Of a DNA stretch of 64,000 nt, positions 1 to 64,000 are shown one piece after another. The DNA is taken from NCBI GenBank assembly GCA_964655775.1, contig CAZZNQ010000004.1, forward strand, positions 7,822 through 71,821. Reading direction: 5' to 3'. Position numbers and translations under genes: made by a program. The stretch's first letter is position 1. Each line of letters opens with the position of its first letter. This stretch comes from an uncultured candidatus Brocadiaceae bacterium (lineage in GTDB: Bacteria; Planctomycetota; Brocadiia; SM23-32). The notes below the pieces were generated by a model. The model did no database searches. It was given only the letters and a program-made list of their open reading frames with translations, and was not told the origin of the DNA.

Positions 1-1145
1 TCGCGGGTTCGTTCCACCTGGAGTGCCTGCGGCGCGTGCACGACGTCCAGGTCGAGGTCGCGGGCGTCACCTCCCTGCGGGAGGAGAGCCGGCGGGAGTT
101 CGGCGAGGAGCACGGCATCCCCGTCTTCGCGGACATCCACGAGATGCTCGACAACGTGGATATTCTGGACCTGTGCTCGCCGCCGTACGCTCACGAGGAG
201 GGCATCCTCGCCGCCGCAGAGGCCGGCAAGGGCGTCATCTGCGAGAAGCCGCTCACCGGCTATTTCGGCCCGGAGGACGTCGGCGAGGAGTGGAAGGGAA
301 GCGAGGCGCCGAAGGTCGACATGCTCACGGATGTGGTCGAGCGCCTGAGACGCATCGCCGCCGCGGTCCGGGAATCGGGCATCATGTTCGGCTACGCCGA
401 GAACTACATCTACGCGCCGACGATCCAGAAGGAGCGGGAGATCGTCGAGAAATCCGGTGCGCAGATCCTGCGCATGATCGGCGAGGAGTCGCACAACGGC
501 TCCGCTTCGCCGGTCTACGGAATCTGGCGCTATGCCGGCGGCGGATCGCTCATCGGCAAGGGCTGCCACCCGCTGGGCGGCATGCTCTACCTGAAGCGCG
601 TCGAGGGCCTGGCGCGCGACGGCAAGCCGATCCGGCCCGTCAGTGTGAGCGCGCGCACCCACGAGATCACGCGCCTGCCCAACTACCGCGACGCCGGCTT
701 CATCCGCACCGATTACCACGACATCGAGGACTACGGGTTCATGCACGTGGTCTTCGAAGACGGCACCATCGCTGACGTCGTCACCAGCGAGCTCGTCCTG
801 GGCGGCGTCTACGACTTCGTGGAGGTCTTCGCCAACAACCACCGCACCAAGTGCCGCCTGAGCCCGGCCGGCCTGATGGACACCTACAATCCCAAGGGCG
901 CCCAGTTCGACGACATCTACCTGATGGAGAAGGTCAGCACGCAGGAGGGATGGGTGCCCGCCGCGCCGGACGAGAACTTCACGATGGGCTATTACGCCGA
1001 GATCCAGGACTTCATGGAGTGCGCTGCCAAGGGGCGGACGCCGCAGTGCGACCTGGGACTGGGCCTGGACACCGTCGCCGCCATCTACGCGGCTTACGTG
1101 TCCGAGGAGAAGCACGGCGCCGAAATGGAAGTGCCGCGGCTGTGA
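1..1145 (+). CDS. Gfo/Idh/MocA family oxidoreductase (5' end outside window)
   Basis: The frame stays open to the window edge (AGSFHLECLRRV precedes the GTG at 36), so the 5' end is outside the window. Rossmann-type N-terminus and AEAGKGVICEKPL motif typical of the family. TGA at 1143-1145. Confidence 0.85.
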   Translation, partial: AGSFHLECLRRVHDVQVEVAGVTSLREESRREFGEEHGIPVFADIHEMLDNVDILDLCSPPYAHEEGILAAAEAGKGVICEKPLTGYFGPEDVGEEWKGSEAPKVDMLTDVVERLRRIAAAVRESGIMFGYAENYIYAPTIQKEREIVEKSGAQILRMIGEESHNGSASPVYGIWRYAGGGSLIGKGCHPLGGMLYLKRVEGLARDGKPIRPVSVSARTHEITRLPNYRDAGFIRTDYHDIEDYGFMHVVFEDGTIADVVTSELVLGGVYDFVEVFANNHRTKCRLSPAGLMDTYNPKGAQFDDIYLMEKVSTQEGWVPAAPDENFTMGYYAEIQDFMECAAKGRTPQCDLGLGLDTVAAIYAAYVSEEKHGAEMEVPRL

Positions 1146-1188
1146 GAGGGGACGGCGAGACACCGGGTCTTCCTGCTGGGAGCAACAG

Positions 1189-1989
1189 ATGGAACTGAAG
1201 GACGTGGACGCGAGCACGGAGGATGCGTTCCTGCGGTGCCTGCACCTGGAAGCTCCCGCTGAGCCGGAGACCCTGGCGCTGCGCCGGCGGTGGTACGACC
1301 GGTTCAAGGAGCGCGGCCTGCGGGCCAAGGTGCTGGTTGACGGCGATGGCAACGCGGTGGCGCTGGGCCAGTACGTGCCCATCGAGATATCGCCGTTCAT
1401 CGGTGAGGGGCTGGCGGCCATCCTCTGCATGTGGGTGCACGGCTACAAGCACCGTATCGGAAACCAGCGGGGGCGCGGATATGGCCGGCTGCTGCTCGAA
1501 GGCATGGAGGCCGAGATCGCCCGTGACGGCTATGCGGGCATCGCCGCCTGGGGCATGGACTTCCCCTACTGGAACCCCGTCTCGTGGTATCTCGCGCGCG
1601 GCTACAAGCGAGCCGACCAGCGCGGGCTGGAGGCGCTCGTCTGGAAGCCGCTGCGCGACGGTGCGGTCGCACCTAAGTTCATCCGGGGGCCTGAGACGGT
1701 TCCGGCGCCAACCGACAGGCCGGGCGTGAGAATGTACCTCAATGCGTGGTGTGGCGGCGGCTGTCACATCGCCCATCTGGCTCGCTGCGCGGCCCGGCAG
1801 TTGGGGGATGAGATCGAATACGTCGAGATCGACGTCGACGACAAGGCCGCCATGCTGGAGCACGGCGTCGACTTCGGGCTGTTTGTCAACGGCAAGCCGT
1901 ACAGGCCCTTTGAGGAACCGTGGCCCCTGGAGCGGCTGGTCGCGGACCTGAAGGGCTCGATGAAAGGCCGCGGCGCGGACAGCGGGTGA
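1189..1989 (+). CDS. GNAT-like acyltransferase with C-terminal thioredoxin/glutaredoxin-like CxxxC module
   Basis: 266-aa ORF. GNQRGRGYGRLLLEGMEAEIARDGYAGIAAW resembles a GNAT acetyl-CoA-binding core. The C-terminal ~80 aa (MYLNAWCGGGCHIA...VNGKPY) look thioredoxin-fold. Motif-level call only. Confidence 0.5.
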   Translation: MELKDVDASTEDAFLRCLHLEAPAEPETLALRRRWYDRFKERGLRAKVLVDGDGNAVALGQYVPIEISPFIGEGLAAILCMWVHGYKHRIGNQRGRGYGRLLLEGMEAEIARDGYAGIAAWGMDFPYWNPVSWYLARGYKRADQRGLEALVWKPLRDGAVAPKFIRGPETVPAPTDRPGVRMYLNAWCGGGCHIAHLARCAARQLGDEIEYVEIDVDDKAAMLEHGVDFGLFVNGKPYRPFEEPWPLERLVADLKGSMKGRGADSG

Positions 1990-2057
1990 TCGGTCTTGGC
2001 ACTCAACTGCGTCGCTCGCATGCGAGGACTCTGGGGCATGGGTCGGTCCCGTCATGC

Positions 2058-2114
2058 GCGGCCCATGTGTCCGAAGAGATGAAGGGCGCCGAGGTGGACG
2101 TCCCGCGCCTGTAA
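2058..2114 (+). pseudogene. Orphan 3'-terminal remnant of a second Gfo/Idh/MocA-type gene
   Basis: AAHVSEEMKGAEVDVPRL-stop aligns with the end of the 1-1145 gene (AAYVSEEKHGAEMEVPRL-stop). 44 of 57 nt are identical by hand alignment of 2058-2114 against 1089-1145. There is no matching gene body upstream in this frame. Confidence 0.45.
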
Positions 2115-2121
2115 GCGGGTG

Positions 2122-2397
2122 TCAGTCTTCCTTCTTGGCGGCGGCTTCCTTGGCCTTCTCGATGAGTTCGAGCAGGCTGAGCACCTTCGGCTTCGGCTGG
2201 GGATTCAGCAGGCGCTGCATTTCTTCCTCCGGCAGGTTCTCTTCGAGGAAGGCGCGCACGTCGAACACCTCCCACCAGCAGTTGAGGATGTGGTGGCAGA
2301 TGGTGCAGCCTTCCTGGAGGCGGCAGTAGCGGAACGATACCGGATGCCCGAGGCGTTTGCAGCGTATGGTTCGTTCGTCCTGTTCGTCTATCGGCAT
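2122..2397 (-). CDS. Small Cys/His-rich hypothetical protein
   Basis: ATG at 2397 with GGAG 8 nt upstream (the track start at 2406 is GTG). Contains RCKRLGHPVSFRYCRLQEGCTICHHILNC followed by a Lys/Glu-rich helix. No family recognised. Confidence 0.45.
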   Translation of the reverse strand: MPIDEQDERTIRCKRLGHPVSFRYCRLQEGCTICHHILNCWWEVFDVRAFLEENLPEEEMQRLLNPQPKPKVLSLLELIEKAKEAAAKKED

Positions 2398-2499
2398 CGC
2401 GGGCACTCCGTGCGATGATGAGAAACGGGCAGATCCAACCCAAGCGGGCCGGGTCTGCCCGGTGTTTGTCCGGTTGAGGCCCGGTGGGCCCTATGGCCA

Positions 2500-3858
2500 T
2501 TATACCTGAGGCTTGGGCAGTCCCTCCAGACCCGCCAGCGACTTCCGCATGTCCTCCTCCGGCAGCGCATAGTCTTCCAGCTTGCCGCTGAAGTAGGCGT
2601 CGTAGCCGGAAAGGTCCATCAACCCGTGGCCGGACCAGTTGAAGAGGATGACCTTCTCCTTGCCCTCTTCCTTCGCCTTAATCGCCTCCTGGATCACGGT
2701 CGCGATCGCGTGCGACGTTTCCGGCGCGGGGATGAAGCCCTCGGTGCGGGCAAACTGCACGGCGGCGCCGTAGCACTCAAGCTGGTGCAGCGCGCGTGCC
2801 TCGATCAGCCCGTCCTTGAGCACCTGACTGACCAGCGGCGCGGTGCCGTGGTAGCGCAGTCCGCCGGCGTGGATCGGGGCGGGCACAAAGTTGTGGCCCA
2901 GGGAGTGCATCGGCAGCAGCGGCGTCATCATCGCCGTGTCGCCGAAGTCGTATACGAACGGCGCGCGCGTCAGGGTCGGGCAGGCGGTCGGCTCGGCGGC
3001 GATAACCTGCACCTCCTTGCCGTGGACTTTGTCGCAGATGAACGGGAAGGCGAGGCCGGCGAAGTTTGACCCGCCGCCCACGCAGCCGACCACGACATCC
3101 GGGTACTCGCCTGCGATCCCCATCTGCTTCTTTGCTTCCAGGCCGATGATGGTCTGGTGCAGCAGCACGTGGTTGAGCACGCTTCCCAGGGAGTAACGCG
3201 TGTTCTCGCTGGTCACCGCATCCTCGACGGCCTCGCTGATGGCGATGCCCAGGCTGCCGGGGGTGTCCGGCATCTCGGCCAGTATCGCTCTGCCCGCCTC
3301 GGTCTGGTCGCTGGGGCTGGGCACGCACTCGGCGCCCCAGGTTTGCATCATCAGCTTGCGGAAGGGCTTCTGGTCGAAGCTGATGCGCACCATGTAGACC
3401 TTGCACTCCAGGTCGAACAGGCTGCAGCACATCGCCAGGGCGCTGCCCCACTGCCCGGCGCCGGTCTCGGTGGTGATGCGCTTGATGCCGAACACTTTGT
3501 TGTAGTATGCCTGTGCGATGGCCGTGTTGGGCTTATGGCTGCCTGGAGGCGAGACTCCCTCGTTCTTGTAGTAGATGTGCGCCGGCGTGTCGAGCGCCTC
3601 TTCCAGGGCCTTTGCGCGGTGCAGCGGGCTGGGTCGCCAGAGCGTGAGCTTCTCCAGCACTTCCTCGGGTATGTCGATCCAGCGCTCCTGGCTGACCTCT
3701 TGCTCGATGAGGTTCATGGGGAACACGGGCGCAAGGTCTTCCGGCGCCAGAGGCTTGCCGGTGCCCGGATTGAGCGGCGGCTGCATGCCGTGGGGCAGGT
3801 CGGCCTGGATGTTGTACCACTGTCTCGGGATCTCGTCTTCCTTCAGGATGATGCGCAT
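2500..3858 (-). CDS. TrpB2-type (TrpB-like) PLP-dependent tryptophan synthase beta chain
   Basis: [23 protein letters not shown]-terminus, [11 protein letters not shown]-lysine region and VGGGSNFAG loop are typical of the TrpB2 clade. Start set at ATG 3858. Confidence 0.9.
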
Positions 3859-3978
3859 CGGAGTGCCCACTTTCCGCGAATCCCTTCCGTTAAGAGAGTA
3901 GGGGAGAGGCCGTCAACTGGAATGCAGGATGCCAGTTTAGCCCTTCAGGCGGTCCTGTCAAGCGCATTCCGCGGAGCT

Positions 3979-5847
3979 TCAGAGACCACCGGGGCCGAAG
4001 CGCTTGAACCAGTGGCCGAAGGTGATGAGGCACATCAACGCCCGGACGTGCCGTCGCCGGTGTGACATGTGTTCGGCAACCAACTGCCGGAGGCGTCCCA
4101 GGTCGAACAGGTCCGGGGGGATCGCCTCTTCGTCGTTCAGCATCGCGTTCAGCATCTCGCGGAACGGCGGCGTGCGCAGAAGCTCGCCGCGCTCGGGCCA
4201 GCTCTCGTTGGTGGTGGTGCGGGGCACCAGTCGGCACGTGCGGAGCGCCGCCAGAGGTACCTCCCCGAGCAGTTGCGCCGCCCACGCCAGCAGGGGAGGG
4301 GCATCCACGCGGACCCCCGTGTTAGCGTACGGAATGCTCCACAGTTGCGGATCGAGCAGCTTCAGGGCCTTCTTGAACACACGGCCGCCTCGTCGGAAGG
4401 CGACGGGCATCGCCGTCGAGAGCTCCAGCAGGCGCCTGTCCAGGCACATCGAGCGATACTCAGTGTAGGGCCGCAGGCAGGTCAGGTTCATGAACGCCTC
4501 CACGCGGCCGGGGCTGACGAATCCGCCGACGTGCGCGACGACGTCGTTCGGATCGTCGGCGTCGGCGTCGTCCATCTGCTCCCGGATCGTGGCGTACATG
4601 ATCTCCCGGTACCTTTTTCGCCACGGTTCGCGGAAGAACGTCCACGGGTGCGAGGGGAAGGTGCTCTTGCAGTCGATGCGCAGTATCTGCTCCTCGATGC
4701 CGCCGAAGGTGTGGTGCTTCTGGTGCGGCCAGGGGATGCGCAGCCCGCGCACCGGCTTCATGCTGGCCCAGTAGACGCCCTTGAACAGCGCGTCCATCAG
4801 CTCCTCTACGAACAGCACGTCACACTCGTTCCCGATGCCGTCGAACTGCCCGAGGAAGTGGCAACTGTCGAACCGGGCCATCCCTCCGGCCAGTTCCACC
4901 GCCTGGTCGAGGATGGCCGTGTAGTGTCCGGGCGAGCGACGCAGGAACTCATGCCGCCAGCCTTTGACGCGAGCGATGCGGCGCGCGATGCGCGCCTCGC
5001 GATTGAACCAGTCGGCCACCGTATAGGACCGCATCGGCGCTTCGGACGCCGCCACCAGGGCCCGGGCGTCCAATCCGCCGCTGAGCAGAACGCCCTTCCG
5101 GGCGCGGCCGGACGTCCGGGCTGCGGCGGAATGCCGAAATCCGTCCGCCAGCCCTTCCGCGAACTCGTCCTCGCTACAGTCCAGCGCCTCGTACTGCAGC
5201 CGCCAGTATTTGCGCACGGCGAGCTCGCCGTTCCGGAATTCGAGAACGCCGGCGGCCGGCATCGCCTTCGCCTCGCTGTAATGCGTGTTGGTGTACTGGC
5301 AATGCTGGAACGTGAACATCTGCATCACGGCCGTGACGTCCAGCGAGCCGCCGTCCAGCGCTCCGCACGCGACCAGGCAGTTGAACCGCGAACTGAAGAC
5401 GAGCGCGTCTCCCAGCCGGCAGTAGAAGATCGGGCGTGAGAAGAAGGGATCGGTCACGAGCAGGAGGCGGCGTTCCCGCAGGTCGTAGATCGCTGCGGAA
5501 AAGGACCCGTTCGCGATGCGGAAGGCCCTGTCGCCGTGCTGCTCGTAAAGGTGCAGCAGAAGCTCTGCGCTGCTTTCCGGGTGGCGAAAGCGGTGCCCGG
5601 CCGATTCAAGGTCGGCCCGCAGTCGGCCTCTCTCGAAGACTTCCCCGTCCGCCGCGATGAGCAAGCGTTCGTCCTCGCCGGCGACGGTCTGCGGAGCCGG
5701 TTCCACGACGCCGTGGTGGAAGCGCAGCAGGCCGAATGCGGGGACTTCCCGACGGTCACAGCATCGCCCCGCGCCGGTGCCGACGTGGGCGGCCATGGCG
5801 TCCAGAACGCGCCTGGTGGTGGCGGCGTCGGCGCCACAGATGCCCAT
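3979..5847 (-). CDS. Asparagine synthetase B family protein (glutamine-hydrolysing type, atypical N-terminus)
   Basis: Ntn-amidotransferase-like N-domain (RLLLVTDPFFSRPIFY) plus PP-loop VLLSGGLDARAL. The start is ambiguous: ATG 5847 gives MGICG, while ATG 5925 would overlap the upstream gene. Confidence 0.8.
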   Translation of the reverse strand: MGICGADAATTRRVLDAMAAHVGTGAGRCCDRREVPAFGLLRFHHGVVEPAPQTVAGEDERLLIAADGEVFERGRLRADLESAGHRFRHPESSAELLLHLYEQHGDRAFRIANGSFSAAIYDLRERRLLLVTDPFFSRPIFYCRLGDALVFSSRFNCLVACGALDGGSLDVTAVMQMFTFQHCQYTNTHYSEAKAMPAAGVLEFRNGELAVRKYWRLQYEALDCSEDEFAEGLADGFRHSAAARTSGRARKGVLLSGGLDARALVAASEAPMRSYTVADWFNREARIARRIARVKGWRHEFLRRSPGHYTAILDQAVELAGGMARFDSCHFLGQFDGIGNECDVLFVEELMDALFKGVYWASMKPVRGLRIPWPHQKHHTFGGIEEQILRIDCKSTFPSHPWTFFREPWRKRYREIMYATIREQMDDADADDPNDVVAHVGGFVSPGRVEAFMNLTCLRPYTEYRSMCLDRRLLELSTAMPVAFRRGGRVFKKALKLLDPQLWSIPYANTGVRVDAPPLLAWAAQLLGEVPLAALRTCRLVPRTTTNESWPERGELLRTPPFREMLNAMLNDEEAIPPDLFDLGRLRQLVAEHMSHRRRHVRALMCLITFGHWFKRFGPGGL

Positions 5848-5893
5848 CAGCTCGCTCAACAGCCGTCTCCTTGAGGCTTTTCGGCTTTGCCGA

Positions 5894-7840
5894 CTACCAG
5901 TTGGGGATGTCCTCGGGGCTCGCATCCCATACGGCCGGGGACTTCACATGCCTCACCACGCCGGGGCTGCCCAGGTTGGCGTAGGTCCGCTCGGCAAGAC
6001 GATAGCTTCCGGGGCGATGGCCGACGAAGACCAGCTCGGTCGGCCAGAGCAGCCCCGCCACCTCGGGCAGGTCGGTGATGCGCAGGCAGGAAAGCATCTC
6101 GAGGGCCGGCCCGCGCCCGTCCGGCCGGGACACGGCATCCTGCGTTGCGGGCGGGTCCTGCAATACCACCGCCTGCAGGCCGCCGTCCAGAAGCGCCGCG
6201 TACAGGGCCACGGCCCCCATCTCGCCTCGTGCCGCGAGCACGACGCGGTCCGCGTCGACGCCCTCCAGTGCGCGCACCGCCTCAACGGCCCGCAGGGCGT
6301 CGTAGACTCGCATCGACGCGACCGTCCGGCCGAGTATGGCCGAAGCGCGTCGAACGTGCCAGGAGAGTTCCTCGCCCCACGACAGGTCGCCGACGCCGCG
6401 CAACTCCACGGTTGCGTTCGCCCAGTGCGACAGGCCCTCCACCGCGACGCATGCCTCGCCGCGCGGGCTCTTGAGGGACAGAATCACGCCCGATGGTGTC
6501 TCAAGGGCCGGGGGCCATTTGATCTGCCCGGGATGCCGCCAGCCGTCCTCGCTGGTGAAGCGGAACCTGGCGCCGCGTGTCTCTCCAGTCAGGAAGCGCT
6601 GGTTGACTTCGAGTTCGAGCGGAATGTTCCGTGGGAAGTGGTTGAAGGACAGCTCGCGCAGGCGGCCGATCACGTCCTCGCGGCGCTGCCGCAACTCGTC
6701 CTGATCCGTGCATGCTGCCGGCATCGCGAGCGGCACAAAGTCGTCTTCCACGGTCGTCGTTCGCTCGTCCGCCGGTATCTCACCGTTGGGAAAGACGCGC
6801 AGCACCTCGAAGTCCTCGTTCGCCTCGGGATCGTAGTCGCCGACTTCCTCCGGAGGCACGTCGCGGCCGGCAAGGTGCTTGAGGAACCAGGAGTATATGT
6901 GCGTGCGGGTTGTCTCGTGGTAGCCGTGGGGGCCCGGCGCCTCGACCATGTCCATCTTGTCCGCCGCCCCGACAATACCGTAGAGGCGCCGGAGCTTCTC
7001 CGCTGTCTCGCGGATCGACTCGATGCGGTACAGGTCGTCGCGATCGGTCGTGGCGATCAGCAGCGGCCGCGGTGCGATCAAGGCGCCCACGTCGGCCAGG
7101 TCCCATAGGTCCGTGTTGATGTGGTACATGCAGTCGCAGTGATGGTCCACCGTCTTCTCGGCCAGGTGGCTGCGCATGGTGCCGGTGCCGCAGCTTGGGG
7201 CCACGCACCGGGCACGCTCGTCCGCCGCGCCCAACCACCAGCTCACGGCGCCTCCGCCCGAGTTGCCGGTGACGCCCATCCGTTCGGCGTCCACCTCGGG
7301 CCTTTCCGCCAAAAGGTCCAGCGCGCGGATGCCGTTCCACGCTTCGACGCCGGCGGGCGTGAAGCCGCGGCTGTAGAGGTTGAACCGGCCTCCGTAGAAG
7401 ACGCCATGGTGGTCGCCGCGGATCTCGCCCAGTTCGATGGTCTCCACCACCAGCGCCACGAAACCGAGCTGCGCGAGTTTCCGGGCGTGGGGCTGGTAGT
7501 GGTGCTTCTGGACGGCGGCGTGCCCGCAAACCTGCACCACGGCGGGAGCCGGATCTTCCAGACCCTCCGGGACGTAAAGGTTGGCCGTCACGTAAAGTCG
7601 CGGCAGGCTCTCGAAGTAGAGCTTCTCAATGCGGTAGCCGTCGCGCTCCGCCACGCCCGTCACCTGCGTGTTCAGCGGTGTGCGGGGGGCGTTGAGATAC
7701 GGCGTCAGGCCCAGGCTATCGTGATATCTGGCCAGGCGCATCGGTCGCTCGCGGTGCCAGTCCTCGGCGGATTTGACCGAACTGAGCGACGCGTCGGTGA
7801 TGGCGGCGGCCTCGCGACACAGGTAGGTGCGGATGTCCAT
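5894..7840 (-). CDS. Two-module alpha/beta hydrolase (acetyl-xylan-esterase / dienelactone-hydrolase-like)
   Basis: Start at ATG 7840 (MDIRTYL) with GAGGAG 8 nt upstream. The first module has the nucleophile elbow GVTGNSGGG. The second module has the same fold signature but reads ARGEMGA at that position. Confidence 0.75.
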   Translation of the reverse strand: MDIRTYLCREAAAITDASLSSVKSAEDWHRERPMRLARYHDSLGLTPYLNAPRTPLNTQVTGVAERDGYRIEKLYFESLPRLYVTANLYVPEGLEDPAPAVVQVCGHAAVQKHHYQPHARKLAQLGFVALVVETIELGEIRGDHHGVFYGGRFNLYSRGFTPAGVEAWNGIRALDLLAERPEVDAERMGVTGNSGGGAVSWWLGAADERARCVAPSCGTGTMRSHLAEKTVDHHCDCMYHINTDLWDLADVGALIAPRPLLIATTDRDDLYRIESIRETAEKLRRLYGIVGAADKMDMVEAPGPHGYHETTRTHIYSWFLKHLAGRDVPPEEVGDYDPEANEDFEVLRVFPNGEIPADERTTTVEDDFVPLAMPAACTDQDELRQRREDVIGRLRELSFNHFPRNIPLELEVNQRFLTGETRGARFRFTSEDGWRHPGQIKWPPALETPSGVILSLKSPRGEACVAVEGLSHWANATVELRGVGDLSWGEELSWHVRRASAILGRTVASMRVYDALRAVEAVRALEGVDADRVVLAARGEMGAVALYAALLDGGLQAVVLQDPPATQDAVSRPDGRGPALEMLSCLRITDLPEVAGLLWPTELVFVGHRPGSYRLAERTYANLGSPGVVRHVKSPAVWDASPEDIPNW

Positions 7841-7873
7841 CGATATGCTCCTCGCGCTGCATGGGATGGCGTT

Positions 7874-7902
7874 AGGATAGCGGTCTGGACACGAGTGTGC
7901 AA
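7874..7902 (-). promoter_or_regulatory. Sigma-70-type promoter candidate for the hydrolase/AsnB-like operon
   Basis: The minus strand reads TTGCAC-N17-TATCCT, about 30 nt upstream of ATG 7840. Confidence 0.4.
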
Positions 7903-7922
7903 TAACCGGGGAGAATCCGGGG

Positions 7923-7950
7923 TTGTGGGCGCGTGGCACGCGGCTATAAT
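7923..7950 (+). promoter_or_regulatory. Sigma-70-type promoter candidate for the 8011 gene
   Basis: TTGTGG-N16-TATAAT. The downstream RBS GGAGGAGGAG lies directly before ATG 8011. Confidence 0.5.
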
Positions 7951-8010
7951 CGAAGTGAGTGGTCTATGGCGATGTAGAGGGTAATCCGCTGGCAAACGGA
8001 GGAGGAGAAG

Positions 8011-8682
8011 ATGAAGATCAGGTGGGTGGCCGCACTGGCGGTGTTGTGCTGGGTGGGCGTGCTGGCCGTCAACGCGACGGCCGGAGAGCCTCACGAGGAG
8101 CTGGAACGCCACGCCGTGCCCGAGCGGCGGATGGAGCTGTTACGGCGCCATGCCCGGGCCATGGAGGAAATGGGCGACCGTGAAACGGCCGAGCGGATAC
8201 GGCGCGACATGCTTCGCGAACTACACCGCGGAGAACGGAAGACCGACCGGGACCGCGAATGGAAAGAGCACCCGTGGAACGGCAGGGAGCCTGAGGAGTG
8301 GTCGCGTTTGCAGGAACGCGTGCGCGAACTCCGGCACGCGGCCGAGATCCTGCGCCAGGAGGATATGCCGGACGCCGCCGAAGAACTCCTCGCCCGTGCT
8401 GAACGCATGGAGCGCGAACTCAGAGAGATGCACGCACGTCGGGAGCGCGACATGCGAGGTGGCACGTTCGTGCCGGAGAGGGGCAGGGGCCTCGACGGCG
8501 AAATCGAGGCGTTGGCTCGTCAGCAGGAAGAACTCCGCGAGAGGATGCGGGACGTGCACGCCGCCCTGGAGCGGCGTCTGAACGCGACCGGCGAAGAGGT
8601 GGAGCGTCTCAGGGCTACAGTGGAGAACCTGCGGCGTGAGGTCCGGGAACTGCGGGGTGCTGGTGAGGACCGCGAAAGGTAG
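8011..8682 (+). CDS. Secreted Glu/Arg-rich coiled-coil protein (hypothetical)
   Basis: Signal-peptide-like N-terminus MKIRWVAALAVLCWVGVLAVNATAG, then highly charged helical repeats. Strong RBS. Confidence 0.6.
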   Translation: MKIRWVAALAVLCWVGVLAVNATAGEPHEELERHAVPERRMELLRRHARAMEEMGDRETAERIRRDMLRELHRGERKTDRDREWKEHPWNGREPEEWSRLQERVRELRHAAEILRQEDMPDAAEELLARAERMERELREMHARRERDMRGGTFVPERGRGLDGEIEALARQQEELRERMRDVHAALERRLNATGEEVERLRATVENLRREVRELRGAGEDRER

Positions 8683-8712
8683 GTTGGCGGGGCCGCCGTT
8701 CTAAGACCTGAG

Positions 8713-8738
8713 GCCGGCCGGGCACAGACCCGGCCGGC
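8713..8738. terminator. Bidirectional stem-loop between convergent genes
   Basis: Perfect 10-bp GC stem GCCGGCCGGG / CCCGGCCGGC with a 6-nt loop, between the stop at 8682 and the pspC stop at 8742. The U-tract is weak. Confidence 0.5.
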
Positions 8739-8741
8739 ACC

Positions 8742-9125
8742 TTATTCCTCAAGCCGCCGCTTCCAGTCGTAGTCGCGCGCCGTCACTATGTCCTCCATTC
8801 GCCGGATGCGCCGCTCCAGGCTGTCGTACGTGCGTTTGAGCCTATGCACGGCCATCCTGCGGGAGTTGGCGTAGGAATTGTAGAACTCCTCGTCCGCCTC
8901 GGAACCGAACGGCACCACCGGCTCCAGCGGCATCAGCAACCCGGCGACGAAATAGAGAATGACGACGGGCCAGATGCCCGTGAGTAGGAAGGCCAGCACG
9001 GCGATCATCCTCACCCAGAACACCGAGATGTCCGTGTGACGGGCCAGCCCCTTGCAGACACCGAGTATCATGCCGTCCCGTGCCCGGTATGGGCCGCCGC
9101 TTGCTTTGTCACGCCTGGCGCTCAT
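8742..9125 (-). CDS. pspC: Phage shock protein C
   Basis: PspC domain GMILGVCKGLARHTDISVFWVRMIAVLAFLLTG followed by a C-terminal leucine-zipper-like helix. Last gene of the psp operon. Confidence 0.85.
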   Translation of the reverse strand: MSARRDKASGGPYRARDGMILGVCKGLARHTDISVFWVRMIAVLAFLLTGIWPVVILYFVAGLLMPLEPVVPFGSEADEEFYNSYANSRRMAVHRLKRTYDSLERRIRRMEDIVTARDYDWKRRLEE

Positions 9126-9378
9126 TGGTTCCTTCCTTGTCCGTATCGGGTTCGTAGATGATAGCTTCCAGGGCGTCTATCCGCTTCTCCATGCGCGACA
9201 GCCCCTGGTGGATGGCCTGGACCGCCCGGGCTTCCTCCGCGCTGCTCTTCGAGCGCGATCCGCCTTTCATTATGCCGAGGGCCGCCAGCACCACTATGCC
9301 GATAATCGTCACCAGCGGTATGGCAAGGGCCAGCAGGATGGGCGCCAGGCCCAGGAAGATTCCCGTGTCGACATTCAT
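9109..9378 (-). CDS. pspB: Phage shock protein B
   Basis: Single N-terminal TM helix, then SAEEARAVQAIHQGLSRMEKRIDALEAII, which resembles the E. coli PspB C-terminal helix. Its ATG overlaps the upstream stop (ATGA at 9375-9378). Confidence 0.75.
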   Translation of the reverse strand: MNVDTGIFLGLAPILLALAIPLVTIIGIVVLAALGIMKGGSRSKSSAEEARAVQAIHQGLSRMEKRIDALEAIIYEPDTDKEGTNERQA

Positions 9379-9794
9379 CTGAAGTCGTCTCCTCTGAAGT
9401 CACTTCCACGTGCCTGTGACCGGGAGGACTGGCCGCCGGCCTCGTCCACTATAAGCGTCTCCAGCGCCTCGATGCGGCGATCCATCCTGGCCAGACCCTC
9501 GTTGATCTGGCGGAGCAGGTCCGCCTCGCTCGGGGCGCTCTCTGAATGGACCGGGCTGGGGCACGTGCCGTTCGTCTGGTTCTCTGGCGACCCACTTCGG
9601 GAAACCAATGCGGCGACCAGGATAATCCCTACGATCACCAGCAGCAGAGAGCTCCCTCCGAGAAGTCCGCCCCACGAGAGCATGCTGATGCCTCCGATCC
9701 GCACTCCGCATACGAACCGTGCGGCCAACGGAAGCAACAGTATCGCTACCACGCAGATAAGGAGGAATGTGAACAGGGCCTTCAGCAGTTTCAC
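9375..9794 (-). CDS. PspB-like membrane protein (second, longer copy)
   Basis: Two TM segments, then EADLLRQINEGLARMDRRIEALETLI, which parallels the PspB helix of the next gene. GTG start with GGGAG upstream. Confidence 0.6.
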   Translation of the reverse strand: MKLLKALFTFLLICVVAILLLPLAARFVCGVRIGGISMLSWGGLLGGSSLLLVIVGIILVAALVSRSGSPENQTNGTCPSPVHSESAPSEADLLRQINEGLARMDRRIEALETLIVDEAGGQSSRSQARGSDFRGDDFR

Positions 9795-9830
9795 GGTTGC
9801 GATCTCCCGCCGGTTCCGGTGGCTCTCGGG

Positions 9831-10511
9831 TTACGCGTTCTTGTCGGCATCAGTCCTGCCGGAGTCGCCTTTCAGCGCACGCAGTTCCTCCTCGATCTCC
9901 TCGTCGCTCTCGAGGTCGGCGAACTCCTCCTCCAGCGACGGCTTCCGACCGTAGTTGACCAGATCGGCCTCGGACTCCATCCGCTCAATCCGGTTCTCGA
10001 ACTGCTCGAAGCGCACAAAGGCGTCCGTAGTGCTGACCTTGCGGATCTTTTTCTCGGCCTTCGTTCGGTTGCACGCGTGGATGTGCCGCTGCACGAGCAC
10101 ACGCTGTTTCTCGCGAGCGTTCTCCAGTTTGTCCTCAAGCTGGATTATATCATCCTGGTACTGCGCAATCAGGTCATCGAAACCGGCCAGCTCCTGCCTC
10201 AGGCCGTCCGCGCGGATGGCGTAGCGACGCTTCTCGATCAGCGCCTCGCGGGCCAGGTCGTCGCGGCCCTTGTCCACCGCCATGCGCGCCCGGTCGGCCC
10301 ACTGCTGGGCACGATCTTCCACGCCCTCGAGCTCGCGCTGCAGCTTCTTGCGTCCGGCCATAACTCCGGCGCAGGAGGCCTTGATCTCGACCAGCGTGTC
10401 CTCCATCTCCTGAATCATCAGCTTGACCAGCTTCTCCGGATCCTCGGCCTTGTCCAGCATCGCGTTGATGTTGGAGCTGATGATGTCCCTCATCCTGGTG
10501 AAAACCCCCAT
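9831..10511 (-). CDS. pspA: Phage shock protein A (PspA/IM30 family)
   Basis: MGVFTRMRDIISSNINAMLDKAEDPEKLVKLMIQEMEDTL is the canonical PspA N-terminus. AGGAGG lies 8 nt upstream of the ATG. Confidence 0.95.
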   Translation of the reverse strand: MGVFTRMRDIISSNINAMLDKAEDPEKLVKLMIQEMEDTLVEIKASCAGVMAGRKKLQRELEGVEDRAQQWADRARMAVDKGRDDLAREALIEKRRYAIRADGLRQELAGFDDLIAQYQDDIIQLEDKLENAREKQRVLVQRHIHACNRTKAEKKIRKVSTTDAFVRFEQFENRIERMESEADLVNYGRKPSLEEEFADLESDEEIEEELRALKGDSGRTDADKNA

Positions 10512-10565
10512 CTTCGGCGCCTCCTATTTTGGTTTCCTCTGCCATGAGAACTGCGGACCGATAGC

Positions 10566-10580
10566 GCAACGAACATGCCA
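10566..10580 (-). promoter_or_regulatory. Sigma-54 (-24/-12) promoter of pspA
   Basis: The minus strand reads TGGCATGTTCGTTGC (consensus TGGCAC-N5-TTGC), about 55 nt upstream of the pspA ATG and divergent from pspF. Confidence 0.75.
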
Positions 10581-10651
10581 ATGCGCCAGAGCGATCCGTA
10601 AGTGATTGCCTTAAAGTAGGTTACATGCGTCAGCCGCCTTCACCGAAACCC

Positions 10652-10680
10652 TTGATTGTGATGGCCGAATATGCTATAAG
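10652..10680 (+). promoter_or_regulatory. Sigma-70-type promoter candidate for pspF
   Basis: TTGATT-N17-TATAAG, 40 nt upstream of ATG 10720. Confidence 0.5.
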
Positions 10681-10719
10681 ATGGTATCAAATGCCAGGTA
10701 AGGGTGAGAGAGGCCACTT

Positions 10720-11754
10720 ATGTCCGATCTGAACGTGCCGTCGCCATCCCAGGGCAGGGCATACGAGGCGCTGGGGCGCTCGGAGGCGTTTCTGACCTTC
10801 CAGGAGCGCCTCTCGCGTGTGGCGGCGGTGGATCGGCCGCTGCTCATTGTGGGGGAGCGCGGCACGGGCAAGGAGCTGGCGGCGCGCCGCCTGCACTATC
10901 TGTCGCCGCGGTGGGAGCAGCCCCTGGTCGCCCTGAACTGCGCGGCGCTGGCGCCCGGGCTGATCGAGTCCGAGTTGTTCGGTTACGAGGCGGGGGCCTT
11001 CACCGGCGCCGGCGCACGGAGGGCGGGACGGTTCGAATCCGCCGACGAAGGAACCCTGTTCCTGGACGAGCTGGGGAGCATTCCATTGGAGGTGCAGGAG
11101 AAGATCCTGCGCGTTATCGAGTACGGCACCTTCGAACGCGTGGGGAGCGCCGAGGGCGTGCAGGTGGACGTGCGCATCATCGGCGCGACGAACGCAAACC
11201 TGCCTGCGCTTGCCGCGAGGGGCGAGTTCAAGCGGGACCTGCTCGATCGGCTCTCGTTCGAGGTGCTTTTCCTGCCGCCGCTTCGGGAACGCGAGGGCGA
11301 TATTCTCCTTCTGGCCAACCACTTCGCGTCCCGTATGGCGGCTGAGCTGGGGCGGTCGGGGGTTCCCGAGCTCAGCGAGCGCGCCATAGACGCCCTTGAG
11401 GGGCACGATTGGCCGGGCAACGTGAGGGAGCTCAAGAACGTGGTGGAGCGGGCGGTCTACATCTCCGAAACCGACGTCATCGAGCGCGTCGAGTTCGACC
11501 CGTTCCGTTCGCCGTTCGCCCCCCGGACGGTTCAGGAATCACCGCGGGAACCCGAGGCAACCGGGGAATCCGGCGCCACGGACACATCCTCCGACCTGCC
11601 GTTCAAAGAGGCGGTCAAGGAATTCGAGGTCGGACTGCTGAGACGCGCGCTTGAGGAGGCGAAGTACAACCAGACGCGCGCGGCGGAAGCCCTGGGCTTG
11701 ACCTACGACCAGTTCCGGGGCCTGTACCGCAAGTACAGCGAGCACCTGAGTTGA
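10720..11754 (+). CDS. pspF: Sigma-54-dependent transcriptional activator PspF
   Basis: AAA+ domain with Walker A GERGTGKE and the GAFTGA loop (YEAGAFTGA), plus a C-terminal HTH. No N-terminal sensory domain. Divergent from pspA. Confidence 0.9.
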   Translation: MSDLNVPSPSQGRAYEALGRSEAFLTFQERLSRVAAVDRPLLIVGERGTGKELAARRLHYLSPRWEQPLVALNCAALAPGLIESELFGYEAGAFTGAGARRAGRFESADEGTLFLDELGSIPLEVQEKILRVIEYGTFERVGSAEGVQVDVRIIGATNANLPALAARGEFKRDLLDRLSFEVLFLPPLREREGDILLLANHFASRMAAELGRSGVPELSERAIDALEGHDWPGNVRELKNVVERAVYISETDVIERVEFDPFRSPFAPRTVQESPREPEATGESGATDTSSDLPFKEAVKEFEVGLLRRALEEAKYNQTRAAEALGLTYDQFRGLYRKYSEHLS

Positions 11755-11766
11755 TCGAGCCCGCTG

Positions 11767-13158
11767 CTACCAGTCGTACGTCGCTTCGGGCTCCGGCACT
11801 ACGATCTCGTCGATCTCCAGTTCCTTCAGGTCCGAGGCGAACTGCTCGGACGCCTCCAGTTCCCCGTGGATCACGAATGCCTGGTCGATGCCGGGGCCCA
11901 TGGCGCTGATCGTGTCGAGGAGCTCGTCATGGTCCGCGTGGGCGCTCAGGGCGTTTATCACGTGCACCCGGGCGTTAAGCGGGTGGTACTCACCGAAGAT
12001 GCGCACCCGTTCGTGCCGTTCCACTATCCTGCGTCCCAGGGTGTGCTCCGCCTGGTAGCCCACGATGAGGATCACGTTGTTCGCGTCCTCGACCGTGTGC
12101 TTCAGATGGTGCAGTATGCGTCCGCCCTCGCACATGCCGGACGCGGAGATGACGGCCAGGGGACCGTCTGCAATGTTCAGGGCCTTTGACTCCTCCACGT
12201 GGGTCACGTACGTGAGCCCGGGGAAGGAGAACGGGTTGGCGCCGGTGCGCAGGAGTTCCCGGGTTTCCTCATCGAAACATTCGGGGTGGCGCTGATGGAC
12301 GGCGGTTGCGCGCGTGGACAGAGGGCTGTCCACGTAGATGGGCAGCTCGCGAACGGCGCCCTCCTCGTACAGCTCGCGGAGGAAGTAGACGATCTGCTGA
12401 GTGCGGCCGACGCTGAACGACGGGATCACCAGTCGGCTCTTGCGTTCCATCACGAACTCGCACAGCTCCTGGAGCTGTGCTTTCACGTCCTGGCGCTTGG
12501 GATGGTGGCGGTTGCCGTAAGTGCTCTCCGTCATCAGCACGTCCACATCCTGCGGGATGACCGGGTCGGCCAGGATCGGCATGTCCTTACGGCCGACGTC
12601 GCCGGTGAAGACCAGGCGTTCGGTCCGCTCGTCCTCCTTCACGTCGATCTGCACGAAAGCCGACCCCAGGATATGGCCCGCGTCCTTGAAGGTCAGGTTC
12701 ACGCCCGGCGCGATCTCCATCGGCCTTTCGTACGGCAGGGGGCGGAAGGCGTCCATCACCGCCGGGATGTCCTCCGGGGTGTAGAGCGGCTCGAAGGGGT
12801 TCTTGCCCTGGCGCAGGCGTCTTTTGTTGACGTACCTCACGTCCTGGACCTGGAGGTAAGCCGAATCGGCCAGCATGATGTCGCACAGGTCGCGCGTGGC
12901 GGGCGTGGCGTATATGGGTCCCTCGTAGCCGTTCTTCACCAGGGAAGGCAGGTTGCCGCTGTGGTCGATGTGCGCGTGGGATAGGACGCACGCGTCGACC
13001 GCGCCGACATCCAGCGGGATGTTACGGTTCCGCTCGAACGCCTCCTTCCGCCGGCCCTGGTAGAGGCCGCAATCCAGCATGATGTGGCTTCCGTTGATCT
13101 CGAGCAGATGCATCGAGCCGGTGGTCGTTCTCGCAGCGCCGTAACAGGTGAGCTTCAT
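11767..13158 (-). CDS. MBL-fold beta-CASP RNA-metabolising hydrolase
   Basis: HAHIDHSG metallo-beta-lactamase motif and beta-CASP-type architecture (~460 aa). Start at ATG 13158 (MKLTCYG). Confidence 0.85.
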   Translation of the reverse strand: MKLTCYGAARTTTGSMHLLEINGSHIMLDCGLYQGRRKEAFERNRNIPLDVGAVDACVLSHAHIDHSGNLPSLVKNGYEGPIYATPATRDLCDIMLADSAYLQVQDVRYVNKRRLRQGKNPFEPLYTPEDIPAVMDAFRPLPYERPMEIAPGVNLTFKDAGHILGSAFVQIDVKEDERTERLVFTGDVGRKDMPILADPVIPQDVDVLMTESTYGNRHHPKRQDVKAQLQELCEFVMERKSRLVIPSFSVGRTQQIVYFLRELYEEGAVRELPIYVDSPLSTRATAVHQRHPECFDEETRELLRTGANPFSFPGLTYVTHVEESKALNIADGPLAVISASGMCEGGRILHHLKHTVEDANNVILIVGYQAEHTLGRRIVERHERVRIFGEYHPLNARVHVINALSAHADHDELLDTISAMGPGIDQAFVIHGELEASEQFASDLKELEIDEIVVPEPEATYDW

Positions 13159-13245
13159 TGAGCCTCCGTGGATTGATTGCCAACGCGAGCCTTCCACGAT
13201 AACTGGCGGCTGGGCCTGCGGTCAAACAGCGCGGGGATCGTTGTT

Positions 13246-14019
13246 TCACGTCGGATCGGCCTCGCCCGCCCCGGCGTTGAGCCACTGCACCACGCCTGCG
13301 GTGAAGGCGATGGCGGCCGTCTCCACGCGAAGCACGTGCGGCCCGAGAGAGACGGCCTGGAAAGAGGCGGCCTCCGCGATGTCGACTTCGCGCCTGGTGA
13401 AGCCCCCTGCCGGCCCCACGATCATGGTGGCCGAGTTAAGCCGAGAACGGGTGCCCGATAGAACGGTCCAGAGCGGGGCGACCTCCTCGGTCGATCCGAT
13501 CAGGCGAAGATCGCTCTTGTCGGCGCTGACGAAATCCTCGAACAGGACGGGCTTGAGGATCTCGGGCACCAGGCGGCGCTGCGACTGTCTCGCCGCGTCG
13601 CGCGCCTTCCGCCGCCAGCGCTCGATGCGGCCGGGAATGGCCTTCGCCTGGAAATCCTGCAGACGGTCGCAGACCAGAGGGCGGAGCCGGTGGATGCCCA
13701 GTTCGGTCGTCTTCTCGATCAGCGTGTCGGTCCGCTGGCCGGGCGCCGGCGCGAACGCGAGCGTCAGGCGAACGTCTGCCGACGGAGCAGCCGATGCGAC
13801 ACTCTCGATGCTCAGCACCGTTTCGCTGGAGTCGGCTTTGCGGACCACGCAGACGCATTCCGCGCCTCTGCCGTCGAACGCGCGAACGCGATCTCCGGCT
13901 TTCAGGCGAAGCACCAGGGCGAGATGGCGGCTCTGGTCGGGAGAGAGGGTGACGGTGTCGCCCGGCCGGCCCAACTCGGGCGCCGAGAAACGGGGCGGAT
14001 CGGGTTCTTTGTCGGTCAT
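13246..14019 (-). CDS. rsmE: 16S rRNA (uracil1498-N3)-methyltransferase
   Basis: RsmE pattern: PRF...HLALVLRLKAGD near the N-terminus, KTTELGI in the middle, and IVGPAGGFTRREV...LGPHVLRVETA at the C-terminus. Start at ATG 14019. Confidence 0.85.
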   Translation of the reverse strand: MTDKEPDPPRFSAPELGRPGDTVTLSPDQSRHLALVLRLKAGDRVRAFDGRGAECVCVVRKADSSETVLSIESVASAAPSADVRLTLAFAPAPGQRTDTLIEKTTELGIHRLRPLVCDRLQDFQAKAIPGRIERWRRKARDAARQSQRRLVPEILKPVLFEDFVSADKSDLRLIGSTEEVAPLWTVLSGTRSRLNSATMIVGPAGGFTRREVDIAEAASFQAVSLGPHVLRVETAAIAFTAGVVQWLNAGAGEADPT

Positions 14020-14087
14020 GGCACTGCTCCCGAGGCTCGGCGCGGCCCGATTGTGCAGGTGATGAGGTGACTTGTCAATGCTCCGCG

Positions 14088-14115
14088 TTGACATACGGGC
14101 GGTCGTCTGTAGAAT
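14088..14115 (+). promoter_or_regulatory. Sigma-70-type promoter candidate
   Basis: TTGACA-N16-TAGAAT, 55 nt upstream of ATG 14170. Confidence 0.6.
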
Positions 14116-14169
14116 ATACGCGTCCGGCGCAGGGCCGGGCGCCGTCGCGGCTCATCGTGGAGTTCCGGT

Positions 14170-14400
14170 ATGCATTCCGCTCCGTCAGACCAGGACGGCC
14201 CATCTTCCGACCGGAAAAGCCTTTACGTGGAGGATGTGCTGATCATGCTGTCGCTCATCCCGCTGTTCGTCCTGGGTGTCTTCTACCGGGACCGGACATG
14301 GGCGCAGGCGGCGCTGGGTGGGGTGCTGGTGGTGATGGTCGTCGTGTTCATAATCCGACTGCGCCGCGTGCATCGGTCCTTCATGGGACGCCGGGACTAG
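14170..14400 (+). CDS. Small two-TM membrane protein (hypothetical)
   Basis: GGAG 7 nt upstream of the ATG. Two hydrophobic segments. The alternative long frame 14067-14435 translates to junk-like Arg/Gly/Pro sequence. Confidence 0.5.
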   Translation: MHSAPSDQDGPSSDRKSLYVEDVLIMLSLIPLFVLGVFYRDRTWAQAALGGVLVVMVVVFIIRLRRVHRSFMGRRD

Positions 14401-14435
14401 GCCCGGGCACGCCCCTGACGACACGGCAAGGAGGA

Positions 14436-15218
14436 ATGAGAGTGGACGGTTGGGGATGGGTAGTGATGGTGGTGTTCAGTTGTGCCGCTCTCATCATCTC
14501 CCTGTACTGCCTGTTCTTCATGGTGCCGGTCCGGCGGTTCTGGGCGCATATCCGTTCGCTGGGCGGCGGCATGAAGGGGATGGAATCGCACCTCAGGGGT
14601 ATCGAGGAGAACGTTTCCGAACGACTGGCGGAATTGGAACGCAACGTCCAGGAGCAGATCGACAAGGCGCGGGACGGCGCGCTCGAAGCGCAGGAACGGC
14701 TGGCGGAGGAGGGCCGCGAGGCCCGAAGGGAGCTGGGCGAAGTCAGCAACGAGCTGAAATCCCTGCAGGAGGAATTGCGCCGCACGGCCGCCGAGAGCGA
14801 CAAGATGACCCAGGGGGCGGAGAAGCTGACGCGCCAGTTGCGGCAGATGCGCAGTGACTTCGACGTGCTGGACGTGGAGCTAAAGGACTCGGTTCGGCAG
14901 CAGGTCGCCAAGTCCTTCCACAGCGTGGAGAGCACCGTGCTGTCCGCACTGGAGGCCATTCAGGATGAGATCGTCTTCGGCGCGGCGGGACAGACGCCGC
15001 CCAAGAGGCCCTCTTCGGTGCAGCCGGGACCGATCAAGCCCAAGTCCGGCTTCGGGTCCGGCGAAGGAAAGCGGCACTCCGATGGCGTGATCCGGAGTCT
15101 TTTCGGCGATTCCGCTAAGACGGAGACAGATGGAGGGAGCGCCGACCGCGCGGAGGAGGACGAGGGACAGGAAGCGGAGCGCGACCGGACGGGGCCTGAT
15201 TCAGAAAGCGAGAAATAA
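14436..15218 (+). CDS. Membrane-anchored coiled-coil protein (hypothetical)
   Basis: ATG 14436 preceded by AAGGAGGA. One N-terminal TM helix, then long Glu/Arg/Leu coiled-coil and an acidic tail. Confidence 0.65.
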   Translation: MRVDGWGWVVMVVFSCAALIISLYCLFFMVPVRRFWAHIRSLGGGMKGMESHLRGIEENVSERLAELERNVQEQIDKARDGALEAQERLAEEGREARRELGEVSNELKSLQEELRRTAAESDKMTQGAEKLTRQLRQMRSDFDVLDVELKDSVRQQVAKSFHSVESTVLSALEAIQDEIVFGAAGQTPPKRPSSVQPGPIKPKSGFGSGEGKRHSDGVIRSLFGDSAKTETDGGSADRAEEDEGQEAERDRTGPDSESEK

Positions 15219-15260
15219 CCCCAGCTGCTACCGCGTCAGGCAAAGGCTGCTCCGGCCGGG

Positions 15261-15443
15261 TCAGTCCTCGAAGTACCGGTAGCAGGTCGCGAACGTCAGA
15301 GCCATCAGGGCGTACGTGATACCTCTGAGGCTCTTGTAGATTTCGTCGGGCTGGGGGTCTTCCGAGGCGTAGATCAACGCCACAAGCAAGCAGACCACGA
15401 TCAGGACACCGACGATGATCCTCCCCAGAATCCTCGGACGCAT
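15261..15443 (-). CDS. Small membrane protein (hypothetical, 60 aa)
   Basis: Has its own promoter candidate and AGGAGG 7 nt upstream of the ATG. Two hydrophobic helices. Confidence 0.5.
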   Translation of the reverse strand: MRPRILGRIIVGVLIVVCLLVALIYASEDPQPDEIYKSLRGITYALMALTFATCYRYFED

Positions 15444-15496
15444 AGACAGGTTCCTCCTGGAACCGGGTGACGGCTTTTTGGGTCAGGTATACCCAG

Positions 15497-15526
15497 AGTG
15501 TAGGGAAGCCGCTGAGCGATTGTCAA
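15497..15526 (-). promoter_or_regulatory. Sigma-70-type promoter candidate for the 60-aa gene
   Basis: The minus strand reads TTGACA-N18-TACACT. Confidence 0.45.
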
Positions 15527-15580
15527 GAGATCGGCCCATGCGGAGCCGAAAAGCGCTCGATTCTGCTTCTCATCGGTGGC

Positions 15581-16384
15581 CTAGCCACCGTCCCGCTCCT
15601 GTACCGTATCGGCTTCGAAACGCTGGCGCGCCCCGTCTCCCAACTCCACCTCGACCGTCTGGCTCAGGATGTCGTAGTTGACGACCGTGCCCTTGCCCTC
15701 GGGGGTCTCCACCTTTGTGCCCCGCCGGGGCAGCTTGCGCTTGAGCTGCTTGTAGAGCGCTTCCTCGAATTTCAGGCAGCATTTCAGCCGGCCGCAGCTT
15801 CCGCTTATCTTCGCGGGGTCCAACGTGGACTTCTGGTCCTTGGCCAGCTTCATAGGGACGGGCTTGAGCGTGGTAAGGAACGTGCGACAACAAAGCTCAT
15901 GGCCGCATGGCCCGACCAGGCCCATCAGTCGCGCCTCGTCGCGCACGCCGATCTGGCGCATCTCGATTCGGGTGCGGTATTCCTTGGCCAGGTCGCGCAC
16001 CAATTCCCGGAAATCAACCCGCCCGTCGGCCAGGAAGTAGAAGATGATCTTGTTGCCGCCGAACAGGTGTTCCACGCCCACCAGTTTCATCGGCAGGTTA
16101 TGCTTTTCGATCAGCTGATTGCAGACGTCGGCTTCGCTGCGCTGCAGACTATCCTCAATGTCCCGTTGCTTCTCCCGGTCGGCCTCATTGGCCTTGCGCA
16201 GCACCTCCCCGGCCGGGCGCTTGCCCGATTCGGCAGCGTTCCCCAGCGTGACTATGCGACCCCATTCTACCCCTTGAGGAGTGCGCACTATCACATCGTC
16301 GCCGACCCGGAACGAGTCCTCCGACGACGTGAATCTATCGGCCTTCTCCATCATGCCATAGCGAACGACAACTGTCTCTGCCAT
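15581..16384 (-). CDS. PSP1 domain protein (RicT/YaaT-like)
   Basis: PSP1 C-terminal signature GPCGHELCCRTFL...SGSCGRLKCCLKFE. Start at ATG 16384 (MAETVVV). Confidence 0.85.
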   Translation of the reverse strand: MAETVVVRYGMMEKADRFTSSEDSFRVGDDVIVRTPQGVEWGRIVTLGNAAESGKRPAGEVLRKANEADREKQRDIEDSLQRSEADVCNQLIEKHNLPMKLVGVEHLFGGNKIIFYFLADGRVDFRELVRDLAKEYRTRIEMRQIGVRDEARLMGLVGPCGHELCCRTFLTTLKPVPMKLAKDQKSTLDPAKISGSCGRLKCCLKFEEALYKQLKRKLPRRGTKVETPEGKGTVVNYDILSQTVEVELGDGARQRFEADTVQERDGG

Positions 16385-16435
16385 GAATATCCTGCGACCT
16401 CGCGAACTGACGAGGGTTGTTTTTGTTTTGCACCT

Positions 16436-16455
16436 GTTCATTATACATGATGAAC
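16436..16455. promoter_or_regulatory. AT-rich inverted repeat overlapping a minus-strand TATAAT
   Basis: GTTCAT-N8-ATGAAC. The minus-strand TATAAT at 16445-16440 lies 56 nt upstream of the PSP1 gene start. Confidence 0.35.
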
Positions 16456-16497
16456 GCATGGTTTGTTCAGTTCCGGACCTCTCTGGGGCGGATTGGT

Positions 16498-16526
16498 TTG
16501 TGAGACGTGGGCAAGTGTGGTATATC
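16498..16526 (+). promoter_or_regulatory. Sigma-70-type promoter candidate (extended -10) for the tandem membrane genes
   Basis: TTGTGA-N17-TATATC with TG immediately upstream of the -10 element. Confidence 0.45.
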
Positions 16527-16570
16527 CGTCTGACGTCCTATTCCGCTACCTCGCGAACTGGAAGCCAGGG

Positions 16571-18496
16571 ATGACACTTCGGGCTTTCCTACTCGGGCTG
16601 GCGTCGGTCATCGCCATCAGCCTTCTGGATCCTTACACCTCCTACCACCAGGGGTACGGCTGGAACACGCAGGGCCATTTCCCGGTGGCTGCCGTGTTCT
16701 TGCTGGTAGTCGTGACGGTCGGGCTGAACGCGCTCCTGAAGGCGGTCAGGCGCGGACTGGCGCTTCGGCAGGCGGAGCTGATGCTCATATGGTGCATGCT
16801 CATCGTGGGTTTCGCTGTGCCGTCCAACCCCATGCGGCTTGGTCCGCCCATGCTGGCCGCTCCCGCCTACCTGGCCAGGCGTCCCGACATTCCCTGGCGA
16901 GACACGGCACTGGCCGCCGCGCCTGCGGACCTCGTGCTGACGAAGAACCCCCGCTCGCTGGCGGCGGAGCAGTTCTTCGAGGGATGGCGCGGCGAGGGGC
17001 GGGTACCGTGGGCCATGTGGCTGACTCCCCTGAGCCGGTGGGCCGTCTTCGTCGGGTTCTACTTCTTGGCCGTGTTCTTCATGTGCGCGGCGTTCCGACG
17101 GCAATGGGTGGACCGCGAACGCCTGCAGTTCCCGCTGGCCCGGATTCCGATGGAGTTCACGGAGGGCAGCGGCTCCGCCGGCCTGTTGCCGAACCTGTTC
17201 TCCAACAGGGCTTTCCAGATGGGGCTCCTCGCGGCGGCGGTTCTGCGTTTCGCCAAAGCTATGCCCCTGTTCTTTGGCGCCGATACCGGCTGGAGCGTCA
17301 GCGTGCCGTTCATGGACGTGCTGGCGGACACGCCGCTGCAGTACACCTACTTCCAGAACGTGGGCATCAGTTGGGCATCGCTCGGATTGGCCTACATCCT
17401 GCCGGCGGACGTCTCGCTGAGCATCTGGCTATTCTACCTGTTTGGGCGTTTCGAGCTCCAGACGGCGGCATGGCTCGGTTCAGATGTGCAGCAGGGGGGC
17501 ACCTACAGCGCTCTGATGCGCTGGCAGCGACCGGGAGCGTACCTGGCTTTCACCGCGGGGACGCTGTTCATGGCCCGGCGCCACCTTGCCGACCTGGTGG
17601 CCGGTGCTTTGCGCCGTGGAGGAACGACCGACGACGCCGAGGAGCCGGTCTCTTACGGATTGGCGTTCTGGGGCTTCCTGATTTGCGCGGTCGGCGCCGT
17701 CGCGTGGTTTTTCTTCTGCGGCATGAAGCTCTGGGTGGCGTGCGTCTTCTTTGCGATCCTCATGTTGGTGGAACTGGTGCATGCGCGGCTGGTGGCCCAG
17801 AGCGGCATCTTCACCACGGCTCCACTCTCCGGCGTGCCCGTACTCATGCACTCTCTGGGGGCGGGGCGCGTTTTCGGGCGAACGGGCATCGTGGTCGCCC
17901 AGATGCAGTACGGCTTCCTGACCGGCGCGAACAACTCACTGCTCGGCCCGGCGGCCATTCATTCGTTCCGCATCAGCAGCGTCTTCGAGAAGGGCAGGAG
18001 ATGGTTGCTGCCCGCTGTAGTGACATCGCTGGCGGCCGCGCTGGTTGCCTCCGGTTACATTGCCATATACCAGGGATACCGGTTCGGCGCCTTGAACTTC
18101 GCCAACGTCTGGTCCATGACGGGCAATCCCCAGGGCGTGTTCGATACGGCTCATCGGATCATAGCGTTGCCGGAGCAGGTGGGCAGCGTGAGCTGGGTGC
18201 CGCTTCTGCTCGGGATCAGCACCATGAGCTTCGTCATGTTCATGCGGGCCCGGTTCTACTGGTGGCCCATTCACTCCGTGGGACTGCTGGCTTTCTCCAG
18301 CTACACGCTGGATAGGATATGGTTCTCGTTCATGCTCGGATGGCTCGTCAAGCAGGCGCTGCTCCGGCTGGGCACCGGCACGCTGGTGCGAGGGGGCAGG
18401 TACTTCTTCATCGGTTTCATCATGACGCACTTCTTCCTGAGCGGCGTAGCCACCGTTCTAACGGCCTTGAGCGGCGGAAGCATCCCGACGTTCTAA
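16571..18496 (+). CDS. Large polytopic membrane protein, unknown family (paralog 1)
   Basis: Start at ATG 16571 (MTLRAFLLGL). About 640 aa with many hydrophobic segments. Conserved blocks are shared with the next gene. Confidence 0.75.
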   Translation: MTLRAFLLGLASVIAISLLDPYTSYHQGYGWNTQGHFPVAAVFLLVVVTVGLNALLKAVRRGLALRQAELMLIWCMLIVGFAVPSNPMRLGPPMLAAPAYLARRPDIPWRDTALAAAPADLVLTKNPRSLAAEQFFEGWRGEGRVPWAMWLTPLSRWAVFVGFYFLAVFFMCAAFRRQWVDRERLQFPLARIPMEFTEGSGSAGLLPNLFSNRAFQMGLLAAAVLRFAKAMPLFFGADTGWSVSVPFMDVLADTPLQYTYFQNVGISWASLGLAYILPADVSLSIWLFYLFGRFELQTAAWLGSDVQQGGTYSALMRWQRPGAYLAFTAGTLFMARRHLADLVAGALRRGGTTDDAEEPVSYGLAFWGFLICAVGAVAWFFFCGMKLWVACVFFAILMLVELVHARLVAQSGIFTTAPLSGVPVLMHSLGAGRVFGRTGIVVAQMQYGFLTGANNSLLGPAAIHSFRISSVFEKGRRWLLPAVVTSLAAALVASGYIAIYQGYRFGALNFANVWSMTGNPQGVFDTAHRIIALPEQVGSVSWVPLLLGISTMSFVMFMRARFYWWPIHSVGLLAFSSYTLDRIWFSFMLGWLVKQALLRLGTGTLVRGGRYFFIGFIMTHFFLSGVATVLTALSGGSIPTF

Positions 18497-18525
18497 AAGT
18501 GCCGCAGACGCATTGAGAGGATTGC

Positions 18526-20463
18526 ATGACGTGGCGGGCATTCATACTGGGCCTGCTGGCCGCCATCGGCGTCGGCCTTCTGGACCCGTACACCTCGTTC
18601 AACAAGGGATACGGCTGGAACACGCAGGGCCATTTCCCGGTTGCCGCCGTGTTCCTGCTGGTGGTCTTCACGCTGGGCCTGAACCTGGCTATCAAGCTGG
18701 TGCGCAGGCGCTCGGCGCTTCGGCGGCCGGAGTTGATGCTCATCTGGTGCATGCTGATAGTCGCCTGCGTCACGCCGTCCAATCTCATGCGCTTCTGGTT
18801 CCCCACTCTGGCGGCGCCGCCGTATTTGGCCCGGCGCCCCGACATCCCCTGGAAGGATACCGCGCTGGAGCGTGCGCCGGAGTCGCTTCTTTTGACCAAG
18901 GACCTGCGGTCGCTCGCCGCGGAGCAGTTTTTCGAGGGACTGCACGACGACGTTCGCGTGCCGTGGTCCATGTGGCTTACGCCCATCAGTCGTTGGGCGG
19001 TCGTGATGGCCTTCATCTACCTTGCGACGTTCTTCGCGTGTGCCATACTGCGTCGGCAGTGGGTGGACCGCGAACGCCTCCAGTTTCCCCTGGCCCGCAT
19101 CCCGCTCCAGTACACGGAAGGGGTGGGCTCCGAGCGAGTTCTGCCGCCCGTCTTCGGCAACCGGGCTTTTCTGGTCGGGATCGGAGCCGCCTTCCTGCTG
19201 AAGTCCCTGAGGGCCATGCCGGTGTTCTTCGGCGCGACCAGTCCCGGCAACCTGACCATACCGCTGATGGACATTTTTCAAGAGACGCCGCTGCAGTCGA
19301 TGAGCTTCGTGAACTTCGGCATCATTTGGATGCCCATCGGCCTCGCCTACCTGGTGCCCTCGGACATCTCGCTCAGCATCTGGCTCTTCTACCTCGTGGG
19401 GCGATTCGAGCTCCTGGTGGCTTCCTGGGCGGGCTCGCCCATCTACTACGGCGGCACCCACAGCGAGCTGATGCGCTGGCACCGGCCGGGTGCTTACGTT
19501 GTGTTCATTGTCGGCTCGCTTTTCATGGCCCGGCGCCATCTCGCGGACGTTGTCCGGAAGGCCGTGTCGCGGGCTCCGGACGTGGACGACAGCGAGGAGC
19601 CTGTGGCCTTCCGCTTGGCCTTCTGGGGGCTGGTGGTGTGCTTCGCGGGAGCCGTCGTCTGGTTCGCCCACTACGGAATGAAGGCGTGGGTGGCGGTGGT
19701 GTACCTGCTGATGGTGATGTTGATGCAGGTGGTTCACGCGCGACTGGTGGCTCAGAGCGGCGTCTACCGAACGTCCCCGCTCAGCTCCGGGCCCAACCTG
19801 TTGCACGCGATGGGCGGCGGATACTTGTTCGGCCACACAGGCGCCGTCGTCGCGAACATGCACTACACCATTATGGTCGGCGGCAACAACTCGATGCTCG
19901 GTCCGGCGGCAATCCACGCGTTCCGCATCAGCGAGGTGTTCAAGCGCCGCCGTCGGCTTCTGCTGCCCGCCTTGGTGGTCGCGCTTGCGGCGTCGATCGC
20001 CGGCTCGTCCTACACCTGTCTGCGTCAGGCTTATACCGACGGCGCCCTCAACTACACACATACCTGGGCGTCTATAGACAATCCGCGAAGCTCGTTCGAC
20101 ATGGCGCACCAGCTGATGACGCGCCCCTTTGAGGTAGCGCAGGTGCGCGCAGTTCCATTCGCGCTGGGCGGGGTCATGACGGCGTTCGTCATGTTCATGC
20201 GGGCACGGTTCTACTGGTGGCCGCTCCATCCGATCGGCCTGCTGGCATTCTCGTCGTTCGGGCTGGATCGCATGTGGTTCTCCTTCTTCCTGGGCTGGCT
20301 GATCAAAGTGGTGGTGATGAAGTTCGGCAGCGGGCGCATTCTGCGCAACGGACGGCAGTTCTTCATCGGCTTCATCATCACGGAGTTGTTCCTGGACTGC
20401 AGTTGGAGTCTGGCCGCGGCGATAAGCGGCGGACGCATCCCCGGGGCGGGGGTATGGGTGTGA
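18526..20463 (+). CDS. Large polytopic membrane protein, unknown family (paralog 2)
   Basis: 645 aa. Shares GYGWNTQGHFPVAAVFLLVV, RRQWVDRERLQFPLARIP and FVMFMRARFYWWP with paralog 1. Confidence 0.75.
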   Translation: MTWRAFILGLLAAIGVGLLDPYTSFNKGYGWNTQGHFPVAAVFLLVVFTLGLNLAIKLVRRRSALRRPELMLIWCMLIVACVTPSNLMRFWFPTLAAPPYLARRPDIPWKDTALERAPESLLLTKDLRSLAAEQFFEGLHDDVRVPWSMWLTPISRWAVVMAFIYLATFFACAILRRQWVDRERLQFPLARIPLQYTEGVGSERVLPPVFGNRAFLVGIGAAFLLKSLRAMPVFFGATSPGNLTIPLMDIFQETPLQSMSFVNFGIIWMPIGLAYLVPSDISLSIWLFYLVGRFELLVASWAGSPIYYGGTHSELMRWHRPGAYVVFIVGSLFMARRHLADVVRKAVSRAPDVDDSEEPVAFRLAFWGLVVCFAGAVVWFAHYGMKAWVAVVYLLMVMLMQVVHARLVAQSGVYRTSPLSSGPNLLHAMGGGYLFGHTGAVVANMHYTIMVGGNNSMLGPAAIHAFRISEVFKRRRRLLLPALVVALAASIAGSSYTCLRQAYTDGALNYTHTWASIDNPRSSFDMAHQLMTRPFEVAQVRAVPFALGGVMTAFVMFMRARFYWWPLHPIGLLAFSSFGLDRMWFSFFLGWLIKVVVMKFGSGRILRNGRQFFIGFIITELFLDCSWSLAAAISGGRIPGAGVWV

Positions 20464-20474
20464 CGGTTCGGCGG

Positions 20475-20502
20475 TTGCGCGCGCGGCTGTGAGTGTTAGA
20501 AT
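20475..20502 (+). promoter_or_regulatory. Sigma-70-type promoter candidate for the TIM-barrel gene
   Basis: TTGCGC-N16-TAGAAT, 48 nt upstream of ATG 20550. Confidence 0.45.
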
Positions 20503-20549
20503 CGCCGAAGCGCGCAGTATCGCCTATCCACGGTTTGGAGGCTGGGACA

Positions 20550-21707
20550 ATGGGCTTTGTCGGCACGAAGTACCAGACGCAGCGTCGGACGCCGGAAGAG
20601 ATGATCGATCATCTCAATAGCTTCGAGCTGGACCTCAGGTTCTCGGCCGGGGTCTGGTTCTTCTTTCCCGGCGGCGGACGGTTCCACGATGCATACATCG
20701 ATCCGCCGAAGCCGGAAGAATGGCTTGACCGCGTCTTTGAGATCGCCGCCCCGCTCGCCGAGCACGGACTGTGCGGGCTGGAGGCCCATTACCCCAACGA
20801 GGTCAACGAAGAGAACATCGATCGGTACGTGGAGTTCGGCAAGGAAACCGGGATCCGGCTGATCACCATCGTGCCGAACTTGTTCTACGACCGGCAGTTC
20901 GAGTTCGGCGCCCTCAGCAGTCCGATCGAGGAGCGAAGACAGGCGGCCATAGAGCGGACCAAGACCGTCCTTGAACTGAACAAGCGCATCGACACCGACT
21001 TCTCCATCGTCTGGCCGGGCATCGACGGCTTCGAGCAGGCGTTCGGGCACGATCTGATCGCGGCCCGGGATCGTTTCTGCGAAGGGCTGGCGGAGGCGAT
21101 GGACGCCGTGCCGGGCGTTCGCGTTGCCGAGGAGCCGAAGCCCTACGAGCCACGGTCCAACATCATCTACGGGACGACGCCCGAGGGCCTGCTCATGGCC
21201 CAGAAGACCGAGGGCCTGCTGAAGGCGCCCGAGAACCGGAAACTGCTGGACCAGGGCGAAGCGCTGGTCGGACTGAACCCCGAGGTGGGCCACGTGCTCA
21301 TGGGATTCGAGGACCTCGCCTATGCCTTCGGCCTGGTCATGGAATACGGCCGGCTGTTCCACACGCACTGGAACTCCCAGCCCCTGGGCAACTACGACCA
21401 GGACCAGAACGTGGGCGTCATCTCTCCCGAGCAGACCGAAGCGGCCCTCTACGCGCTGAAGATGCAGGGCTACAACGGCTACTTCGGATTGGATCTGAAC
21501 CCGGAGCGGATGCCCGTGGACCGGGCGCTCATCAACTGCATGGACGCCCTGAAGGCCATGAACGAACGCGTCAACCGCATGGATCACGAGAAGGTGATCG
21601 CCTGCACGACGCGGCCGGACAAGAACCGCGGCCTGCTCGAGGCGCTGCTGACGCGCTGTCGCGCACCCGAAGGCGTCGAGCTTTCACCCATGCCCGAGAT
21701 ACGATAG
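20550..21707 (+). CDS. Xylose-isomerase-like TIM-barrel sugar (phosphate) isomerase/epimerase
   Basis: Start at ATG 20550 (MGFVGTKYQ). Resembles xylose-isomerase-type TIM barrels in size and in blocks such as LEAHYPNE, FSIVWPGIDGFE and NPEVGHVLM. Confidence 0.65.
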   Translation: MGFVGTKYQTQRRTPEEMIDHLNSFELDLRFSAGVWFFFPGGGRFHDAYIDPPKPEEWLDRVFEIAAPLAEHGLCGLEAHYPNEVNEENIDRYVEFGKETGIRLITIVPNLFYDRQFEFGALSSPIEERRQAAIERTKTVLELNKRIDTDFSIVWPGIDGFEQAFGHDLIAARDRFCEGLAEAMDAVPGVRVAEEPKPYEPRSNIIYGTTPEGLLMAQKTEGLLKAPENRKLLDQGEALVGLNPEVGHVLMGFEDLAYAFGLVMEYGRLFHTHWNSQPLGNYDQDQNVGVISPEQTEAALYALKMQGYNGYFGLDLNPERMPVDRALINCMDALKAMNERVNRMDHEKVIACTTRPDKNRGLLEALLTRCRAPEGVELSPMPEIR

Positions 21708-21726
21708 GGCGCGCGTACATAAGAAC

Positions 21727-21752
21727 GGCCCCCTCCATCGATGGAGGGGGCC
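21727..21752. terminator. Bidirectional terminator hairpin
   Basis: 26-nt perfect palindrome GGCCCCCTCCATCGATGGAGGGGGCC between the convergent stops at 21707 and 21791. Confidence 0.6.
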
Positions 21753-21790
21753 GGAGCATCCGTGGGAGGATGCGCCCCTAAGGGCGTGTC

Positions 21791-22243
21791 CTACTTGACC
21801 TCGATGCTCTTGGACTTCGCAGCCTCGATCTTGGGCATGCTCAGGTTCAGGACGCCGCCTTTGTACGACGCTTCGACCTGCTCGGTGTCCACGTAATCCG
21901 GCAGCCGGATCGAGCGCTCGAACCTGCCGTAGCGCCGTTCGACCCGGTGATAGTTCTCCTTCTCCGTGGCTTTCTCCTCTTTCTTCTCGCCACTGATCGT
22001 GAGAACCCGGTTCTCGACGGTGACGTCCAGATCGTCTTTCTCCATGCCCGGCACCTCGGCCGTGATCGTGACGGAGCTATCGTCCTCCTTCACGTCGATC
22101 GCCGGAGAGAAACGTCCTTCGTTCCACGGCTCGGGCAGCCCCACGTCTTCGAGCCCCTGCATAAGGTCCTCGAAAACGCGGCCGAATGGCCAGCCGTAAC
22201 GTCGTCCAACAGCGTTCGGTCTGCGTCTCATCAGGTCAGCCAT
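21791..22243 (-). CDS. Hsp20/alpha-crystallin family small heat-shock protein
   Basis: Alpha-crystallin domain (PAIDVKEDDSSVTITAEVPGMEKDDLDVTVENRVLTISGEK...GVLNLSMPK). AGGAGG RBS. Confidence 0.9.
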   Translation of the reverse strand: MADLMRRRPNAVGRRYGWPFGRVFEDLMQGLEDVGLPEPWNEGRFSPAIDVKEDDSSVTITAEVPGMEKDDLDVTVENRVLTISGEKKEEKATEKENYHRVERRYGRFERSIRLPDYVDTEQVEASYKGGVLNLSMPKIEAAKSKSIEVK

Positions 22244-22302
22244 TGTTCTCCTCCTTTCGCGAGTTCAAGGATCGTTGGTTGCCTGATCTGTCGTAGTATG
22301 AA

Positions 22303-22317
22303 GCAATGTGCGTGCCA
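22303..22317 (-). promoter_or_regulatory. Sigma-54 (-24/-12) promoter of hsp20
   Basis: The minus strand reads TGGCACGCACATTGC (exact TGGCAC-N5-TTGC) followed by TT, 60 nt upstream of ATG 22243. Confidence 0.75.
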
Positions 22318-22405
22318 ATGGCCTTGTGTATGTCGTAAAAAGTTTACTGCAATACGGTTATGGCGTGTCGGAAATGAACGGTCCCTCGTCTCCGGCGCAG
22401 TCTTT

Positions 22406-22449
22406 CTGCCAAACTGGCAGTGCGGCGACTGCGGCTGCCGCATCGGCAG
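22406..22449. promoter_or_regulatory. Two related palindromes, candidate enhancer (UAS) sites
   Basis: CTGCCAAACTGGCAG (22406-22420) and CTGCCGCATCGGCAG (22435-22449). Both are perfect 6-3-6 inverted repeats, with centres 29 bp apart, roughly 120 and 150 nt upstream of the predicted sigma-54 start. Confidence 0.5.
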
Positions 22450-22456
22450 ATCGGTG

Positions 22457-22485
22457 TTGACGGGCCGGGTCGGCTGCCATAGAAT
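22457..22485 (+). promoter_or_regulatory. Sigma-70-type promoter candidate for the NSS transporter
   Basis: TTGACG-N17-TAGAAT, 62 nt upstream of ATG 22547. Confidence 0.55.
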
Positions 22486-22546
22486 ACCGCGCTAAGCGGC
22501 CTCCCAGGCCGCACCAATTCCGCACTCAACGGAGGAGACGGCGCCT

Positions 22547-24721
22547 ATGGCGACTGAGCAGCGGGACAGGTGGAGCAGCCGCACCGCATTCATCATGGCC
22601 GCCGTCGGCAGCGCGGTCGGTCTGGGCAACCTCTGGCGTTTCCCCGCTGTGGCGTTCGCCAACGGCGGAGGCGCTTTTTTCGTGCCGTATTTCGTCGCCC
22701 TCCTGACAGCCGGCGTCCCGCTGATGATCGTGGAGTATGCCATTGGCCAGAAGTACCAGGGCGGCGCACCTCAGGCCATGGCGGCCGTCACGCGCAAGTT
22801 CCGGTGGGTGGGCTGGTTCGCCCTGATGGTCGGCTGCACCATCACCATGTACTACTGCGTGGTTATGGCCTACGCATGGCATTTCTCCGTCGGCTCGCTC
22901 TCGACCGCCTGGCGCGACCCGGTGCCGTATACCGAAGTCGATGAGCAAGGCGGCGTGCCCGTCCTCAAGGAGGTGGCTGCCGAGGACATTCAGCTCTACG
23001 TTCCGATGGCTGAGATCGAGGAAGCGGAGGGGGAACCGACCGAGCGGCTTGATGCGCGTGCCGAAGGACTGCGGGACTGGCTGGGGAAGGTGAACGGCGG
23101 ACTGCCCGTTCTGACTGCCGAGCAACTGGATCGCGAAGAGGCCCAGAACCCGGACAAGGCATACGTCAGCATCGTGGCGAATGTCGGCCACTACCTGATG
23201 GAAGAGGTGCTGGGCGGCTATCACGAGGGCTACTGGCGGAAGGCCCGGGAGTACAACGTTCGCCTGCAGCGCGAGGCCCGGGAAGCCAGGCGCTCGGGCC
23301 TGGACCCTCCGGCGGGCGAACCGATCCCCTATGCCTCGGACATGTTCGCCCTCAGCCCCAATCTGGTCATCGGCGCGCTGCTGACGTGGGTGCTCATCTT
23401 CTTCATCATCTTCCGCGGCGTGCGAAACGTGGGCAAGGTGGTCATGCTTACCGTGCCCCTGCCGGTGTTGCTCCTGGTGATCCTGCTCGTGCGCGGCATG
23501 ACTCTGCCCGGTGCGTCGGAGGGGCTTCTGTATTACCTGAAGCCCGACTGGTCCAAGCTGCAGGACGCCCGGGTGTGGATCGCCGCCTACGGGCAGATAT
23601 TCTTCAGCCTCAGCCTCGGTTTCGGAATCCTGATCGCGTACGCCAGCTACATGCCCCCCGAGAGCGACGTCACCAACAGCGCGTTCATCACCAGCTTCGG
23701 CAACTGCGCAACCAGCTTCATCGCGGGGCTGGCCGTCTTTAGCGTGCTCGGATACCTGGCGTACATCAGTAACATCGGTGTGGGCGAGCTGCCCGCTTCG
23801 GGTCTGGGCATGGCGGGCCCGCTGCTGGTGTTCATCACGTATCCTGTGGCGCTCTCGCAGATGCCGGTGGCGGCGGCGGGGGTGGTGCTGGTGAGCCTGG
23901 CCTTCTTCCTGTGCCTGATCAGCCTGGGCATCGACAGCGCGTTCAGTCTGGTGGAGGGCATTGTCACGGGTTTCCACGACCGGTTCCGGCGCATCCCCAG
24001 GGCGGCGATGAGCGGCATCATCTGCGCCATCGGCCTGGCGGGGAGCCTTTTGTTCTGCACGCGCAGCGGACTGATGTGGCTGGACATCGTGGATAACTGG
24101 ATGAGCAACTACGGTCTGCCGTTCGTAGGGCTCATGGAGTGCATCGCGGTCGGCTACTTCTTCCACATCGAGGAACTGCGCGACTACGTCAACACCCACA
24201 GCGAGATCAAGGTGCACAACTGGTTCGACGTCTGCATCAAGGTCATTACGCCCGGGATCCTGATCTACCTGCTGGCCGACCAGTTGATGAAGAACCTCGC
24301 GGCGCCCTACGGCGGGTACGACGAGGTCCTGACCCATTCCGTGACGCTGGCGGGGTGGGGATGGTTCCTGCTGATACTGCTTCTGGCGCTGCTGTTTTCC
24401 CGCCACTACCTCATCATCGTCGGCATGGGGTGCGCTGCGGCGGGCACAGTGGGTCTGTTCGCCTACCTGAAGGCCACGCTGGACCCGGCGAAGTTCGACA
24501 CCGGGGACCTGATCGCGTCGTCGGTGGCGGGGGCTGCGGCGGCCACACTCCTGTTCGGCACGCTGATCGGTTGCATCTACGTCGCCATGCGCACGCGGCA
24601 CATGGCCGGCCTCAGCATGGAGGCTCAGTCCTCGTCCGAAGGAGTATCCGAAGAACCGCCGGCGGACGCCTCCGCTGACGAGTCGTCCTCATCCGATGGG
24701 GCCTCCTCCGGCGGCGTCTGA
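22547..24721 (+). CDS. Neurotransmitter:sodium symporter (NSS/SLC6) family transporter with large loop insertion
   Basis: N-terminal signature WSSRTAFIMAAVGSAVGLGNLWRFP...GGGAFFVPY. 724 aa, with a ~155-aa hydrophilic insert after the third hydrophobic segment and an acidic Ser-rich tail. Confidence 0.9.
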   Translation: MATEQRDRWSSRTAFIMAAVGSAVGLGNLWRFPAVAFANGGGAFFVPYFVALLTAGVPLMIVEYAIGQKYQGGAPQAMAAVTRKFRWVGWFALMVGCTITMYYCVVMAYAWHFSVGSLSTAWRDPVPYTEVDEQGGVPVLKEVAAEDIQLYVPMAEIEEAEGEPTERLDARAEGLRDWLGKVNGGLPVLTAEQLDREEAQNPDKAYVSIVANVGHYLMEEVLGGYHEGYWRKAREYNVRLQREAREARRSGLDPPAGEPIPYASDMFALSPNLVIGALLTWVLIFFIIFRGVRNVGKVVMLTVPLPVLLLVILLVRGMTLPGASEGLLYYLKPDWSKLQDARVWIAAYGQIFFSLSLGFGILIAYASYMPPESDVTNSAFITSFGNCATSFIAGLAVFSVLGYLAYISNIGVGELPASGLGMAGPLLVFITYPVALSQMPVAAAGVVLVSLAFFLCLISLGIDSAFSLVEGIVTGFHDRFRRIPRAAMSGIICAIGLAGSLLFCTRSGLMWLDIVDNWMSNYGLPFVGLMECIAVGYFFHIEELRDYVNTHSEIKVHNWFDVCIKVITPGILIYLLADQLMKNLAAPYGGYDEVLTHSVTLAGWGWFLLILLLALLFSRHYLIIVGMGCAAAGTVGLFAYLKATLDPAKFDTGDLIASSVAGAAAATLLFGTLIGCIYVAMRTRHMAGLSMEAQSSSEGVSEEPPADASADESSSSDGASSGGV

Positions 24722-25287
24722 TCCGGCGCCGATCGCAGGGACGGTTGCTGCCTCTCAGATGATGGGACCGGGGCCAGGTCGGCCGGCAGCACGAACTTCT
24801 CACCGGGGCCCGCATCCCGGTCCTCGAGCCATCCCTGGCGTACCTCCAGGACGAAGCGCACCGGCTCCGGCGGCTCTATGACTGCCGTACCGCCTGCGCT
24901 CATATCTTTGGCTGCGACGATGGTGCCGTCGGCCTCCAGGTATATCAGCGACGTGCCGAACTTGTTGCCGGCGCCGGAGAACTTCGGCGTTGTGGGCGAG
25001 TCATAGACGTAGAGCATGCCGGATCCCGGTTCCAGGTTGCGCCTGCCCGCGAGCCCCTGCGATCTCTCAACCTGCGATTCGGCGATCTCGGCCTTGATCG
25101 TGTACGTCTCGGAGGCCGTGCCGGGCGGCAACGCCATGTCCAGCTTCAGGTTCTCAATGCGTGCCCCCGGCGGCCTGGTGGTTCCGCCGCCGCCTGGCGA
25201 GCACTGTCCGCCCTGGAACAGCATGGACACCAGCAGGAACACGGCAATGAAGATCAGAATGTGTTTGGTCCAGTTCAATGTCGGCAT
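24625..25287 (-). CDS. DUF192 domain protein with N-terminal membrane anchor/signal
   Basis: GLAGRRNLEPGSGMLYVY...SLIYLEADGTIV...FVLEVRQGW matches the DUF192 pattern. The 3' end overlaps the NSS gene by 97 nt. Confidence 0.7.
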   Translation of the reverse strand: MPTLNWTKHILIFIAVFLLVSMLFQGGQCSPGGGGTTRPPGARIENLKLDMALPPGTASETYTIKAEIAESQVERSQGLAGRRNLEPGSGMLYVYDSPTTPKFSGAGNKFGTSLIYLEADGTIVAAKDMSAGGTAVIEPPEPVRFVLEVRQGWLEDRDAGPGEKFVLPADLAPVPSSERQQPSLRSAPDQTPPEEAPSDEDDSSAEASAGGSSDTPSDED

Positions 25288-25368
25288 CCTCGCGTAGAAA
25301 GGGCAATGACCACTGCGTCGGTTATAGCACGGCTGGGGGACGGGTGCAATCAGCCAGCCGTGTGTTCT

Positions 25369-25396
25369 TTGCCCCCGAGCGGGGCCGTGCTACAAT
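25369..25396 (+). promoter_or_regulatory. Sigma-70-type promoter candidate for pgi
   Basis: TTGCCC-N16-TACAAT. The spacer contains a small GCCCC/GGGGC hairpin. Confidence 0.4.
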
Positions 25397-25450
25397 GCGG
25401 GGCGACGGGGGCACGATGGTTCCATTCGCTGGACACTGTGGAGCAGACCG

Positions 25451-26836
25451 ATGGCAGAGACCGTAATGAGCATGGATGCCGCCAACATGTTTGCGGAACG
25501 GGTCGGCAAGGAGCACGGCCTGGAACGCGACGGGGTGGACGCGCTTGCCGGCAGAATCTCTGAATACCGGGGACGCATCGAGGAGCGTCGGGGCGAAGAC
25601 GTGGGATTCATGGTGTTGCCGTACGACCGCGAGACGCTCTCTCGTGTGCAGGAGATTGCGACGAAGATCCGCGAGTCGAGCCGCGATTTCGCCGTCCTGG
25701 GCATAGGTGGCTCCGCCCTGGGCAACATCGCCGTCCACAGCGCGCTGAACCACCCGTTCCACAATCTTCTGCCGCAGGACCATGAGGCCCGCCTGGGCGC
25801 GCCGCGACTGTTCGTGCTGGACAACGTCGACCCGTCGCTCATCTCGGGGTTCATGGACGTGGTCGGCGACGAGTTGGGGCACTGCGTATTCAACGTCATC
25901 ACCAAGTCCGGCTCCACCGCCGAGACCATGAGCCAGTTCCTCCACGTGCGCGATCTGGTGCGCCGCACAGGCGGGAATCCGACCGAGCGCATGGTGCTTA
26001 CCACGGATCCGGACCCCGAGAAGAGCCTCCTCCGGCGCATCGCCGATGCCGGCGGCTACGATACCTTGCCGATTCCCGCCAATGTCGGCGGCCGTTTCAG
26101 TGTGCTCTCGTCGGTCGGGCTGCTGAGCGCAGCCGTCGGAGGCGTGGATATCGAAGCTATGCTGCGTGGAGCGGCGGCGATGGATGAAGCCTGCCGGGCC
26201 GAAGGCGTGTGGGAGAATCCCGCCGCGCTGTATGCCAGTGTCCTTTATCTCATGTACCACCAGGGGAAGCCGATCAGCGTGCTGATGCCGTACTCCTCGG
26301 CCCTGAGCAAGCTGGCGGACTGGTACTGCCAGCTCTGGGCGGAGAGCCTGGGCAAACGGAACGGGCTGGAGGAGGACGACGTGTTCATCGGCCCGACGCC
26401 CGTCGGCGCCGTGGGCGTAACCGACCAGCATTCCGTGATGCAGCTTTACCAGGACGGCCGGTTCGACAAGGCGATAACGCTCGTGGAGGTGGACGAGCCG
26501 GCGCCCGGCGACGAGGAACCGATCTGCAGGGGCGACTGCGAGCCGGAACTTCAGTACCTGGCCGATCACACGTTCGGCGAGCTTTTCGGCGCCGAGCTGG
26601 CCGCCACTCGCCGTGCGCTCACGGACAAGCACCGCCCCAATCTGACCCTCCGCATTCCGCAGGTGGACGCGCGCGCCCTGGGCGAGCTGTTCATGTTCTT
26701 CGAATACGCGGTCACCTACAGCGGCTACCTGTTCGGGGTGAACGCTTTCGACCAGCCGGGGGTCGAGCTGGGCAAGCGCTACACGTACGGACTCATGGGT
26801 CGCGAGGGCTACGATCCGCCCGAGGGGCTCGGATAG
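25451..26836 (+). CDS. pgi: Glucose-6-phosphate isomerase (short bacterial/archaeal type)
   Basis: SIS-domain signature FAVLGIGGSALG, then ITKSGSTAET and a later DQHS...QGR region, typical of ~450-aa PGI enzymes. Confidence 0.85.
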   Translation: MAETVMSMDAANMFAERVGKEHGLERDGVDALAGRISEYRGRIEERRGEDVGFMVLPYDRETLSRVQEIATKIRESSRDFAVLGIGGSALGNIAVHSALNHPFHNLLPQDHEARLGAPRLFVLDNVDPSLISGFMDVVGDELGHCVFNVITKSGSTAETMSQFLHVRDLVRRTGGNPTERMVLTTDPDPEKSLLRRIADAGGYDTLPIPANVGGRFSVLSSVGLLSAAVGGVDIEAMLRGAAAMDEACRAEGVWENPAALYASVLYLMYHQGKPISVLMPYSSALSKLADWYCQLWAESLGKRNGLEEDDVFIGPTPVGAVGVTDQHSVMQLYQDGRFDKAITLVEVDEPAPGDEEPICRGDCEPELQYLADHTFGELFGAELAATRRALTDKHRPNLTLRIPQVDARALGELFMFFEYAVTYSGYLFGVNAFDQPGVELGKRYTYGLMGREGYDPPEGLG

Positions 26837-26858
26837 GGCTTCTCGCGATGCTCTCGAT

Positions 26859-26887
26859 TTGCTGCTGTCCCGCCGGGCGGCTATAAT
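26859..26887 (+). promoter_or_regulatory. Sigma-70-type promoter candidate for the glycosyltransferase operon
   Basis: TTGCTG-N17-TATAAT, 49 nt upstream of GTG 26936. Confidence 0.55.
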
Positions 26888-26935
26888 GAACGGGCGCGTA
26901 CTTCCGGCCCGAGACGATCCTGGAGCGCACCGGCA

Positions 26936-29206
26936 GTGGAGAGAACCGACCTCAAAGATTCCATCGCGTTCGTTGCGACGTATCCTCCACGTCAGTGCGG
27001 AATTGCGACGTTCACCAGCGACGTGAGGGACTCCGTTACCCCCCACATGACGGATCGCCTCCGCAGCATCGCCGTCGCGATCGACGATCCGCGGGAAGAC
27101 CTGGACTACCCGGACGAAGTTCGTTACAGGCTGAACCAGTACGACAATGCCGATTACGTTCAGGCCGCGGAGTATCTCAACTACAACAAGGTCCGCGCCG
27201 TCTCCCTGCAGCACGAGTTCGGCATTTTCGGCGGTCGGGACGGTGCCTACGTCCTGGATCTTGTGCGCGAACTGCGTTGCCCGGTCGTGACGACTTTCCA
27301 CACCGTTTTGCGTGAGCCCAGCGAGGGACAGCGGGCGGTGATGGACGAGTTGATCGTGCTGAGCAGCCTGCTGGTGGTGATGAGCCACAAGGCGGTGGAT
27401 TTCCTGAAGGAGGTCTACGGCGCGCCCGAGCAGAAGATACGCTACATCCCGCACGGCGTGCCGCCGATCCCCCTTGTGGAACCGCAGAACTACAAGGCGC
27501 AGTTTGACATGGCCGGCCGCGAGATAATGCTCACTTTTGGGCTGCTGAGCCCGGGCAAAGGCATCGAGTATGCTCTGAAGGCCCTGCCGCCGGTGGTCGA
27601 CCGGCACCCCAACTTCTGCTACGTAGTCCTGGGAGCGACTCATCCGAACATTCTGCGCGAGTACGGCGAGAGCTACCGGCTGAGCCTTCAGCGGCTTGCA
27701 AGGAGTCTGAACCTTGAGCGCAACGTGCTGTTCGCCAGTCGCTTTGTGGCGTTGCCGGAGCTGTGCGAGTACCTGAAGGCGGCGGACATGTACATCACCC
27801 CCTATCTGGGGCGCGAGCAGATCACAAGCGGAACACTTGCCTACGCGCTGGGCGCCGGGAAGCCCATTGTGTCCACAAGCTACTGGTATGCCGAGGAACT
27901 GCTCGCCGACGGGCGTGGCATGCTTGTGGGCTTCGAGGATCACGAACAGATAAGCGAGGCGCTGCTGGAGCTTCTGGGCAATCCCAACAGGGTGCGCGAC
28001 ATGCGGGCCGACGCCTACGAGTTCTCGCGCCACATGACCTGGCACGAAGTGGGATCCTCCTACCTGGAAGCGTTCAGGGAATCCATCTCCAAGGCGCGCG
28101 TGCGGGCCTCCATATCGGACGTAAGCATGCGGCATGTGCTGTCGATCACCGGCCTGCCGCGTCCGAAGCTGAATCACCTCACAGGTCTCACCGACGACAC
28201 CGGTCTGTTGCAGCACGCTCGGTACACGGTGCCCGACCGCTCGCACGGCTACTGCACCGACGACAACGCGCGGGCGCTGGTGGTGGCGTCGAAGTACTAC
28301 GATCTTTTCCGCGATCCCGAAGCCGAGAACCTGCTGCGCATCTATCTGGCCTTCATGCACTACGCGCAACGGCCGGACGGCTTGTTCCATAACTTCATGA
28401 GCTACGATCGCCAGTTCCTGGACGAGGTAGGCAGCGACGACTGCTACGGCCGCGCTCTCTGGGGGCTGGGGTACACACTCGTGCACGGACCCGCCGCGCA
28501 CATTCGGTTCGCCAAGGAGATATTCGAGCGGGCCCTTGCGCATCTGCGCAGCCTGAACCTGCGGGGTCGCAGCAGCGCGATCCTCGGGCTGTATTACTAC
28601 CTCCATCGGTTCCCCGAGGCCGAGGATATCCTGGTCCGGATCACGGAACTTGCCGATGTCCACCTCAGCGCCTACAGGCAGGTTTCCGGTCCGGATTGGA
28701 AGTGGTTCGAGGACGTGATCGCTTACGGAAACGCCGCCATTCCGCAGTCGCTCTTTGTCGCTTACGAGGTGACGCACAAGGACGAGTACCTTCAGATTGC
28801 CCGCGAGAGCCTCGATTTCCTGCTGGAGATGTGCGACAGGTCGGATCACCTTTCGCTGGTCGGCAACGAGGGATGGCACCGTCGCGGGGACAAGCCGGCT
28901 ACCTTTGACCAGCAGCCGATCGATGCATGCGGTTTGGTGGAGGCATGCAAGTCGGCGTTCCGGATCACCGGGAAGCGGGCATACCTGCGTTACATGCGAA
29001 TGGCGTTCGACTGGTTCCTGGGAGTGAACGATCTGAACCAGTCCCTTTATGACTTCAAGACAGGCGGCTGCGCGGACGGCCTGGCCGCCACTGGCGTGAA
29101 TCAGAACCAGGGCGCCGAGAGCACGCTCTGCTGCCTTCTGTCGCTTCTGACGCTCACCGAGGTGTTCCCCGAGCAGGACCGTGCCTTCGGCGGGGCGTTA
29201 CGCTGA
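26936..29206 (+). CDS. GT4-family glycosyltransferase fused to a C-terminal (alpha/alpha)6-barrel-like domain
   Basis: The N-terminal ~390 aa are GT-B/GT4-like (ATYPPRQCGIATF...TPYLGREQITSGTLAYALGAGKPIVST). The C-terminal ~360 aa are helical-repeat with a six-hairpin glycosidase-like pattern (DDNARALV...DCYGRALWGLG...GNEGW...ESTLCCL). Confidence 0.7.
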   Translation: MERTDLKDSIAFVATYPPRQCGIATFTSDVRDSVTPHMTDRLRSIAVAIDDPREDLDYPDEVRYRLNQYDNADYVQAAEYLNYNKVRAVSLQHEFGIFGGRDGAYVLDLVRELRCPVVTTFHTVLREPSEGQRAVMDELIVLSSLLVVMSHKAVDFLKEVYGAPEQKIRYIPHGVPPIPLVEPQNYKAQFDMAGREIMLTFGLLSPGKGIEYALKALPPVVDRHPNFCYVVLGATHPNILREYGESYRLSLQRLARSLNLERNVLFASRFVALPELCEYLKAADMYITPYLGREQITSGTLAYALGAGKPIVSTSYWYAEELLADGRGMLVGFEDHEQISEALLELLGNPNRVRDMRADAYEFSRHMTWHEVGSSYLEAFRESISKARVRASISDVSMRHVLSITGLPRPKLNHLTGLTDDTGLLQHARYTVPDRSHGYCTDDNARALVVASKYYDLFRDPEAENLLRIYLAFMHYAQRPDGLFHNFMSYDRQFLDEVGSDDCYGRALWGLGYTLVHGPAAHIRFAKEIFERALAHLRSLNLRGRSSAILGLYYYLHRFPEAEDILVRITELADVHLSAYRQVSGPDWKWFEDVIAYGNAAIPQSLFVAYEVTHKDEYLQIARESLDFLLEMCDRSDHLSLVGNEGWHRRGDKPATFDQQPIDACGLVEACKSAFRITGKRAYLRYMRMAFDWFLGVNDLNQSLYDFKTGGCADGLAATGVNQNQGAESTLCCLLSLLTLTEVFPEQDRAFGGALR

Positions 29207-29248
29207 ATCGCGCTTTCTTCGTGAACCAGAATCTCCTTTTCAAACGGA

Positions 29249-30481
29249 GTGCCCGTGTCGCACAAGAAGCCCATCGTCATGCTGAGCAGTTGGCCGCCAA
29301 GAAAGTGCGGGATCGGTACGTTCGCCGAGGAAGCCCTGGAGTTCATCCAGAAGCACGAGCCGGACCGCCCTTCCTACGTGATCTCGCACACCGACGGCAG
29401 CGGCGCCAACGTGTCTCCCCTGATTGATATGGCGAAGGGCGACTGGTACGTGTCGGTCGCCGAGAAGATCAGGGAGCTTGATCCCTATGCCGTCCACCTG
29501 GAGCACGAATACGGTTTGTATGACTACGTGGATGCGGAAGGAAGATCGGACCTGAATCGTGGCTTCCTGCAACTGCTCAGGGAGATCGAGGACTATCCCA
29601 CCGTGGTCGAGCCGCACACCGTGCACGGGCGCATGAAAGAGCACGAGGAGGAGTTCGTTCGCGAGCTGGCCGGCCTGTGCAACGTGTTGCTGTTCAAGTG
29701 CCATTACCAGAAGTGGCGGCTCGACTGGACGTTCTCCCGCAGGAACTGGCCGCGCCCGCGCAACATCATGATCGTGCCGCACGGGGCTCGCCCGGACCGG
29801 CGTTTCGCCATAGACCAGGTGGACGATCTCAAGGACGACCTCGGCATGGGCTTCCTGCGCGGCAAGCACGTGATCGGCCTGGTGGGCTGGATCCAGGCGA
29901 ACAAGCGCTGGGACATCATGACGAACATCTGGCCGGACGTCTACGAGGAGATCAGGCGCGAGACCGGCCAGGAATGGGTTCTGCTGGCGGCGGGCGACAT
30001 GCGCGACCCCAACGACACCGGCGATTTCCGGCGCTACGTCGACGGCTTGAAGCTGCTGGAAAACCAGGGCATCGGCCACTTCTACCGGTTCACGCCGCGC
30101 GGGGACGTCTACTACAAGGTCATGGGCGTCTGCGATTTCGTCGTCCTGCCCAGCATCGATGAGACGCAGTCCGGCACGCTGGCGCGCATCATCGCGCTGA
30201 ACAAGCCCTACGTGACCACCGCGCCGCTGGAGGGGCTTACGGCGCAGACGCTGGAGAGCGGGGGCGGGCTGCTCTTCACCAACAGGGACATGCTCCGGCG
30301 TCAGGTGGTGAGGCTGGCGACCGACGAGGGTCTGCGATGGAACCTCGGCCATCGGCTGTACCGCTACCTGATGGACGTCGTGAGCTGGGAGGTCATCGCC
30401 GGGCGGTACTACGAGGCATACCGTGCCGCCAACGCCGAAGTCCACGACGGCGTAAAGGTGGACATCCCCCCCGAGTTCTGA
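29249..30481 (+). CDS. GT4-like glycosyltransferase (second copy)
   Basis: N-terminus SSWPPRKCGIGTFAEE parallels ATYPPRQCGIATFTSD of the upstream gene. C-terminal VVLPSIDETQSGTLARIIALNKPYVTT is a GT1/GT4-type nucleotide-sugar motif. GTG start. Confidence 0.7.
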   Translation: MPVSHKKPIVMLSSWPPRKCGIGTFAEEALEFIQKHEPDRPSYVISHTDGSGANVSPLIDMAKGDWYVSVAEKIRELDPYAVHLEHEYGLYDYVDAEGRSDLNRGFLQLLREIEDYPTVVEPHTVHGRMKEHEEEFVRELAGLCNVLLFKCHYQKWRLDWTFSRRNWPRPRNIMIVPHGARPDRRFAIDQVDDLKDDLGMGFLRGKHVIGLVGWIQANKRWDIMTNIWPDVYEEIRRETGQEWVLLAAGDMRDPNDTGDFRRYVDGLKLLENQGIGHFYRFTPRGDVYYKVMGVCDFVVLPSIDETQSGTLARIIALNKPYVTTAPLEGLTAQTLESGGGLLFTNRDMLRRQVVRLATDEGLRWNLGHRLYRYLMDVVSWEVIAGRYYEAYRAANAEVHDGVKVDIPPEF

Positions 30482-30490
30482 GATAGCCCC

Positions 30491-31852
30491 GTGGCTGAAT
30501 CCGAGGGAAGCTTGATGGACATCCGCCACGTCGTCACCTGTTTCCTCCGCCATCCGGACGGGGACCGTGTGCTTCTCGGGCAGCGGAGCGATCGTGTCCG
30601 CACCTATCCGGGACGCTGGGCGGCCATAAGCGGATCGGTCGAGACAGTCGGCCCGATGCAGCAGGCGTTCCAGGAGATCGAGGAGGAGACCGGCCTGCTC
30701 TCGTTCCAGTACCGCGTGAGCCATGAGGGCCTTCCTGTGCGCTTCGCGGACTGGGATCTGAACACGCTCTGGGTGGTGCACCCTTTCCTCTTCGAATGCG
30801 AGGCTCCGGACGCCGTGTGCAGGGATTGGGAGCACGGCCGGTTCGAATGGGCCACTCCCGAGCAGATTGGCGGGCGTGAAACGGTGCCCAGGCTCCGCGA
30901 GGTTTTTGATGCCGCGTGTCGCGCGCCCGACATCGAGTCGTTCGAATGGATCTTCGCCGAAGTGGAGGAAGACCGCAGCCACGGAGCCGAGGAACTGGGC
31001 ATGTGGGTTCTGGAGGGTCTGAAACGCGCCGCCCGACGCGCCGCCGCGCGACAGAGCTCCCACCGGACGTTCACCGAGGAAGTCTGCAATGCCTGTCGCC
31101 GGGCGCTCTCGCTGCGTCCCAGCATGGCCGCCGTGCGCAGCGCCTCGCTTTCGGCCTACGGCCTCTGCAAGCAGCAGGCGGAGTCCCCCGAGCCGCAGGT
31201 GATGGTGCGGGGCCTGGACGCGCTGATATCCTCTCGGGAGACCGGCGTGGCGGAGGCCGGTGCGGCGGCGGGGAACCGAATTCCGGAGCGGGCGCGGGTA
31301 GTCACCATCAGCAAGAGCTTCACGGTGCTCTGCGCGCTGGCCCACGCGGCGGACCGCATCCAGCGGCTTGTTGTGGCGGAGTCGCGGCCGGCGTGCGAGG
31401 GCCGGGGCACGGCCGAGACGGCGGCTTCCTTCGGCATACCCACGGAGCTGGTCACCGACGCTGCCGCGATGCACGCAGCGGCCGACGCCGACGTTGTGCT
31501 GGTGGGGGCCGACTCGGTGCTCGCGGACGGCACTGTCGTCAACAAGACCGGTACGTTCGGGCTGTGCTCCGCCGCAGCCCGGGGCGGCGCGCGCGTGATC
31601 TGCGTTGCGACGGAAAGCAAGATCATGCCGGAGGGGGCGGACCCGCAGATGGAGGAGATGGATCCCGCCGAGCTCGGCGAGGCGCCCCCGTCGGTCGACG
31701 TGCGGAACGTCTACTTTGAGAGGGTGCCCGGCGAACTGATCGGGGAGTTGGTGGGGCCGAACGGACCGCTCACACCGGATCTCATCTCGTCGCGGGCCGA
31801 GCAACTCGCCGACTGGGAGCAGGAACTCTCCGGCGATTCCGATAGACCGTGA
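30491..31852 (+). CDS. NUDIX-like hydrolase fused to eIF-2B alpha/beta/delta-family (ribose-phosphate isomerase-like) domain
   Basis: The N-terminus has a degenerate Nudix box (GSVETVGPMQQAFQEIEEETGL). The C-terminus has VVAESRPACEGRGTA...VLVGADSVLADGTVVNKTGT, typical of the eIF-2B/MtnA/R15P-isomerase family. Start is GTG 30491 or ATG 30515. Confidence 0.7.
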   Translation: MAESEGSLMDIRHVVTCFLRHPDGDRVLLGQRSDRVRTYPGRWAAISGSVETVGPMQQAFQEIEEETGLLSFQYRVSHEGLPVRFADWDLNTLWVVHPFLFECEAPDAVCRDWEHGRFEWATPEQIGGRETVPRLREVFDAACRAPDIESFEWIFAEVEEDRSHGAEELGMWVLEGLKRAARRAAARQSSHRTFTEEVCNACRRALSLRPSMAAVRSASLSAYGLCKQQAESPEPQVMVRGLDALISSRETGVAEAGAAAGNRIPERARVVTISKSFTVLCALAHAADRIQRLVVAESRPACEGRGTAETAASFGIPTELVTDAAAMHAAADADVVLVGADSVLADGTVVNKTGTFGLCSAAARGGARVICVATESKIMPEGADPQMEEMDPAELGEAPPSVDVRNVYFERVPGELIGELVGPNGPLTPDLISSRAEQLADWEQELSGDSDRP

Positions 31853-31930
31853 TCCGTCGGATCGAGCGATTGCCTTCCCGCACGTCTTCCCAATCTTGTT
31901 GGTTGCCCGAGCTTCTCCGGCAGGGCGCAC

Positions 31931-32269
31931 TCAGTGGTCGCAGATGTTGTCGCCTGTCTCGAGTTCGCCCGCAGCAAACTGCTGCGCGACATCCTGGGGC
32001 GGCATGGTGGGGGCGCCGACGATGACGCGAATGCCGTCCTGCGCAAAGAGCTGCTGTGCTCGTCTGCCCATCCCGCCGGCGATGATGCATTCGGCGCCCT
32101 TCTCCCGCAGCCAGCGCGGCAGCAGCCCGGGCTGGTGCGGGGGCGCGCTGAGCGTGTCGATTTCCTCTACTGCACCCGTGTCGCAGTCCACTTCAAAGAG
32201 CGCGAACTGCTCACAATGGCCGAAGTGTGCGGCGAGCTGTCCCTGGTAGACGGGTATGGCTGCCTTCAT
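31931..32269 (-). CDS. NifX/NifB-C-terminal-like (dinitrogenase FeMo-cofactor biosynthesis domain) protein
   Basis: 112 aa. HFGHCEQFALFEV...IIAGGMGRRAQQLF pattern of the COG1433-type domain. Confidence 0.75.
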   Translation of the reverse strand: MKAAIPVYQGQLAAHFGHCEQFALFEVDCDTGAVEEIDTLSAPPHQPGLLPRWLREKGAECIIAGGMGRRAQQLFAQDGIRVIVGAPTMPPQDVAQQFAAGELETGDNICDH

Positions 32270-32271
32270 GT

Positions 32272-33126
32272 TTATTCGGTCTCCTCTTCCAGTTCGATAA
32301 TGGGCTGGATCGCCCGACTGAATGCCTCAGCGGCCGGGCTTTCCGTAAGTGCGAACGGCCGTCCGCCGTCCGATGTCCGGACGATTTCCGGATCGATCGG
32401 AATCCGGCCCAGGAACGGCACGTCCATTCGCTCGGCCATTATCTCTCCGCCTCCGGTTCCGAACAAGTCCGCCTGTTGCCCGCAGTGCGGGCAGACGAAG
32501 CCGCTCATGTTCTCGATCACTCCGAGCACCGGCAACTGCAGCCGCCGGCAGAACGTAATGCATTTGCGCACATCGGCCAGGGACAGTTCCTGCGGGGTGG
32601 TAACCACCACAGCCCCCGTGGCGTCCGGCAGGAGCTGGCATACCGAGAGGGCCTCGTCGCCCGTCCCGGGAGGCAGGTCCATTATCAGGTAATCCAGCTC
32701 GCCCCAGGCGACATCCGCGAGCAGTTGCCTCAGCACGTTCATCTTCATCGGTCCGCGCCATATGACGGCCTCGTCCGGCCCGCCGGTGAGGAACTGTATG
32801 GACATCACCCGCAGGCCCGGTCCACAGCGGACCGGCAGCAGGCTCTCGCCGTCCGACTGCACAGTTGCCGATTCCAATCCGAGCAGGCGCGGCACGCTGG
32901 GGCCGTGCATATCGACGTCCAGGAGGCCGACGCTCAGTCCCCGCTCCGCGAGGACGGCTGCCAGGTTGACGGCCACGGTGCTCTTGCCGACGCCGCCCTT
33001 TCCGGACAGGACCGCTACCTTGTGGCGCACCTGCGCCATGCGCTCCCCCAGGCGCTGCTGGCTGCGCTCTCGCTGCTCCCGGGCCTCCTGTTCGGCCGTC
33101 CGGGACGCGTCGTCAGTCTCGCTCAT
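32272..33126 (-). CDS. Mrp/NBP35 (ApbC-like) Fe-S cluster carrier ATPase
   Basis: Deviant Walker A VLSGKGGVGKSTVAVNLA plus the CPHCG cysteine pair. Start set at ATG 33126 (TAGGAG upstream). Confidence 0.85.
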   Translation of the reverse strand: MSETDDASRTAEQEAREQRERSQQRLGERMAQVRHKVAVLSGKGGVGKSTVAVNLAAVLAERGLSVGLLDVDMHGPSVPRLLGLESATVQSDGESLLPVRCGPGLRVMSIQFLTGGPDEAVIWRGPMKMNVLRQLLADVAWGELDYLIMDLPPGTGDEALSVCQLLPDATGAVVVTTPQELSLADVRKCITFCRRLQLPVLGVIENMSGFVCPHCGQQADLFGTGGGEIMAERMDVPFLGRIPIDPEIVRTSDGGRPFALTESPAAEAFSRAIQPIIELEEETE

Positions 33127-33167
33127 TCTCCGCAACTCCTATCGCCCGTCTCGTGGGTTGGGCACGT

Positions 33168-33527
33168 TTACCAGTGTGAGGCGACGTCCGCTCCGTCGGC
33201 CTTCTCCAGTTCGCCGCCCTTGAACGCGGCCACCGCGTCGGATACGGTTCCGCTCGCGCCGAGGGCCACCTTCACGCCCGCCGCCTGCAGGACGGACATC
33301 GCCTTGGGGCCGATGTGCCCGCTGACGACCCAATCCGCGCCCAGGTCCACCACATTCGTGGCCGACTGCACGCCTGCGCCACCGGCGGCGGTCATGTTCT
33401 GTGCGTTGTCGACGGCCTCGAACTCGCCGCTCTCGTCATCGTACATGATGAAAAACGCCGCCCGCCCGAAACGCTGGTCGACTTCCGAGGAGAGCTGCTG
33501 TCCACGGCTGGTCACACATATCTTCAT
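33168..33527 (-). CDS. NifX/NifB-C-terminal-like domain protein (second copy)
   Basis: 119 aa. VDQRFGRAAFFIMYD...VVSGHIGPKAMSVLQAAGV pattern of the same domain. Confidence 0.75.
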   Translation of the reverse strand: MKICVTSRGQQLSSEVDQRFGRAAFFIMYDDESGEFEAVDNAQNMTAAGGAGVQSATNVVDLGADWVVSGHIGPKAMSVLQAAGVKVALGASGTVSDAVAAFKGGELEKADGADVASHW

Positions 33528-33556
33528 CGCTGAGTCCTTTCCCGCAGACGGCCGAC

Positions 33557-33581
33557 GGGGCGAGGTCGTCGACCTCGCCCC
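33557..33581 (-). other. Intra-operon GC hairpin
   Basis: An 11-bp perfect stem GGGGCGAGGTC / GACCTCGCCCC with a 3-nt loop, between the DUF5320 and NifX-like genes. No U-tract follows. Confidence 0.5.
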
Positions 33582-33604
33582 GTGGCGGTCGGCATGCAGA
33601 TGGT

Positions 33605-33967
33605 TTAGTCCTGCTTTTCCAGTTCGTCTATGCGCTTCTTGACATCCTCGAGGGCGTCCTCAAGGTAGCCCGCCTCGCTCTTGAGCACGTCGAGCTGCTG
33701 CTCGGCCGTGGGAGCGTATGGCTGTGCATAGGCGGCGCCGGCGCCGAATGCGGGCATGCCGTAAGCCGCCCGCTGCCAGCCCGGCATTCCGGTCGCGCGG
33801 AACCAGTTGCGGCGGCCCCAGCCACCGCGTCCCATCCCGCGGCCCCAGAATCCTCGTCCGCCGGTCGGGTTCATGTAGCCCGGCCCGGCGTAACCGGCAC
33901 AGTATCCTGCAGCACGTCCCGTCATTGGGCCCATCCCCGCGGGTCCCGTTCCGTCTCCGCCTGGCAT
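33605..33967 (-). CDS. DUF5320 family protein
   Basis: MPGGDGTGPAGMGPMTGRAAGYCAGY N-terminus, a GRG repeat region and a C-terminal coiled coil. GAAGGAGG RBS before ATG 33967. Confidence 0.7.
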   Translation of the reverse strand: MPGGDGTGPAGMGPMTGRAAGYCAGYAGPGYMNPTGGRGFWGRGMGRGGWGRRNWFRATGMPGWQRAAYGMPAFGAGAAYAQPYAPTAEQQLDVLKSEAGYLEDALEDVKKRIDELEKQD

Positions 33968-34042
33968 GGTTATGCCTCCTTCTAAAAGTATATATGGGTT
34001 AGACACTCTTCTCCTGACCGCTGACCGGGCCACCGGCCGGCG

Positions 34043-34237
34043 TCAGGTCTGTGTTCCTTCTCGGATCAGGTTCGCCCCGCACTTGGGGCACTGCATCTTG
34101 AAACACGGCACGCCCCGCTGGTGGGGGACGCGTTCGCCGCAACTCGGGCAGACGCATGCTCCGCCCGGGCCCACGCCGAATCCGCCTCCGGCGCCGCGGC
34201 CACCTCGGCCTCCGGCGCCCCTTCCCTGGCCACGCAT
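34043..34237 (-). CDS. Small zinc-ribbon protein with Gly/Arg-rich N-terminus
   Basis: 64 aa. CPSCG...CPKCG ribbon. CAGGAGGA RBS. Confidence 0.6.
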   Translation of the reverse strand: MRGQGRGAGGRGGRGAGGGFGVGPGGACVCPSCGERVPHQRGVPCFKMQCPKCGANLIREGTQT

Positions 34238-34252
34238 CTCATCGTCCTCCTG

Positions 34253-34606
34253 TTAGCCTCTGCCTCTTCCGCCTCTCCAGCCGTGCCTGCCCCGTTGACG
34301 ACGCCCCGCTCCCGGGACGAACTGAACCGGTCCGCCCTCGATCGCGAGCGCACATCCCTGCACGAAGGCAGTGGCGATTTTGCGCCGCGCCTCGGCCAGA
34401 ATGCGGCTGACCGTCGGCCTGGAAACGCCCAGGCTCTCCGCCACCGCCGCCTGATCCATACCCAGGTGGTCGGCAAGTCGGACGGCCTCGTATTCGTCCA
34501 GAGCGAGCGTTATCCAGTCCAACTCGCGGGCCGGCACGCCGGCCGGCTTGAACACCGAGGCCGGCGGCCGGTGGCCCACAAAGCGTTGCTTCTTGTTACG
34601 GGGCAT
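34253..34606 (-). CDS. DUF134 (UPF0251) HTH DNA-binding protein
   Basis: MPRNKKQRFV...DEYEAVRLADHLGMDQAAVAESLGVSRPTVSRIL is the DUF134 sigma-70-region-4-like HTH. ATG 34606 with GGAG 7 nt upstream. Confidence 0.8.
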   Translation of the reverse strand: MPRNKKQRFVGHRPPASVFKPAGVPARELDWITLALDEYEAVRLADHLGMDQAAVAESLGVSRPTVSRILAEARRKIATAFVQGCALAIEGGPVQFVPGAGRRQRGRHGWRGGRGRG

Positions 34607-34621
34607 CAGCACTCCATTATG

Positions 34622-34631
34622 AACATATGTT
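34622..34631. promoter_or_regulatory. Perfect palindrome AACATATGTT (candidate operator) over the predicted +1
   Basis: It sits between the -10 element (34638-34633) and the RBS of the DUF134 operon. It extends imperfectly to ATGAAC-ATAT-GTTTAT. Confidence 0.5.
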
Positions 34632-34632
34632 T

Positions 34633-34661
34633 ATTATAGGCCGCCGACTGGGGCCTGTCAA
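34633..34661 (-). promoter_or_regulatory. Consensus sigma-70 promoter of the DUF134 operon
   Basis: The minus strand reads exactly TTGACA-N17-TATAAT. Confidence 0.7.
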
Positions 34662-34706
34662 GGCTTGTTTCCGAATTCTGTCGATGCTGGTCGGCGGTCG
34701 GCGCGA

Positions 34707-34735
34707 TTGCATCCGACGGGCCTTTCAGGTAGCAT
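34707..34735 (+). promoter_or_regulatory. Sigma-70-type promoter candidate for the ferritin-like gene
   Basis: TTGCAT-N17-TAGCAT. The leader carries the 10-mer GGCCGTTCCG twice (34736-34745 and 34785-34794). Confidence 0.45.
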
Positions 34736-34827
34736 GGCCGTTCCGGAGAGCAGCAGGGCCGCAAGGGGGACTCAGGTCCGCATCGGCCGTTCCGCACCGA
34801 AACAGCAAACCTGAAGGAGGAGGAAGG

Positions 34828-35313
34828 ATGCCGAACCTATTTTCCGTGCGCGAGCTTGTGGAAGTGGCCATCCAGGAGGAGCAGACGGGAGCGACCTTCT
34901 ACCGGGCTCTTGCGGAGAGCACGGACTCGGCGGAGCTGGAGGAGTTCGCCCTGGAGGTGGCCGAGATGGAGGACGAGCACGAGCAGAAGTTTAAGCAGAT
35001 GCTCGAGGGGTTGGGCGAGTACGAACCGACCGGCGAGTCGTACGCGGGCGAGTACGAATCCTACATGTCCTACCTTCTGGAAGGGCGCATATTCCCGGTG
35101 GGCGACGAGAGCCGCAAGATGGCGCAGCGCCAGATGTCCGACGAGGAGGCCGTCGAGACGGCGATGGGCCTGGAGCGCAACACGCTGTTGTTCTACCTGG
35201 AGATGCTGCGCTTCATCCCCGAACAGCACAGGTCTCTGCTGGACGACATCATCACCGAAGAGCGCCAGCACGTGCGTGACTTCGCGCAGTACAAGGCGGA
35301 CCACTTCGCTTAA
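34828..35313 (+). CDS. Ferritin-like / rubrerythrin-family diiron protein
   Basis: ATG 34828 after GAAGGAGGAGGAAGG. Paired ExxH-type helices (EMEDEHEQKF and ITEERQHVRDF). Confidence 0.7.
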   Translation: MPNLFSVRELVEVAIQEEQTGATFYRALAESTDSAELEEFALEVAEMEDEHEQKFKQMLEGLGEYEPTGESYAGEYESYMSYLLEGRIFPVGDESRKMAQRQMSDEEAVETAMGLERNTLLFYLEMLRFIPEQHRSLLDDIITEERQHVRDFAQYKADHFA

Positions 35314-35320
35314 GAAGCCG

Positions 35321-35344
35321 CGGGGCCTGTGACGGTCGGCCCCG
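35321..35344. terminator. Stem-loop between convergent genes
   Basis: CGGGGCC / GGCCCCG 7-bp stem with a 10-nt loop. No clear U-tract. Confidence 0.35.
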
Positions 35345-35351
35345 ACTAAAG

Positions 35352-35612
35352 TCACCGCGCATGTCCGGCAGGCGTCGGCTCGGCCCCCCGGGCCGGCGCC
35401 TGTTCTTTGCGCTCCTTCAACAGCTCCCGGATGTCCGCCAGCGTTTCGATTACCTCCGTGAGGAGCTCGGTCTCCTCCGAAGCGGTTTCGGTCACCTGGA
35501 CAAACTGTCTCTCCAGCACCGCCGTTTTGTAGCTGTTCCGCACGGCGAGGATGCAGGCGAACAGCGCCAGCGCCAGGCAAACAAACCAGGCGATCAGTTG
35601 AGACGGGTTCAT
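35352..35612 (-). CDS. Small membrane-anchored acidic helical protein, translationally coupled to the ABC gene
   Basis: ATG 35612 overlaps the ABC stop codon (ATGA). One TM helix, then an acidic helix. Confidence 0.55.
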   Translation of the reverse strand: MNPSQLIAWFVCLALALFACILAVRNSYKTAVLERQFVQVTETASEETELLTEVIETLADIRELLKERKEQAPARGAEPTPAGHAR

Positions 35613-37672
35613 TCGGCGTTCCCTCCTATTTGCGGCTGGTCTTGCTGGCCCATGAACTGCAGCTTGCACAGCCTCATGTACTCCCCGCCGAGCTCCAGCA
35701 GCTCGTCGTGGCTGCCCTGCTCTACTATGCGGCCGCCCCTGAGCACGATTATCTTGTCCGCGTGACGCACCGTGGAGAGCCGGTGTGCGATGACCAGGGT
35801 CGTGCGGCCCGCCATCAGGTTGTTCAGACCGCGCTGGACCAGCACCTCGGACTGGGCATCCAGGCTGGAGGTGGCCTCGTCGAGGATCAGAATCGGCGCG
35901 TTCTTGAGCAGGGCGCGGGCGATCGTCACGCACTGGCGCTGCCCCCCGGAGAGCCGCCCGCCCGACTCGCCCACCAGGGTATCGTAGCCGTCCGGCAGGC
36001 TGTCGATGAACTCATGGATGTTGGCGGCTCGGGCGGCCTCGATCACTTCCTCTTCGGTGGCGGCGGGGCGTCCGTAGCGTATGTTCTCGGAGATGGAGCG
36101 GTTGAACAGGAACGGATGCTGACCGACGATGCCGATCTGACCCATCAGGCTGTCGCGCGTGATGTTGCGTACGTCATGTCCGTCGATCTCGACAGAGCCG
36201 CGGTCGACGTCGTAGAACCGGGGGATCAGGTCCAGCAGCGTGCTCTTGCCGGCGCCGGTCTCGCCCACAATGGCGTACATGCTGCCGGCCTCCACGCAGA
36301 GGTCGATGTCCCTGAGCACGGGTTCGTCGTCGTAACCGAACCATACGTTGTTGTAGCGGATGCCCTCGCGCACGCCGTCGATCTCGACGGCATCGGGGCT
36401 GTCGACGATGTCCGCCGTCGTGTCAAGTAGTTCGAAGATGCGCACAACGCCCGGAGTGCTGGACTGCAGGTCGGCGTACGCCCGCACAGTTCTGCGCACC
36501 GAGCCCACCATGATACCCAGCGACAGCATGCAGGCGAGCATCTCGCCCACGGTGAGTTGCCCGGTGGAGATGAGCCGGTCGGCCAGAAGGACTATCAGCG
36601 ACACGGGGAGCAGATACAGGTACTCGGGCAGGTTCTGCGCCAGGGCACGGTTGCGCACCAGGCGGAAGGCCTGCCGGAGCTGGTCGCGGTTCCTCTCTCG
36701 GAAGGCCTGGCACTCCGCGTCCTCCATGTTGAACGCTTTTACGACGCGTATTCCGCTGAGCATCTGCGTGATGGAGTCGGTGATGTCCGCCAGGCGCTGC
36801 AGGTTGCGGTGCCCGTAGCGGCGGATGCGGGAGCCGTACCGGCCCATGACGAAGATCAGGGGCGGAAACGTAACGTGGGCGAGCAACGTCAGCTCCCAGC
36901 TCATGTAGATCGCGACGCCGAGCAGGATGAACAGCCGCATCGGCTCCAGCAGTATGGTGCCGAACAGAATCTTGACGGCAACCTGCGTGCTGTTCACGTC
37001 GTTGGTAAGCCGGCTGACGAGCTCGCCGCTGCGGTGGCGGGCGAAGAAGTTGAGCGACAGGCGCGAGATCTTCTCGAAGATGGCGACGCGGATGTCCGCC
37101 ATGATGCTCCAGACCACTCGCCGATGCGCGTACTCCTGCAGGAAGCCGGAGATGACCAGCAAAGGTCCTATCAGAAAGGCGATCAGGAGCGCGATCTTCT
37201 TGGGATCGCCCTCGGGCGACAGCAGGTCCATCGCGCCCCGGACCGGCGGCAGGGCCTTCAGCCAGCCCGTAATCCGCTTCTTGGTCGCCTCCAGGGGCTC
37301 GTCCGGCATCGCCTCTTCTTCGGTAGCGATGGTCTCTGCACCGCCCGCATCCGGCGGCTGCGCCGCGCCTGCATCGGCGTGTTGTTGCACGGCCGTGCCA
37401 GCCGCTGCGGGGTCATCCGGACTTCCACCCTCTGTCGAAGCGGCGGCCTCGGAGCCGTCCGCGTTCGGTGGCTGGTCCGCACTTGCCTCGGCGTGCTGCC
37501 GCGCGGCTATGGCATCGATCATGGGCTGGAACAGCAGCACCAGCGATCCGTTCACCAGATTGAACAACGTCATCGCCAGAAAGGCGGCGATGATCATGCG
37601 CCAGTGGCTGCCTGCGAAGGAGTAGAACCTAAGCAGCTTGCCGTATTCGGCCTGTTCCTCGCTTTTGGACAT
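35609..37672 (-). CDS. ABC exporter, fused permease/ATPase (MsbA-like) with ~100-aa first-loop insertion
   Basis: Walker A GETGAGKST, signature LSGGQRQ and Walker B ILILDEATS. Six-TM exporter domain. Confidence 0.9.
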   Translation of the reverse strand: MSKSEEQAEYGKLLRFYSFAGSHWRMIIAAFLAMTLFNLVNGSLVLLFQPMIDAIAARQHAEASADQPPNADGSEAAASTEGGSPDDPAAAGTAVQQHADAGAAQPPDAGGAETIATEEEAMPDEPLEATKKRITGWLKALPPVRGAMDLLSPEGDPKKIALLIAFLIGPLLVISGFLQEYAHRRVVWSIMADIRVAIFEKISRLSLNFFARHRSGELVSRLTNDVNSTQVAVKILFGTILLEPMRLFILLGVAIYMSWELTLLAHVTFPPLIFVMGRYGSRIRRYGHRNLQRLADITDSITQMLSGIRVVKAFNMEDAECQAFRERNRDQLRQAFRLVRNRALAQNLPEYLYLLPVSLIVLLADRLISTGQLTVGEMLACMLSLGIMVGSVRRTVRAYADLQSSTPGVVRIFELLDTTADIVDSPDAVEIDGVREGIRYNNVWFGYDDEPVLRDIDLCVEAGSMYAIVGETGAGKSTLLDLIPRFYDVDRGSVEIDGHDVRNITRDSLMGQIGIVGQHPFLFNRSISENIRYGRPAATEEEVIEAARAANIHEFIDSLPDGYDTLVGESGGRLSGGQRQCVTIARALLKNAPILILDEATSSLDAQSEVLVQRGLNNLMAGRTTLVIAHRLSTVRHADKIIVLRGGRIVEQGSHDELLELGGEYMRLCKLQFMGQQDQPQIGGNAE

Positions 37673-37793
37673 AGCGCGACTGAGTGGAGGTGTGTGTTGT
37701 CTGCGCGCGCACGGCGCGCGGCCCGGTTCGGTGTGCAGGCAAGATCATACCCCGCCGTCGGACACACCGTCAAGACGGAGAGCGTCAACAGCA

Positions 37794-37822
37794 TTGACAC
37801 TGCCGGACCGTGTCCCTACAAT
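37794..37822 (+). promoter_or_regulatory. Sigma-70-type promoter candidate for the kinase-like gene
   Basis: TTGACA-N17-TACAAT. GAAGGAG RBS at 37851-37857. Confidence 0.6.
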
Positions 37823-37868
37823 CAAAGCGAGCGGATAACGGTGAGTTTGTGAAGGAGCGCATTGTCCG

Positions 37869-39641
37869 TTGCAGAGCGGAGGCGGCGTACCACCGAGCGC
37901 AGGTTCTGGCGGGCTGACCGCGGGCAGCCGAGTGGCGGGCTACGTGCTCACGCTCCAGATCGCGGGGGACGGTTTCTGCAGTCTCTGGCTGACGAAGCCG
38001 GAGGAGGACGGCTACGGGGACACCTGCCTGCGTGTGATACCGGCGGACAATCTCATCTCGCCCGGGACACGGGACCGTTTCAGGTCGAACCTGGAGTTCT
38101 GGATGTCCCTTGAGCCGACCACCACCGTGGACCTGTACGATTGCGGCCACGAGGACGGGCGCTACTTCATGCTCATGCGCTACATGCCAAAAGGCTCGGC
38201 GGCCGACCAGCTCAAGGACACTTCGTGGACGAGCGAGGCGCTGACGACGTTTGCCGTGGATCTGGCATCCTCGCTGCGCAACCTGCACTCCAGCGTCGGC
38301 CCTCACGGGAACCTGAAACCCTCCAATATCTTCCCCACGCTGGACCGCGGCGTGCTCCTGAGCGACTATATGCTGCCGCTGTGGCTGGACGAGCTGGAAT
38401 CCGGCTCCCAGAAGCTCGTTCCCAGGATCCTGCATCCGTATCGCGCTCCCGAGCAGCACAGCGACCCCCGCGACTACGACACCCGTAGCGACGTATTCAC
38501 CTTCGGCATGGTGATGCTCTGGTGCCTGAGCGGCGAGGTGCCCTCGCCCGAGGATGCTGAGTCGGCGGCGAAGGAGGCCAACTGGCCACCGGGAATGGCC
38601 AAGATCGTCAGGCGGTGTCTGAGGAAGAATCCGGATAAGCGGTTCGCGGACGCCATGGAGCTGTTCGAGGCCCTCTGCGCCAGCACAGGCCGCACGCCGT
38701 TGCCGAGCGAGGCCAGGCAATCCGAGAAGACGGGAACGCAACCGGAGCCATCGGCGCCGCAGGTGCCGCCGCCCAGCCCGTCTGTGACGGCCGACAGGCT
38801 GGAGGAGGCGGAGATTTTCATCGGGAAGGGGCGCCTGGACGACGCGGTGGCGATCCTGGAGACGCTGCCGCCGGGGACGCCAGGGATGGCCGACCTTCTT
38901 GACGAAGTGGAGAGGCGGCAGGAGGCCAGCGAACGACTCGCCGACGAGGCGGTGCGTCTGGCAGGAATGGGCAAGATAGAGGCAGCCGCCGACAGCCTGC
39001 GGCAGGCGGAGACGCTCTGGATTGACTGCGAGACGGTCCAGGCCGTGAAGTCGGAGCTTTCCGTGGCGGCGGACGAGGACAGCGCCTTTCGCACCGGCAA
39101 GGTGCCTTTCACGCTGCGAGATGCCCTTGACGCGAGACGCTATGCGGAAGCCAGGCCGCTGGTGGAGCGCCTTCTGGAAGAGGAGTACCTCAGCGACGAG
39201 GCGCGCCGCACCATCGAGGAATTCAAGCTGGGAAGGGCGCGGAAGGGGCTGCTGGACAGCGTGAAGGCGGCCAGGAAGATGGTAGTGGCCGGCCAGATGG
39301 ACCGGGCCCGTCATCACTGGCTTGAGGCGGCGAAGTGGATCCCCAGTGGGCCCGAGCGCGACAAGCTGCTGCGGTTCGCAGAAGCCACTGCGCGCGGCAA
39401 GCTCCGCGTCGGTGACGTTCCCGATGAGAAAACCATCGCAGACGCCGCGCCGTCGCCGCAGCCGACGGGCCCGGATCTCGAGCTGCCGCCCGAACTGCAG
39501 GCGAAGCTGGACGATCTCACGGCCGAGGAGAGGGTGGAGGAGGAGAAGCGTCGTAACCTCCGGCTCCTTGTGATACTTGGCGTGGTGTCGGTGCTGATCG
39601 GAATGGCGCTGGCCCTGATACTGGGCTATGCGTTCTTCTGA
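37869..39641 (+). CDS. Hanks-type Ser/Thr kinase-like protein (predicted pseudokinase) with helical repeats and C-terminal TM anchor
   Basis: Kinase fold markers HGNLKPSN, YRAPE and SDVFTFGMVM. TTG start at 37869 is tentative. C-terminal LLVILGVVSVLIGMALALILGYAFF. Confidence 0.7.
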   Translation: MQSGGGVPPSAGSGGLTAGSRVAGYVLTLQIAGDGFCSLWLTKPEEDGYGDTCLRVIPADNLISPGTRDRFRSNLEFWMSLEPTTTVDLYDCGHEDGRYFMLMRYMPKGSAADQLKDTSWTSEALTTFAVDLASSLRNLHSSVGPHGNLKPSNIFPTLDRGVLLSDYMLPLWLDELESGSQKLVPRILHPYRAPEQHSDPRDYDTRSDVFTFGMVMLWCLSGEVPSPEDAESAAKEANWPPGMAKIVRRCLRKNPDKRFADAMELFEALCASTGRTPLPSEARQSEKTGTQPEPSAPQVPPPSPSVTADRLEEAEIFIGKGRLDDAVAILETLPPGTPGMADLLDEVERRQEASERLADEAVRLAGMGKIEAAADSLRQAETLWIDCETVQAVKSELSVAADEDSAFRTGKVPFTLRDALDARRYAEARPLVERLLEEEYLSDEARRTIEEFKLGRARKGLLDSVKAARKMVVAGQMDRARHHWLEAAKWIPSGPERDKLLRFAEATARGKLRVGDVPDEKTIADAAPSPQPTGPDLELPPELQAKLDDLTAEERVEEEKRRNLRLLVILGVVSVLIGMALALILGYAFF

Positions 39642-39684
39642 TCGCCCAATCGGGTCGTCCCGACCCGTGACGAGGTCCCACAGG

Positions 39685-39713
39685 TTGCGTCTCCGCCGGG
39701 TCAGGGGTATAAT
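39685..39713 (+). promoter_or_regulatory. Sigma-70-type promoter of thiC
   Basis: TTGCGT-N17-TATAAT. Confidence 0.6.
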
Positions 39714-39727
39714 CGTTTGCGAGGATT

Positions 39728-39808
39728 GGCGCGCCTGATGGCGAGCCCAGTGCGACCTTCCACCGATTCCACAGAGATCCTGCGGCCGCCATACCGGCGG
39801 CGTGCGAC
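39728..39808 (+). promoter_or_regulatory. Structured 5' leader: two hairpins each followed by GTGCGAC
   Basis: Hairpin GGCGCGCC-tgat-GGCGAGCC, then GTGCGAC at 39750-39756. Hairpin GCCGCC-atacc-GGCGGC, then GTGCGAC at 39802-39808. The class is unassigned because no CUGAGA TPP core is seen. Confidence 0.4.
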
Positions 39809-39826
39809 GGGCTCAAGAGGACTCCG

Positions 39827-41101
39827 ATGACGCAGTTGCAGAGCGCCCTGAGGGGCGAGACGACAAAGGAAATGCGCGCCGTTGCCGAGGCCGAGAGCGT
39901 CGGTGTGGAGGCCCTGCTGGGCGGCGTTGCCGCGGGTACGGCCGTGGTATTGGCGAACGTGAACCACCCACACGTCGAGCCGCTTGGGGTGGGAGCGGGC
40001 CTGCGGACAAAGGTGAACGCCAACCTGGGCACATCGCCCGAGCGATCGGACCTGGAGTGCGAACTGGCCAAGCTGGCCTGTGCCATTGACGCCGGCGCCG
40101 ACGCCGTAATGGATCTGAGCACCGGCGGCGACATCGACTCGGTGCGTCGCGCGGTGATCGAGCACTCGTCCGTCGCGGTTGGCACGGTTCCCATCTACCA
40201 GGCGGCCATCGAGGCAGGCGGACCCGAGGAAATGTCCGCTGAGAGCTACCTGCGTGTCTTCGAGCGTCATGCCCGCGACGGCGTCGACTTCGCCACGGTC
40301 CACGCCGGCGTGATCCGGGCGGCCATGCCGTTGTTGGAGCGGCGACTGCTGGGCGTGGTGAGCCGCGGAGGCGCGTTCCTGGTGAAGTGGATGCGCCGCC
40401 ATGCTCGGGAGAGCTTCCTCTACGAGTGCTTCGACGACGTGCTGGCCATCGCCAGGGAGTACGACGTGACGATGAGCCTGGGCGACGGCCTGAGGCCCGG
40501 CTGCATCGACGACGCGACCGACGAGGCGCAACTGCACGAACTGCGCGTGCTGGGCGAGCTGGCGGGGCGCTGCAAGGATGCCGGCGTCCAGGCCATGATC
40601 GAGGGTCCCGGCCACGTTCCGCTGGACCAGGTAGAGCGCAACGTGCGCCTGGAGAAGGAGCACTGCAACGGGGCGCCGTTCTATGTGCTGGGTCCGCTAC
40701 CGACCGACGTGGCGCCCGGGTACGACCACGTGGTCAGCGCTATCGGCGGGGCACTCGCGGCGTGGCACGGCGCCGATTTCCTCTGCTACGTCACGCCGAA
40801 AGAGCATATCGGCCTGCCGAACGCGGACGAGGTGCGGGAGGGTATAACGGCCAGCCGCATAGCCGCCCACATCGGCGACGTGGCCAAGGGCAACGACGGC
40901 GCGCGCGATCTGGACCGTCGGATGGCGCAGGCCCGAGCGGCTCGGGATTGGGACGCGATGCTGAGCATAGCGATAACGCAGGACAGGTTCCGCGATCTTC
41001 TGGGCGGCGAGTCGCGCGAGGACCGATGCTCCATGTGCGGCGAGTACTGCGCCGTGAAACTGTTCCGCGAGGAACTGGAGCACGGTCGGTCCGGTCGCTG
41101 A
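39827..41101 (+). CDS. thiC: Phosphomethylpyrimidine synthase (short-form ThiC)
   Basis: VNANLGTS, DAVMDLSTGG, GTVPIYQA and the C-terminal CSMCGEYCA cluster motif. Confidence 0.95.
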   Translation: MTQLQSALRGETTKEMRAVAEAESVGVEALLGGVAAGTAVVLANVNHPHVEPLGVGAGLRTKVNANLGTSPERSDLECELAKLACAIDAGADAVMDLSTGGDIDSVRRAVIEHSSVAVGTVPIYQAAIEAGGPEEMSAESYLRVFERHARDGVDFATVHAGVIRAAMPLLERRLLGVVSRGGAFLVKWMRRHARESFLYECFDDVLAIAREYDVTMSLGDGLRPGCIDDATDEAQLHELRVLGELAGRCKDAGVQAMIEGPGHVPLDQVERNVRLEKEHCNGAPFYVLGPLPTDVAPGYDHVVSAIGGALAAWHGADFLCYVTPKEHIGLPNADEVREGITASRIAAHIGDVAKGNDGARDLDRRMAQARAARDWDAMLSIAITQDRFRDLLGGESREDRCSMCGEYCAVKLFREELEHGRSGR

Positions 41102-41130
41102 CGGAGAGCTCCTTCCGACGGGAGAAGAAA

Positions 41131-42051
41131 ATGTCGACGCTGAGCGACGATGCGGCGATTCTCAAGTCCGAGATCGCTCAACTGAAGAAGACGCGCAACG
41201 CCGTGATCCTGGCGCACTTCTACCAGCGTCCCGCGGTGCAGGTGCTGGCGGACTTCACGGGCGACTCGCTGGCCCTGAGCCGTAAGGCGGCCGAGACGCA
41301 GGCCGACGTTATTGTCTTCTGCGGCGTACGCTTCATGGCGGAGACCGCCGCAATCCTCAATCCGGGCAAAGTTGTGCTTCTGCCGGAGCTCTCGGCTGGC
41401 TGCGCCATGGCGGACATGGCCACGGCGGAGGCCGTGCGTGAGCGGCGCGCGGAACTGCCCCCCGATACGGCCGTTGTCAGCTACGTGAACAGCACGGCGG
41501 CGGTGAAGGCCGAGTCGGACGTCTGCTGCACCTCCTCGAACGCCGTGCGCGTTGTCGACTCGCTGGATGAAGACAACGTGCTGTTTGTCCCCGACCGCAA
41601 CCTGGGCAGCTACATCGCCGAACAGACGGACAAGCAGGTGTTCCCCTGGGACGGCCACTGCTACGTGCACGACCCCGGCATCAGCACCGGCGTGATCCGC
41701 GAGTTGAAGCGGCTGCACCCGCACGCCGAGACGATGGTCCATCCGGAATGCGCGAAGGCCGTTCGCAGCCTTGCGGACTTTGTGGGCAGCACGGGCCAGA
41801 TGCTGGAGCACGCAACCGACTCTGAATCGAGGCAGTTCATCGTCGGGACGGAGGAGGGATTCCTCTATCCGCTTCAGGAGCGCAACCCCCGCAAGGAGTT
41901 CTACGCCCCGGGCAGCGTGTGCTCGTCGATGCGGCTCTGCACGCTGGTCTCCGTTCGGCGCGTGCTGGACCGCATGGACAATGTTGTGACCGTTCCCGAT
42001 GACGTTCGCGAAGGGGCGGCCGCCGCGCTGGAGCGCATGCTCCGGGTGTGA
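41131..42051 (+). CDS. nadA: Quinolinate synthase
   Basis: ILAHFYQRP...DFTGDSL...VFCGVRFMAE...VSYVNS...CCTSSNA pattern. The true start is ATG 41131, not the 40387 track start. Confidence 0.9.
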   Translation: MSTLSDDAAILKSEIAQLKKTRNAVILAHFYQRPAVQVLADFTGDSLALSRKAAETQADVIVFCGVRFMAETAAILNPGKVVLLPELSAGCAMADMATAEAVRERRAELPPDTAVVSYVNSTAAVKAESDVCCTSSNAVRVVDSLDEDNVLFVPDRNLGSYIAEQTDKQVFPWDGHCYVHDPGISTGVIRELKRLHPHAETMVHPECAKAVRSLADFVGSTGQMLEHATDSESRQFIVGTEEGFLYPLQERNPRKEFYAPGSVCSSMRLCTLVSVRRVLDRMDNVVTVPDDVREGAAAALERMLRV

Positions 42052-42095
42052 ACCCCGGGCCCCGTCCCGCCGCAGTCTTCGGAGAAGTCTCTCCC

Positions 42096-42935
42096 ATGGC
42101 AGTCTCGATCGGAATCGACGTGGGGAGCGTTGCCGTCAAGGTCGTCGTCATGCGCGACGAGGCGCCGGCGACGTGGGTGGAGGAACCTACCCGGCCGGAC
42201 ATAGCCGGCCAGTGCGACGCCCTGCTGGAGCGAGTAATGGGCGGGCCCGACTGCACCGACAGGCCCTCGGTTTGCGCGACCGGCTACGGCCGCAAGCTCG
42301 TCTCCTTCGCCGACGGCGCCGTCACGGAGATTATGGCAAACGCCGCTGGGGCCGGCTGGCTCTACCGCCATTGGCGCGCTCTGCCCGGCATGCTGGGCGA
42401 GGCGCCCAGCCCGTTGGAGCTTGGGGATCCCTTCCGGACCATCATCGACGTCGGCGGGCAGGACAGCAAGGTCATCGTGTTCGGTGCGGACGGCATGGTG
42501 CGCGATTTTGCCATGAACGATCGCTGCGCGGCGGGGACCGGGCGGTTCCTGGAGGTGATGGCTCGCGTGCTGGAGGTGGACCTGGTGAGACTGAGCGAGC
42601 TGGCCCTGCACTCGGACCGACCGGCCGTCATCAGCAGCGCATGCACGGTGTTCGCGGAATCGGAAGTCGTCTCCCGGCTGGCCGAAGGCGACACGCGGGA
42701 GGACATCGCCGCAGGCGTGTTCCGGAGTGTGGCGGATCAGGTGGCGGGCCTGGCCGCGCGCTGCACCTGGCGTCCGCCGGTTTTGTTCGACGGGGGACCG
42801 TCCCGCAGTCCGGCGCTTCGTCGCGCTCTGGCCGATGATCTGGGCTGCGAGCCGGCCGTTACCCCCCTCGGGCAGTTCACCACAGCGCTCGGGGCGGCGG
42901 TGCTCGCAACACAGGGCGTCTTCACGCCCGGATGA
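42096..42935 (+). CDS. BadF/BadG/BcrA/BcrD-type ATPase (2-hydroxyacyl-CoA dehydratase activator-like)
   Basis: GIDVGS phosphate-1 motif, DVGGQDSKV, NDRCAAGTGRFLE and SSACTVFAESEV (the two cluster cysteines). ATG 42096 with GGAGAAG upstream. Confidence 0.8.
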   Translation: MAVSIGIDVGSVAVKVVVMRDEAPATWVEEPTRPDIAGQCDALLERVMGGPDCTDRPSVCATGYGRKLVSFADGAVTEIMANAAGAGWLYRHWRALPGMLGEAPSPLELGDPFRTIIDVGGQDSKVIVFGADGMVRDFAMNDRCAAGTGRFLEVMARVLEVDLVRLSELALHSDRPAVISSACTVFAESEVVSRLAEGDTREDIAAGVFRSVADQVAGLAARCTWRPPVLFDGGPSRSPALRRALADDLGCEPAVTPLGQFTTALGAAVLATQGVFTPG

Positions 42936-42953
42936 CCACCGGCGACCGGGGGG

Positions 42954-42981
42954 TTGACAGTGCCGAGCCCGACTGTATCAT
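42954..42981 (+). promoter_or_regulatory. Sigma-70-type promoter candidate for the 43039 gene
   Basis: TTGACA-N16-TATCAT. Confidence 0.55.
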
Positions 42982-43038
42982 GGAGGTACATCCCTGGAGC
43001 CGTTTTGTAGGGCTACTAATGCACGAGGGGAGTAGGCC

Positions 43039-44310
43039 ATGGTGCGTACGACGGGCAGGTGGGTTCTACTTGCAGTGATGGCTTTGGCCGTCTGTGGAGT
43101 TGCCGCCGCCGGGCAAGCGGGGGGCGCCGATGAGGAGCCGCAGGTCGTCAAGGTCGCCGTCAAGCAGTACACCGAACTCCCGGCGGAGCGTGTCTACGAG
43201 CTCGCCCTGCGGGGGATACAGGCCAATGTGCGGTTCAGCGATCCCTTTGACGGCGTCGCTTCGGCCGTAAGACAGGTCGAGCTCAACGGCTATACTTACC
43301 AGACCGCCCTCGCCTTCCGGACCGAGACCAACCTCGTATGTGTCGTGGCCCGGTCCAACGCCGGCGCCATTCGGTCGCTGCTGGCCGTGCCGCCCAACCA
43401 GCCGCTCACGCCTGCAATTCTCAACCGCCCGATTGCTCTTAACAGCCAGCAGCGCATTACCATCGAGGGGACCATTCTGGGCACCGCCGCCGGAAGCAAG
43501 TACGTGCTGGCCGACGCCGTGCTGACCGGTGCGGAACAGCGTGAGACCGTGCACCGGGAGGTGCATCTGTCCTGGGGTGCGCTGGGCGAGAAGCGAGTGA
43601 TGACCGAACCGGGCAGCGAGGTGTTCACGTTCCCGTGTTCCTACGTTACCGATCAGACGGTTGGCGTGAAGGTGAATGTGCAGCAGACGGAGCAGGCCGG
43701 ACTGCTCCAGACCCTGGCCCAGGCGCAGGCACAGAGCGAGGGCCTGCAGTCCGGGACCAAGCTCTACGGCGAGTACGACTGCATGACCGTCTACCGCAGA
43801 GCCGCCGCCCCGGAGCGTCTCAACGTCGACTTTGCCGACCAGGTGGCCACGCTGCCGCAGTCGCCGCCTTCCGGACCACTGTCGACTGTGCCCGTCGTGC
43901 GAGCCGGCCGTGTCGTGGATGTGCCCGTCTCCTACCTGTTCCGCACCGAATGCGGCCTGACGTGCATGGTGCCGGCGACCTCAGAGGGCCTGACGGGCTC
44001 GGCGGAGGGGCTGCTGCCCGGGGAGCTGGTACGGGTGCGCGGCACGGTGGTGGGGCCGCGGGGTTCTTCGAACTGCGTGGTGATTGACTACGTCGGACCC
44101 GCGAACCCGGAAGAGGACGAGAAGGTGTGGCTGGTGACGATTGAGTTCCCGAACACGGGAAAGCGAGTGTTCTGGGACTACGGCCTTTACACTCTTGCCG
44201 ACCTTCCCTGTCAGTACGCCCCCGGCAGGGCTGAGGTGCTGCAGGTGCTCATCAGTGATTTCCGGTCGGTGCAGGTGCCAAGGCGAGCCGCGGCTGCCCC
44301 GGCACAGTGA
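43039..44310 (+). CDS. Secreted hypothetical protein
   Basis: Signal peptide MVRTTGRWVLLAVMALAVCGVAAAG. 423 aa. No family recognised. Confidence 0.6.
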   Translation: MVRTTGRWVLLAVMALAVCGVAAAGQAGGADEEPQVVKVAVKQYTELPAERVYELALRGIQANVRFSDPFDGVASAVRQVELNGYTYQTALAFRTETNLVCVVARSNAGAIRSLLAVPPNQPLTPAILNRPIALNSQQRITIEGTILGTAAGSKYVLADAVLTGAEQRETVHREVHLSWGALGEKRVMTEPGSEVFTFPCSYVTDQTVGVKVNVQQTEQAGLLQTLAQAQAQSEGLQSGTKLYGEYDCMTVYRRAAAPERLNVDFADQVATLPQSPPSGPLSTVPVVRAGRVVDVPVSYLFRTECGLTCMVPATSEGLTGSAEGLLPGELVRVRGTVVGPRGSSNCVVIDYVGPANPEEDEKVWLVTIEFPNTGKRVFWDYGLYTLADLPCQYAPGRAEVLQVLISDFRSVQVPRRAAAAPAQ

Positions 44311-44904
44311 TCACGCCCCTGCCACGGGCTCGGAAGCGAACGCCATTCCTTTGCGGAACGCCTGCAGATTCAGGGCGAGAAGGTCCGCTTTTCGCGCACC
44401 CAGCAGTTCCTCGATGGCCGTGCAGCAGCTTTCCTCGCCGATCAGTCCCGTGGCCTGTATGAAGGCGCCCATCATCAGCACGTTGGCTATCTTCAGGTTG
44501 CCGAGTTCCACGGCCATCTCGCTGGCCGGCAGCGCCAGGAGTCGGGCGTTCGGAGCCGCGGGTTCGTCTACCAGCGAGTCGTTCGCTACGAGCAGCCCGC
44601 CCGGTTTCAGGCGGGAGGCATATTTCTCGAAGGAGAGCTCGTTGAGTATGATGAGGCTGTCCGCCTCCTCCACCAGCGGGCTATAGATGGCGCCGGAGCT
44701 GATGACCACCTGCGTTTTTGCGGTGCCCCCCCGCACCTCGCTACCGTAGGAGGGCAGGTAGGTCACCGTTCGGTTCTCGCGCATGGCGGCCATGCACAGG
44801 AGCTTGCCCAGCGTGAGAACACCTTGTCCTCCAAATCCGGCGACGATAAGCCGGTGTTCGAAGGCCGCGTCGCTTCCAGCCGCCTCGGAACTGCTTTCAG
44901 CCAT
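44311..44904 (-). CDS. 2-oxoacid:ferredoxin oxidoreductase, gamma subunit
   Basis: IVAGFGGQGVLTLGKLL...SYGSEVRGG pattern. Confidence 0.85.
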   Translation of the reverse strand: MAESSSEAAGSDAAFEHRLIVAGFGGQGVLTLGKLLCMAAMRENRTVTYLPSYGSEVRGGTAKTQVVISSGAIYSPLVEEADSLIILNELSFEKYASRLKPGGLLVANDSLVDEPAAPNARLLALPASEMAVELGNLKIANVLMMGAFIQATGLIGEESCCTAIEELLGARKADLLALNLQAFRKGMAFASEPVAGA

Positions 44905-44910
44905 CGCAGG

Positions 44911-45699
44911 CTATCCCTTTCTGGATCCCTTGCGGCGTCTGTCCCTTATCACGCCCAGCGGGAAGGCCTTGCTCACCGTTTCGTTGATGTGCCGGTAGCT
45001 CTCTGCCGGCGACATGCGCCAGTAGGTGGGGCAGGGGGAAAGCACTTCCACAAGCGAGAACCCGCCCTCATCGATCTGGTAGCGGAGCGCCGACTTGAGC
45101 ATGCGCTTGGCCTCCATCACCCTCTCCGGTGAGGTGACGGTCACCCTGGCCAGCAGGCCGGGCGCCTCCAATTGGTTGAGAAGCTCGCACATGCGGATGG
45201 GGTAGCCGGTGCTCGCCGCGTCTCTGCCGCGCGGGGTGGTGGTGGTTTCCTGGCCTATCAGGGTGGTGGGGGCCATCTGGCCCTGCGTCATTCCGTAGAG
45301 GCCGTTGTTGATGAAGATGATGGTGATGCTCTCGCCGCGGTTGGCGGCGTGGATCGTCTCCGCCATGCCGATGGAGGCCAGGTCGCCGTCGCCCTGATAG
45401 GTGAACACCACCGTATCGGGTCGCATTCGCTTGATGCCGGTCGCCACGGCCGGAGGGCGTCCGTGTGCGGCCTCGCTCCAATCGATGTCGATGTAGTTGT
45501 ACGCGATTACTGCGCAGCCGACCGGCGCAATGCCTATCGTCCGCTCGCGGATGTCCAGTTCGTCCAGGACTTCTGCCAGCACGCGGTGCATCGTGGCATG
45601 GCCGCAGCCCGGACAGTAATGCGTCTTCACCGCCCGCAGGCACTCCGGCCGCTGGTACATGGCCTTCGGTGTCTGCATCTGCGCGTGGTTAGTTGTCAT
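44911..45699 (-). CDS. 2-oxoacid:ferredoxin oxidoreductase, beta (TPP-binding) subunit
   Basis: YCPGCGH near the N-terminus and the TPP motif GDGDLASIG...NNGLYGMTQGQ. Confidence 0.9.
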   Translation of the reverse strand: MTTNHAQMQTPKAMYQRPECLRAVKTHYCPGCGHATMHRVLAEVLDELDIRERTIGIAPVGCAVIAYNYIDIDWSEAAHGRPPAVATGIKRMRPDTVVFTYQGDGDLASIGMAETIHAANRGESITIIFINNGLYGMTQGQMAPTTLIGQETTTTPRGRDAASTGYPIRMCELLNQLEAPGLLARVTVTSPERVMEAKRMLKSALRYQIDEGGFSLVEVLSPCPTYWRMSPAESYRHINETVSKAFPLGVIRDRRRKGSRKG

Positions 45700-45739
45700 A
45701 TCATATCCTGTCCGCTGCCGTTATGTCGTATCTGTCTTC

Positions 45740-46813
45740 TCAGGCGAACGCGTCGGCAAGTTTCTCCACGATGTCCGCCGCAGTGGGTACCTCACCGCCC
45801 ATCCGGGCCAGCAGCTCCACTCTGCATCGGCCCTCAACGCCCAGGCGCACGTCGTCCACCATCTGGCCCGCGCTCATCTCCACCACAAGCACGCCGCGTG
45901 CCCTTTCCGCCGCTGCGGCCACCTGCTTCATGGGGAACGGCCACAACGTGACGGGGCGCAGGAGAGCCACGCTCACCTCCAGCCCCTCGGGCGGCCGCTC
46001 CACCACATTGCGGCACACGCGCGCGGAGGTTCCGTAGGCGACCAGGTAGACGTCTGCATCCTCCGGCCCCACCACCTCGCAGCGGACCTCCTTCTCCGTG
46101 ATCTCGGCGTATCTCGATTGCAGGCGCTCGTTCAGCTCGCGCAATTCTTCCGCCGTGCCGTAATAGGAATGCAGGACGTTGCGCGGGCGCTCCGGCTCGC
46201 CGGTCAGCGCCCAGGGCTTCACGGGTGGATGCGGTTCCGGCAGGTGGTCGAAGCAGACGGGCTCCATCATCTGGCCCAGCATGCCGTCGCCCAGAACGAT
46301 CACGGGCGTTCGATACCGGTCTGCAAGGTCGAAGGCCAGGTAGGTCAGGTCGCAGACCTCCTGTCCTGTGCTTGGCGCCAGGGAGATGCAGCGATAGTCG
46401 CCGTGGCCGCCACCCCTGGTGGTCTGGTAATAGTCGGCCTGCGAGGGCGAGATGTTCCCCAGACCGGGGCCGCCGCGCTGCATGTTGATGATGACGGCGG
46501 GGAGCTCGCTTCCGGCCAGGTAAGAGATCCCCTCCTGCTTCAGGCTGATGCCGGGACTGCTGGACGACGTCATGCATCGGGCGCCTGCGGCACTGGCTCC
46601 GTACAGCATGTTGATCGCCGCCACCTCGCTCTCCGCCTGCACGAAATCGCCGCCCCGCAGGGGAAGCTGATCCGCCATGTAGGCGGTCAGTTCGTTCTGA
46701 GGGGTGATGGGGTATCCGGCGTAGAACCGACAGCCGGCCCGTATGGCCGCCTCGCCGGCCGCTTCGTTACCGGAGATGAGAATGCGTCTTGCCTCTCCGG
46801 GGTCTTGGTTCAT
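45740..46813 (-). CDS. 2-oxoacid:ferredoxin oxidoreductase, alpha subunit
   Basis: Start at ATG 46813 (MNQDPGE). GNEAAGEAAIRAGCRFYAGYPITPQNE and QAESEVAAINM patterns. Confidence 0.9.
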   Translation of the reverse strand: MNQDPGEARRILISGNEAAGEAAIRAGCRFYAGYPITPQNELTAYMADQLPLRGGDFVQAESEVAAINMLYGASAAGARCMTSSSSPGISLKQEGISYLAGSELPAVIINMQRGGPGLGNISPSQADYYQTTRGGGHGDYRCISLAPSTGQEVCDLTYLAFDLADRYRTPVIVLGDGMLGQMMEPVCFDHLPEPHPPVKPWALTGEPERPRNVLHSYYGTAEELRELNERLQSRYAEITEKEVRCEVVGPEDADVYLVAYGTSARVCRNVVERPPEGLEVSVALLRPVTLWPFPMKQVAAAAERARGVLVVEMSAGQMVDDVRLGVEGRCRVELLARMGGEVPTAADIVEKLADAFA

Positions 46814-46839
46814 GGCGCTGCGCTGGCTATCGGTTGGAA

Positions 46840-47109
46840 TCACTTCCCGTGCGAGCCTACCGCGTCCTCGGCTTCTGACGCATCCTCGACACAGGAGATC
46901 TCTATGGCCGCGTCCGGGCAGATCATAGCGCATCGTCGGCAGCCCGTGCAATCCGCCTCGGCGCCCGGGTGAACGGCGGCCGTCTGGATGCCTTGCTTGT
47001 TCGGCTTCTGCCGGATGTAGAGCCCGCCGTGTTCACAAAACTCGACGCAGAGCCCGCATCCCTTGCAGAAGTCCTCCAGGACAGTGACGACAAAGGTCCT
47101 ATCTGACAT
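46840..47109 (-). CDS. 2-oxoacid:ferredoxin oxidoreductase, delta subunit (2x[4Fe-4S] ferredoxin)
   Basis: CKGCGLCVEFC and CTGCRRCAMICP motifs. Confidence 0.85.
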   Translation of the reverse strand: MSDRTFVVTVLEDFCKGCGLCVEFCEHGGLYIRQKPNKQGIQTAAVHPGAEADCTGCRRCAMICPDAAIEISCVEDASEAEDAVGSHGK

Positions 47110-47935
47110 ATCTTGGTTGGCCTCGCCAATCCAGCTTGTTGCGTAAGGTGTCGAAAAACGTGTTCCGGCCCGTGCAGATGAGGCGCAGGGGCTCGTCCGC
47201 CTTCCGGATCGCTACCACGTCGTTGTGGTGGAGGGTGCTGTTGACCTGGCCGTCCACGGTCAAGGACGGCCGCTCCGGGGATTGCGTTACGGACATGGTG
47301 ATCCGGCAGTCGCCCGGCAGCACCAGCGGCCGGTTGCTTAGCGTGTGGGGGCAGATGGGGGCCAGCACGAAGGCCTCCAGGTCCGGATAGAGGATCGGTC
47401 CTCCGGCGGCCAGGCTGTGCGCCGTTGATCCGGCCGGAGTGGCGACAATCAGGCCGTCGGCCCGATAGGTGTTGACGATGTCTCCGTTTACGTGAACATC
47501 GATGGTTATCAGCCGGGAGAGCGCCGTGCGCGATATCACCGCGTCGTTCAGTCCGATGGTGTCGAGTATCGCCTTACCGCCGCGCTGCAGCTCGCACTGC
47601 AGCATCATCCGTTCGGATACGGTATAGCGACCTTCGATCACGTCGGTCAGCACGGCCTCGAACTCGGCGGCGGTACTCTCCGTGAGAAAGCCGAACTTCC
47701 CCAAGTTGAGGCCCAGCAACGGTATCTGCTGCTCTGCCACCTGCCGAGCCGTGCGCAGAACGGCGCCGTCGCCGCCCAGCACGATGGCAACGTCGAACGG
47801 CTCACTGGAATCCGGCATGGCCATCTCCAGGTTTACCGTGACGTCCGCGCGCCCCTCGAGCCACTCGCATATTCGGTCGGCCGAGGCGGATACGTTCTGC
47901 TTGTCCCGGTCGCCCAGGATAACGATATTCTTCAT
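47099..47935 (-). CDS. nadK: NAD kinase
   Basis: IVLGGDGAVL (GGDG) and NLGKFGFL motifs. The 3' end overlaps the delta-subunit start by 11 nt. Confidence 0.9.
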   Translation of the reverse strand: MKNIVILGDRDKQNVSASADRICEWLEGRADVTVNLEMAMPDSSEPFDVAIVLGGDGAVLRTARQVAEQQIPLLGLNLGKFGFLTESTAAEFEAVLTDVIEGRYTVSERMMLQCELQRGGKAILDTIGLNDAVISRTALSRLITIDVHVNGDIVNTYRADGLIVATPAGSTAHSLAAGGPILYPDLEAFVLAPICPHTLSNRPLVLPGDCRITMSVTQSPERPSLTVDGQVNSTLHHNDVVAIRKADEPLRLICTGRNTFFDTLRNKLDWRGQPRYVR

Positions 47936-47974
47936 GGCATATAGCCGGTTCTGCGGTTCGGTCGGGCGATCACT

Positions 47975-48241
47975 CTACTGCTCGGGCGCATCAAACGGTT
48001 CCTCGCCGAGCTCGCCCTCCATCGTCTCGACCAGTTTCCGCACCTTCGTCTCGGCCTTCTCCAGCGCCTCCCGGCAACTGCGATAGGCGCGGATACCATC
48101 TTCGTAGACGCTCAGGGAGTCGTCGAGAGACAGGTTGCCTTCCTCAAGCTGGGCCACGGCCTTCTCCAGCGATTCAAGATTCTCCTCGAAGCTCCGAGGC
48201 TCCGCCGTCTCGGCAGCTTCCGGCTTATCCGTCTCGGCCAT
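47975..48241 (-). CDS. xseB: Exodeoxyribonuclease VII small subunit
   Basis: FEENLESLEKAVAQLEEGNLSLDDSLSVYEDGIRAYRSC matches the XseB helix-hairpin. Start at ATG 48241. Confidence 0.85.
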   Translation of the reverse strand: MAETDKPEAAETAEPRSFEENLESLEKAVAQLEEGNLSLDDSLSVYEDGIRAYRSCREALEKAETKVRKLVETMEGELGEEPFDAPEQ

Positions 48242-48272
48242 GCGCGCCCCTTCCGCGCTCGCGGCAAGGCAG

Positions 48273-48301
48273 TTGTCTCCTCGATACAAGGCCCCTATTA
48301 T
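48273..48301 (+). promoter_or_regulatory. Sigma-70-type promoter candidate for the radical-SAM gene
   Basis: TTGTCT-N17-TATTAT. Confidence 0.45.
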
Positions 48302-48326
48302 ATTCGATGGGTACCGTATAGTCCAA
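48297..48326 (-). promoter_or_regulatory. Sigma-70-type promoter candidate for xseB-nadK-OFOR
   Basis: The minus strand reads TTGGAC-N18-TATAAT. Its -10 element uses the same bases as the plus-strand -10. Confidence 0.5.
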
Positions 48327-48359
48327 AAGGAACCCGCCCAACCCGAGGGGGGCACGCGG

Positions 48360-49229
48360 ATGGAGACGCAGCCGTCGCAGGATAACGTGGACCGGTGCTA
48401 CGCTCTTGCGGAGCAATGCGTCCTGTGTCCCCGCCTGTGTCGTGTGGATCGGCTGCGTGGCGAGAGGGGCTACTGCGGAGTGGGGAAGACGCCCGTCGTC
48501 GCGAGCTCGGGTCCGCACTTCGGCGAGGAGACGGTTCTGGTGGGAAGCGGTGGTTCCGGCACTATCTTCCTTTCGGGCTGCAATCTGCTCTGTGTATTCT
48601 GTCAGAATCCCGACATCAGCCACGGCATGATCGGCCGGGAGCAGACCCCGTCCGAGATGGCCGAGAACATGCTGTCGCTGCAGCGCCGGAGCTGTGAGAA
48701 CATCAATCTCGTCACGCCTTCCCACGTCGTTCCGTGGCTGATGGACGCCGCGCGACGGGCTCGCCTGAACGGCCTCACCGTGCCGATCGTCTATAACTGC
48801 GGCGGATATGATCGCCTGGAGACGCTGCGGCTGCTGGAGGGGACCGTCGACATCTACATGCCCGACGCCAAGTTCTGGGACCCGGAGATGGCGTTCCGGT
48901 ACGCCAACGCCCGAAACTACGCGGATGTGATGGGGGCGGCGTTGCACGAGATGCACCGGCAGGTGGGCGTGCTGCAGGTGGAGGACGGCGTCGCCACGCG
49001 CGGCCTGCTGGTGAGGCACCTGGTGATGCCCGGCGGTGTGGACGACAGCAAGCGGATCCTCGACTTCATCGCGACCGAGGTCTCGCCCGATACCCACGTG
49101 AACGTCATGCCGCAGTACCGCCCCATGTATCGCGCGGAGCAGTACCCAACGATCTCCCGGCCTGTCAGCGCGGAGGAACACGAGGAGGTGCGCCGTTACG
49201 CCGGGGACCTCGGCCTCAACCTACTCTGA
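48360..49229 (+). CDS. Radical SAM protein, PflX-like (pyruvate formate-lyase activase homolog)
   Basis: CNLLCVFCQN radical-SAM triad preceded by the N-terminal Cys cluster CVLCPRLCRV...GYCG. Start at ATG 48360. Confidence 0.8.
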   Translation: METQPSQDNVDRCYALAEQCVLCPRLCRVDRLRGERGYCGVGKTPVVASSGPHFGEETVLVGSGGSGTIFLSGCNLLCVFCQNPDISHGMIGREQTPSEMAENMLSLQRRSCENINLVTPSHVVPWLMDAARRARLNGLTVPIVYNCGGYDRLETLRLLEGTVDIYMPDAKFWDPEMAFRYANARNYADVMGAALHEMHRQVGVLQVEDGVATRGLLVRHLVMPGGVDDSKRILDFIATEVSPDTHVNVMPQYRPMYRAEQYPTISRPVSAEEHEEVRRYAGDLGLNLL

Positions 49230-49250
49230 TGTGCCGAGAGCGCTTGCTGG

Positions 49251-50765
49251 TCAGAAGCTGTAGCGCAGCCCCAGGTACACGTTGGTATTCCGGTCGAGCT
49301 GGCCGAACTGCGTGTGCACCTCGTCGCCAAGGAACACGTTCGCTCCGCCGTCCAGCCGCAAGCGGTCCGTGATGTCGTACGAGAAGTGCGGGCGTAGATA
49401 GCTGTCGTCGTCCGAGGGGCTGTAGAAGGTGATTAGCTCCAGGCGCAGGTCCTGGTTCATCAGGAGTTTGGTCAGGCGGAGGGTGAACGTGTGGCGGCTC
49501 TCCTCGGACCTGGGTGCGCCCGGGGGCAGGGAGCGCTTGTAGTCGCCGTAGTCGAGCATGTGTTCCAGGTAGTATTGCACCCCCACGGTGAAGTCCGGCG
49601 CGATGCGGGGCAGGTCCTGGCTGTATCCCGCGAGGAAGCGCAGCTCGCTGTTGCGCACAAAAGGGTTGCCTCCGCCCGGGTCGTCGACCGAGTCGTAGTA
49701 GCCTGCCTCCAGGCTGCCGATGCCTTTACCGAGCTGGCCGCGGACGCTGGCGCCGTAGACGTTCAGGCGCGGGAAGGTGAACTTCCCGTTCGCCGGGTTG
49801 TTTCCCGCAGGACTCTTCCAGAATCCGTGATATCCGTAGGCGGCGAGCTCGTAGCCCTTCACGTTGCGGTAGAGCCGCAGGGCCAGTTCGTCGTCGTGGA
49901 ACCACCTCTCCCGGTCATCGACGCGGATGCGCACGGATTCGCCGGTGCGTGTTCCCAGCAGGGGGTTGTAGTAGCTCAGCCGCTTGCCGGTGACGTAGAC
50001 GTCGGGGTCGAAGTGGGGCGTGTAGACGATGTCCAGGTTGGCCAGATCGCTGAAGAAGCTCAGCTTGAAGGCGTCCGATGGCGCCTTGAGATACTCGATG
50101 TCGCGGCCGATGAAGAAGGAGACGTAGTCCTTGGGGAACAGGTCGTTGATGAAGATCAGGTCGCCGGTGCCCCAGGTGAGTATCTGGCGGCCGATCTTCA
50201 CGTCCGCGAACGGCACCGGGGAAAACGCCAGGTTTGCCTCCCGGATCTCCACCAGGGACTCCCTGGTGACGAAGTCCCGGACGAGGTCCGCCTTGACCAT
50301 GAACTGGACGCCGCCGTAGTAGGGATCCGATTCGAGCTGGAGGCGCGTCTCGCCCAGAGTGAAATCGCGCGAGACGTACGGGTCGTCCACCACGCGGCTA
50401 CCGGCGCGAACGTCCAGAAACCCGTGCAGGGGCAGAGGCAAGGCGCGCAGCCGGCTGTCCAGCTTCTCGGAGAACGTCAGGACCTCCGGTTCGGCCTCGG
50501 GCGGCTCTTCGCCCCCGTCCTGCATGGCCGGCATCTCCGGTAGACCGGGCTCGCCCTCGCCCGCGCCCATCTCGGGCATGGCGGGAAGGCCCGGCTCCTC
50601 CGGCTCTTCCCCCCCGCCGATCAGCGGCAGCGGGGGGCCGGCGTCTTCCTCCGCCGGCATCGCCGGCAGGGGCGGTTCCTCCTGGGAACGTGCGACGGGC
50701 ACGAGCGACAGAAACGTCAGCAAGGCCGCCGCGCACAGCGCGCGGGCGCTCTTCTTGAGTCTCAT
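49251..50765 (-). CDS. Outer-membrane beta-barrel protein with Pro/Glu-rich N-terminal extension
   Basis: Signal peptide, alternating beta-strand pattern and C-terminal ...YLGLRYSF. ATG overlaps the upstream stop (ATGA). Confidence 0.7.
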   Translation of the reverse strand: MRLKKSARALCAAALLTFLSLVPVARSQEEPPLPAMPAEEDAGPPLPLIGGGEEPEEPGLPAMPEMGAGEGEPGLPEMPAMQDGGEEPPEAEPEVLTFSEKLDSRLRALPLPLHGFLDVRAGSRVVDDPYVSRDFTLGETRLQLESDPYYGGVQFMVKADLVRDFVTRESLVEIREANLAFSPVPFADVKIGRQILTWGTGDLIFINDLFPKDYVSFFIGRDIEYLKAPSDAFKLSFFSDLANLDIVYTPHFDPDVYVTGKRLSYYNPLLGTRTGESVRIRVDDRERWFHDDELALRLYRNVKGYELAAYGYHGFWKSPAGNNPANGKFTFPRLNVYGASVRGQLGKGIGSLEAGYYDSVDDPGGGNPFVRNSELRFLAGYSQDLPRIAPDFTVGVQYYLEHMLDYGDYKRSLPPGAPRSEESRHTFTLRLTKLLMNQDLRLELITFYSPSDDDSYLRPHFSYDITDRLRLDGGANVFLGDEVHTQFGQLDRNTNVYLGLRYSF

Positions 50766-51598
50766 TCGAGGTATTCCCGAGGGGGTCTGCGCAGGTAGCG
50801 CTCGGAGAAGATGTCTTCGGGCAGGTCTATTGCGTATTCCACGTCGGTGTAATCGGCCACGGTGCGCGCCGTGTCGCTTCCCTGCTCGCGCAGGTCGCGC
50901 ATCTCGGTCTTCAGGGCCGTCCAGTAGCCGTCCACCTTGTCCATGCCGAGCACGCGATACTGGCGGTATTTCTTGCCCGCCTTGTCGTAGTAGTACGCAT
51001 GCAGGGGCATGAACGTGGTGCGATGGATGTACATCTCGTAGTAGGAGAACTCGACCACGTCCGCGTCTTTCGGCGTGTTCTTGAGCACGTAGTAGTTCTC
51101 GGTGGTTTTCACCAGCTCGTGTTCGTCGTCGTTGATCGAGCGGCCGGACACGTCTTCGTAGAAGAAATGGGTACCGACGAAGCTCGTCCTCTTGTCGGTG
51201 GCCGCGATGCGGTTCACCAGGTCCAGGCTCGGGTTGTAGAGCCAGCGGTCATCGTCGCCCTTCTCGTGCTTCCACACCAGGAACGATGTCCCACGCACGT
51301 CCACCGGCCGGAGGAAATAGGCGTAGATCTTCTGGTTGAGGCCTTCCTCGGCGTTGCGCCTCAGGATGATCAGCTCCCGTTCGCCGCGCACCTTGCCGTC
51401 GGCATCGTAGATCTTCATCGTGACGCGTGCCCGTCCGGTGCCGCCCTGGTAGTAGGCGACCTGGTTGGCCTTCCGGACGATCTCGTCCACGGACGGCGCA
51501 TCGGCGGCTACCACCTGCCTTGCGGCGAAGGCGGACAGCAACATGCCGAGAACGGCAAGCGCGGGTACAACGGTCAGTCTGGTTCGAGCGTTCATCAT
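50762..51598 (-). CDS. LolA-like outer-membrane lipoprotein-sorting family protein
   Basis: Signal peptide MMNARTRLTVVPALAVLGMLLSAFA, then the pattern ...DEIVRKANQVAYYQG...RWLYNPSL...FFYED... seen in LolA-like proteins encoded next to COG1033-type RND exporters. ATGA overlap with the RND stop. Confidence 0.65.
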   Translation of the reverse strand: MMNARTRLTVVPALAVLGMLLSAFAARQVVAADAPSVDEIVRKANQVAYYQGGTGRARVTMKIYDADGKVRGERELIILRRNAEEGLNQKIYAYFLRPVDVRGTSFLVWKHEKGDDDRWLYNPSLDLVNRIAATDKRTSFVGTHFFYEDVSGRSINDDEHELVKTTENYYVLKNTPKDADVVEFSYYEMYIHRTTFMPLHAYYYDKAGKKYRQYRVLGMDKVDGYWTALKTEMRDLREQGSDTARTVADYTDVEYAIDLPEDIFSERYLRRPPREYLE

Positions 51599-54500
51599 TG
51601 TGTTTCCTTTCCTTGCTGCTCCTGCGCCTGCTGCTCGGCCTGTATACGGCAGGCCCGCCGCCGGCACAGGATACCACACACGGCTACCGACAGGGGTATC
51701 AGAATCACGGCCATCCACGTCAGGGCGTTGGGGCCGGCTCCCGACTGGTGGAAGCTTATGGCAAGAAGCGCAACCGCCGCTATCGAGGCCGCAAAGCAGG
51801 CGGCGCAGTTGCAGGTGACGCGCTGAACCTTGAGCGCCGCGAACAACCGGCCCTTCAGCAGGTTCACCAGCGCCGGCAGAAGCAACAGCGTGGTGACCGC
51901 CGCCAGGCCCAGAATCCCCGCCATGAAGAAGCCGACGGTCTTGTACGGCGTAAGGGGCGCCACCAGCAGCGGCAGGAACCCCACCGCGACCACAATGGCA
52001 TTGCGGCTTATGGCCCGGGCCGGCTCGCCGAACACGTGGCCCGACGCGGCATCCCAGGAACCATACTCGCGGACGGCGTTGCGGGTACGGGCCAGGAAAT
52101 GGATGGCGAAATCGATGGCCAGGCCCAGCGTCAGCGACGAGAGCACGGCCACGGGCATGTCGTAGTCCTTGCCGACAAGGCCGATCAGCCCGTAGATCAC
52201 GGCGATCGTCATTGTCAGCGGAATCATCGACAGCAGGCCCCACAGCGCCGAGTGGAACAGCACCGTCATCAGAATGAAGACCACCAGGAAGCTGCCCATG
52301 AACGCCTGCAGCATTCCGGCGACCATCTTCTGCTGCCAGGCCACGTTTATGTAAGTCAGCCCGAACCAGTCGTGATCGATGGGAACCGGTGGCGTATGGT
52401 CGACCATGTATTCGTCTACCTGTGCGATCACCCGCTCCATGTCCTTATTGTCGCCGCTCTTGAGCTGAAGCCACACGTTGGCGCGGTTGTATTCCGGCGT
52501 CACAAAGTGCCACAGGTCGTCCGGCGTGTGGCTGTTGCCGAACTGGAAAAGGCACTCGGCGACCATGCCCGGACTGTCGGGGACGGAATAGGCATCCTCC
52601 TCGCCGCGCAGTTCCTTGTGGACCTTCTTGACGATGTCCACCACGGAGTTGCTCTTGCCCACCACGGTCTCCGATCCGCGCAGCCCGGGATCGGTGAGGC
52701 TGTTCGCGAGCCCCTCCATGTATCGGAGGACCTCGGGACGCTTGAGCGGCTGCTCCAGGAGCAGGCTTTCCGACCGCACGGCGGTTCCCACGTCTTCCCA
52801 TGCGTAGGCCGTCAGCCCTGTGGCCTCCCCGCGCTGGGCATCGAAGGCCTTTGTCACGGCGTCCAGAAGCACATCGGCCGACTCGGTCTTCTCCGCATTG
52901 CTCTCGACCAGGTCACGGGCCGCCGCGAAAACGTCGGCCTGGGGATCATCCGGGTACTGAGTTGCGAAGCGGGCTTCGGCCTCGTCGATCCGGGTCCACA
53001 GGGCGTCGGCGACGTCCTGCGCGCTCTCGGCACCGGGCTGCGGCGTCAGCGCCAGGTACGCCTGGTAGGTGCCGGCGAAATGGCTGTTGAGCACGCGGTC
53101 CGCCACGCGGATCGGGTGATTGTAAGTGAACCACTTGGTCGGGTTGTCGTTGATGCGTATCTGCGTTATGCCGTAGACCGCCGCGGCGACGACTAAGGCG
53201 GAGGCGCCCAGGATGAGCTTGCCCCGGCGGAAGGTGAAGTCGCCCACCCGGTGCAGCATCCTCGTGAGCGCTGTCGGGGGAGCTTCGTCGGCGTGCGAGA
53301 CGCCGAAGCCCTCCAGTCGTCGCTCCGGGATGAACATGATGTAGGCCGGAATGAGCGTAACCGTGAGCAGCCAGGCGAACATGATGCCGAATGCGACGAA
53401 CACGCCGAATACCTGCACGGGCGGGATGGGCGTGAGCGCCAGGGACGCAAAGCCGGCCGCCGACGTCAGCGATGTGTAGAGCATCGGCACGAACAGTTCT
53501 TCCATCACCTTCAGCACGGTCGCCTTCCGGTCGCGCGTGGCCTGATAGCGGTCGAAAAACTCGGACAGGATGTGTATCGCGTCCAGAACCGCTATCGGCA
53601 TGATGAAGATGGGGATCATCGAACTCATGATGTGCACCGTGTAGCCCAGCGCAATCAGGAGCCCCATGGTGGCGATAACGGAGACAAGGGCGACGATCAT
53701 CGGGCTGACGATCAACACCGGCTTCCGGAAGAACACGAACAGCAGGATGAAGATGACGACCATGGCCATCGGCGCCGAGACCGCCATCTGGATGAACATC
53801 TCGTGGCCGAAGGTGTCCTCCGCCACCGGCAGGCCCGTGATGTGATACTCCTCCGGACCGCCCAGCTCAGACGTCATTTCCTGGAGGCGTTGCGAGACCT
53901 GGTATGAAATGTCTTTTGCCGTGATCGGCACGTAGATGCAGATCGCCTTGCCGTCCTCCGAGACGACGGTGCCCTTCAGCAGGGGGTTGTTCAGCGCGCC
54001 GTCCCGCACGGCCAGGCACTCCTCGCGTGTCTCGGGAAGCGGTTTCGACATGAGGTAGGAGAAGTTGACGGTGCCGGCGCGGTGCTCTATGCGGTCGACC
54101 GTTGACGGCGCGAGCAGGTCGATGACAACAACACCCTCTTCCGCCTGCCTAGTGTCCGCCGCGGGTTCGGCGGGAAGGGGCGCTTCCATGTCGCCGGCGC
54201 CGGGAACAGGCGGCTCCTCGCTCGATCCGCCCATCTGCGGCAGGCCGGGTTCTCCGCCCCCGCCCATCTGGGGCAGCCCCGGTTCCCCATCGGCCGGGCC
54301 CGAGCCGGTCGGCAACGGGGGAGGGCTGGTCTCATCGTCGGCGTGCATGGGCTCCGCCCCCTGGGCCTTGGCCTGGGCGTCCGCCTCCTCCACGTCGCGT
54401 AGCTTCCGCATGGCTACGCCGGGCTTCAGCCCGTCGCCGCGCAACAGCTTTGCGAACTCCGTGAGCCGGTACACCTTGCGAAGCGAGTCGGGATTGAACA

Positions 54501-54726
54501 CGCCGTCCGAGTGCTGCTCGTTGACCACGCCCACGGCGATCATGTCGTGGACGGCAAAAGCTTCCTTCATCTCATGATGGAAGACGCGCACCGGGTCCTG
54601 GCGGGAGAGCATGTTCTCCGGATCGGTGTCGATCTTGACCAGCGGCATGAAGGCCGCCAGAACCAGCGTTACGCAGACCACGGCGATTGCTACGACCCTG
54701 GGGTGCTCTACTGAGAACCTGACCAT
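51595..54726 (-). CDS. RND-superfamily exporter (MMPL/COG1033-like, two 6-TM bundles)
   Basis: 1043 aa. Two large periplasmic loops, each followed by a TM bundle, with duplicated sterol-sensing-like segments. There is a Pro/Glu/Gly insert in loop 1. Confidence 0.8.
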   Translation of the reverse strand: MVRFSVEHPRVVAIAVVCVTLVLAAFMPLVKIDTDPENMLSRQDPVRVFHHEMKEAFAVHDMIAVGVVNEQHSDGVFNPDSLRKVYRLTEFAKLLRGDGLKPGVAMRKLRDVEEADAQAKAQGAEPMHADDETSPPPLPTGSGPADGEPGLPQMGGGGEPGLPQMGGSSEEPPVPGAGDMEAPLPAEPAADTRQAEEGVVVIDLLAPSTVDRIEHRAGTVNFSYLMSKPLPETREECLAVRDGALNNPLLKGTVVSEDGKAICIYVPITAKDISYQVSQRLQEMTSELGGPEEYHITGLPVAEDTFGHEMFIQMAVSAPMAMVVIFILLFVFFRKPVLIVSPMIVALVSVIATMGLLIALGYTVHIMSSMIPIFIMPIAVLDAIHILSEFFDRYQATRDRKATVLKVMEELFVPMLYTSLTSAAGFASLALTPIPPVQVFGVFVAFGIMFAWLLTVTLIPAYIMFIPERRLEGFGVSHADEAPPTALTRMLHRVGDFTFRRGKLILGASALVVAAAVYGITQIRINDNPTKWFTYNHPIRVADRVLNSHFAGTYQAYLALTPQPGAESAQDVADALWTRIDEAEARFATQYPDDPQADVFAAARDLVESNAEKTESADVLLDAVTKAFDAQRGEATGLTAYAWEDVGTAVRSESLLLEQPLKRPEVLRYMEGLANSLTDPGLRGSETVVGKSNSVVDIVKKVHKELRGEEDAYSVPDSPGMVAECLFQFGNSHTPDDLWHFVTPEYNRANVWLQLKSGDNKDMERVIAQVDEYMVDHTPPVPIDHDWFGLTYINVAWQQKMVAGMLQAFMGSFLVVFILMTVLFHSALWGLLSMIPLTMTIAVIYGLIGLVGKDYDMPVAVLSSLTLGLAIDFAIHFLARTRNAVREYGSWDAASGHVFGEPARAISRNAIVVAVGFLPLLVAPLTPYKTVGFFMAGILGLAAVTTLLLLPALVNLLKGRLFAALKVQRVTCNCAACFAASIAAVALLAISFHQSGAGPNALTWMAVILIPLSVAVCGILCRRRACRIQAEQQAQEQQGKETQ

Positions 54727-54821
54727 GTCGGCCTCTCCACTATCTGCCTCTTGCCGGTGCCGGTTTAATGGTAGACATTCCTGTCATCCTTTGCCTCACT
54801 TGGCCACGCCGACCAGTATGT

Positions 54822-55031
54822 TTACCGAAGCGGGCAGGACCCGTCCGTGCACGTTGCGCAGGAGGCGCTTGCCGTGCGGCTCTCCTTGACCTTTCCGGAG
54901 AAGACGGACAGCAGCCTGGTCATCTTCTCGCTGCCGCAGTCGGGGCAGGCGTGCTCCCGCTTATCCGCGCTGGATTCCAGCACTTCGATTACGTTGCGAC
55001 ACTCTTCGCACTTGTACTCAAAGATAGGCAT
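54822..55031 (-). CDS. FmdB-family zinc-ribbon protein
   Basis: MPIFEYKCEEC...CPDCGS signature. Start at ATG 55031. Confidence 0.8.
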   Translation of the reverse strand: MPIFEYKCEECRNVIEVLESSADKREHACPDCGSEKMTRLLSVFSGKVKESRTASASCATCTDGSCPLR

Positions 55032-55042
55032 TGCAGGTTCCC

Positions 55043-55555
55043 TCATATGTTCTCGAGTTGTTCATCTTCCCATTCTTCCAGCAGTTGGCGGATCCATTCC
55101 TGGCAGCTCTTCTGACCGACACGCTCCTCAGCAAAGCATCGGAACCTCTCCAGCCAGCCCGTCTGCACGCGCGGATGGCGCTTGACGAAGGCCAGGAAGC
55201 AGACGATGCGCTTGAGTACTTCCTCGTCCATCGCGTGCTCGATCCGGCGCGCGTTGCTGTCGGCCAGTGGTTCGTCCACGTCGAGCACCTCCGACAGGAA
55301 CCGGCTCAGCACGGCGTGGCGTGCGTAGAGCCTCTCGCCCATCGCGCGGCCTTCGTCGGTCAGGTTAGCGGCCTCATACGGTTCGTAGAGAAGGAGGTCG
55401 TGCTCGGACAGGCTCCGCAGGGCGGCCGTCACCGTGGACTTATGGACGTCCAGTTCTGCGGCGATGTCTTTCGTTCGCGCCGCGCCCTTCTCCTCCTGCA
55501 GACGGTAGACCGTCTCCAGGTACTGGGCCATCTTCTGTGTGATCGTTTTGTCCAT
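55043..55555 (-). CDS. DtxR/MntR-family metal-dependent transcriptional repressor
   Basis: YLETVYRL...TKDIAAELDVHKSTVTAALRSL HTH and a dimerisation/metal-binding region. Start at ATG 55555. Confidence 0.85.
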   Translation of the reverse strand: MDKTITQKMAQYLETVYRLQEEKGAARTKDIAAELDVHKSTVTAALRSLSEHDLLLYEPYEAANLTDEGRAMGERLYARHAVLSRFLSEVLDVDEPLADSNARRIEHAMDEEVLKRIVCFLAFVKRHPRVQTGWLERFRCFAEERVGQKSCQEWIRQLLEEWEDEQLENI

Positions 55556-55568
55556 AGGCCGGATTAGT

Positions 55569-55581
55569 TTTGGTAACCAAA
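55569..55581. promoter_or_regulatory. Palindromic operator candidate TTTGGTAACCAAA
   Basis: 6-1-6 inverted repeat between the -10 element and the start codon of the DtxR-family gene. Confidence 0.5.
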
Positions 55582-55589
55582 CAATGTAT

Positions 55590-55618
55590 GATATATCAAA
55601 CTCACGTCGAGTTGTCAA
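55590..55618 (-). promoter_or_regulatory. Sigma-70-type promoter candidate of the DtxR-family gene
   Basis: The minus strand reads TTGACA-N17-TATATC. Confidence 0.5.
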
Positions 55619-55676
55619 GCTGTACTCGAGATTTTTCGGTGGAAAGGTAGATCTCGGCGTGACGCCGGTCAGCGGA

Positions 55677-56714
55677 TCAGCGATGCCTTAGGGCGAAGTG
55701 GCGTATCACGTCCAACATGAACTCAACCGGATCGTCGCACTCGGCAAGCAGCCGTCGGTGGGCATCCGCCGCCTTGCGTTTCATCCCGTCGTCGGCGAGC
55801 CATTCGCGGCTCCGCTCGGAGGCGTCGCGAACCGAGTGAACGGTCGTCACGTGGCCGTAGCGGCGCTCCATCTCGTCCAGATAGCCGCGCCGCGACTCCG
55901 GGCTCAGGTAGACGGCCGGCGTCCCCAGGCAGGCGGCCTCGGATGCCATGCTGCTGCCTTCGCCCACGTAGAGCCGCGCGAAGGCCAGCAGGTGGAGCAC
56001 GTGCTTGACCGGCACGGGATTGACGTATTCCTCAAGCTCCGGCGGCGGCGCCCCCTCAGCGCTGATGACCGGCCGCGCGCGTTCGGCCACCGCCTCCACA
56101 AGATCGATCATGTCCCGCTGCGTGTACCCCTTCACGCCCAGGTCGTGTATCGCCTGCCACTCCTTCAGCCGCAGCACGGCGTACGGCTCGTCCGGTTCCA
56201 CGCCGTGGGACCTGAGCAGATCCGGATCGGGCCGGAACCGGTTCGGGTGCGTATAGGCGAGGTGGGGCGGCGCGTCGTAGCGGATCTCCTTTCCCGGGAA
56301 GCTGCGCTCGTAGCCCATGCCGGTGCAGACGACCGTGGCGAAGGGCGCGGAGAGCGCGATCTGGAGGGAGGCGAACTCGGTGTCGTCGTAGCAGATCGTC
56401 GGCACGTTCAGCAATCGCCCGACCATGCCGATGCTGATGCCCGTTTTGGCCAGCATCACCTGCGGATGGAACTGCGCCGCCAGCTCCAGGAGCCGGCCCG
56501 TTCGCCAGGCAAGCTCCAGCCCCATTCCCGTCAGCCCCCTGCTGGTCTTGCTCAGGCGGTGATGGCGGATGCCCAACTGATCCAGCAGGGCCAGGGTCTC
56601 GTCCTTGTCGCGCGAGGTCACCAGCACCCGGTGGCCCTCGCCCAACAGAATGCGGATGGCATCCTTGAACAGCAGCACCTGGGCGGGATGTTTCAGGTCG
56701 AACAGCACGCGCAT
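55677..56714 (-). CDS. DUF354 domain protein (GT-B glycosyltransferase-like)
   Basis: MRVLFDLKHPAQVLLFKDAIRILLGEGHRVLVTSRDKDETLALLDQLGI matches the DUF354 N-terminus. Start at ATG 56714, not 57098. Confidence 0.7.
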   Translation of the reverse strand: MRVLFDLKHPAQVLLFKDAIRILLGEGHRVLVTSRDKDETLALLDQLGIRHHRLSKTSRGLTGMGLELAWRTGRLLELAAQFHPQVMLAKTGISIGMVGRLLNVPTICYDDTEFASLQIALSAPFATVVCTGMGYERSFPGKEIRYDAPPHLAYTHPNRFRPDPDLLRSHGVEPDEPYAVLRLKEWQAIHDLGVKGYTQRDMIDLVEAVAERARPVISAEGAPPPELEEYVNPVPVKHVLHLLAFARLYVGEGSSMASEAACLGTPAVYLSPESRRGYLDEMERRYGHVTTVHSVRDASERSREWLADDGMKRKAADAHRRLLAECDDPVEFMLDVIRHFALRHR

Positions 56715-56819
56715 GGGAGTTGGGTCCGTCACTGTGGCGGCACCTTCGAATGGGGCAGCGGGCATTCTGACCGAAAGCGCAGGCGCGTTCAACCGCCGCC
56801 CGGCCGGGGCGTGCCGCCG

Positions 56820-56849
56820 TTGTGGCGGCCCGAAATGGTGGGCTATAAT
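56820..56849 (+). promoter_or_regulatory. Sigma-70-type promoter candidate
   Basis: TTGTGG-N18-TATAAT, upstream of the 56930 gene. Confidence 0.45.
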
Positions 56850-56929
56850 GCCGCATCCTTCGGTGCGGCCCGTGCTGCGGCCGCGTCGTCGCACGCTTCC
56901 AACGCTCCTGCTAGGCGCCGACTGGGCCA

Positions 56930-57892
56930 ATGAAACGCCGCACGCTTGCCAGCATGCTTCTCCTTGCGGTGGTGCTCGTCGTGGGAGCGGCGTTCGTCTA
57001 CTACAAGCGTGACCGCTTCGCCGTGCTGCTGACGGTGCCCCTTTCCGGCATCGTCGCCCTGGTGGGCATACGGCTGATCGGGCGAGGCATCGAGGCATTC
57101 ACCATGCGGCGCATGCTGCGCGGGATGGGTGCAGACATGGCCCCGATGGAGAGCCACCTGATCGCCTGGGCGGCACTGTACTGGAATCACATGCCCATGC
57201 GGGCGGGAACGGGCGCGCTGGCGCTCTACATGAAACGCCGCCACGGCCTGGCCTACAGCCGGTTCGTGGTGTTCGTGATCGCAATGCAGCTTGTGCGCAT
57301 TCTGGGCCTGGGCCTGCTGGGAATCGGTGCGTGCGTGTGGATAGCCGCCACCGGGCACCTTCCCCTCTGGATGCCGCTGCTTTTCGGGGCCGTGGTGGCC
57401 GGTTCCGTAGCCGCAATGCTCGTCCCGGTGAGCTGGCGCTATGAGGGGGACCGGTTCCTCTTGCGCGCGCTCTCGCAGATCAGCCATGCCTGGGACGCAA
57501 TGCGCGGCCGGTTGCCGCTGTTGGTCCGCATCGGAGCCTGGAAGATGGTGCAGGCCACGGTGGTCAGCGCGGGGACGTTCGTGAGCTTCCGGCTGGTGGG
57601 CCTGCAACTCAGCTACCCCCAGTCCGTGGTGGTGTTGCTCGTGCAGAGCTTCGCGACGCTGGTCTCGATTGTGCCGGCCGGGCTCGGCGTGAACGAGGCG
57701 CTGGCCGGCGCAGTGGGCGCGGCGTTCGGATTCGCCTTTGCTGACGGCGTGGTTGCGAACACACTGTTCCGCGCGGTCACGCTCCTGCTGGTGCTGACGC
57801 TGGGTCCGCTGGCCTCGCACCGCATTCTGTTGCATTTCCTGCCGTCCGGCACCGACGGAGACGGGCCCGACGGCGAAGACGATCCCGAGTAG
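56930..57892 (+). CDS. Flippase-like (UPF0104 / LPG-synthase TM-domain-like) membrane protein
   Basis: ~8 TM helices and 320 aa. Overall pattern of the UPF0104 family. Weak, motif-level call. Confidence 0.45.
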   Translation: MKRRTLASMLLLAVVLVVGAAFVYYKRDRFAVLLTVPLSGIVALVGIRLIGRGIEAFTMRRMLRGMGADMAPMESHLIAWAALYWNHMPMRAGTGALALYMKRRHGLAYSRFVVFVIAMQLVRILGLGLLGIGACVWIAATGHLPLWMPLLFGAVVAGSVAAMLVPVSWRYEGDRFLLRALSQISHAWDAMRGRLPLLVRIGAWKMVQATVVSAGTFVSFRLVGLQLSYPQSVVVLLVQSFATLVSIVPAGLGVNEALAGAVGAAFGFAFADGVVANTLFRAVTLLLVLTLGPLASHRILLHFLPSGTDGDGPDGEDDPE

Positions 57893-57907
57893 GGAGGGAG
57901 AAGCCGG

Positions 57908-59566
57908 ATGCTTACCGAGAGCGACACTCAATGGGTCGAGGACACGTTGGCCGGGATGACGGTGCGCGAGAAGATCGCCCAGACGCTCATACCTCGCATG
58001 ACGCGCAACAGCGTCGGCGCGCAGAGCGCGGGGGAGTGGGTCGAGAAGTACCAGATGGGCGGCTGCCACATATTCGGCGGGGCGATGGAATCGACCCGCA
58101 AGCTGGTGAAGGAGGCCCAATCCGGCGCGAAGATACCGCTCCTCATAACCGGTGACTTGGAGCGCGGCGTCGGACAGAGGGTGGACGGTTCGACCGAGTT
58201 CGCGGGTCAGCTTGCTCTGGGCGCCTGCGGAGACGAGGAACTCGCTTACCGGATGGGCGAGGCGATTGGCGTGGAAGGCCGTGCCTACGGCTTCAACTGG
58301 GTGTTCGGCCCGGTCGTCGACCTCTCCATCAACCCGCGCAACCTGAGCCACATACGCACGCTGGGCGGCGACCCAGAGACGGTTGCCCGGCTCTGCAGTG
58401 CGGTGATCCAAGGCATACAGGACAACGGCATGGCCGCCACCGCCAAGCACTTTCCCGGCGCCGGCGTGCACGACCTGGACTCGCACCTGACCACGCCCGT
58501 CAACCGGCTCTCCAAGGAGGAGTGGTACAGGCTCAGCGCGGTGCCGTTCAAGGCGGCGATCAACGCGGGCGTCTGGACGATCATGAACTCGCCGACCGCA
58601 TGCCCCGCGATCGACCCCGAGGCGGGGGATCCGCTCTTCCCGCGCCCGATCATGGTGAGCAGGTCCGCTCTGATGGGCATTCTGCGTGAGGAGATGGGGT
58701 TCGAGGGGCTGATGGTGACCGACGCAGTGACCATGGCCGGCCTGACCATGCACGAACGCCGACTGCCGATGCACCTGGCCTGCCTGAATGCAGGCAACGA
58801 CGCGCTGCTCTTCGTGCGGCGGCTGGACAACCTGATCGACTACCTGGAGCGCTGCCTGGACGACGGCAGTCTCGCCGAGGAACGCCTGGATAGCGCCGTG
58901 CGCAACGTGCTGACGCTCAAAGCGAAGGTCGGGTTGCACAAGAGCCCGCCGCTCAGCTCCGACGAGGACGCCCGGGCCGTTCTCGCGTCCTCGCCCTACG
59001 GCGCCGACGCCGAGCGACTGTCGGAGAAGTCCATCACGCTCATTCGCGATAGCAAGAAGGTGCTCCCCCTGAAGGCGAAGCCCGGCACCCGCATCCTTAG
59101 CGTGCTGATCACGAACCGTCCCGACTTCACCACCGACGTGATGGACGCTGCGCTGCGGGAGGCCGGCTGCGAGGCGGACAGCCACAAGAACCCGGAGCAG
59201 GAGACGCTCTACGACCGCATCGAAGACGGAGAGTGGGACGCCATCATCGTGAGCCTCTACTACCCGCCGCAGTGGGGATGGTCCACGCCGCGCTGCCACG
59301 GGCCGGAGTCGCGCTGCATGATGGACGGCTTCCCCTTCGCGAACCCCGACGTGCCGGCGATCTTCATCAGCTTCGCCAACCCTTATCACCTTTACGAGTT
59401 CGCCTTCATGGACCCCTACATCAACACCTACGGTGGGGCCGCGGGCACGCAGAAGGCCACGGCGCGGGCGATCCTGGGTGAGATTCCATTCCTTGGCAGG
59501 TCGCCGGTTGCGCAGCCGCCGTTCTTCGAGCTGGGCGACGGCATCGTCACCGGCGACGGCGATTAG
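57908..59566 (+). CDS. Glycoside hydrolase family 3 (NagZ / beta-hexosaminidase-like)
   Basis: KHFPGAGVHDLDSH and GLMVTDAVTMAG (nucleophile Asp region). Confidence 0.85.
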   Translation: MLTESDTQWVEDTLAGMTVREKIAQTLIPRMTRNSVGAQSAGEWVEKYQMGGCHIFGGAMESTRKLVKEAQSGAKIPLLITGDLERGVGQRVDGSTEFAGQLALGACGDEELAYRMGEAIGVEGRAYGFNWVFGPVVDLSINPRNLSHIRTLGGDPETVARLCSAVIQGIQDNGMAATAKHFPGAGVHDLDSHLTTPVNRLSKEEWYRLSAVPFKAAINAGVWTIMNSPTACPAIDPEAGDPLFPRPIMVSRSALMGILREEMGFEGLMVTDAVTMAGLTMHERRLPMHLACLNAGNDALLFVRRLDNLIDYLERCLDDGSLAEERLDSAVRNVLTLKAKVGLHKSPPLSSDEDARAVLASSPYGADAERLSEKSITLIRDSKKVLPLKAKPGTRILSVLITNRPDFTTDVMDAALREAGCEADSHKNPEQETLYDRIEDGEWDAIIVSLYYPPQWGWSTPRCHGPESRCMMDGFPFANPDVPAIFISFANPYHLYEFAFMDPYINTYGGAAGTQKATARAILGEIPFLGRSPVAQPPFFELGDGIVTGDGD

Positions 59567-59611
59567 GACCGGTTTGGTTGCCCGCATTCCGCGACGCTGA
59601 GGAAAGGAGAT

Positions 59612-60859
59612 GTGCGCTTGAGGATCGGGCTGAAACACATCGGCACCACGGCCCTGGTCAGTGCCATCATGATCGGGCCGGGCACCATCTCGTCCGTCCT
59701 GAACGCTGGCTCCCTGTACGGGGTCCGGCTGCTGTGGGCGGTCCTGCTCTCCGCGATCGTGCTGACCACGGTCGCCTATCTCGTCGGGAAGGTCACCATC
59801 GTGACCGGCCTGACCACGTTCGAACTGATGGACCGCCACGTCCTGCGCGGGCTCGGCAAGGTGGTTGCGTACGTTCAGGTGCCGACGCACGTGGCCGTCA
59901 TCACCGCCGCCGCGGCCACGCTCGCCCACGTCGGCGGCATGATCTTCCACGTGTCCAACCAGTTGGTGATTCTGTCGCTGCTGGCGGCCGTTTCGCTGGC
60001 GTTGTGGATATGGGCGGGCGGCTTCCGCTGGCTTCGGCGACTGACCACGGGGCTGGTTCTGGCGATGGCGGCGGTGTTCGCTGCACTGGTCGTCTCGATG
60101 CGGTGGGACCCCGGCGCCGTGGCGCAGGGCCTTGTGCCGAGCCTTCCCGGAGGCGGTTCCGAAGGGCTGCTGGTGACGATGGGCATCGTGGGCGGCGCGT
60201 CCGGTAGCGCCGTGCTGCTGATACTCCCGTACCAGGTGAAGGCGAGCCGCCTGGGCACGGCCGATATCCGCCGGCTGGCATGGGACGCGGTCATCTTCAT
60301 GGGCGTGGCTTTCGGCGTGGTTTCCCTGGCCGTCATGGGCGTCGGCGCGGCCATCTCCCAGGGGGAGGGCATCCGCAATGCCACCCGGGCCTTCGGGCTT
60401 CTGGCCACGCATTGGAACCCGGCGGTGGGCTGGATCTTCCTGCTGGGCCTGTTCGCGGCCGTGTGGACCAGCGCCTGCGGTCCGTGCTACACCCCGCCGC
60501 TGCTGCTGGCCGACGTAATGGATTGGCGCGGGCCCGACGGCGCGCGAATCGTGGAGGCCGATCCGCACAAGGACACGCGCTTCCGCGTCGTCGCCTCGCT
60601 CACCATGTTGTCCTGGCTGCTCTGCCCGGTGGTCGCCCGGTGGATGGAGCCATTCCACCTGCTGATGCTCTCGCTGGGCGTGCTCAATCTGTCCGTGCCG
60701 CTGCTCGTAGGTGTCTTCGTCTACGCCGGGTCTTCGCGCCGCATCATGGGCGAGCACACGGTTGGCTGGCCGGTGCGCGCCCTGGGCTCGCTGGCGTTCG
60801 TGTTCTCGTGGTGGGGAGTGGTGAACTTCGTCCGCTTCCTGGTGGGGTTTCTCATTTAG
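59612..60859 (+). CDS. Nramp-fold transporter with non-canonical metal-site residues
   Basis: IGPGTISSVLNAGSLYGVRLLWAVLLSAIV aligns with the Nramp TM1 region (canonical DPGN). Start is GTG 59612 or TTG 59618. Confidence 0.6.
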   Translation: MRLRIGLKHIGTTALVSAIMIGPGTISSVLNAGSLYGVRLLWAVLLSAIVLTTVAYLVGKVTIVTGLTTFELMDRHVLRGLGKVVAYVQVPTHVAVITAAAATLAHVGGMIFHVSNQLVILSLLAAVSLALWIWAGGFRWLRRLTTGLVLAMAAVFAALVVSMRWDPGAVAQGLVPSLPGGGSEGLLVTMGIVGGASGSAVLLILPYQVKASRLGTADIRRLAWDAVIFMGVAFGVVSLAVMGVGAAISQGEGIRNATRAFGLLATHWNPAVGWIFLLGLFAAVWTSACGPCYTPPLLLADVMDWRGPDGARIVEADPHKDTRFRVVASLTMLSWLLCPVVARWMEPFHLLMLSLGVLNLSVPLLVGVFVYAGSSRRIMGEHTVGWPVRALGSLAFVFSWWGVVNFVRFLVGFLI

Positions 60860-60863
60860 GCCG

Positions 60864-62528
60864 TCAGGCGTCGGTCCGGTCGGGGGCCTCGACCAGGACG
60901 TGTATCGGGTGGACCTTGCCGGCTGCAGTGGAGTAGGGCGGGCGCCGCACCACGTGGATCGTGTTTGACTGCGAAAGCACCGCGCCCATCGTCACGTGCC
61001 GTTCCATCAGGTGCTCGATGAACGCATGGCGGACGGCCGATTCCTCGATGTGTCCCAGCGCCGGATCAACCAGGAGCGTGATCCGCGCCGTCTTCTCGGC
61101 ATGTTCCACCACCTGGTAGTGGCCCGGATCGCCGCCGAACCGCTCAGGGAGCACACGGTCCACCAGTTCCACCAGCTCACGCTCGGAGATCGTCATACCT
61201 TCGGCCGTGATGCGCCGCACGCTCCGGACGTCCGACACCATCGTCTTCAGGCCCGCCTTGCCCAGCTCGCAGGCGCAGTCGCGCTCCGAGAAGGAGACCA
61301 TGTCGCCCATCTCCAGGTTGATGACCGCCGTCGGGCACGAACCGAGCAGGGGCGTGAAGTAGGCCAGTCCGTCCCGTCCGCCGGGGCGCGTCGGGCATCC
61401 GGTCACCGCCGCGATGCTGTCCGTCCAGAGATGCATTTCGTCGGCCGCGCTCGTGCACCACGGGCAGCCCGCCGCCACAATCCCCACTTCGCTGATCCAG
61501 TATATCTGGCTCACCGACGCGCCGGACGCCTCAATGGCGCGTCGTCGTTCGAGAGTGAGCGGCTCGCTGGACGTGATGAACGTTACCTTGTCGAGCGAGA
61601 TCCCGGCAGATGCCGCCGCCCGGGCGGTGCGCAGGGCGGAGCTGACGTAGGTGTTGACGGTGCAACGGCCGTGCCGAGCCGCCAGCCGAGCCGCCGCGCG
61701 CACCACACGGCCCGCGTTCTCCATCGGGACCAATTCGGGGGCCGGGAGCGGTCGGCCGAACATGCGGCCAAGGAAGAGGGTTCCGTACGTCATCAGCCAC
61801 TGGAGTGGGGTCGTCCTCCGCGTCTGGGCGAACCAGTGCCGCGGGGCCAGGTCCATCGTCGCGTACCGCAGCGAGTTCAACAGACCCGACGGCACCGGCG
61901 GCAGGGGGAACCAGACGATCAGCGGGCCGTGGTCGGTGCCGTTGACGTGCAGGCACAGCCCCAGATTGATCCCCGCCTCATCCAGATGGTCCAATCCCAT
62001 GGGCAGCCGGGATGGCTTCGATTGGGACCCGCCCGTGTCGACCCCGAACGCACGTCCCGCGCGTGGATTCAGGACGTCCGCCTTTGTGAACTCGATGACC
62101 CGTCCGAAGCGCTCCAGGGGGCGGTGCCCCTTGAACTCGTCCAGCGAGAGGTAGACGCCGGCCTCCATCAGATCCGTAAGGGTTCGTTCGATCCCCTTTG
62201 CGGCCACGTTTCGTTCAATGTCGCCGAGCGAGATACCGGCGTGCCGGAGCAGGCGCGCGCACGGGTTGCGGGGATTGGCCAGCACGCCGTGCCGAACGGC
62301 CGACAGGAAGTTCGCCTCCCGGTTACCGACCCGGAGGGAGAGCTCCGCAAGGCAATCCCTGAAACTCGTATGCCGACGCAAAAAGTCGCGCAGGCCCGCC
62401 ACGTTGCGGACGGCGTCCAGGGAGAAGAGCGCGCCTACTCCTGCCGGGCCGTCGGCTCGCGGCGAGCGTCTCGGTCGGAAGAACAATGGCAGACCTTTCG
62501 GCGAAGAGGGGGTGCCGCGGCGGCGCAA
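60864..62528 (-). CDS. Adenylate-forming enzyme, PaaK / F390-synthetase-like (ANL superfamily)
   Basis: DTGGSQSKPSRL (P-loop-like), IYWISEVG (YGxTE-like) and GDMVSFSERDCACELG. Start uncertain. Confidence 0.5.
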   Translation of the reverse strand: MRRRGTPSSPKGLPLFFRPRRSPRADGPAGVGALFSLDAVRNVAGLRDFLRRHTSFRDCLAELSLRVGNREANFLSAVRHGVLANPRNPCARLLRHAGISLGDIERNVAAKGIERTLTDLMEAGVYLSLDEFKGHRPLERFGRVIEFTKADVLNPRAGRAFGVDTGGSQSKPSRLPMGLDHLDEAGINLGLCLHVNGTDHGPLIVWFPLPPVPSGLLNSLRYATMDLAPRHWFAQTRRTTPLQWLMTYGTLFLGRMFGRPLPAPELVPMENAGRVVRAAARLAARHGRCTVNTYVSSALRTARAAASAGISLDKVTFITSSEPLTLERRRAIEASGASVSQIYWISEVGIVAAGCPWCTSAADEMHLWTDSIAAVTGCPTRPGGRDGLAYFTPLLGSCPTAVINLEMGDMVSFSERDCACELGKAGLKTMVSDVRSVRRITAEGMTISERELVELVDRVLPERFGGDPGHYQVVEHAEKTARITLLVDPALGHIEESAVRHAFIEHLMERHVTMGAVLSQSNTIHVVRRPPYSTAAGKVHPIHVLVEAPDRTDA

Positions 62529-64000
62529 TCACCAGCGTTTGTAGCGGTACGGGTCGTCGCCCAGGGAGAAGTCCGTGCGGTAATCCGGGCAGTAGAGATC
62601 TGGCGTCCCTGTCGACTCGCCGCCCAGCGCCTTGAGCAGTGCCCGGTCGCCGGCCAGGTGCGCGCCCATGTTGGACAGAATCTGAGCCGTGGCCCGTGTC
62701 AGGCGCCACTGGCTGAACCGCAGATAGGTTTCCTGCTCCGTGTTGAGCATGTAGGGCGATATCTGCATCAGGACCACCACCCCCGCGCCCACCTGCATTC
62801 GGCCCAGCATCCCGTTGGCGCTCATCTCGCCCACTCCGTGGGTCAGCAGCGGGGCCTCGGTCTCCACCCGCAGCCGCAGGTCGGACTCGGAGAGGCCAAG
62901 ACATTCGTTCCAGGGCGGCACGTCCATTGTGCCGTGGTATGGGAGCATCTCGGCCCGGAAGCCCATGCACGCGCTCCCGTTCGGCCGGCCGAGCTGGAGT
63001 ACGCGGCCGCCTTCGTAAAGGAACGACGTCAGCACTCCGTCGTCCGCCTCGGCCTCCGGTCCCATCACCAGCAGCACCTTGCCGACCGGCACGTAGCCGA
63101 CCTCCTCGTAGTCGAGGCCCAGCAGGTCCAGAAGCTCCGCGCCGTCGGCACCTCCGTAGTAGACCGCTTCCTCCATGCGCGGCTCGTTCTTAGCAGTTCT
63201 GGCGTAGTGCAGCAGCCGCCGCGTCACGACCTCGGCCACGGGTTCGTCCGAAGAGCGTCCCTCTACGTCCAGCGAGCACCAGAGGGCCAGTCCGCTTCCG
63301 TAGTGCAGCTCCATCAGGGGGGAGTAGGCCAGGTCGAACTCGCCCTCCAGAATCGGCCGCCAACCGCTGAGATGGGGCTTCTCCACGGCGGCGCTGGACA
63401 CGCTGCCGCGGTTACCCCAGTGCCAGCCGTACCGGCGCCCCTCGCTGACCGACTTCATGTCGCTGAAGTCCTTGTCCAGCGCGGTGTTGCGGGTGGGGGG
63501 CACGAGCGTGCCGGAGCCTCGCCAGTCGCGGAAATCGTCCTGGCTCAAGCCCCTCAGGACCGGGTGCTCCACCTGGAAGGGCACGGGGAAGAACCGGCGC
63601 GAGACGTGGCGCGCCACCCGCAGGCCGGCCTTCTCGCGCAGCCAATCCGGATCCTGCCCGAACACCACGGCGCGCCCTCCTTCGGCGACGAATCGCTCCA
63701 ATGACCCGGGGATGTCGTGTCCGCCGGACAGGGCGTTGCGCCCGACGACCAGGACGCTGCCGTCGCCCGGCTCGCCGTCCCACGGTTCCGTGGGCAGGCC
63801 CAGCCGTTCGAGGTAAGCGGTCGTGTCACCCTCGGGATCGAACGCCGCCACGGTCGGCTCGCTCTGGCTGCGGCGGGGTCGGGGCAGGACGCGGAACTCG
63901 AACGAGTCACGATGGTGCACGTCGCCGATTGTGGCCTCGATCTGGATGCGACCGGTTGCGGCCGCTTTCGCCTCCGGCAGGGGGAAGCCGAACGGGATGA
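62529..64000 (-). CDS. Large hypothetical protein, C-terminal part (5' end outside window)
   Basis: The frame stays open from the GTG at 63920 to the window edge (IPFGFPLPEAKAAATGRIQIEATIGD precedes it). No family recognised. Confidence 0.6.
   Translation of the reverse strand, partial: IPFGFPLPEAKAAATGRIQIEATIGDVHHRDSFEFRVLPRPRRSQSEPTVAAFDPEGDTTAYLERLGLPTEPWDGEPGDGSVLVVGRNALSGGHDIPGSLERFVAEGGRAVVFGQDPDWLREKAGLRVARHVSRRFFPVPFQVEHPVLRGLSQDDFRDWRGSGTLVPPTRNTALDKDFSDMKSVSEGRRYGWHWGNRGSVSSAAVEKPHLSGWRPILEGEFDLAYSPLMELHYGSGLALWCSLDVEGRSSDEPVAEVVTRRLLHYARTAKNEPRMEEAVYYGGADGAELLDLLGLDYEEVGYVPVGKVLLVMGPEAEADDGVLTSFLYEGGRVLQLGRPNGSACMGFRAEMLPYHGTMDVPPWNECLGLSESDLRLRVETEAPLLTHGVGEMSANGMLGRMQVGAGVVVLMQISPYMLNTEQETYLRFSQWRLTRATAQILSNMGAHLAGDRALLKALGGESTGTPDLYCPDYRTDFSLGDDPYRYKRW

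Follow-up and report, generated by a model that had tools for sequence, protein, structure and literature searches.

What a run of six genes on the minus strand at 31931-34606 might do for its host is the question raised by this locus, which lies in the window, that is, the whole 64,000-nucleotide stretch of DNA analysed here. All six open reading frames (g1 to g6, in order of transcription) were recovered in an ORF check of the window, each is preceded by a Shine-Dalgarno-like GGAG or AGGAGG read from the sequence, and the gaps from g1 to g6 measure 15, 75, 77, 32 and 2 nt, in agreement with the original prediction of six same-strand genes 2-77 nt apart. The domain calls made at that time were borne out by Pfam, with DUF134 (75.5 bits), DUF5320 (95.8 bits), two Nitro_FeMo-Co domains (76.9 and 69.5 bits) and ParA/NUBPL (330.8 bits), except for the ribbon protein g2, which gave only sub-threshold zinc-ribbon matches. 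By sequence comparison, the operon is a minimal, split-gene cluster of the orange-protein (ORP)/IssA type with two gene fissions, because g5 and g6 form a split MrpORP and g4 is similar to MTH1175 and to the orange protein of Desulfovibrio. It probably serves as an autorepressed, anaerobe-specific module of the ORP/IssA kind that carries or stores metal-sulfur clusters.

The g5 gene (32272-33135, minus strand; PF10609) encodes a Mrp/NBP35 (NUBPL-type) P-loop ATPase with a Walker A motif GKGGVGKS and a CPHC motif, its true start being likely the ATG at 33126, and g6 (31931-32269, minus strand), located 2 nt past it, encodes a NifX-like Di-Nase domain as a separate gene, with TM1816 and PH0822 as PDB matches. 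The NCBIfam model for MrpORP, NF041136, matches g5 over model positions 1-254 of 365 (377.8 bits) and g6 over positions 265-364 (120.1 bits), each alone being under the curated 450-bit cutoff. As in MrpORP/Orp9 (DVU2109, Dde_3202; NF041136; Pardoux 2019, PMC6345978), the P-loop GKGGVGKS and a CXXC motif are followed by a Di-Nase domain, whose motifs HFGHCE, PPHxPGxxP and terminal CDH appear in g6 as AAHFGHCE, SAPPHQPGLLP and a C-terminal CDH. Unlike MrpORP, the domains are separate genes in the window, the N-terminal four-Cys motif is absent from g5, and g6 has Ala in place of the first Cys of CXHFGHCE. In related loci, Mrp and NifXb occur as split pairs in five cases and fused in eight. Judged at the sequence level, g5 and g6 together are a split MrpORP/Orp9, a member of an Fe-S carrier ATPase family; MrpORP binds and transfers Fe-S clusters (PMC6345978).

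The g4 gene (33168-33527, minus strand) encodes a stand-alone NifX-like protein of 119 aa and pI 4.5, of the orange-protein/MTH1175 type, matching the solved structures of TM1290 (1rdu, 1.5e-19), D. gigas ORP (2wfb, 8.9e-19) and MTH1175 (1eo1, 7.6e-15). The pairing of a single-domain NifX-like ORP-type protein with MrpORP, and the restriction to anaerobes, are shared with the ORP system of D. vulgaris Hildenborough, made up of orp3-4-5 and orp7-8-9 with OrpR (Fievet 2011; PMC8359166; PMC6345978). Unlike that system, organized as two divergent sigma-54 operons, the window has one sigma-70 operon without a -24/-12 (sigma-54) element upstream, DUF134 in place of the OrpR enhancer-binding protein, MrpORP in two genes, and no Orp3/Orp4 MinD-ferredoxin ATPases, the only demonstrated MrpORP clients, anywhere in the window. 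The earlier statement that no function was known for this gene combination is only partly right, because g5 and g6 correspond to MrpORP/Orp9 and g4 is of the orange-protein/MTH1175 type, which makes the core the partly characterized ORP/MrpORP system; it stands for the ORP complex as a whole, whose function is still called unclear (PMC8359166).

The shared domain PF02579 links g4 and g6 to NifX, NafY and the NifB C-terminal domain, and the family name Nitro_FeMo-Co, together with a weak match of g4 to the NifB C-terminal model, would fit an accessory module for maturation of the nitrogenase cofactor (FeMo-co). This is extremely improbable, given that none of the closest proteins of solved structure (ORP, TM1290, MTH1175, TM1816) is a nif protein, that ORP-type clusters occur in many lineages without nif neighbours, and that the window lacks nif context: the 64 kb hold no further Mrp/MinD/NifH-like P-loop ORF and no additional NifX-like ORF. 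The original prediction that nitrogenase genes are missing from the window thus holds for NifH-like P-loop and further NifX-like ORFs. A different cargo may be considered as well, namely Mo- or W-sulfur species such as thiomolybdate or the orange-protein Mo-Cu-S cluster, the module storing or detoxifying thiometallates in sulfidic habitats. Of the solved NifX-like proteins, the D. gigas orange protein is as near to g4 as any other, its cargo is a non-covalent [S2MoS2CuS2MoS2]3- cluster (PMC6345978), an anion that fits the cationic Gly/Arg tracts described below, and an FmdE-domain gene lies within one related cluster (L088). On the other hand, genes for molybdopterin or for the transport of molybdate or tungstate do not adjoin the module in the window, and fusions and neighbours in other loci are Fe-S-like (NifU_N, 2x[4Fe-4S] ferredoxin domains, Mrp), which makes a dedicated Mo or W role unlikely.

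The DUF5320 protein g3 (33605-33967, minus strand; 120 aa, PF17253) consists of the N-terminal motif MPGGDGTGPxGMGPMTGRxxGYCxGY, a G/R/W tract GGRGFWGRGMGRGGWGRRNWF and a C-terminal helix. More than 6000 homologues exist, and their alignment has invariant columns, including one invariant Cys in the N-terminal motif; although invariant residues fall there, residues 1-83 are predicted to be disordered by AlphaFold (pLDDT <50), which places a confident helix at 88-118. The three Gly-Arg tracts noticed earlier, in the g1 tail, at the g2 N-terminus and in g3, are exactly as quoted, with G+R fractions of 0.79, 0.70 and 0.64. A precedent is IssA of P. furiosus, a thioferrate storage protein in which a NifX-like domain (IPR003731) carries an unstructured, cationic Gly/Arg/aromatic or Trp tract (Vaccaro 2017, PMC5524996), this tail being proposed to bind anionic thioferrate (PMC5524996). 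Domain and tract also share one polypeptide in many relatives of the window proteins, and many loci encode a NifX-like domain fused to a Gly/Arg tract and helix of the DUF5320 kind. Unlike IssA, the window spreads its tracts over different proteins (g3, g2 and the tail of g1), and g4, acidic and tail-less, lies outside the IssA clade by the published criteria; DUF5320 also differs from IssA, as the latter has been described, by its conserved N-terminal motif and coiled-coil-like helix.

Nucleic-acid binding is a further typical role of Gly-Arg tracts (PMC7565180). Accordingly worded, the alternative is that the Gly-Arg-rich small proteins bind DNA, RNA or G-quadruplexes in a module for division or positioning, with the Mrp/MinD-type ATPase as motor and cluster binding as a structural feature only. 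The ORP complex is indeed tied to cell morphology and division, with MrpORP being polar (PMC6345978, PMC8359166), in Methanosarcina mazei the top matches to an RG-rich quadruplex-binding motif include the DUF134 and DUF5320 proteins, and the basic tail may do no more than strengthen the DNA affinity of the DUF134 HTH. Nevertheless, the recurrent fusions of Gly/Arg tracts are to NifX-like and ferredoxin domains and not to nucleic-acid-binding ones, the module's neighbours are NifU_N, Mrp and ferredoxin-ATPases, and in the stretches checked ParB, FtsZ or other division or partition genes do not flank the module, so that such a role appears improbable.

The metal-sulfur reading is complemented by a candidate regulator. 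The g1 gene (34253-34606, minus strand) encodes a DUF134/UPF0251 HTH protein of 117 aa and pI 11.4 (PF02001 and several HTH families), ending in the basic tail GAGRRQRGRHGWRGGRGRG; basic R/G/H/W tails are kept in homologues. Its core (AlphaFold pLDDT 90-97) models as a sigma-70-region-4/DeoR-like HTH: the three helices superpose on sigma-70 region 4 and on DeoR/SorC N-terminal DNA-binding domains at 0.5-0.8 A over 40-50 residues, including that of B. subtilis DeoR (7bhy; 45% identity, rmsd 0.5 A), with Foldseek E-values of only 0.01-0.05 because the domain is short. Unlike in those proteins, the DUF134 core is flanked by beta strands and joined by a basic tail or Cys ribbon, with neither the sugar-phosphate-binding domain of DeoR/SorC nor sigma regions 2-3. 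The next gene, g2 (34043-34237, minus strand; 64 aa), encodes a Gly/Arg tract and, after it, the six-Cys ribbon CVCPSCG-x11-C-x4-CPKCG, as read from its ORF and Cys pattern. More than 45 proteins of the related loci share this Cys pattern, and most stand-alone members begin with MPRGDGTGP, much as DUF5320 does.

A single in-frame TAA parts g1 from g2, and sister genomes have a DUF134-ribbon fusion instead. The fission point (34238..34255, minus strand) comprises this TAA (34255-34253) and a 15-nt in-frame linker CAGGAGGACGATGAG (34252-34238) that includes the g2 AGGAGG, and the junction RGGRGRG-stop-QEDDEMRGQGRG aligns with ...GRHGRGWNSTEDGEMRAGPGAGG of the fused proteins P0272, P0279, P0289, P0293, P0327 and P0340. 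We propose that g1 is an autorepressor and that the g2 ribbon is its sensory module, acting in trans. That g1 and g2 are halves of one fused protein had been overlooked before, as had the split MrpORP and the IssA precedent for the tails.

The sigma-70-type promoter ahead of the operon, TTGACA-N17-TATAAT (34661..34633, minus strand; -35 at 34661-34656, -10 at 34638-34633), is as exact as first described, matching the consensus at 12/12 positions, and it is the sole promoter-like site in 31500-35400 (0.4 in shuffled sequence). The perfect palindrome AACATATGTT was confirmed at 34622-34631 and forms the centre of an imperfect palindrome spanning 34616-34637. Within it, the 16-bp inverted repeat ATAAACATATGTTCAT (34619..34634), with one mismatch to ATGAAC-N4-GTTCAT, is a candidate operator that covers the final bases of the -10 box as well as the predicted transcription start. 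The supposed AT-richness of this spot holds within 31-36 kb, where the 60-nt promoter bin has the joint lowest GC (0.517). Eleven further loci, belonging to several phyla, have a repeat of this type upstream of a DUF134, ribbon or DUF5320 gene. The exact form TGAAC-N4-GTTCA was counted 10 times across 788 kb of related loci (0.8 expected), each time upstream of one of these three genes (0.1 expected), and in the independent loci L081, L088, L089 and L090 it abuts the -10 box. The operator lies directly upstream of DUF134 in the window, these four loci and L002, the last five sharing the layout TTGACA-17-TATAAT/TATATT/TATTGT ahead of DUF134.

The core GAAC-N4-GTTC is common to the Gram-positive LexA box, CGAAC-N4-GTTCG, and two operator-bearing loci (L008 and L032) have no DUF134 gene in the stretch examined, so that another regulator, for example a LexA-type repressor, might bind the repeat, placing the operon in a different regulon and leaving DUF134 with another task. 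We regard this as very unlikely: module-linked sites are all T...A-flanked, (A/T/G)TGAAC...GTTCAT, with LexA-type C...G flanks in none, none of the remaining GAAC-N4-GTTC sites in the loci lies upstream of a module gene, a second site is missing from the window, and loci with the operator tend to be those with DUF134 (odds ratio 20, p = 0.0009). Counting against the main reading, DUF134 is present in only 11-13 of 80 DUF5320-anchored loci.

The GC hairpin said to separate the first three genes from the last three is present, with arms of 14 nt instead of the 11 bp first given. It lies between g3 and g4 at 33555..33583 (minus strand), its arms (33555-33568 and 33570-33583) being 100% complementary, with an MFE of -45.6 kcal/mol (z = -3.8) and no T-run 3' of it. 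A hairpin directly 3' of DUF5320 is conserved across phyla (79 loci; mean z -2.79, 44% below -3), compared with -0.38, -0.46 and -0.25 in control windows following NifX genes, following P-loop genes and placed at random (1-3% below -3). Its effect on transcript levels can only be presumed, because most post-DUF5320 hairpins have no T-run.

The linkage of the module genes is conserved in dozens of genomes. In 67 of 79 DUF5320-anchored loci, taken one per species from many phyla, NifX-like, Mrp or MinD-ferredoxin genes lie on the same strand within 5 kb, and the same gene sets occur at ORP-anchored (L081, L087) and DUF134-anchored loci (L088-L090), L090 having the six-gene order of the window. 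Some examples of fusions are NifX with Gly/Arg tract and DUF5320-like helix, with or without 2x[4Fe-4S], a triple fusion of DUF134, ribbon and NifX (L023), and NifU_N with Mrp (L075). The clusters of true ORP orthologues (L081, L087) also hold DUF134, operator, ribbon, DUF5320 or other Gly/Arg-rich small genes. The idea of an autoregulated metallocluster handling or delivery module with DUF134 as repressor has thus gained considerable support from conserved linkage, a DUF134-tied palindrome and the predicted HTH fold.

A plausible course of events would be as follows. Transcription would start from the consensus promoter, whose -10 box and start are overlapped by the inverted repeat, and g1 would bind this repeat and repress its own operon, with g2 as the metal- or Fe-S-sensing part working in trans. 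The stem-loop may lift the level of upstream message over that of the downstream genes. The g3 protein would be the detached cationic tail of the acidic carrier g4 and, as proposed for IssA, may hold anionic inorganic Fe-S species, possibly also Mo/Cu-S species. By analogy with the characterized Desulfovibrio MrpORP, g5 and g6 would carry a bridging [4Fe-4S] cluster on CXXC and pass it to partner proteins using ATP.

Consequently, the operon is not an orphan, its core being already named and partly characterized as the ORP system. What is new from the comparison of about 90 related loci, and was found nowhere described in the literature searched, is a predicted repressor site and an RNA hairpin, both conserved, together with a group of Gly-Arg-rich partner proteins.

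The operon consists of six head-to-tail ORFs on the minus strand (31931-34606), and the observations of the original prediction were borne out on every point that could be tested. In order of transcription, the genes encode a DUF134 protein (34253-34606, 117 aa; Pfam PF02001, 75.5 bits, together with several HTH families), a Gly/Arg tract followed by a six-Cys ribbon (34043-34237, 64 aa; sub-threshold zinc-ribbon matches only in Pfam), a DUF5320 protein (33605-33967, 120 aa; PF17253, 95.8 bits), a NifX-like protein (33168-33527, 119 aa; PF02579, 76.9 bits), an Mrp/NBP35 ATPase (32272-33135, with a likely ATG at 33126; PF10609, 330.8 bits) and a second NifX-like protein (31931-32269, 112 aa; PF02579, 69.5 bits). 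The DUF134/UPF0251 and DUF5320 assignments exceed the gathering score of 27 for PF02001 and the cutoff of 27 for PF17253, respectively, the latter profile being covered in full (1-99). The genes are separated by 15, 75, 77, 32 and 2 nt, and each of them is preceded by a Shine-Dalgarno-like element. The Gly-Arg tracts that had been quoted from the first three products are present, with a G+R content of 64-79% and a calculated pI of 12; the products of the last three genes are acidic (pI 4.5-4.9). The module is surrounded by genes for an ABC exporter, glycosyltransferases and a NUDIX hydrolase fused to an IF-2B/ribose-1,5-bisphosphate-isomerase-like domain, the latter (30491-31852, plus strand) being convergent with the last NifX-like gene. 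The G+C content of the window is high, about 0.65-0.7, and long antisense or shadow ORFs over Pfam-supported plus-strand genes, such as one of 896 aa at 29240-31930 on the minus strand, are most likely artefacts of it.

Little is known of how anaerobes traffic and store Fe-S. The orange protein (ORP) system, known from Desulfovibrio vulgaris Hildenborough, is widespread in anaerobes, and its role is still described as unclear (PMC8359166). Within this system, ORP binds a Mo-Cu-S cluster non-covalently, and the Orp proteins form a physical complex. One of its components, MrpORP (Orp9), is recognized by a Walker A motif of the deviant kind (GKGGhGK[ST]) and a CXXC motif; its P-loop domain holds on the CXXC a [4Fe-4S] cluster that is transferred to Orp3/Orp4 and to aconitase, and its NifX-like Di-Nase domain, for which the authors pointed out the motifs CXHFGHCE, TPPPHXPGXXP and a C-terminal CDH, binds a [3Fe-4S] cluster (PMC6345978). 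In the window, the NCBIfam model NF041136 ("iron-sulfur cluster carrier protein MrpORP", 365 positions) is matched not by a single polypeptide reaching the curated cutoff of at least 450 bits but by two adjacent genes separately, the Mrp ATPase over positions 1-254 (377.8 bits) and the NifX-like product encoded 2 nt downstream over positions 265-364 (120.1 bits). The translation of the former contains GKGGVGKS and CPHC, and that of the latter AAHFGHCE (with Ala in place of the first Cys), SAPPHQPGLLP and, at its very end, NICDH. By this profile coverage and these motifs, the two genes are a split MrpORP. The same Mrp and NifX-like pair is fused in eight of the related loci and split in five.

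The other NifX-like protein, encoded upstream of the ATPase, is the single-domain ORP homologue (Orp8) of the cluster; it matches the ORP of D. gigas (2wfb) over residues 2-112 with an E-value of 8.9e-19 (70.9 bits), and also TM1290 (1.5e-19) and MTH1175 (7.6e-15), while the NifX-like half of the split MrpORP matches TM1816 and PH0822. These closest structures, together with the lack of nif genes with the module, led us to reject a nitrogenase role of the NifX/NafY kind; the original claim that no nitrogenase genes lie in the window stands for the types covered by the search, which found no NifH-like and no additional NifX-like ORF in the 64 kb. The operon had also been presented as one of unknown function, which no longer applies to its core, a known ORP/MrpORP-type system, but does apply to DUF134 (UPF0251) and DUF5320, which appear in the literature searched as names only, with no functional study. 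The likeness to the ORP cluster lies in the ORP (Orp8) homologue and in MrpORP, present here as two genes. On the other hand, Orp3/Orp4, which are MinD-like ATPases with two [4Fe-4S] ferredoxin motifs, are absent from the window, as a phmmer search with two such proteins matched only the Mrp ATPase in the 64 kb. Moreover, the ORP cluster is controlled by sigma-54 promoters and OrpR, whereas the module has a consensus sigma-70 promoter and DUF134: no TGGCAC-N5-TTGC-like sigma-54 site was found between 30672 and 35646, and no gene for an OrpR-type enhancer-binding protein lies beside the module in the window. A perfect sigma-54-type -24/-12 element (TGGCACGCACATTGC, 22303-22317, minus strand) occurs about 60 nt upstream of the ORF at 21791-22243 (minus strand) and is unrelated to the module.

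The linkage of these families is conserved in other genomes, as a gene-neighbourhood survey showed. A scan for DUF5320 with one genome per species returned 80 loci, in which Planctomycetota, Thermodesulfobacteriota, Actinomycetota, Chloroflexota, Bacillota, Spirochaetota, Acidobacteriota, NC10, Lentisphaerota, Methanoperedens and other groups are represented; the DUF5320 gene is clear in 79 of them. Counted on the same strand and within 5 kb of DUF5320 in the 79 loci, the neighbours include an ORP-like NifX gene of the upstream type (56/79), a MinD-like ATPase with two ferredoxin motifs of the Orp3/Orp4 type (47/79), a ribbon gene (38/79), a NifX-like gene of the MrpORP type (30/79), a true Mrp (29/79) and DUF134 (11/79), and at least one ORP-type gene is found in 67. 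Loci retrieved with the D. gigas ORP sequence give the same picture from the other side: one (L081) has the order operator, DUF134, a 112-aa (GQGR)n protein, ORP, two MinD-ferredoxins, NifX-like and ribbon, and another (L087) has ribbon, DUF5320, ORP and two MinD-ferredoxins, followed by NifX-like and NifU_N genes. All three loci found from DUF134 (L088-L090) are ORP-type clusters, and L090 reproduces the exact order of the window, namely DUF134, ribbon, DUF5320, NifX, Mrp and NifX, with an additional fused double MinD-ferredoxin of the Orp3/Orp4 type and then a NUDIX gene in the same convergent position as the NUDIX-IF-2B fusion of the window. A rubrerythrin/ferritin-like gene divergent from the promoter region of the module (34828-35313, plus strand) was left out as a member, since it shows no linkage to the module in the 80 loci. 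Other arrangements seen in related loci are a NifU_N-Mrp fusion (L075, 7417-9477), a cation-efflux (CDF) transporter with a NifX-like domain (L087, 4021-5277) and a gene with FmdE and zf-dskA_traR domains inside a cluster (L088, 6781-7326).

A strong consensus promoter whose -10 box and start site are covered by a palindrome is the arrangement classically found under repressor control. Upstream of DUF134, the exact TTGACA-17-TATAAT promoter that had been noticed is present (34661..34633, minus strand; 12 of 12 positions) and is the sole promoter-like site in 31500-35400. The perfect palindrome AACATATGTT (34622-34631) is likewise in place, as the core of a longer palindrome (34616-34637). The 8-mer ACATATGT alone is just about 1.9-fold enriched in the related loci, and the clear signal comes from the half-site pattern TGAAC-N4-GTTCA, the core of an ATGAAC-N4-GTTCAT inverted repeat: in the 80 loci (788 kb) together with 20 kb of the window, 10 exact occurrences were observed against 0.8 expected by Markov resampling. 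Each of the 10 is placed at the head of an ORF for DUF134, the ribbon or DUF5320, no further than 180 nt upstream of its start or just inside it (0.1 expected); these starts are possibly over-extended. They come from Brocadiaceae, Planctomycetales, Lentisphaera and four Actinomycetota loci. The site of the window (34619-34634) departs from the pattern at one position, and the 64 kb contain no other good site. An almost identical arrangement, TTGACA-17-TATAATGAACATATGTTCATAATGGAGG, precedes DUF134 in another Brocadiaceae locus (L002). In four loci that were fetched independently (L081, L088, L089 and L090), the operator abuts a TTGACA/TTGACG-17-TATAAT/TATATT/TATTGT promoter ahead of DUF134. In the Actinomycetota loci with sites, mostly, two copies stand 26-27 bp apart upstream of DUF5320 (L022 5914/5940, L023 2331/2357, L030 2451/2478, L032 6822/6848), a spacing that suggests cooperative binding of two dimers.

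Across the 80 loci, the exact site is found in 5 of 13 loci with DUF134 and in 2 of 67 without it (odds ratio 20, p = 0.0009), and the DUF134 loci that lack it carry related CATATG-centred palindromes. The AlphaFold model of the DUF134 core is a three-helix HTH (pLDDT 90-97). Sigma-70 region 4 can be superposed on it, as can the DNA-binding domain of B. subtilis DeoR in its operator-bound structure, the latter with 45% identity over 40 residues and an rmsd of 0.5 A; the E-values of these structure matches are modest because the domain is so short. From this co-occurrence, the position of the sites and the modelled fold, we infer that DUF134 acts as a repressor at the operator; the conserved operator, its association with DUF134 and the HTH fold are findings, and the repressor role of the original proposal is what they suggest. 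The Gram-positive LexA box is CGAAC-N4-GTTCG, with conserved flanking C and G, and the core of the operator resembles it, which would fit a different regulator, such as one of the LexA type, at the palindrome. Such a regulator is less likely, given that 10 of 11 module-linked sites are flanked by T/A instead of C/G and that none of the 11 has the full CGAAC...GTTCG.

The candidate repressor DUF134 appears to extend over the second gene as well. Close relatives of the DUF134 protein (about 60-70% identity) carry the six-Cys ribbon behind DUF134 and a Gly/Arg linker, on one chain of 173-197 aa, and the fusion junction "...GRHGRGWNSTEDGEMRAGPGAGG" aligns with "RGGRGRG*QEDDEMRGQGRGAGG" of the window. 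The first two genes lie in one reading frame, interrupted by a single TAA (34255-34253), and the linker carries the AGGAGG of the second gene. The shared frame and the fusions in relatives identify the ribbon as a detached domain of the regulator; the split at 34238-34255 may stem from a recent fission or a sequencing error, or may be a read-through site. The C-termini of other DUF134 proteins are either CxxC...CxxC ribbons or basic R/G/H/W tails, and in one case (L023, 5884-6729) DUF134 is joined on a single polypeptide to a ribbon and to a NifX-like domain.

Homologues of DUF5320 number more than 6000, and the named ones closest to the protein of the window come from Planctomycetota, Brocadiia and Sedimentisphaerales. 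What is conserved in the family is the N-terminal motif MPGGDGTGPxGMGPMTGRxxGYCxGY, whose Cys is invariant, then a G/R/W tract and, at the C-terminus, a helix. In an AlphaFold model that is mostly of low confidence, residues 1-83 are predicted to be disordered despite their conservation, and residues 88-118 form a confident single helix. Stand-alone ribbon proteins mostly begin with MPRGDGTGP, the same motif that opens DUF5320. A third type of small protein (L003 5223-5708, L005 4379-4861, L035 5495-5962, L049 5507-5923) has one or two MPxFDGTGP copies and ends in (GRGR)n...W, not in a helix or ribbon. In a 290-aa ORF (L077, 4277-5149), a motif of the MPRGDGTGP type and a Gly/Arg tract stand close to the N-terminus, and the long C-terminal domain behind them is unrelated. 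In many loci, a NifX domain of the ORP-like type continues on one polypeptide into a (GMGR)n tract and then into a helix of the DUF5320 type, often together with 2x[4Fe-4S]; one such protein (L003, 7594-8469) has PF02579, PF17253 and Fer4 in Pfam.

This architecture is similar to that of IssA, the iron-sulfur (thioferrate) storage protein of Pyrococcus, as compared by its published description only: a NifX-like domain is followed by a tail that is unstructured and cationic, with many Gly, Arg and aromatic or Trp residues, and that was proposed to wrap anionic thioferrate (PMC5524996). In IssA the tail belongs to the same protein, whereas in the window the tail-like tract is on DUF5320, separate from the NifX-like protein. 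The ORP-like protein has the globular domain of IssA (IPR003731/NifX-like; PF02579, 76.9 bits) and matches MTH1175 (1eo1), which Vaccaro 2017 called IssA-type and used as the IssA modelling template (PMC5524996). Members of the IssA clade are defined in that work by a pI of at least 9, a Cys count below 5 and a C-terminal stretch of 40 residues in which Gly makes up at least 20% (PMC5524996), and the ORP-like protein, with a pI of 4.5 and no tail, falls outside the clade. Thioferrate binding and nanoparticle formation are further marks of the clade. A rival reading of the Gly/Arg tracts is a nucleic-acid or cell-division role for such RG proteins (PMC7565180; PMC8359166).

The hairpin that had been placed between the first three and the last three genes lies in the spacer between DUF5320 and the ORP-like gene (33555-33583), with perfectly complementary arms of 14 nt (MFE -45.6 kcal/mol, z = -3.8). 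It is not followed by a T-run and is not repeated in the window, and no Rfam family matches 31500-35500. When the 80 nt that follow the DUF5320 stop were folded in the 79 loci, the mean z relative to shuffles was -2.79; 59% of the values fell under -2 and 44% under -3, and the stems measured 12-22 bp. In the controls, the mean z was -0.38 for the 80 nt behind NifX-like genes (3% below -3), -0.46 for those behind P-loop genes (1%) and -0.25 in random windows (1%). Only 4 of 46 post-DUF5320 hairpins are followed by a T-run, and a same-strand module gene lies within 400 nt beyond the hairpin in 22 of 46. The stem-loop would thus be a leaky terminator or a 3'-end stabiliser, leaving more DUF134/ribbon/DUF5320 message than NifX/Mrp message. 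Such an imbalance would make sense for a product, for instance a matrix or tail, that is required in surplus.

What the analysis establishes is the identity of the genes, their linkage across genomes, the fusions and fissions, an operator and a hairpin that are both conserved, and the HTH fold; a mechanism can be proposed around these. DUF134 would autorepress its own operon at the operator, the Cys ribbon would sense a metal or the Fe-S state, DUF5320 would give a cationic tail to the acidic NifX-like carrier, and the split MrpORP would load or unload [4Fe-4S] clusters with ATP. The ligand may be Fe-S, thioferrate-like or, as in ORP, Mo/Cu-S, the last of which connects with a rival reading of the module as one with a thiometallate role. 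By analogy with IssA, DUF5320, the ribbon protein and the DUF134 tail, as Gly/Arg(/Trp)-rich and intrinsically disordered components, might be detached equivalents of its thioferrate-binding tail, and the module a regulated metal-sulfide store held on NifX-like proteins, a proposal that we regard as speculative and rather improbable.

The kind of system is known already, from ORP, MrpORP and IssA. New in this locus are the lack of Orp3/Orp4, the control by sigma-70 and DUF134 instead of sigma-54 and OrpR, and the two gene fissions. The operator, the post-DUF5320 hairpin and Gly/Arg proteins in ORP-type clusters are not described in the literature searched, outside of which lies the founding ORP paper (Fievet 2011), where part of the gene-neighbourhood picture may already be found. 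Several handles are now available: a candidate regulator with a defined 16-bp operator joined to a consensus promoter, DUF5320 and ribbon proteins as integral parts of ORP-type clusters, natural fusions that pair partners (NifX-like with DUF5320-like, DUF134 with ribbon), and a conserved stem-loop after DUF5320 that suggests unequal expression along the operon. If the store proposed by analogy with IssA is real, anaerobic bacteria of many phyla would keep on NifX-like proteins a polymer of inorganic, anionic metal sulfide, a "mineral" store of Fe-S or Mo/Cu-S, which would be loaded or unloaded by an Mrp ATPase and sensed by a dedicated repressor made of DUF134 and a Cys ribbon at a conserved operator. 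Through the handles listed above, three families of unknown function become directly testable hypotheses, and ORP/MrpORP and IssA, which have been studied separately, are now linked.
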